Shown: positions 1 through 32,000 of the stretch, one piece after another
How the letters are laid out: each line of letters opens with the position of its first letter
How positions within the stretch are numbered: the first letter of the stretch is position 1
Origin: Candidatus Thorarchaeota archaeon
GTDB taxonomy: Archaea; Asgardarchaeota; Heimdallarchaeia; Hodarchaeales; Hodarchaeaceae
Length of the DNA: 32,000 nucleotides
Assembly (NCBI GenBank): GCA_048882505.1
Contig: JBHLRO010000011.1
Coordinates: 1-32,000 of the forward strand
Direction: 5' to 3'
The notes under the pieces: model-generated
What the model saw: only the letters and a program-made list of their open reading frames with translations
Database searches by the model: none
What the model was told of the DNA's origin: nothing
Program-made: the position numbers and the translations under genes

Positions 1-7891: not shown

Positions 7892-9010
7892 ATGACGGGG
7901 AAGTACAATTACTCCTTTTTAAATGGCCAACACATCATTCTTGTTCGGTTTGCTGGCGAACTAGGAATTAAAAGCCCTCGAACACGACAACGAATGCTTG
8001 AAATCTTGCGAAGAAATATTCGTGACATTCTTGACCCAGGAATTGACTCAAGAATTTTGCATTTTCGTGGACGATTTCTACTTTACTCGGATACTCCAAT
8101 AGATCTTGCAAAAGTGGGCCGTAAAATTGCACGCCAAATCAGTGGAGTTTCTTCCGTCAGCCCTGCGTTAGTTGTGCAGTCTACAACAGAGGAAATCATC
8201 AAAGCCGGTACCACCCAAAGCCTCAGACATATCGTCTCCCAGAGCAGCTTTGCAGTCCGCGCTCGGCGGGAAGGAAATCATGAATTCTCCTCAATGGAAA
8301 TCGCGGCGGCTCTAGGGGCAGAAGTATTGAGGCAGATTGGATCAGGGGTAAAAGTAGATCTCGAAAATCCCGATTTCGAGATCTATCTGGATGTTCGGGG
8401 TCCCCTAACATTCATATATACTCAGATTTTTCCAGGGATCGGTGGGCTCCCAGCACACGCCCAAGGAACAGTTTTGGCCTTAATTAGGCCGCACTACAAT
8501 TCCGTACTTGCGGCTTGGTTAATACAAAAACGCGGAGCCAAAATCATTCCAGTGTTTTTTAGGACGGGGAAACCGTTCGAAGATGTTTACCTAGAGTTTG
8601 TTAAGACGCAGTTTGGCCCTCCAGTGAAAATCATTTCTCTTCAAGATACTCTAGCCTCATTCCCAGAATCTCCCTCATTTTGCTTGGTTTGTGAGTTATT
8701 ATGTGAAGCCATATGTAAAGACTTGGCTGAAGATTTGGGCATACCTGTGGGCGTAGCTCCCACTTCTTTTGACTTTAATCAAGAAAAAACCTCATTAGAT
8801 GCTTTAAAACTTTTGGAGCATCGCTCTTCTCATTGGTTACTGCGACCCATTCAATTTGGGTTCCTTGGGGAAATTCTAAAATCAAACTTACAAGACAATA
8901 CGACCTGTTGTCTCTATCGAGACAAGGTTTCTCTTCAAGTCTCGGAGGACCTAGATCATGAAAAATTAGATGAGGTTATTGATTTGAAGACAAGATTACT
9001 AAGTCATTGA
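7892..9010 (+). CDS. THUMP-domain ThiI-like protein with degenerate PP-loop
   Basis: LVRFAGELGIKSPRTR, SGVSSVSP, SFAVRARREG.H.FSS, VDLENPD.EI.LDVR, GIGGLP...QG. SGGIDS is replaced by RPHYNS. Confidence 0.85.
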   Translation: MTGKYNYSFLNGQHIILVRFAGELGIKSPRTRQRMLEILRRNIRDILDPGIDSRILHFRGRFLLYSDTPIDLAKVGRKIARQISGVSSVSPALVVQSTTEEIIKAGTTQSLRHIVSQSSFAVRARREGNHEFSSMEIAAALGAEVLRQIGSGVKVDLENPDFEIYLDVRGPLTFIYTQIFPGIGGLPAHAQGTVLALIRPHYNSVLAAWLIQKRGAKIIPVFFRTGKPFEDVYLEFVKTQFGPPVKIISLQDTLASFPESPSFCLVCELLCEAICKDLAEDLGIPVGVAPTSFDFNQEKTSLDALKLLEHRSSHWLLRPIQFGFLGEILKSNLQDNTTCCLYRDKVSLQVSEDLDHEKLDEVIDLKTRLLSH

Positions 9011-9633
9011 ACAATCCGATGCTCAATTGAACCATTAGGGGTTGTTTCAGTAAAAATAATCCCCTCAAAGCGTGAAATTTTAGTTTCTAGATGGCGCCAT
9101 GCTTCAGCTGGAAGCCCCGCTTTCATGCAAACGTAATCCAAGTAGGTTTTGATATTCCATTTCTGTTCGACGGGTACCTGTGGTAATAATAAGCCACGAT
9201 TGAAGCCTCGTTGAGCAATAAGACCATGCCTCCCAATTTCTATATGGTGAAAATATTCATCGGGATTAGAAATTATAAGCGTTTGGGGAGGCGTCAAGAT
9301 TGTCACCTCGACCAAGATCTGCCGCATTTCGGTTTCTTTAACAGGAGGAAATCGAGGATCATGAACCGCGGCATCAATTGCTGAATCAATAGTAGATTGT
9401 ATTAATGTACTGTTCCTGCTTTCAATCCTCCCTATGCAACCCCTTAGATTAGCTGTCTCACTTCCAATTATACTATGAAGTGTTACAAAGGCACCTGATT
9501 CATCAAAAAGATCTTGAGGAGCATCTTCTGGTATTTCCATCCGTGTTCCGTCCCTTAGGTATATCTCGATAACCTTTCGAGCTAATTTCACCAAATAATC
9601 GCCTGAATACTTCATAATGGGCCCTTCATTCAC
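9004..9633 (-). CDS. AMMECR1-domain protein (TIGR00296-like)
   Basis: GAFVTL, LRGCIG, AAVHDPRFPPV, EVTILTPP, IGRHGL, GLLLPQVPVE..W, KAGLP..AW, FEGIIF.E. Confidence 0.93.
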   Translation of the reverse strand: MNEGPIMKYSGDYLVKLARKVIEIYLRDGTRMEIPEDAPQDLFDESGAFVTLHSIIGSETANLRGCIGRIESRNSTLIQSTIDSAIDAAVHDPRFPPVKETEMRQILVEVTILTPPQTLIISNPDEYFHHIEIGRHGLIAQRGFNRGLLLPQVPVEQKWNIKTYLDYVCMKAGLPAEAWRHLETKISRFEGIIFTETTPNGSIEHRIVQ

Positions 9634-9791
9634 TAGATTTCATGTTCAGCCAGGGAAATTAATTTTTTCATAGAAAAAAAGGATTTTTCTATCAGATGAA
9701 TAAGTCAATCTCAGACGACCTCTGATTCAATCGAACAATCGTCAATTATACAATGTAGAAATATTATATCAGAACAGGATAGGAGATTGAA

Positions 9792-10187
9792 TTGAGTAGA
9801 GAAAGACGAAGTATCAGTGAACGAAAGATTCGTCGGATTCGAGAACCTGAGGATGGAACTACCACTCCCCGTGACGTAAAAAAGGGTACTAGACGACCGA
9901 GTGGACTGAAACCAAGTGCAAAGAATTATTATTCCAAAGTAGCCTTCGGAATCGGGAATGGAACGATAGCCGGAATTGCCTTTCTTTTCTTTAACTTGTC
10001 CCCAGATTTGTGGCTGGTTTTATTGATTGCGGGACTCGTTTTGTGTGCATTATTTATCCGCTATGTTTTGAAGGTACCTCGTGAAGAGGTTGATAATAAA
10101 CGCCTTTGGCTCAGTGGAACGTTTACATTTATCCTTCTTTTCGTCGTTGTTAGCTCATTATTTTGGATGGTCCCTGGACCAACCTAG
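9792..10187 (+). CDS. Three-TM membrane protein, probable EMC6/OPTI (Rab5ip family) homologue
   Basis: Basic N-terminus then three hydrophobic segments. YYSKVAFGIGNGTIAGI and LWLSGTFTFILLFVVVSSLFW resemble EMC6 TM1 and TM3. AGGAG SD upstream of a TTG start. Confidence 0.55.
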   Translation: MSRERRSISERKIRRIREPEDGTTTPRDVKKGTRRPSGLKPSAKNYYSKVAFGIGNGTIAGIAFLFFNLSPDLWLVLLIAGLVLCALFIRYVLKVPREEVDNKRLWLSGTFTFILLFVVVSSLFWMVPGPT

Positions 10188-10222
10188 GATAGTTTGGTAC
10201 GGAACTTATGTAAGAAACTACC

Positions 10223-10978
10223 TCAGATGGACCAATCATCACCATAAGCAAAGGTACGGCTGATTTGCGCGGCCACTAGGTCAAGACCTTCCCCCGAGTA
10301 AGCACTACAAGGCAAAAGAGGTATTTCGGCCATATCTTCAAAGATTTGGCCCGTGCGGAAAGCAAATTCCCGTGTCAACCCGTGTAGCTCTTCTATTGCT
10401 GCATAAGGATCTTCTCGCCATCCCAAGATCTCTTCTACTTTGGAGGGCTTTAAAAGATCGACTTTTGTCATCACGTGCGTAATAGGAAGATTTAACCGTA
10501 TTTGAACAGAAGTAGCAAGGAGATTTACTGAGAGATATCCTGCAATAGAAGAAACCAGAGCTGAATCAAAAAGAAAGGCAATTAATGAAGAGTCGCTATA
10601 AAAACTCCGTGTAATTCGCACACTGGAACTTCGATATGCAAAAAGTTCCATCTGGCCTGGAGTATCAACCAGGACAACCTGTGAACTCTCCCCTAATTCC
10701 TCTATTGCTTCTTTGACGTCATTTATGTAGTCTGCGATTAGGTCAGCTGCAGCTACGATTGCTCCATTTGGACCCAATTGGTATTCATCAACCAGTTGGT
10801 CAAAATTAATATAATCTCGGATATCAATATCTGCTTTGTATGGAATGTGTTGAACTGCAGGATCTAAATTTACGGTAGTTAACGTGGCGCCTTTTGTTGT
10901 TAAGTATCGCTGAAGAGAGGCCGTAAGTACTGTCTTACCTGAACCAGCTGTTCCGACCAGATAGAAGATATTACTCAT
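10223..10978 (-). CDS. GPN-loop GTPase
   Basis: GTAGSGKT, VNLDPA, LGPNGAIV, DTPGQMELF, TKVDLL, SAYSGEG. Confidence 0.95.
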   Translation of the reverse strand: MSNIFYLVGTAGSGKTVLTASLQRYLTTKGATLTTVNLDPAVQHIPYKADIDIRDYINFDQLVDEYQLGPNGAIVAAADLIADYINDVKEAIEELGESSQVVLVDTPGQMELFAYRSSSVRITRSFYSDSSLIAFLFDSALVSSIAGYLSVNLLATSVQIRLNLPITHVMTKVDLLKPSKVEEILGWREDPYAAIEELHGLTREFAFRTGQIFEDMAEIPLLPCSAYSGEGLDLVAAQISRTFAYGDDWSI

Positions 10979-10984
10979 GAAATT

Positions 10985-12106
10985 TCATCTATTATCCAGT
11001 TCTAAAGGAAACGTGGTAGAGTATGGTGGAGATGCAAATAATCCACGTGAATAGTACTTTAAGGTAACACTAGCGTTAAAAAGTTCTTCTCCACTAAGAT
11101 GGGCAATAATCCCTCCCTCAAGGGCTCGTGATCCTATGTAATTATAGACTAGTGTCCAACGATAGAGCGCTTGCACCCCTAAGACTGTTGTTGTAATTTC
11201 TATGAAATCAATGTTGTTAAAAAGACCGTTTGACGATATTACGATTCTGATGGGGAAAAAGAACACCTCATCGGATGATTGACCCCCCTGGTTCCAGCGA
11301 GAACTGGAGGATGGTAGCATCAGAGTGATCATCTCATCGGTAGTGGATTCTAACAAATTCTGGGATGAGGAGCTACTATCTACTGGAATACTGTACAAAA
11401 TTACCGTGGGAGGGGAAGTAAAAGCAGCCATGAGATTACTGCCAAGGAAAATAAGCAATGTAAGCAGTACTAATCCCACCTTAATATAGGAACCCTTGCG
11501 CTTTTTCCTCCATGAAGGAGCGCTCGTGGTTTTCAAGCTCTTATCCTTCTCATCTGATCCGTTTCCCGAGAATAATAAGACTATGGCACTGACCAAAAGA
11601 ATTATTCTGCCAGGAGTAGTTTGAAAGAGAATCAAGAACCACCCGATGTACGGAATACGAACCACTACGATACCAAAGATATCCTTCCCTTGTACTACCC
11701 AATTATCTGGATACTTGTTGTTATCTCCATTCGTCTTAAACCTGAAGGTTTCATTTTCCGCCCATTTATCAATAACTCGATGGACAACTGGTTCCGTTAC
11801 TTGAGAAACATTGAAGACGATTACGTCACCGATCTCGATTGAAGCGGGTGAGACCTTTCTAACAAGTAGAATATCACCACGAAGAGGGTAAATATCGGCT
11901 TGTTCGGTGTTTTGATACCCGTTATAAATAGGGATCATACTTCCAGTCGTTACCGCCGCTGTAGGATGTGTAGCTCCATTCAACATAATGGTTAAACCAC
12001 TAGAAATAGTGATCGCCATTCCAAGAGCTATAACAAGCAGAGCTGCGATTTCTAGCCATCCCCTCACCTTTGTATTTCTCAGTATCCTAGATAGGTCTTC
12101 TTTCAT
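10985..12106 (-). CDS. Signal peptidase I (Sec11/S26B type) fused to an extra TM and ~144-aa extracytoplasmic domain
   Basis: TM1, GSMIP (Ser56), GDVIVF, VVHRV (His109), GDNNKYPD, IPYIGW; then TM2, basic linker, TM3 and a beta-rich domain. Confidence 0.92.
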   Translation of the reverse strand: MKEDLSRILRNTKVRGWLEIAALLVIALGMAITISSGLTIMLNGATHPTAAVTTGSMIPIYNGYQNTEQADIYPLRGDILLVRKVSPASIEIGDVIVFNVSQVTEPVVHRVIDKWAENETFRFKTNGDNNKYPDNWVVQGKDIFGIVVVRIPYIGWFLILFQTTPGRIILLVSAIVLLFSGNGSDEKDKSLKTTSAPSWRKKRKGSYIKVGLVLLTLLIFLGSNLMAAFTSPPTVILYSIPVDSSSSSQNLLESTTDEMITLMLPSSSSRWNQGGQSSDEVFFFPIRIVISSNGLFNNIDFIEITTTVLGVQALYRWTLVYNYIGSRALEGGIIAHLSGEELFNASVTLKYYSRGLFASPPYSTTFPLELDNR

Positions 12107-12356
12107 TGCATTTTGGTAGAGATTTCCGAAAGCTTTTAGTTTTATTTGTTTTAGAATCAGCTCTCACCAGTGTTCCTCTTTTAGGGAAAAGACATTTCAC
12201 TTGTGGGAAATGGCTAGAAACAAGATAGGTGGAGGAACCTCTTATGTTACATGACTAAAATAAACCTCAAATATCGATTACTAGACTGCAGTTTACTAAC
12301 TTATTTCGCGTAGTACGACGCGGATTGGCGGATTCTTTTAGTGGAGTACGCGTAGA

Positions 12357-12659
12357 TTGAAAATTCCTTCAAAAATGAGAACATTCTGTCCATATTGTAA
12401 CAAACATACGGTCCAGACTGTGAAAATAGAGAAAAGTAAGCAGCGCGGAGGTGGCATGAGCCGGGGCAGCCGTTCTATGGTCCGATGGACTAGTAGAATC
12501 GGAAATCACGGTCGATATTCACGAAGGCCAATCGCATCACGAAACATGACCTCTAAAACAACTAAAAAGGTTGATCTTCGCCTAACATGCCCTGAATGTG
12601 GGAAACGTTGGATTCGAAGCCGTCCTAGAGCTAAAAGAACCGAACTACAACGCGCTTGA
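12357..12659 (+). CDS. rpl44e: 50S ribosomal protein eL42 (L44e)
   Basis: MKIP.KMRTFCPYCNKHT, KTTKKVDLRLTCPECGK; TTG start with GGAG upstream. Confidence 0.96.
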   Translation: MKIPSKMRTFCPYCNKHTVQTVKIEKSKQRGGGMSRGSRSMVRWTSRIGNHGRYSRRPIASRNMTSKTTKKVDLRLTCPECGKRWIRSRPRAKRTELQRA

Positions 12660-12697
12660 TCATTTTTTACATGCCTATGTAAAATAGGTAGATTTTA

Positions 12698-13060
12698 ATG
12701 CCAAAAAAAGAGTCCGATGTTGCATTGAACCATCTAGGAGATGAGGATTCACAAGAAAGATCCCCTAATTCCGTGATCGATCCAAAAGATATTCTTGAAA
12801 GGCTTGGGCGGACCAAAAAACGAATATTAATTGAGCTCTACCGTGATTCCGTTGGATATAAGCGGTTGAGCAAGATCATTGGGGTGGGGCTAGACACCGT
12901 TAGAAGTCATATACGGACCGGGAAATACAGTCGATCACTATTGGAGGTTGGATTGGTTGAACGTGGTGAGAAGGGTTGGCAGCTTACCCCTCTTGGTCTC
13001 CAGGTTACTGAGCTTCTCCAACAAGATCCCGAATTTAAAGCGTTTTTTCTAACAGATTGA
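12698..13060 (+). CDS. Winged helix-turn-helix protein
   Basis: RILIELY...VGYKRLSKIIGVGLDTVRSHI helix-turn-helix, then LLEVGLVER....WQLTPLG wing. Confidence 0.75.
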   Translation: MPKKESDVALNHLGDEDSQERSPNSVIDPKDILERLGRTKKRILIELYRDSVGYKRLSKIIGVGLDTVRSHIRTGKYSRSLLEVGLVERGEKGWQLTPLGLQVTELLQQDPEFKAFFLTD

Positions 13061-13192
13061 ACCATCCTGTGGCAGAATTGCACTCAAAACCGTGATGGAA
13101 AACATTTTAATATATCCTAAAAGCCGAAATGTCACAAGAGAATCTTTTTGTGTACCGATTAGGAATGTCTATATCAGTCAAATAAAATTTTT

Positions 13193-13297
13193 AGCGGCCT
13201 AGGGTAGCCAGGTTATCCCGTGGGGCTCATAAGCGGAAGATGACATTCTCCTGAGAGACCCCAAGATCGGACGGTTCAAATCCTCCGGCCGCTACCA
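13193..13297 (+). tRNA. Initiator tRNA-Met(CAU) with 26-nt intron at 37/38; CCA encoded
   Basis: A1:U72 (AGCGGCC/GGCCGCT), three consecutive G-C pairs in anticodon stem TGGGG/CCCCA, D arm GGGTAGCCAGGTTATCCC as in archaeal initiators, anticodon CAT at 13228-13230. Confidence 0.92.
13232..13257 (+). other. tRNA intron with relaxed bulge-helix-bulge motif
   Basis: Central helix CTCA(13226-29)/TGAG(13252-55); 3-nt bulges TA|A and AG|A; weak intron-side outer helix. Confidence 0.85.
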
Positions 13298-13303
13298 TTT
13301 TTT
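13298..13303 (+). terminator. Oligo-T terminator after tRNA-iMet
   Basis: T6 immediately after the encoded CCA. Confidence 0.6.
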
Positions 13304-13341
13304 CTTATTGCGTCTATTCCTTTACAGACTTTTTATGACGT

Positions 13342-13668
13342 GTGTTCCATGACGGGAGATCTTTTAAGCCCAATCGCGGAATAAGTACACAGAGAAACCC
13401 ACAAACCTTAGGTCGAGTGAAAACAATTAGCAAGAATGATAGACCCTCCAAGCCCAAAAGGAAGAAGAGTAAGAGTTATTGGTTTGAACATCAGGAAAAA
13501 AGAGGAATTAACCCACACAAATCAGCGTGGTCGGAATTTGAAGAAAAACAGAAGAGGGAACCTGTTAACGAGGGTGCTGTTTCCAACCAGTTTTGTGCAA
13601 GGTGTGGTGCTGAGCTTCGAGTAGATGCGAAGTTCTGTGAGCGATGTGGTGAACGTACATATTTGTAA
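13342..13668 (+). CDS. Basic hypothetical protein with C-terminal zinc ribbon
   Basis: FCARCG.ELRVDAKFCERCG CxxC-x10-CxxC at the C-terminus; start uncertain (GTG). Confidence 0.7.
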   Translation: MFHDGRSFKPNRGISTQRNPQTLGRVKTISKNDRPSKPKRKKSKSYWFEHQEKRGINPHKSAWSEFEEKQKREPVNEGAVSNQFCARCGAELRVDAKFCERCGERTYL

Positions 13669-13708
13669 TGGTCGAAAAAGGCTCCCTAACGGTCAAAAAA
13701 GTTGAATC

Positions 13709-13882
13709 TTACGATCGCCTAAATTCAGGTTGTCCTACCGGGATTTCCTTCACTACCCGTTTAAAATAGTTCTTTTTATTTCTAAGACTGGGAGCAAGTC
13801 CTTTGCGTGGTCGAGCCTCAACCTTTGGGGTTTGATTACGAACCTTTCCCGCTTTTGTTAATGATCCGTGTGAACCTGCCAT
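13709..13882 (-). CDS. rps30e: 30S ribosomal protein eS30 (57 aa, not in ORF track)
   Basis: Translated by hand: MAGSHGSLTKAGKVRNQTPKVEARPRKGLAPSLRNKKNYFKRVVKEIPVGQPEFRRS; signature HGSL.KAGKVR.QTPKV. Confidence 0.96.
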   Translation of the reverse strand: MAGSHGSLTKAGKVRNQTPKVEARPRKGLAPSLRNKKNYFKRVVKEIPVGQPEFRRS

Positions 13883-13950
13883 AATAGATCATATTATCCA
13901 GTATTGGGACACATTCTTAATTCTTTACCTTTGGTTTGCGTTTATTGGTT

Positions 13951-15000
13951 CTACTTACGAAAGAACCCGTGTAACTCCTGCTGGGGTGTTCGCCCTTCGA
14001 GGACGGCCTGAACAACCTTTGCAAATGATTGAAACCCCCGATCAGAGGAATGTGACACAAGTTGGGCCCAAAAGGATGGTAAAATAGCAGTTGCTAGATA
14101 AGACCCCAAATAACGAGCAATATGCCTTTGCGGAAATGTGAAATGATCTTGCGGTGGGGTAACTGAATCGTCAGGTAAGAATGCTAATACTGGATGTTCA
14201 GAAGTCCCCCCTGGGTAAAGATCATCCCTTTTAAGATCATCAAGTCTTTGGGTAAGTCCGATTCTGTATACCCATAGAGCAGCGGCAATGAAGATAAGTT
14301 TTGCATTAATAAAGCTCAATTGTAGCCCTACAGGGCTCCAGCTTAACCAATGTAAAACCGCTGATACAGTTTGGTTGAATTCATTTTGACGCAGATCTTC
14401 GTTAAAAACGGCCATCAACGAAGAGAACGGGGCTGATGGAAAATTAATTTCCCCAAACTTCACTAGATCTTCAAGTAAATGCTTCTCCCTTAGATTCAGG
14501 AAATGCCTCTGTTCTTGTTTAACTCTCTCAATGGTAATCTCATCGAATGGGCTATCAAGGTCTATTTGCTCCCCCCAGAAACTTTTAAAGTGGTCCTGTG
14601 TCATTCTATACATTTCTGAGATTAACTCATCTCCTATTCGTTTATCGGGTTCAATAACCCATTGGAACCCAGACCCACGACCACAAGGATAGATCCAGGC
14701 TAAAAATTCTTCAGAACTAATTTTCCAAAAGATTAGCGGAAATGTCTTGCAAATTAAGGGCTTTGTGTTATCTTCATGTAGTGTACAAAGACCTTGTCTG
14801 GTGAAGAAAATACAAGAATCCCCTCTGGTTAGAACTTCCCCTCTTTCGCTTTGTCTTATTAACCAGGATGAGATTGGATGATGTCGCTTCAAGTACTGTG
14901 CTTCTGAAGGAAGTAGAGGAAGCTCGTATTCTGTGGTACAGCATTTGTGAACACACAAGAAACAATCATATCCGGAATATCTTGAGAAACCTCGAATCAT
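13951..15000 (-). CDS. YkgJ-like CxxCxxCC putative Fe-S/Zn protein with long helical C-terminal region
   Basis: CFLCVHKCC, CIFF...GLCTLH...KPLICKTFP. Confidence 0.8.
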   Translation of the reverse strand: MIRGFSRYSGYDCFLCVHKCCTTEYELPLLPSEAQYLKRHHPISSWLIRQSERGEVLTRGDSCIFFTRQGLCTLHEDNTKPLICKTFPLIFWKISSEEFLAWIYPCGRGSGFQWVIEPDKRIGDELISEMYRMTQDHFKSFWGEQIDLDSPFDEITIERVKQEQRHFLNLREKHLLEDLVKFGEINFPSAPFSSLMAVFNEDLRQNEFNQTVSAVLHWLSWSPVGLQLSFINAKLIFIAAALWVYRIGLTQRLDDLKRDDLYPGGTSEHPVLAFLPDDSVTPPQDHFTFPQRHIARYLGSYLATAILPSFWAQLVSHSSDRGFQSFAKVVQAVLEGRTPQQELHGFFRK

Positions 15001-15056
15001 TTAGGTCAAAACCGCCAAAAACAGGATTATCTGAATGCGGAAATTCCTGAGGTAAT

Positions 15057-16211
15057 CTAATTCTCAAAATCGGGGGGAAGCCCGATTTGACGTTGGAGGT
15101 TATTTGTCAGTTTATCAGTTCGAGGTTTTGATTCCAGTAGAAAGTCTTCTAAATTTGATTCAACTTGTTTGAGGACAATACGTTCATCAGTATGAAGATT
15201 CCTTTGTGTAATGTGATATTCAAACCACTTACACAATAGCTGAGGTGCTTTAGTCATCACGATGACCTCTTCCTCCGTTAAATTCCTCAATCGGTGAACA
15301 GTTTGAGAGATTCTCGGATCGAAAAGGTGACTCACGGGGTGAATTATCGCGGTAAGATAGCTACGGCCCTTGGTAATCTCATCCTCCTCCATCCAGATAT
15401 CCGATCCTAATGCCCACATCTCGTAATCGATGCCCCACAGGTTCTTAATGGTGCGAGACTCATCCAATTCTACCAAATAATTTCCTGCATTACGATCTGG
15501 GTCATTTAACCAAATATCAAAGGGAAGCAGGAAATATCCGTCGTCAACTTTTTGAATCTGACTGAACGCATCATCAAGTCCTTCCTTGTGTTGATCCAAA
15601 AACTGATCCAAGTTCACTGTATTTGGGATTCTTTTTATTAAAACGGCAAGAACAGTTGATGGGTCTCCTTGTATACTCTTTTCCGTGAGTAATTCTTCAA
15701 AAGACTTTGATGTCTCAAACGAGTATGCATCCCGTTCCGAGTAGCTATAATATTCCTCTGCGGTTTCCGCTACACCTTCCTCATCTAAAATGACGACCTC
15801 GGGATCGAGCATCAATGGTGAAGAAGCTGTTAGTTCGAAATTCGCCACCACCTGGGAACTTAGAATAAGAGCCTTTGGAATTTTCAATTTTATTCGTTGA
15901 CCAAGACGCGAAGCCACGAATTCGCAGAGAACCCGCCAAAGATGCATTCGATCTTTCCCCTCTTCAGGAGAACCTTCGATATCTACATCTAAATCGTACA
16001 TCATATTGACTTCAAGATCAATAAGATTATTGAAGGTTTTAAGCAGCCATTCCTGCTCGTGTTCGTCAATGAGGACTGTGGCCTTCCCGTGTTGTCCTGC
16101 GACCGCCAGTGTATCTTTTGTAAGTCTTAAACGGGTAACTACTACCTTTTTTGATGAATCCTCATAGATTATGACGTCCCATTGATTGGTCATATTATCA
16201 AATCCTTTCAT
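15057..16211 (-). CDS. HipA-like / PI3-4-kinase-like atypical kinase (start may be MTNQW at 16193)
   Basis: Gly-containing loop AGQHGK, beta3 Lys in WLLKTF, alphaC EFVASRLG..I.L.IP, catalytic loop FDIWLNDPDRNAGNYLV, metal-binding GIDYE. Confidence 0.78.
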   Translation of the reverse strand: MKGFDNMTNQWDVIIYEDSSKKVVVTRLRLTKDTLAVAGQHGKATVLIDEHEQEWLLKTFNNLIDLEVNMMYDLDVDIEGSPEEGKDRMHLWRVLCEFVASRLGQRIKLKIPKALILSSQVVANFELTASSPLMLDPEVVILDEEGVAETAEEYYSYSERDAYSFETSKSFEELLTEKSIQGDPSTVLAVLIKRIPNTVNLDQFLDQHKEGLDDAFSQIQKVDDGYFLLPFDIWLNDPDRNAGNYLVELDESRTIKNLWGIDYEMWALGSDIWMEEDEITKGRSYLTAIIHPVSHLFDPRISQTVHRLRNLTEEEVIVMTKAPQLLCKWFEYHITQRNLHTDERIVLKQVESNLEDFLLESKPRTDKLTNNLQRQIGLPPDFEN

Positions 16212-16262
16212 TGCCCAAAATAGCAGGCCGTTCTGATTCTAGAACCGAGGATGCCAGTGATT

Positions 16263-18344
16263 TTAACTGACTTTCGCCCCGTTTGGGATATCTGCATCAG
16301 GGGCTAGGAGGCCAAGTTGGCTACCAGAGGTGGCCGCGAGCAACATCCCTTCTGATTGCACCCCCCTGATGGTAGTAGGTTTCAAATTGACTATAACAGT
16401 GATTTTTTGACCTAATAAATCTTCTTGTTTCCTAAATTCAGCCAAGCCTGCCACTAATTGGCGCTGCCCGATTTCAGGACCGAGTTCCACCTTAAGTTTG
16501 AGCAATCTTTCCGTTTTCGGAACTGGTTCGACACCAATAATAGTGCCAATTCGGATATCCAATCTCTGGAATTCCTCCAGCGTTACGAGCGGAATCTTCT
16601 GATCGAATTTCTTCACTTCCTTAGTAATGATATTTCTAGATGCGTGTATTTCATCCAAGTTTTGTATTAATGTTGCTGACTCAACTTTGGCAAATAAGGG
16701 CTTAATAGAATGAATTTTGAGTCCTGGGTCTAACTTCAACTTGCCTGCCTCTTCAAATGCCTGTTCAGCCGCTGATCCTTCCAATCCAAGCGCCTGCCAA
16801 ATTTTCTCAGCCGTTTCTGGAAGAACGGGAGAACTGAGGATACTTAATGTTACCAGTGATTGTACGCACAAGAAAAGGGTAGTTTCTGCGGCAGCAAAAT
16901 CAGTATCCACAAGTTTCCACGGTTCTTTTGTACTGAGGTAAGTGTTTGCCTTCCGAGCGAAGTCAAGAACGGCTCCTATGGCTTTTTTATATTCGTAACG
17001 ATCGAAATGTTCAGCGACGAGTTCTGGAGTGTGGTGGATTGCAGATACGAATTCCTTATCCACATCATCAAGGCGATGATTCTCAGGGAGTATCCCCTCA
17101 CAATATTTCTGAACCAACACCAAGACTCTATGCACATAGTTACCAAAGACATCATTTAAATCAGTGTTAATCCGTTGCTCAAAGTCTTCCCAAGTAAAAG
17201 AGTAATCCTTAGTTTCTGGACGTGTTGCAGCAAGATAGTATCTCCAATAATCCGTAGGGAGAAGATTGGCCGCATCGTCAATCCACACTCCAATCCCCTT
17301 AGATTTGCTAAACTTTATGTTTTCGAAGTTCAGGAACTCGGTTGTGCTTACATTATATGGCAAAACAAACGGTTTTCCATAACTATCCTCGGTACCCAAT
17401 AGGAGGGCAGGAAGGAGGAGTGTGTGGAAAAAGATATTATCCTTACCAATGAAAAAAACTGTCCGTGTCTCCTGATCGAGCCAGTACTGCTTCCAAAACT
17501 CATTATCATCATGTTTATTGACTCCTAGCTCAGCAGATGCGGAGACATAACCCAATACCGCATCTAACCATACATAAATAGTTTTTCCTTTCGCTTCAGG
17601 GATCGCTTTCTCCGCAGGAATTCCCCAGTCTAGATCTCTGGTTAATGTGCGAGCTTGAATCCCTTCTTCCAGTATCTGTTCTGAGAAATTTCGTGCATTC
17701 TCCGGGAGATGGGGATTGTTCTGAATGTAATTTACTAACTTTTCCTGAAAAGCAGCAAAATTATAATACCATTGAGTCGTTTTTTTCACTCTTGGTGAAT
17801 TTCCACAAAGCTTACAGCGAGGATTAATAAGCTCAGTCGGGGTTAACGGTTTTCCACAGGATCCGTCACATTGATCCCCCCGTGCATCATCCGCACCGCA
17901 ATAAGGACACGTTCCCTCAACAAAACGATCGGGCAAAAAACGTTGATCTGTTTCACAGTAAAGCTGTTCTATGGTTTTCTTGAAAATATATCCATTTTTA
18001 AAACAGCGCCGATAAAAATCCTGAACAAACGAATGATGAAATGGATTAGCCGTTTTTGAATAATTCAATTCAATATTCCATTCTGCCAGCAGTTCCAAAG
18101 TTCTAGCATGGTTTCTGTCCACCAATTCTTTTGGCGTGATCCCTTCCTCCAAAGCGACCACTTCAATGGGTGTTCCATGGCAATCTGATCCCGTGGCCGA
18201 AATCACATCCGCTCCTCTTAACTTCAAATATCGCACATAAATATCTGCACTTAATAGATGTAGTATTGTCCCTAGATGCGGTATTCTATTAATATAAGGC
18301 CATGCGGGGCATACGACAAATTTCTTATCTTTAAGATCTTCCAT
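16263..18344 (-). CDS. metG: Methionyl-tRNA synthetase with C-terminal tRNA-binding (Trbp111-like) domain
   Basis: AWPYIN..PHLG, GSDCHGTPI, Zn knuckles, YVWLDA, FIGKDNIFFH, KFSKS, LDIRIG...VNLKP..IRGVQSEGMLLAA. Confidence 0.98.
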   Translation of the reverse strand: MEDLKDKKFVVCPAWPYINRIPHLGTILHLLSADIYVRYLKLRGADVISATGSDCHGTPIEVVALEEGITPKELVDRNHARTLELLAEWNIELNYSKTANPFHHSFVQDFYRRCFKNGYIFKKTIEQLYCETDQRFLPDRFVEGTCPYCGADDARGDQCDGSCGKPLTPTELINPRCKLCGNSPRVKKTTQWYYNFAAFQEKLVNYIQNNPHLPENARNFSEQILEEGIQARTLTRDLDWGIPAEKAIPEAKGKTIYVWLDAVLGYVSASAELGVNKHDDNEFWKQYWLDQETRTVFFIGKDNIFFHTLLLPALLLGTEDSYGKPFVLPYNVSTTEFLNFENIKFSKSKGIGVWIDDAANLLPTDYWRYYLAATRPETKDYSFTWEDFEQRINTDLNDVFGNYVHRVLVLVQKYCEGILPENHRLDDVDKEFVSAIHHTPELVAEHFDRYEYKKAIGAVLDFARKANTYLSTKEPWKLVDTDFAAAETTLFLCVQSLVTLSILSSPVLPETAEKIWQALGLEGSAAEQAFEEAGKLKLDPGLKIHSIKPLFAKVESATLIQNLDEIHASRNIITKEVKKFDQKIPLVTLEEFQRLDIRIGTIIGVEPVPKTERLLKLKVELGPEIGQRQLVAGLAEFRKQEDLLGQKITVIVNLKPTTIRGVQSEGMLLAATSGSQLGLLAPDADIPNGAKVS

Positions 18345-18679
18345 ACCAGTCTCATCCTTTAGAAATTACACTAGAAAGTATTTGAATAAAATAAATTTGC
18401 AAAAAATAATCTTGGTCTCGTAAAATATGGAATTGCCTCAAAAAAGGAGAAATCGGCTTATAGATAAAGCATTTGGCAATCCCACATGTTGTATCGCCTC
18501 ATGTGATCGGTCTGAGGAATTATATAAATGGTTTTTGACAGTCACTAGGGTAACTAGTCCAGCACGCACAAAACAGAATTTGTTATAATGAATCGAATAA
18601 TGGATAATTTGGCCCAGCTAGAGAAGAACACAAAAGAACACAAGCTATGGTCGGAGTGGAAGAATAAAAAGGTGCCATG

Positions 18680-18991
18680 TTATCTTTTATGACGTAATCG
18701 CTTGTTTAACTCCGATGCAAGAATTAAATTGGCCGCGATATCGTCCACTGAATCACCCAAAGCTCTGAAGTTAGGAATTTCTTCACTCATGGTCTGAATC
18801 ATTGCTTTATAGACTGCATATTGCTTGTCAAGGGAAAAATTAGAATGAAGACTTGCCATAACCAACATGGAGGCAATTCGGGCCACTTTCTTTGGTTTTT
18901 TTCGCATTTCTTTATCGTCTTCATTGATAAGATTTTGGAGTTTGATAAAGCGTTCGACAACTTCCAAATACGCCTGACTCATTTCTGTCAT
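18680..18991 (-). CDS. Hypothetical helical protein
   Basis: 103-aa ORF with protein-like amphipathic helical composition, GAGG just upstream, divergent from the E2 gene. Confidence 0.65.
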   Translation of the reverse strand: MTEMSQAYLEVVERFIKLQNLINEDDKEMRKKPKKVARIASMLVMASLHSNFSLDKQYAVYKAMIQTMSEEIPNFRALGDSVDDIAANLILASELNKRLRHKR

Positions 18992-19153
18992 ACCTCTGTG
19001 ACGTGTAAAGAAAAAAATGAGGTGTAATCCTCAATTGTTTGTAATGGGTTCTGATTTTATCCTATTTCCAATCTTCTAGTGATTGATTAAAAAGTCAATT
19101 TTAAGACTTCTCAAAACAAATAGAATGAACAAGAATAAAAGTTTTCAGGTGTC

Positions 19154-19654
19154 ATGCCTAGGGTAGTCAAGGGTACAATTCCTTCAGAGTTATGTCTCAT
19201 GCTAACCAAAGAAGAGTGGCTGGATCGTCTCGCTATCGAAGCACAAGAACTTTCGAGAGAGCAACCGACTTTCGGACCGGTAAACAACGATCTTACCCAC
19301 TTCCGTGGAGAGATCCTTGGATCTGGTCTTTATGAAGGAGGAGTATTCCTTGTTGAGATAAAAATTCCAAGGGAATATCCTTTTCAACCGCCTAAAGTTC
19401 GGTTTAAGACCCCAATTTGGCATGTAAATATTCATAAAGAGCGCGTTTGCGTGGGAATTTTGGGTAAGGAATGGAGTCCCGCTTACTCTTTGGTTCAGGT
19501 TGTAGAAACCTTGAGATTCCTTTTAACGAGCCCAAATCCTGATGATCCGCTTAACAATCTTGCCGCCCGACAATGGAAGAAAGATCGTTCGGAATTTTAT
19601 CATCAGGTCAAGGATTATATCAATAGATACGCTCATTGGGGGCAGAAATACTAA
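19154..19654 (+). CDS. Ubiquitin-conjugating enzyme E2 (UBC fold)
   Basis: LYEGGVF.VEI.IP.EYPFQPPKVRFKTPIWHVNI...VC (Cys99), WSPAYSL, LL.SPNPDDPLN..AA. Confidence 0.95.
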   Translation: MPRVVKGTIPSELCLMLTKEEWLDRLAIEAQELSREQPTFGPVNNDLTHFRGEILGSGLYEGGVFLVEIKIPREYPFQPPKVRFKTPIWHVNIHKERVCVGILGKEWSPAYSLVQVVETLRFLLTSPNPDDPLNNLAARQWKKDRSEFYHQVKDYINRYAHWGQKY

Positions 19655-19662
19655 CTAAGGTG

Positions 19663-20679
19663 CTAGACACCTCGATGGATTTCCCGCTTTTCCGTATATT
19701 TTGGAGGGTGATCAAGGCGACCAAAAACCCTCTCAGCATTAATTTCTTCTTTTAAACGATCTATCCAGTCAATTTCTTCCTCATTTGCTAATCCCCACAC
19801 GAGAAGAGCTTTTTTATAACCTGTACCTTCGTAAAGAGCGGAACTCCGCAAAGCTTTCGTCAAAGTATCCCATCCTGGACTCCCAGGTTCTGGGTACATG
19901 GGCGAATAAGGCATGATTTGGTAAACTACGTATCCGCTCACTTCTATGATTTTATCCAGATTAATTCCAAAATGGCGGTTATATCCGTTGTTCCATTCTG
20001 TTTCTGGGTCTACTGGTACCACCATGGCTATGTCCAGCCCTGGATGCTCACTTCGAGCCAGATCTGCGGTTTCTCGAAATGCAGTAGTAATAAGATTAGA
20101 TCTCCATTCTTCAAACATCCGTTGGACAGAGGGGTCACGCTGAATATCCAAGTATGTTGTATCAAAACTCACCCCTGAAATTTCCGAGAATTTTCGGATA
20201 GCTCGCCTTGAAAACGGATATTCTTGTCTAGGAAAAAGGAATTCCTGAAATATTAGAGAGTGGATAGGTTTTCTAGCAACCTCCTGAGCTATCGCCATCA
20301 AATGTTTCCAGTAAGCATCCATTGCTGGATCCACATAGGAATGAATACTGGCGCCATCCGATCTAGCGATGGCATATTCAGGGATGTTACCCATGAAGGA
20401 ATCACCATAGGCATAAGCTAGTGCATGACATTGCATCCCCAGATCATTAGCAAGTTCCGTAAAGTCAGTGAAGAAGTTCTCGTATACTCGATCACTAGGT
20501 GCCACAGCACTTCGATATGTGACCATACCATCTTCTTTCTTGCAAACAATGGCCACTTCTTCAACAAATCCGCCATACTCCGCGAGAAAGGCATTAGCAC
20601 CCTCGTGGGCAGGACTATCTGGTGTTGAGGGATCTATGATCGGAATTATGCCTTTATCAATTAGGTCCTCAATTTTCAT
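19663..20679 (-). CDS. Glycoside-hydrolase-like TIM-barrel protein (GHL10/DUF187-like), no signal peptide
   Basis: YVDPAMDAYWKHLMAIAQEVARKPIHSLIFQEFLFP resembles the LDP..EV...Y.VDGIHLDDYFYP segment of this family; ATG 20679 preferred over the tracked 20727. Confidence 0.6.
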   Translation of the reverse strand: MKIEDLIDKGIIPIIDPSTPDSPAHEGANAFLAEYGGFVEEVAIVCKKEDGMVTYRSAVAPSDRVYENFFTDFTELANDLGMQCHALAYAYGDSFMGNIPEYAIARSDGASIHSYVDPAMDAYWKHLMAIAQEVARKPIHSLIFQEFLFPRQEYPFSRRAIRKFSEISGVSFDTTYLDIQRDPSVQRMFEEWRSNLITTAFRETADLARSEHPGLDIAMVVPVDPETEWNNGYNRHFGINLDKIIEVSGYVVYQIMPYSPMYPEPGSPGWDTLTKALRSSALYEGTGYKKALLVWGLANEEEIDWIDRLKEEINAERVFGRLDHPPKYTEKREIHRGV

Positions 20680-21013
20680 TTTTAATACAACACCTCGGTA
20701 AATTTCTCTGATTACAGTAATTCTCAAAACAACGCTATTATCTCTGTTTTTCTGTTAAAATGACTTAGCAAATACGATTTAAACGGGGATAATTCATGAA
20801 AGGTAATGGAGGAATTAGATGGGCTTTCTATTGGATAACGCTCACGTCTTCTAACTGATTTTTATAAATTGCCTTACTTCACCAAACTACCTTCCGCTAG
20901 ATAAAAAATCTTATGATATATCAATATATTTAGAGAGTGAGCAATAGTAGACAATCTTCGGGAAGAAGAATACCGAATTATACGATTCCTACCTTTAGAC
21001 ATGGTGAAAACAG

Positions 21014-21967
21014 ATGAGTGATTTTGTCGAATGGGCTCCTGGCGTATACCGGGTAGTAGACGATATCGGAAAGCAAGGTGTTGAATATGCAAGCTATTTG
21101 ATCCTAGGAGATGAAAAAATTGCGATTATTGACCTTCCTTCCCGTGGGTTAGGAAAAAGGATCATTTCATTCGTCAAACGTGCAGGACGTGATCCTTCTG
21201 ACATTTCTTACCTTGTACTAACCCATACTCATCCTGATCATTGGGCTGGGTTGGATTCGATGCGAAAAATCAAACCGCGAGTAGTCCTCCATGAATCTGG
21301 CCAGGAGGCGTTAACCAAGGGAAAAGAGTTCATTCTGAGCAAGCAATTCCCTCATCTGTCAAAATTCTCACTAGCAATCAAAAGCCCTCTTTTTTCAAAA
21401 ATCGGGAAGGTGGAAGAAGAAATTCTCCAACCGGTAAGTGGTAGTGAGACACTAGATCTTGGAGGAGAGCAGTTGATACTGCAACATACCGGGGGACATT
21501 CCATGGATTCTATCATTATCCAAGCATACCGTAGTGGATGTACTTTCATTGGCGATGAGGCGAATATATATCCTGATCAGTTGGCCTCCTTTTTTATTGA
21601 CGGTACTGGGAGCTCTGAACGCAGATTACGTGTACTTAACCTTCTAGCTCAGCTGAAAACGGAAGTAATATGTCCTACTCACCAAAGTCCTGTTCCCAAA
21701 CCACTAGATCTATATGTTCATAACCTGAAGTTCGAACATACTCATACTAAAGATACCGTTTTCGACCTTTTGGTCAGCGCTGGGGAGGCAAAGGCATTTT
21801 ATTTGGCTGAAGAGTATCAGAAAATCCTCGGTATCTCTTGGAGTACACCTTTCAAGGAGCTTGGCGTTGCAGAAAGCACTGTTGTTGCGTTTCTCAAGGA
21901 ATTAGAGAAGGAAGACCAAGTTCATTATCAATCTCACACCCAGCGCTGGTCCACCCTTTCTAGCTAA
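21014..21967 (+). CDS. Metallo-beta-lactamase-fold hydrolase with C-terminal winged helix
   Basis: ID, THTHPDHWAG, TGGHS, GDE, CPTH motifs; C-terminal V.AFLKELEKE.QV....RW. Confidence 0.85.
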   Translation: MSDFVEWAPGVYRVVDDIGKQGVEYASYLILGDEKIAIIDLPSRGLGKRIISFVKRAGRDPSDISYLVLTHTHPDHWAGLDSMRKIKPRVVLHESGQEALTKGKEFILSKQFPHLSKFSLAIKSPLFSKIGKVEEEILQPVSGSETLDLGGEQLILQHTGGHSMDSIIIQAYRSGCTFIGDEANIYPDQLASFFIDGTGSSERRLRVLNLLAQLKTEVICPTHQSPVPKPLDLYVHNLKFEHTHTKDTVFDLLVSAGEAKAFYLAEEYQKILGISWSTPFKELGVAESTVVAFLKELEKEDQVHYQSHTQRWSTLSS

Positions 21968-22115
21968 CAACTTTTCCTTCCAATACATTACATCGGCGAT
22001 TTGATGCCGATGTCAAGGCAACACGAATACGCCTCAAGGGCTAGATGACCTTGAACGTATAGGAAGATCTAGATGCAAAATTCTTTTGATTGGTTTACAT
22101 ACCGAGTAGGAATAC

Positions 22116-22880
22116 ATGCGAATTGCCAGAATTCTTGCTACAGATACTTCAAACTTACATTATAATCTCGCTTTGGAACAGGTGCTTCTCCAAACCTTGA
22201 CTCCTGCTGATAATTGGCTAATCATCCGTTTTTGGTACAATCCACCTTCAGTAATAATTGGCCGAAGTCAAAGGATTGAAGAAGAGGTAAATCTGGAATT
22301 TTGTAAGGCCAATAATGTTTCCATTGGGAGGCGAATTTCGGGTGGGGGTACGGTTTTTCAGGATTCAGGATCCCTTAATGTCTCGTTTTTTGTTTTAAAA
22401 AGCTGGCTTCCTTTATCAAAACATGCCAAAGTGCCTGAAGTTACAGAATTCTTCACGGATTTATTAATAAAAACTCTAAATCAGACAGGATATCAGAATC
22501 TTGAAAAAATGGGATTAACTAACATTTTATACAAAGGAAGAAAAATTTCTGGATCAGCAGGCTATTTTTCAAAGGGAAAAGTCCTACATCATGCCACTTT
22601 ATTGCATTCTGTCAATCTTAAGAACCTAGATGCTGTATGTGATCCAGCAAAATACGGTCCAAAGCACAAAAGACGTAGTAACTATTTTCCTACAACCAAT
22701 CTACCTAATTTTAACCTATCAAACTGGCAATCTAGCTTGTATGTGGGATTAGGAGACATCTTTCAGTGTGAACCTAAGAACGTGTTCTTAAAACCTGAAG
22801 AAGATGAGCTTGCTCGAGAACTCTCAAAAAAAATGTATTCAACGCAAAAATGGATTTTCGGTGGAATAAGAGGGCATTAA
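22116..22880 (+). CDS. lplA: Lipoate-protein ligase A catalytic domain
   Basis: NLALEQ, W.NPPSVIIGRSQ, RRISGGGTVFQD.G.LN, GRKISGSA, HHATLL. Confidence 0.93.
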   Translation: MRIARILATDTSNLHYNLALEQVLLQTLTPADNWLIIRFWYNPPSVIIGRSQRIEEEVNLEFCKANNVSIGRRISGGGTVFQDSGSLNVSFFVLKSWLPLSKHAKVPEVTEFFTDLLIKTLNQTGYQNLEKMGLTNILYKGRKISGSAGYFSKGKVLHHATLLHSVNLKNLDAVCDPAKYGPKHKRRSNYFPTTNLPNFNLSNWQSSLYVGLGDIFQCEPKNVFLKPEEDELARELSKKMYSTQKWIFGGIRGH

Positions 22881-22932
22881 ATCGTGATAATGAATCTGTA
22901 GGATATCCAAAGCAAGAATAAACTTGCTATCC

Positions 22933-24360
22933 CTATCTATTTCGCGGAGTCAGATTTACCTGGTGAATTGCTTTACCCAAAACTGTATCCGCAGCTTCCA
23001 TAATCATTTCAGGTAACGTTGGGTGAGGATGAACTGCCCATCCGATATCTTCAACAGTTGCCCCCATTTCTAGAGCTAAAGACGCCTCACTGATCAGGTC
23101 TGAAGCGTCTGGGCCGACTATCTGTATTCCAAGAATTACACCATTTTCTGCATCGGATACCACCTTAACAAATCCATCACTGGATAGATGTGTTAATGCT
23201 CGTCCAGAGGTACCAAAACGAGCTACCCCATTCCTGACCTGATAACCTGCATCTTTGGCCTCTTTCTCATTCATTCCAACAAAGGATATTTCAGGGTCCG
23301 TGAAAATAGCTCCGGCATTGAGAGATTTGAAATCAGCTTCACTTTCGAGACCAGCTGCTACCTCTGCTGCAACAATGCCCTGCTTGGTTGCTTTATGAGC
23401 TGTAAACGGCATTCCTGTGCAGTCACCAATTGCATAGATATTTGGAACGTTGGTTTGTAATCGATTGTTTACCTTGATAAAGCCTTTTTCATCTGTTTTT
23501 ACCCCAGTTACCTTGAGATTTAGACTGGAAGTATTTGATCTTTTGCCCACCGACAATAAAATCTTATCAAACGTCTTAGAGATCGTTTGTTCTTTCGTTT
23601 CTATCATAACTTCCAATTTTCCAGATTTCCTCTTAGTAACCGAAGTAGCCTTAGAATTCGTGAATATTTCAGCATTAAGTTCCTTAAAACGTCTCTTAAT
23701 CAATGCTGTTATCCGTGGCTCGATTCCAGGTAAAATATCTGGCAATAATTCGACGACGGTTATTTTGGAGCCAAATTTGGCATAAACCATTCCTAGCTCC
23801 ATACCGATCACTCCTCCGCCAACAATTAGCATTTCCTCGGGAATTTTCGGTAGATTGAGAGCTCCCTTGGCAGATAGAATATTTTCCTCATCGATTTGGA
23901 AGCCAGGAAGCGAGATAAACTCCGTTCCAGTGGCAATAATTATATTTTGCCCTTCAATGACTTTTTTTTCCCCGTTATCAGATATTACCTCCACGGTTTG
24001 GCTGTCTAAGAAGCTAACCGTTCCTATTAGGATTTTAACTTTGTTTCCTTTTAGTAACTGTTTTATACCGTTTATGAGTTTAGTTTGAACATCTGTTTTC
24101 CATTTTTGCAGTTTTTGGACATCAACAGAAGTATGTTCTATGTTGATCCCCATTTTAGCCGCATCAACGGTGGCCTTATGGTAGAAATTTGCCGCCGAGA
24201 TTAGTGCTTTACTCGGGATACAGCCCCAGTTTAAACATTCTCCTCCAATAGAACCCTTGTCAATGATAACAACTTTTTTGCCTAATTGAGCTGCTCTAAT
24301 TGCGGCAGGATAACCACCTGGACCTGCACCCAATATAATTACTTCTGCAGTTTGTTTCAA
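22933..24360 (-). CDS. lpdA: Dihydrolipoamide dehydrogenase (E3)
   Basis: GAGPGG, GGECLNWGCIPSK, GGGVIG, YAIGD, HPHPTLPE; TTG start. Confidence 0.97.
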   Translation of the reverse strand: MKQTAEVIILGAGPGGYPAAIRAAQLGKKVVIIDKGSIGGECLNWGCIPSKALISAANFYHKATVDAAKMGINIEHTSVDVQKLQKWKTDVQTKLINGIKQLLKGNKVKILIGTVSFLDSQTVEVISDNGEKKVIEGQNIIIATGTEFISLPGFQIDEENILSAKGALNLPKIPEEMLIVGGGVIGMELGMVYAKFGSKITVVELLPDILPGIEPRITALIKRRFKELNAEIFTNSKATSVTKRKSGKLEVMIETKEQTISKTFDKILLSVGKRSNTSSLNLKVTGVKTDEKGFIKVNNRLQTNVPNIYAIGDCTGMPFTAHKATKQGIVAAEVAAGLESEADFKSLNAGAIFTDPEISFVGMNEKEAKDAGYQVRNGVARFGTSGRALTHLSSDGFVKVVSDAENGVILGIQIVGPDASDLISEASLALEMGATVEDIGWAVHPHPTLPEMIMEAADTVLGKAIHQVNLTPRNR

Positions 24361-24378
24361 CTTTTGCCTTCCTATAAA

Positions 24379-25650
24379 CTAGATTTCTTCCAATAGGAGG
24401 AGCGCTGGATTCTCCATGTATCTAATTAGTGTGTTGGTAAACATTGCTCCCACGGCGCCATCCACAACTCGATGATCCAGAGTCAAAGCAATGAACATCA
24501 CTGGCCGAATGCCAACCTCGGGGCTTCCATTATTTTCTATTACAACTGGCCGTAACTTGCTTCTGAAAATCCCCAGAATAGCAACCTCAGGCCATCGAAT
24601 AATGGGGGTAGCCATGACCCCCCCAATGTTACCTGTTGATGTTATGGTAAAAGTTCCCCCAGTGACTTCATCTAATGTAAGTTTTCCTGCTCTAGCTTTA
24701 TCTGCTAATCTTTTGACTTCTTTTGCCAGTTCCCAGACATTTTTTTGGTCCGCATTTTTGATGACCGGTACTATTAGACCATTGTCTGTGTTTACAGCAA
24801 TTCCGATATTAAGTTCGCCCTTTAACACGATTTCCTCGGATTCATCGTCAAGCTGGGCATTAAATTGTGGAAACTCACGTAAAGCAGGAATTAAGCATTT
24901 TATGATTAGGGGAATATATGTTAACCTCGTTCCATACCTTTCGGCAAGAGGTTTTGCTTTTTGACGTAGATCTTCAAGAATAGACATATCTACTTCTTCA
25001 AAATAAGTATAATGAGCAGCTGTATCTTTTGATTTACGCATTGCTTTTGCTATATTACGCCTAAGTCCCCTTAATGGAACTCTTTGATCTCCTCTTGGCT
25101 CAAATACCTTAATGTCCTTGGGAACGGCGCTTGGAACACCGCCAGATTTCAAATACGCCTCAAAATCACTTCTGGTAATTCTTCCCCCAGGACCAGAGCC
25201 CTCGATATACCTCAAATCAATGGCCCTCTCGCGAGCCTCACGACGAATACTGGGAGCTGCTAATGGATGCTCAGTCACGGCTCGGGTTTGAGTTTTCATT
25301 GGTTGTGTTCGTTTAAAGGGTACGGCAGCGGTAAATAGGGAATCATCCTTTGTTTCATCCGTAGGGGGCTCCTTTGTCGTTACTTTTTTTGCTTTAGGTT
25401 TAGAAGCATCCGTTTCATCAATTTTCACTAAAACTTCCCCAACCTTTACAATGTCTCCTTCCTTTCTATTTTCTAATGACAAGATAGTTCCAGCTATCGG
25501 CGCCGTGATTTCTACAGTAACTTTTTCGGTTATAATTTCTACCAAAAGTTGTTCTTCTTTAACCGGGTCTCCTTCCATAACATGCCATTGCAAAATTTCG
25601 CCCTCATGGACTCCTTCACCAATATCTGCAAACTTAAACTCATAAACCAT
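24379..25650 (-). CDS. pdhC: Dihydrolipoamide acyltransferase (E2) of 2-oxoacid dehydrogenase complex, single lipoyl domain
   Basis: ADIGEGVHEG, lipoyl Lys in ITEKVTVEI, subunit-binding domain APSIRR..GSGPGGRIT, catalytic DHRVVDG; AAGGAG SD. Confidence 0.96.
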   Translation of the reverse strand: MVYEFKFADIGEGVHEGEILQWHVMEGDPVKEEQLLVEIITEKVTVEITAPIAGTILSLENRKEGDIVKVGEVLVKIDETDASKPKAKKVTTKEPPTDETKDDSLFTAAVPFKRTQPMKTQTRAVTEHPLAAPSIRREARERAIDLRYIEGSGPGGRITRSDFEAYLKSGGVPSAVPKDIKVFEPRGDQRVPLRGLRRNIAKAMRKSKDTAAHYTYFEEVDMSILEDLRQKAKPLAERYGTRLTYIPLIIKCLIPALREFPQFNAQLDDESEEIVLKGELNIGIAVNTDNGLIVPVIKNADQKNVWELAKEVKRLADKARAGKLTLDEVTGGTFTITSTGNIGGVMATPIIRWPEVAILGIFRSKLRPVVIENNGSPEVGIRPVMFIALTLDHRVVDGAVGAMFTNTLIRYMENPALLLLEEI

Positions 25651-25668
25651 TATTTCAATCTCCTTTCA

Positions 25669-26646
25669 TTAATAGTTGTAAATCCGTTTAATGGCTTCAA
25701 ATACACGGGCTGTCGATGGAAGGTAGTCCAATTCCAATGGCGGGCCCGGAAAAGGGGTATCGAAACCCGTGATTCGAAGGATAGGACCTTCCATGTACTC
25801 AATCCATCTTTCTGCAACTAATGCTGAGAGTTCTGCACCAAATCCACTTGTTTTTGGGGCTTCAGTGACACTGATGACCCGTCCGGTCTTTTTTACTGAC
25901 CTCGCGATCAGTTCAATATCAAGGGGTACCAATGATCTTAGGTCGACCACCTCGCATTCGATATTAAGCTTTTCAGCGGCAGTTTCCGCTGCCTCCAGAG
26001 CTACGTGTAACATTGCGCCATAAGACAACAGAGTAAGATCGTTGCCCTCACGTGAAATCTTTCCCTTGCCAATTGGAACAGTATATTCCCCAGTGGGCAC
26101 ATCTTCTTTGAATGCTCTATAGAGTCGTTTTGGTTCCATAAACAAAACAGGATCAGGGTCTCTCATTGCTGATGTGAGGAGTCCCTTTGTGTCATAGGGA
26201 TTACTTGGAACAACAACCTTTAATCCTGCTGTATGCGTGAAAAATGTTTCAGGTGATTGGCTATGATAATGAGCACCTCGAATTCCACCTCCATACGGCG
26301 ATCGGATTACCAATGGGCATGTGAACATTCCACCACTCCGATATCTAAATTTTGCCACTTCAGAAACAATCTGATCCATCCCAGGGAAGATAAAGTCAAT
26401 AAACTGAATTTCTGCAACAGGCCTTAGTCCATAAAGCGCCATCCCTACCGCAAAACCAATTATTCCGCTTTCATTTAATGGAGTGTCCAGTACTCGTTCA
26501 GATCCAAACTTTTCAAGGAGGCCTTGTGTTGCTCGAAAAACGCCTCCATTCGGGCCGATATCTTCACCAAGCAGAATCACTCGCTCATTCTTTTCCATTT
26601 CTTCTTCCAAGGCTAAACGAACTGCTTCAACTAATGTAATATCCAT
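25669..26646 (-). CDS. pdhB: 2-oxoacid dehydrogenase E1 beta subunit
   Basis: GEDIG..GGVFRAT, DTPLNESGIIG, EIQF.DF, HSQSPE, EPKRLY, EVVDLRSL.PLD. Confidence 0.96.
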   Translation of the reverse strand: MDITLVEAVRLALEEEMEKNERVILLGEDIGPNGGVFRATQGLLEKFGSERVLDTPLNESGIIGFAVGMALYGLRPVAEIQFIDFIFPGMDQIVSEVAKFRYRSGGMFTCPLVIRSPYGGGIRGAHYHSQSPETFFTHTAGLKVVVPSNPYDTKGLLTSAMRDPDPVLFMEPKRLYRAFKEDVPTGEYTVPIGKGKISREGNDLTLLSYGAMLHVALEAAETAAEKLNIECEVVDLRSLVPLDIELIARSVKKTGRVISVTEAPKTSGFGAELSALVAERWIEYMEGPILRITGFDTPFPGPPLELDYLPSTARVFEAIKRIYNY

Positions 26647-27758
26647 TAATCTTCCCTCCTTTTAATGGTTGCAAGTTCTTGATACTGTTCTTTGAGGTGC
26701 CACGGCTGGGTTTCATATACATCAGTAAACAAGGATCCTATATCTGGAATCTCTTTCGATTCCGCTTTTTTGATTAAATCGTTCAAAATTTTGTCATATT
26801 TTTCCCTGATTCCCTTTTCGGCATCCTTTTTAACCAGATCTTTGTTAACTAGGTATTTGTAAAACCTTGAAATTGGTTCTTGCTCTTTCCACCTTTCTAG
26901 TTCTTCTTTTGGACGATATCTGGTCGGGTCATCACTACTGGTATGAGGACCAATTCGATATGTAACACCCTCAATGAATGTTGGCCCATCTCCACTTCGA
27001 GCACGCTCTGCTGCCTCGGACACCGCTGCATATACTGCTAAAACATCATTTCCATCGACTCGAATACCTGGGATTCCATAGCCTCTTGCTTTGTCGGCTA
27101 ATGCAGCAGCAGCGGTTTGCTGAGCTAATGGAACAGAAATCGCCCATTGATTGTTTTGGCAGAAAAAAATGGTTGGCGTCTTGAACACACCCCCAAAATT
27201 CAGGCCAGAATGAAAGTCATTGGAGGATGTGGCCCCGTCTCCAAAGAACACAATACTTATCCGATCTTCTTTGAGATATTTTTGCGCATAACCAATGCCC
27301 GCTGCATGAATCACCTGTGTTCCAATCGGCGCGGAGGGGTTCACAAAAAAATATTTGTCTCGTTCCCCAAATAATCCTGGGAGGCGGCGGCCCTTTTGAG
27401 GATCGTCCCGATTGCAAAACCAGTGATCAATCAACTTTTCTAAGGGATATCCTCTATATAAGGCGATCCCCGGCTCTCTATAAGCGGGAACCACCCAGTC
27501 ATCAGATTTTAATGCAGCAACTGCACCAATCTGAGTTGCTTCCTGGCCCGTTGAAGGTATATTAAAAGCTATACGTCCTTGGCGTTGGAGTCTCATTCCC
27601 TTTTCGTCGAGAAGCCGTAAAAGAATCATGGTGTCGAACATTTTTATTAAATCTTTTTTTGGAATATTGGGCTCAGTAGATTGTATAGAACCCTCTGGTG
27701 TTATAATTTGACGAATTTCCATTTCGGCTCTATCCCGAAGTTCTGCTCTGTGAGTCAA
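26646..27758 (-). CDS. pdhA: 2-oxoacid dehydrogenase E1 alpha subunit (TTG 27758 or ATG 27722 start)
   Basis: LQRQGRI, GQEA, TPP motif GDGATS..QNNQWAIS, VDGND, HTSSDDP. Substrate (pyruvate versus branched-chain) cannot be fixed by eye. Confidence 0.95.
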   Translation of the reverse strand: MTHRAELRDRAEMEIRQIITPEGSIQSTEPNIPKKDLIKMFDTMILLRLLDEKGMRLQRQGRIAFNIPSTGQEATQIGAVAALKSDDWVVPAYREPGIALYRGYPLEKLIDHWFCNRDDPQKGRRLPGLFGERDKYFFVNPSAPIGTQVIHAAGIGYAQKYLKEDRISIVFFGDGATSSNDFHSGLNFGGVFKTPTIFFCQNNQWAISVPLAQQTAAAALADKARGYGIPGIRVDGNDVLAVYAAVSEAAERARSGDGPTFIEGVTYRIGPHTSSDDPTRYRPKEELERWKEQEPISRFYKYLVNKDLVKKDAEKGIREKYDKILNDLIKKAESKEIPDIGSLFTDVYETQPWHLKEQYQELATIKRRED

Positions 27759-27896
27759 ATTAAAGATCGTTAATTAACTTTAAGCCTTCAAGAAATCGTA
27801 GTACTTAAGAACATTTCAAAAAATCCTGAATCACAAATCCCAACGGGAAATAATGTATTCAATCCTCAAATATCGGTTTTGAAGTAAATGGAGCGC

Positions 27897-27903
27897 TATA
27901 AAA
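27897..27903 (+). promoter_or_regulatory. Candidate TATA box for a leaderless small ORF
   Basis: TATAAAA centred about 27 nt upstream of ATG 27927. Confidence 0.5.
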
Positions 27904-27926
27904 CATCGCCAGCGGTCTTATTACGC

Positions 27927-28046
27927 ATGTCAAACGATTCATTATGGATAAATTTTGTTGAAACTGTTTGTAGCCTATGTGACAAGAATACATGCAGCCA
28001 CGGCGAAGCCAAACATTGTTTTGACGACTGGATGTTCGCCGATTAA
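27927..28046 (+). CDS. Candidate 39-aa four-cysteine microprotein (not in ORF track; upstream in-frame ATG at 27888)
   Basis: MSNDSLWINFVETVCSLCDKNTCSHGEAKHCFDDWMFAD, C-x2-C-x4-C-x7-C; fills an otherwise empty gap and has a TATA at leaderless spacing. Confidence 0.6.
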   Translation: MSNDSLWINFVETVCSLCDKNTCSHGEAKHCFDDWMFAD

Positions 28047-28099
28047 CTTCCAGACGGCATAGGCCACGTAAACCCTCGAGCCTAGGTAGAGTTTTTCGT

Positions 28100-28573
28100 T
28101 CAATCCATAAACCAGGCCGAATTCCTGATGTGGTCGATATCTACCGACAACCAGTCTTCTTGACGTTGGAGACGCGTTTCATGGAGAAGACGGATGTATA
28201 GAAAATCCTCTGGGTTATAGAGGTAAACGTTCCATACTTTTCCCTCTATGATCTCGAACTCTTGAATCCCCGTATCCGTAATAGTACCTGAGCCCACTTC
28301 AAGCTTTATTATCTCCCCTTTAATACGAGAAAGACTATCATCAATGGTTAGGCTGATTTTCTGTAATAGGCTGTCTAAAGTCCTACGCTGATCCGAGAAT
28401 ATGTTCCACATTACCACAATATTGCTTGCACGCTGCTGTAACCTAGGAGGGTGAGTTTGGGTCCGATCTGGTATCTCAACATCTATCAAATGTTCAATCT
28501 GCAAAATTATTTGACGTAACACCTTGGGAAGGGAATTCAGATCGGCAGAAAGAGATCCAACCTCCGAATCCAT
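28100..28573 (-). CDS. Hypothetical protein
   Basis: 157-aa ORF, helical N-half and beta-like C-half, 41 nt downstream of the RING gene on the same strand. Confidence 0.7.
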   Translation of the reverse strand: MDSEVGSLSADLNSLPKVLRQIILQIEHLIDVEIPDRTQTHPPRLQQRASNIVVMWNIFSDQRRTLDSLLQKISLTIDDSLSRIKGEIIKLEVGSGTITDTGIQEFEIIEGKVWNVYLYNPEDFLYIRLLHETRLQRQEDWLSVDIDHIRNSAWFMD

Positions 28574-28614
28574 CTTTTTCCTTCTCTTTACATCAGTTAA
28601 AGTACATTAAATGT

Positions 28615-28953
28615 TTACCATTTATTCTGACAATAAGGACAATGGTTTTTTCGGGAAAGCCATCGCAGCATATGCTCTTGATGCGCTTTCCGATGGCAGT
28701 GACGGCATTCCATGAACGTGCGGGCATCCTTCCCTTGAAGATCTAACGGCTTCCAACAGATCATACACGTTTCGGGCGTACCTACGGTGTTCCACTCTCC
28801 AATAGGCCTAGATCGCATTCTGATGGAGGATATTTCGTGAGGAAAAGGAAAAAAAATCCGGGGAAAGGTTATCAAGGTCTTAGAAGAAGCATTGTTAACG
28901 ATTTTGGCCCTTAAACGAATGAAAGTAAGATTCTCTGAAAGTTTAGGATCCAT
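28615..28953 (-). CDS. RING-finger protein, putative E3 ligase (true start may be ATG 28818)
   Basis: CMIC-x16-CRHC-x4-H-x2-H-x3-W-x6-CPYC. Confidence 0.85.
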   Translation of the reverse strand: MDPKLSENLTFIRLRAKIVNNASSKTLITFPRIFFPFPHEISSIRMRSRPIGEWNTVGTPETCMICWKPLDLQGKDARTFMECRHCHRKAHQEHMLRWLSRKNHCPYCQNKW

Positions 28954-29350
28954 TCTCTGTCACTTGGTCGAGACGACCTAATATTCTTGTAAGCTCTTCC
29001 TTAAGGGCAAGGAGATCCGCTTTTTCCACAAGTTTATGATTTGTGAGAAGATCCTGCTGCTCTTGGGATTTTTTTTCATTTTGTGCCAACTGCACAACCA
29101 ATTTGGAAAGTGCTTTGCCCAGGCTAGTTAGCTTTTCGTAAAACGAATCTATTGATTGGCTGATATCTGTCAGATTAGTATTAATTTGGTTAATCTGGGC
29201 GCTTAATCCAGCAATTTCACTGTACACATAATTAATTGCCGTTTCAAGGCCTTCCATTGTAGGTACTGCACCCTTGGGAGTTTTAATGCTCTCAATTTCG
29301 ATTTCACGTCGTTGTTGAGTGTTTCGTCTGCGTTGCTGTTGTTCCGCCAT
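28943..29350 (-). CDS. Coiled-coil protein (start MAEQQQ preferred over tracked 29368)
   Basis: About eight consecutive heptads with hydrophobic a/d positions; Gln/Arg-rich N-terminus; no TM segment. Confidence 0.75.
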   Translation of the reverse strand: MAEQQQRRRNTQQRREIEIESIKTPKGAVPTMEGLETAINYVYSEIAGLSAQINQINTNLTDISQSIDSFYEKLTSLGKALSKLVVQLAQNEKKSQEQQDLLTNHKLVEKADLLALKEELTRILGRLDQVTENGS

Positions 29351-29420
29351 AGGTGTTGTCCTTCTCAAGGTTTTTCGATAGTTTTGTCAGATCTAAGGTC
29401 AATAACCATTGAAACCAATG

Positions 29421-29606
29421 TCACTCCCCTGAGTGTACCTTTTGCCTAGAGAACCCGCTGACATGCGGGTGGTAAGCGAGGGTCTGTATTTCAGAGGAGC
29501 CTAGACAGCTATTAGCTTTCAAACTGGTGATTTCGAGTTTCGAACTAGCGATTTGGATGATTTTATTAATATAAACATCTGAAAGTTCTTTCAAGCTTCG
29601 CAACAT
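29421..29606 (-). CDS. Possible small hypothetical protein
   Basis: 61-aa ORF in an otherwise empty gap, same strand as the coiled-coil gene; no motif. Confidence 0.35.
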   Translation of the reverse strand: MLRSLKELSDVYINKIIQIASSKLEITSLKANSCLGSSEIQTLAYHPHVSGFSRQKVHSGE

Positions 29607-29740
29607 ATATGGTTATTTATCTGAAAACCCTTGGTGAATTAACCTTTTATAAACGTTTAAGTAACGTGTCAATCGTAAGGATACGTATTTGAAAACAGGG
29701 ACATTCAGAAAAAGTCAGAAAACGAAAGGAAACGTTCTGA

Positions 29741-30316
29741 TTGCAGGAACTGTCAAAGGGCGTCTATCAAGTCGTTTTGTTAGGCATGAGCAATGTGGGG
29801 AAAACCAGCATCGCGTTTTATTTGGAACATGGATTTCCACCGCCTCGTGTGACGCCAACCATTGCCTTTGGGGTATCGCACGTGGTCATGGACAACGTAG
29901 TGCTTGGGTTGATTGATGTTGGGGGCCAGCGGCGGTTTCTGGATATGCGTTATCACGAACAATTCGTACGAAGGGCAGACGGATTGGTCTTTGTTGTCGA
30001 TAGCTCCAAAAGAGATTTTGCGCGTGATGAAAGATGGCTGAGCGATGCTTTGGAACTGATTTCAATTCGAACTCCAATACTAGTTATCGCCAACAAACAG
30101 GATCTTCCCTCCGCATTGTCTCCAGATTTTCTAGATGAAAATCTGTTCAAACCTACACTCAAAGCAGACTATAACTATTCTATTTTTGGTACCGTGGCTT
30201 CTGACCCAGGCGGAATTCGTAGTGGTGAAAACATCGAACTCGCCTTTCATCATCTAATTGTACAGATGCAAGAGAATCGCGAGCTACTCACTGAGCAGGG
30301 GGGGATCCGTGCTTAA
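29741..30316 (+). CDS. Arf/Arl-like small GTPase
   Basis: G1 GMSNVGKTS, G2 TPTIAFGV, G3 DVGGQ, GLVFVVDSS, G4 ANKQD, G5-like TVAS; TTG start; no Gly2 or long N-terminal helix. Confidence 0.92.
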   Translation: MQELSKGVYQVVLLGMSNVGKTSIAFYLEHGFPPPRVTPTIAFGVSHVVMDNVVLGLIDVGGQRRFLDMRYHEQFVRRADGLVFVVDSSKRDFARDERWLSDALELISIRTPILVIANKQDLPSALSPDFLDENLFKPTLKADYNYSIFGTVASDPGGIRSGENIELAFHHLIVQMQENRELLTEQGGIRA

Positions 30317-30444
30317 CACGCTCCCCTCCTTTCCTCTTACTTCATATTATGTTGTTAATCGTTTATCGTGGGATATCTGATGTATAGGAAAATTGGGGTA
30401 ACCACTACAATTCCTTATACTTGTTTTCCATCAAATTTGGGTAG

Positions 30445-31242
30445 TTGATTAACTTGTTTGAGAAGACTCGTGTTACAACAGGTATTCCTCACCTCGATGC
30501 CCTTTGTGAAGGTGGATTTATCAAAGGGTCAACAAATCTGGTTCTTGGTCCCGCAGGGGCGGGTAAAACGATTTTTGGACTTCAGTTCCTTGCCGAGGGA
30601 GCACGACACCAGGAAAACGGTCTCTTGGTCGCCATGCAGGAAGGACCTTTTGCTGTCCGAAGAGACGCATCAAATTTCACCTTTTATGACGAGTCTCACT
30701 TTGTAGAACCTGAGAAGATTGTAATACTGGATTTTACGCCTAGCGGTTGGGAACTTTGGGATCCCGATAGTTTGACGTTTGCGGAAGAGTCTGAAATGAT
30801 TTTTGAAACCGAAGGGGTTCCGTATGATGAAACTTCGCTTCCTACGTTCTTACACAAGGTCTTCTATAGTATTAGTCAAGTAGTAGAAGAAAAGAAAATA
30901 GAACGCATAGTCATTGATCCTTTAGCAGCGTTCCGTTTCTACGATTTTGGGAACGACTTGGGTTTCTTACGAAAGCTTACAACAGGATTTCTGACGAACA
31001 TTGCAGCTCTCAATGTGACCACAGTCGCCATTTCGGAATTTTCTAACGGGGGTGAAAAAACCCTGTTTGGAGAAGAATACATCACTGATTCAATAATACA
31101 TCTCGATATGCTTTCTGTTCGGGGAGAAATGCTGAGAATTCTCAGAATCACCAAAATGCGAGGTACAAATCATACCCGAAAGACTCTTAGCTTTGAGATA
31201 ACAAACCACGGGCTTACGTTTTTGGAAAACGAGGATTCCTGA
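30445..31242 (+). CDS. KaiC/RAD55-like single-domain ATPase
   Basis: TTGIPHLDAL..GGF, Walker A GPAGAGKT, catalytic QE, Walker B IVID, EEYITD.II.L, R.LRITKMRGTNH. Confidence 0.9.
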   Translation: MINLFEKTRVTTGIPHLDALCEGGFIKGSTNLVLGPAGAGKTIFGLQFLAEGARHQENGLLVAMQEGPFAVRRDASNFTFYDESHFVEPEKIVILDFTPSGWELWDPDSLTFAEESEMIFETEGVPYDETSLPTFLHKVFYSISQVVEEKKIERIVIDPLAAFRFYDFGNDLGFLRKLTTGFLTNIAALNVTTVAISEFSNGGEKTLFGEEYITDSIIHLDMLSVRGEMLRILRITKMRGTNHTRKTLSFEITNHGLTFLENEDS

Positions 31243-31503
31243 TTCTTTAGAACATGATTTCGGAGGGTGAAGTTATCGTTTGCGTCAAACGAGACGGTTT
31301 ATTTTTGACCCGGATTTCAAAAGCTTGAACGACGTCAAAGAGAGTTTTTTTTTGGAAAAGATATTTTGAGTGGTACTTCAAATATAGTCTAACAAAACCG
31401 AGTAACGGTTTGAGGACTGTGATTTCTTGACTCTTCTTATGTGTCGCTGCCAAAATTGACATCTCGGAGTTTTTTAGTAGCAGTTGACCTTGGGTGAAAG
31501 TTA

Positions 31504-32000
31504 GTGAAAAAACGCTATCTAACAATTCTTCTCATAATCTTCCTACAACAATCTATCATTCTTCCTGTTACCAATTACGATTTTGATTTTCAAACCCCCA
31601 CTCCTGGCATCCCCAGTAGTTTAGATAATCCCTATGACTTCACATTCAACGTTTTACTCTCAGTCGATGATTCAAAATGGGCCCATCATGTTGAACCCAC
31701 CATGGCGATTGGGGATAATAACACAATATTTGTAGGATGGAAAAATGCGATTGAGCACGATGGAGGAGGAAGAGGAGTCTCATTTACATATTCAAAGGAC
31801 AGCTTGAATTGGAGTTACCCCGACGATATGGCTCCAGCCTGGTCGACAGGGAGTGGTCAATCAGACCCTTGGATGGTTTATTTCAATCACACACTGTATT
31901 ACTCCTATTTAGAGTTTTCCACAGGAACCCAGGATCCAGGACGAATTTCTTTTGCTCAAACTTCTGATTTAGGATTACATTGGAAACAAGTCAGGGCATC
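31504..32000 (+). CDS. Secreted Asp-box (BNR)/sialidase-like beta-propeller protein, truncated by window end (not in ORF track)
   Basis: GTG start after GGGTGA; MKKRYLTILLIIFLQQSIILP signal-like N-terminus; HVEPTMAI, YSKDSLNWS, QSDPW, QTSDLGLHW; frame open to 32000. Confidence 0.8.
   Translation, partial: MKKRYLTILLIIFLQQSIILPVTNYDFDFQTPTPGIPSSLDNPYDFTFNVLLSVDDSKWAHHVEPTMAIGDNNTIFVGWKNAIEHDGGGRGVSFTYSKDSLNWSYPDDMAPAWSTGSGQSDPWMVYFNHTLYYSYLEFSTGTQDPGRISFAQTSDLGLHWKQVRA

What the first reader, a model, noticed from the sequence alone, without database searches (positions are those of the whole stretch)
10985..11509. Sec11 signal peptidase fused to a TM plus beta-rich domain resembling eukaryotic SPC22/23 (SPCS3)
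Seen: after the normal Ser-His peptidase and TM2 come a basic linker (WRKKRKG), a third TM (about aa 207-229) and a ~144-aa domain of alternating beta patterns. Known: eukaryotic Sec11 requires SPC22/23, a single N-terminal TM followed by a ~150-aa lumenal beta-sandwich. By eye, SDEVFFFPIRIVI..LFNNIDFIEI, RWTLV, NASVTLKY..GLF and TTFP parallel SPCS3 segments SDLGFITFDI..IFDWNVKQL, LWDKIV, NVTLTLSW..GIL and VPFP as recalled. Inference: a single-chain precursor or analogue of the catalytic core of the eukaryotic signal peptidase complex. An alternative is that TM3 (..NLMAAF) is an internal signal cleaved in cis.
Basis: inference. Interest (0 to 1): 0.75.

Follow-up and report, generated by a model that had tools for sequence, protein, structure and literature searches.

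The report
Heimdall-type Sec11 with built-in partner domain
The only signal peptidase of this Hodarchaeales (Asgard) archaeon carries a third membrane helix and an Ig-like beta-sandwich predicted to dock on its catalytic core, much as the essential subunit SPC22/23 does in eukaryotes, but no test here showed common ancestry with SPC22/23.

Summary
ORF 10985-12106 (-) encodes a 373-aa protein: an archaeal/ER-type Sec11 signal peptidase (Ser56, His109, Asp128), then TM2, a charged linker, TM3 and a 143-aa all-beta domain. It is the only Sec11 in a 94.6%-complete genome.

The same fusion occurs in 74 of 82 other genomes of the class. It also occurs in MAGs labelled Njordarchaeales and Wukongarchaeota. 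It was not found in the other Asgard families scanned, where four sampled Sec11 genes are short.

The C-module folds with high confidence (pLDDT 92) as a generic Ig-like sandwich. The best structural matches are the TMEM106B lumenal domain and RhoGDI. Complex prediction places it on the catalytic core (ipSAE 0.76, best control 0.00), with the near-invariant Trp317 in the interface.

The claimed sequence resemblance to SPCS3 fails every test:
- no PF04573 hit in 71 scans of C-modules;
- hhalign probability 0.34% or less against real SPCS3/Spc3 alignments;
- BLASTP E = 1.0;
- the SPCS3 chain is absent from the top 50 structural matches.

Best reading: a built-in accessory domain that works like SPC22/23. 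Common ancestry is unproven, about 20%. No description was found in the searchable literature. An earlier first-stage note in this scan (e1-5394856) raised the same idea on another genome, unverified.

The parts
10985..12106 (-). Whole ORF, 373 aa plus stop: Sec11-type signal peptidase I with a C-terminal TM3 and beta-sandwich module
   Evidence: It is the only TIGR02228 match in the genome.
11984..12106 (-). Basic cytoplasmic N-tail and TM1 (aa 1-41)
   Evidence: AlphaFold2 helix 12-41. K/R-rich tail read from the sequence. The start codon may instead lie at residue 14.
11651..11974 (-). Extracytoplasmic catalytic domain (aa 45-152): Ser56 at 11939-11941, His109 at 11780-11782, Asp128 at 11723-11725, Asp134 at 11705-11707
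   Evidence: TIGR02228, 76 bits against a cut-off of 51.85. The domain profile hits only human SEC11C and SEC11A among PDB sequences, E 4e-25. S56, H109 and D128 are invariant. Codons checked.
11567..11650 (-). TM2 (aa 153-180)
   Evidence: AlphaFold2 helices 155-162 and 164-180. Conserved GW..L..Q motif.
11489..11566 (-). Cytoplasmic charged linker (aa 181-206), ending in WRKKRKG
   Evidence: pLDDT below 50 for residues 182-203. Its length varies and it is acidic then basic in relatives.
11417..11488 (-). TM3 (aa 207-230), a type II anchor for the C-domain
   Evidence: AlphaFold2 helix 199-230 in the full model and helix 2-28 in the module model.
10988..11416 (-). Ig-like beta-sandwich domain (aa 231-373). 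Near-invariant Trp317 at 11156-11158 and Gly325 at 11132-11134.
   Evidence: Module model pLDDT 91.7. Fold matches. Predicted interface with the catalytic core. Conservation.
10223..10978 (-). GPN-loop GTPase gene 6 bp downstream (context only, not part of the enzyme)
   Evidence: PF03029, E 2e-52. The adjacency is kept in the Hodarchaeales loci.

Best explanation
This is the housekeeping type I signal peptidase of a Hodarchaeales archaeon, with an accessory domain built into the same chain. Shown by family match: the N-terminal half is a Ser-His(-Asp) Sec11/S26B peptidase. Inferred from the sequence and the models: TM1 holds the catalytic domain on the outer face, TM2 returns the chain to the cytoplasm, and after a charged linker TM3 exports a 143-aa Ig-like beta-sandwich to the same outer face. 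Predicted: the sandwich packs on the side of the catalytic core. That side is formed by Box C (aa 91-95), the residues just after the catalytic His (110-117), the hairpin 122-126, the GDN/Asp loop (126-135) and strand 147-150. Ser56 is not in the interface, and residues 103-108 are also absent from the contact list, so the substrate groove is probably left open. Inferred function: the sandwich stabilises the small catalytic core, which lacks domain II, and fixes the Asp loop and active site at the membrane surface. This is the job assigned to SPC22/23 (SPCS3/Spc3) in the eukaryotic signal peptidase complex. It therefore works like a single-chain SEC11 plus SPC22/23 core. Whether the sandwich shares ancestry with SPC22/23 is left open.
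For: The N-domain matches TIGR02228 at 76 bits and its profile hits human SEC11C/A at E 4e-25. It is the sole Sec11 in a 94.6%-complete genome. In Hodarchaeales, both modules lie in one frame in all 21 other genomes of the genus and in one genome of the sister family. Across the class, 74 of 82 other genomes carry the module. The fusion is also present in MAGs labelled Njordarchaeales and Wukongarchaeota. No free-standing copy was found in 400 Asgard genomes. Structure models are confident: full length pLDDT 80.6 and pTM 0.75, C-module pLDDT 91.7. Complex prediction of residues 1-185 against 203-373 gave a median ipSAE of 0.76, with 0.00 for the best of 3 controls. That mark was reached by 58 of 80 solved complexes and 2 of 110 mismatched pairs. 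The runs agree in at least 85% of contacts and the partner's pLDDT is at least 81. The near-invariant Trp317 touches the invariant Arg110 and Gly93 in the model. Liaci et al. (bioRxiv 10.1101/2020.11.11.378711) describe SPC22/23 as one TM helix plus a lumenal beta-sandwich that embraces the SEC11 core.
Against: Everything about packing and function is prediction; there are no experimental data. The calibration of the complex score holds only roughly with my own alignments. A similar complex (SEC11 with SPC22/23, PDB 7P2P) is solved, so the pass may reflect the model's memory of that likeness. Conservation is only weakly enriched at the predicted interface (C-domain permutation p = 0.08; catalytic side p = 0.03, confounded by catalytic motifs). 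The fold is a very common one, so it says nothing about function. Four sampled genomes of other Asgard families encode Sec11 without this module (open frames of 216-267 aa), so the domain is not needed by Sec11 as such.
Confidence: 0.6

Rival explanations
1. True homologue or ancestor of SPC22/23. The Heimdall-clade fusion would be the ancestral state. In the eukaryotic stem the gene split between TM2 and TM3, giving SEC11 and SPC22/23, and the sequences have since diverged beyond recognition.
For: The module has the same order and topology: a short cytoplasmic segment, one TM helix and a beta-sandwich of about 145 aa on the far side of the membrane. It has the same predicted partner. The phyletic range covers Hodarchaeales, the rest of Heimdallarchaeia, and MAGs labelled Njordarchaeales and Wukongarchaeota. 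It was not found in 135 genomes of the largest other Asgard family. Liaci et al. state that SPC22/23 has no known pre-eukaryotic origin. No separate SPC22, SPC25 or SPC12 gene was found in this genome.
Confidence: 0.2
2. TM3 is an internal signal-anchor that is cleaved, in cis or in trans. The beta domain would then be released, or held non-covalently, as a processed product.
For: In most Hodarchaeales sequences the end of TM3 has a small residue followed by a hydrophobic one and then xxPS(V/I). Examples are LMAA/F, IGS/L and ISA/L, which could fit the -3/-1 rule (by eye).
Against: The pattern is missing in the other families that carry the module, where the same position reads VPAMLED, IVPNFLP or VVGFFGF. 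The junction (aa 227-233) and Ser56 are not among the predicted contacts. No NCBIfam model, including the SipW-type signal peptide model, matched residues 195-373. A released cargo would not need a conserved interface with the enzyme.
Confidence: 0.08
3. The sandwich has a job unrelated to catalysis, for example binding the cell envelope or S-layer, binding substrates or other translocon parts, or oligomerisation. It is tethered to Sec11 only for co-localisation.
For: The fold is generic and shared with adhesins, pilins and S-layer proteins. Conservation outside the predicted interface is similar to that inside it.
Against: The docking prediction has clean controls. The best-conserved exposed residue, Trp317, lies in the predicted interface. 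The one-to-one fusion with the only Sec11 is kept across several orders.
Confidence: 0.12

Closest known systems
Eukaryotic signal peptidase complex core: SEC11A/C with SPC22/23 (SPCS3, yeast Spc3); PDB 7P2P/7P2Q
   Same: The catalytic half is a clear homologue of SEC11. The partner module has the same layout: one TM helix, then an all-beta sandwich of about 145 aa on the non-cytoplasmic side. It is predicted to pack on the catalytic core, as SPC22/23 is described to do.
   Different: Here it is one polypeptide, joined through an extra TM2 and a cytoplasmic linker. No sequence or profile similarity to PF04573 was found. No SPCS3-specific structural match was found. No SPC12 or SPC25 is detectable in the genome.
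Ordinary archaeal Sec11-type signal peptidase I (TIGR02228)
   Same: The family model matches and the Ser/His/Asp residues, N-terminal anchor and C-terminal hydrophobic helix are shared. Sec11 genes from four genomes of other Asgard families match the same N-domain profile.
   Different: Those genes stop after TM2 (open frames of 216-267 aa). This one continues for about 190 aa with the linker, TM3 and the beta-sandwich. Public records label it only 'signal peptidase I'.
TMEM106B lumenal domain / LEA-2-type sandwich (PDB 8B7D)
Domain II of bacterial signal peptidase I (E. coli LepB)
   Same: It is an extra beta domain that buttresses the catalytic domain I. The predicted contacts here include the segment between the His box and the GDN box (aa 110-126), which is where domain II is inserted in LepB. 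That comparison rests on my own knowledge of LepB and on inference.
   Different: Domain II is an insertion inside the catalytic domain. It is not a separately anchored C-terminal module, and no homology was tested or is claimed.

Membership tests
Sec11 / S26B archaeal-ER type signal peptidase I (TIGR02228) | Match to the family model above its curated cut-off | tested here: met
   76 bits against a cut-off of 51.85, residues 24-179. In six frames, 75.8 bits.
Sec11 / S26B archaeal-ER type signal peptidase I (TIGR02228) | Catalytic Ser and His (not Lys), plus the conserved Asp of the GDN box | tested here: met
   S56, H109 and D128 are invariant, and D134 is at least 90% conserved, in 27-32 relatives. 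They align with the SGSM, VHRV and KGDN motifs of human SEC11A/C.
Sec11 / S26B archaeal-ER type signal peptidase I (TIGR02228) | N-terminal membrane anchor with the catalytic domain outside the cytoplasm | tested here: inconclusive
   AlphaFold2 predicts a helix at 12-41 and the N-tail is basic. The topology is inferred, not measured.
SPC22/23 (SPCS3/Spc3, PF04573) | Sequence match to PF04573 | tested here: not met
   No hit at E up to 10 in 71 scans of C-modules, in P0001 itself, or in the genome's six frames.
SPC22/23 (SPCS3/Spc3, PF04573) | Profile-profile similarity to an SPC22/23 alignment | tested here: not met
   hhalign probability was 0.34% (A4 against vertebrates), then 0.13%, 0.21% and 0.14% (A4, A2 and A8 against vertebrates plus yeasts). 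The SPC22 alignment covers only two eukaryotic groups (Neff 3.6), so sensitivity is limited.
SPC22/23 (SPCS3/Spc3, PF04573) | One N-terminal TM helix followed by a beta-sandwich of about 150 aa on the non-cytoplasmic side | tested here: met
   In the module model (pLDDT 91.7), a helix at 2-28 is followed by nine strands. This is a prediction only.
SPC22/23 (SPCS3/Spc3, PF04573) | Fold specifically like the solved SPC22/23 lumenal domain | tested here: inconclusive
   No SPCS3 chain appears among the rows shown by Foldseek or VIA-align. No direct superposition could be run.
SPC22/23 (SPCS3/Spc3, PF04573) | Binds the lumenal catalytic core of Sec11 | tested here: met
   Prediction only: ipSAE 0.76 against 0.00 for the best control. 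The mark was reached by 58 of 80 solved complexes and 2 of 110 mismatched pairs. The pass may reflect the model's memory of the solved SEC11-SPC22/23 complex.
SPC22/23 (SPCS3/Spc3, PF04573) | A separate subunit encoded by its own gene | tested here: not met
   It is always in one frame with Sec11. No free-standing copy was found in 400 Asgard genomes.
LEA-2 / TMEM106B-like sandwich (PF03168) | Sequence match to the family model | tested here: not met
SipW-type signal peptide / cargo (NCBIfam models) | Match of TM3 and the following region to a signal-peptide or cargo model | tested here: not met
   No NCBIfam family matched residues 195-373 at E up to 10.

The most novel reading that the evidence does not exclude
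The C-terminal TM3 plus beta-sandwich module of Heimdall-clade Sec11 is the direct ancestor of SPC22/23. On this reading the catalytic heterodimer of the eukaryotic signal peptidase complex arose by fission of a single archaeal gene that is still intact in Hodarchaeales, and the sequences have diverged beyond what profile methods can detect.
Probability: 0.2. Interest if true: 0.85.

Novelty: new variant of a known kind. Interest (0 to 1): 0.62.

Why it matters
SPC22/23 is essential for ER signal peptidase activity and is held to have appeared with eukaryotes (Liaci et al.). No archaeal counterpart turned up in the papers I could search. This work shows that the archaeal lineages usually placed closest to eukaryotes carry, fused to their only Sec11, a membrane-anchored beta-sandwich with the same layout and the same predicted partner. 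These lineages are Hodarchaeales, other Heimdallarchaeia, and MAGs labelled Njordarchaeales and Wukongarchaeota. The other Asgard families scanned lack the module. This gives a concrete and testable candidate for how the two-part catalytic core of the complex arose, by fission or by convergence. It also offers a simple single-chain system for studying what such a partner domain does for a Sec11 peptidase. Public annotation currently hides the feature under the name 'signal peptidase I'.

Tried and rejected
1. Pfam and NCBIfam on the C-module gave no family, only scattered fn3/Ig noise.

2. C-module profiles against PDB sequences gave only weak antibody VH-like hits (best E 0.02). SPCS3 was not hit.

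3. A phmmer search of 1.84 billion representative proteins with aa 195-373 found only 13 hits. All were Sec11 fusions or fragments.

4. Real SPCS3/Spc3 sequences were not otherwise reachable, so I used two short baits recalled from memory (50 and 44 aa). Both matched named SPCS3 and S. cerevisiae Spc3 entries at 100% identity. Only the returned database sequences were used afterwards. hhalign, BLASTP and a shuffle test then found no relationship.

5. Fold searches with Foldseek PDB, VIA second look, VIA wide and ESM Atlas gave generic Ig-like sandwiches. No SPCS3 or ASF1 row was shown.

6. An Atlas look-up starting from yeast Spc3 gave nothing usable.

7. The search for a free-standing C-module gave only two off-frame candidates. 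One (G321) lies antisense to an 878-aa gene and is spurious. The other (G118) is a weak partial hit inside a 1332-aa frame and was not pursued.

8. SPC25 and SPC12 searches in the genome gave only noise at the level of the control genomes.

10. I could not obtain model coordinates. So I could not superpose on 7P2P or check whether the docking face matches that of SPC22/23.

Full report
**Observation.** The finding's coordinates (10985-11509) are the 3' part of one minus-strand ORF, 10985-12106, of 373 aa.
- a peptidase domain, then a second hydrophobic helix (aa 153-180);
- the linker GNGSDEKDKSLKTTSAPSWRKKRKGS;
- a third hydrophobic helix (about aa 207-230);
- 143 residues with alternating beta patterns.

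Public gene calls start at residue 14, so the exact start codon is uncertain. This does not affect the finding.

**The N-terminal half.** Residues 24-179 match TIGR02228, archaeal signal peptidase I, at 76 bits against a cut-off of 51.85. A profile of this half from 27 relatives hits only human SEC11C and SEC11A among all PDB chain sequences (E 4e-25 and 1e-24). The SGSM, VHRV and KGDN boxes align. Ser56, His109 and Asp128 are invariant, and Asp134 is nearly so. It is the only match to this family in the genome, which is 94.6% complete. This is therefore the housekeeping enzyme, not a spare paralogue. The neighbouring genes are housekeeping genes: a GPN-loop GTPase 6 bp downstream, AMMECR1, ribosomal protein L44e and methionyl-tRNA synthetase.

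**Organism.** The closest public relatives are MAGs labelled Candidatus Hodarchaeota, Hodarchaeum mangrovi or Heimdallarchaeota. The window therefore comes from a Hodarchaeales archaeon (Asgard).

**The C-terminal module is conserved and always fused.**
- A six-frame search with aa 195-373 found it in all 21 other genomes of the genus and in one genome of the sister family. In each case it lies in the same frame as Sec11.
- A phmmer search of 1.84 billion representative proteins found only 13 hits, all Sec11 fusions or fragments.
- Across the class, TIGR02228 matches lie in open frames of about 360-450 aa. The C-terminal parts from seven families align, with Trp317 and Gly325 nearly invariant.
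- A profile of 28 modules found the domain in 74 of 82 other genomes of the class. It also found it in two further groups.
- In those groups the module is again in one frame with Sec11. Source names for these proteins are Njordarchaeales, Wukongarchaeota and Heimdallarchaeota.
- It was not found in 135 genomes of the largest other Asgard family, nor in several smaller ones.
- Sec11 genes sampled from four such genomes lie in frames of 216-267 aa and match only the N-domain profile.
- No free-standing copy was found. One candidate was antisense to an 878-aa gene and is spurious.

**Structure.** AlphaFold2 with my alignment gave a full-length model with pLDDT 80.6 and pTM 0.75. Only the linker (182-203) is disordered. 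The module alone gave pLDDT 91.7: one long helix followed by nine strands. Fold searches agree that it is a common Ig-like sandwich:
- Foldseek: RhoGDI, an S-layer protein, ApaG, the TMEM106B lumenal domain and arrestin.
- ESM Atlas: LEA_2, ApaG, DUF1616 and CARDB.

The full-length model's top matches are human SEC11C and SEC11A, which cover the catalytic half. No SPCS3 chain appears in any list shown.

**Does the domain touch the catalytic core?** I split the protein into residues 1-185 and 203-373, each with its alignment, and ran the complex test.
- The median ipSAE was 0.76 and the best of three controls scored 0.00.
- That mark was reached by 58 of 80 solved complexes and 2 of 110 mismatched pairs.
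- The runs agree in at least 85% of contacts and the partner's pLDDT is at least 81.

The contacts on the catalytic side are residues 91-95, 110-117, 122-137 and 147-150. These cover Box C, the residues after the catalytic His, and the GDN/Asp loop. Ser56 and residues 103-108 are not listed, so the substrate groove is probably left open. On the module side the contacts include 281-285 and 314-321. Trp317 is paired with Arg110 and Gly93.

Three caveats apply. The calibration holds only roughly with my own alignments. A similar complex is solved, so the pass may reflect the model's memory. Conservation is only weakly enriched at the interface (p = 0.08 for the module).

**Is it SPC22/23?** Liaci et al. 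describe SPC22/23 as one TM helix plus an extended lumenal beta-sandwich that embraces the SEC11 core. They say the accessory subunits seem to have arisen with eukaryotes. The layout here is the same, but every test of relatedness was negative:
- PF04573 gave no hit in the genome or in 71 scans of C-modules at E up to 10.
- Module profiles do not hit SPCS3 chains among PDB sequences.
- I fetched real SPCS3 and Spc3 proteins using two short baits recalled from memory. Both matched source-named entries at 100% identity. From the returned sequences I built alignments of vertebrates (A6) and of vertebrates plus yeasts (A7).
- hhalign gave probabilities of 0.34%, 0.13%, 0.21% and 0.14%, with a different short register each time. 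Global mode gave nothing.
- BLASTP gave E = 1.0.
- The mean local alignment score is z = 2.65 above shuffled sequences, but hardly above reversed sequences.

The SPC22 alignment spans only two eukaryotic groups, and I could not run a direct superposition. Very distant homology is therefore not excluded.

**The cleavage alternative.** In the Hodarchaeales genus the end of TM3 often has a small residue before a hydrophobic one. The other families that carry the module lack any such pattern. The junction is not placed at the active site in the model. No signal-peptide or cargo model matched. I rate this alternative low.

**Most likely mechanism.**
- Shown: this is a Sec11 peptidase, the only one in the genome.
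- Inferred: TM1, TM2 and TM3 place both extracytoplasmic domains on the outer face.
- Predicted: the sandwich docks on the flank of the catalytic core next to the Asp loop.
- Inferred function: it stabilises and positions a minimal catalytic domain at the membrane surface, as proposed for SPC22/23.

Common ancestry with SPC22/23 is possible, about 20%, but unproven.

**Novelty.** Searches of the held literature for Asgard or Heimdallarchaeota together with signal peptidase, SPCS3 or Sec11 found no description of this architecture. An earlier first-stage note in this scan (e1-5394856) raised the same idea on another genome, unverified.

Noticed in passing
window 10223-10978 (-): A GPN-loop GTPase gene (PF03029) lies 6 bp downstream of the peptidase gene on the same strand. 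The same adjacency is seen in every Hodarchaeales locus held, but not in loci from other Heimdallarchaeia families.
   Followed up: partly
window 11882-11923 (-), aa 62-75: The Hodarchaeales Sec11 proteins have an insertion of about 12-14 aa (NGYQNTEQADIYPL) between the catalytic Ser box and the RGD box. It is absent from human SEC11A/C and from most other Heimdallarchaeia families, though two aligned sequences outside Hodarchaeales (L051, L047) carry residues there.
   Followed up: no
window 9792-10187 (+): A 131-aa ORF with a very basic N-terminus and two hydrophobic stretches has no Pfam match.
   Followed up: no
window 13951-15000 (-) and 15057-16211 (-): Two adjacent ORFs of 349 and 384 aa have no Pfam family at E up to 0.001.
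   Followed up: no
G062:C121:7221-7652, G078:C188:2833-3264, G013:C14, G020:C149: Some relatives have a second Sec11 copy, or Sec11 in much longer open frames (451-567 aa). This hints at further architectures.
   Followed up: no
L023:538-1761 (G058): One Hodarchaeales relative has an insertion of about 30 aa inside the beta domain, just before the conserved FYPI strand.
   Followed up: no
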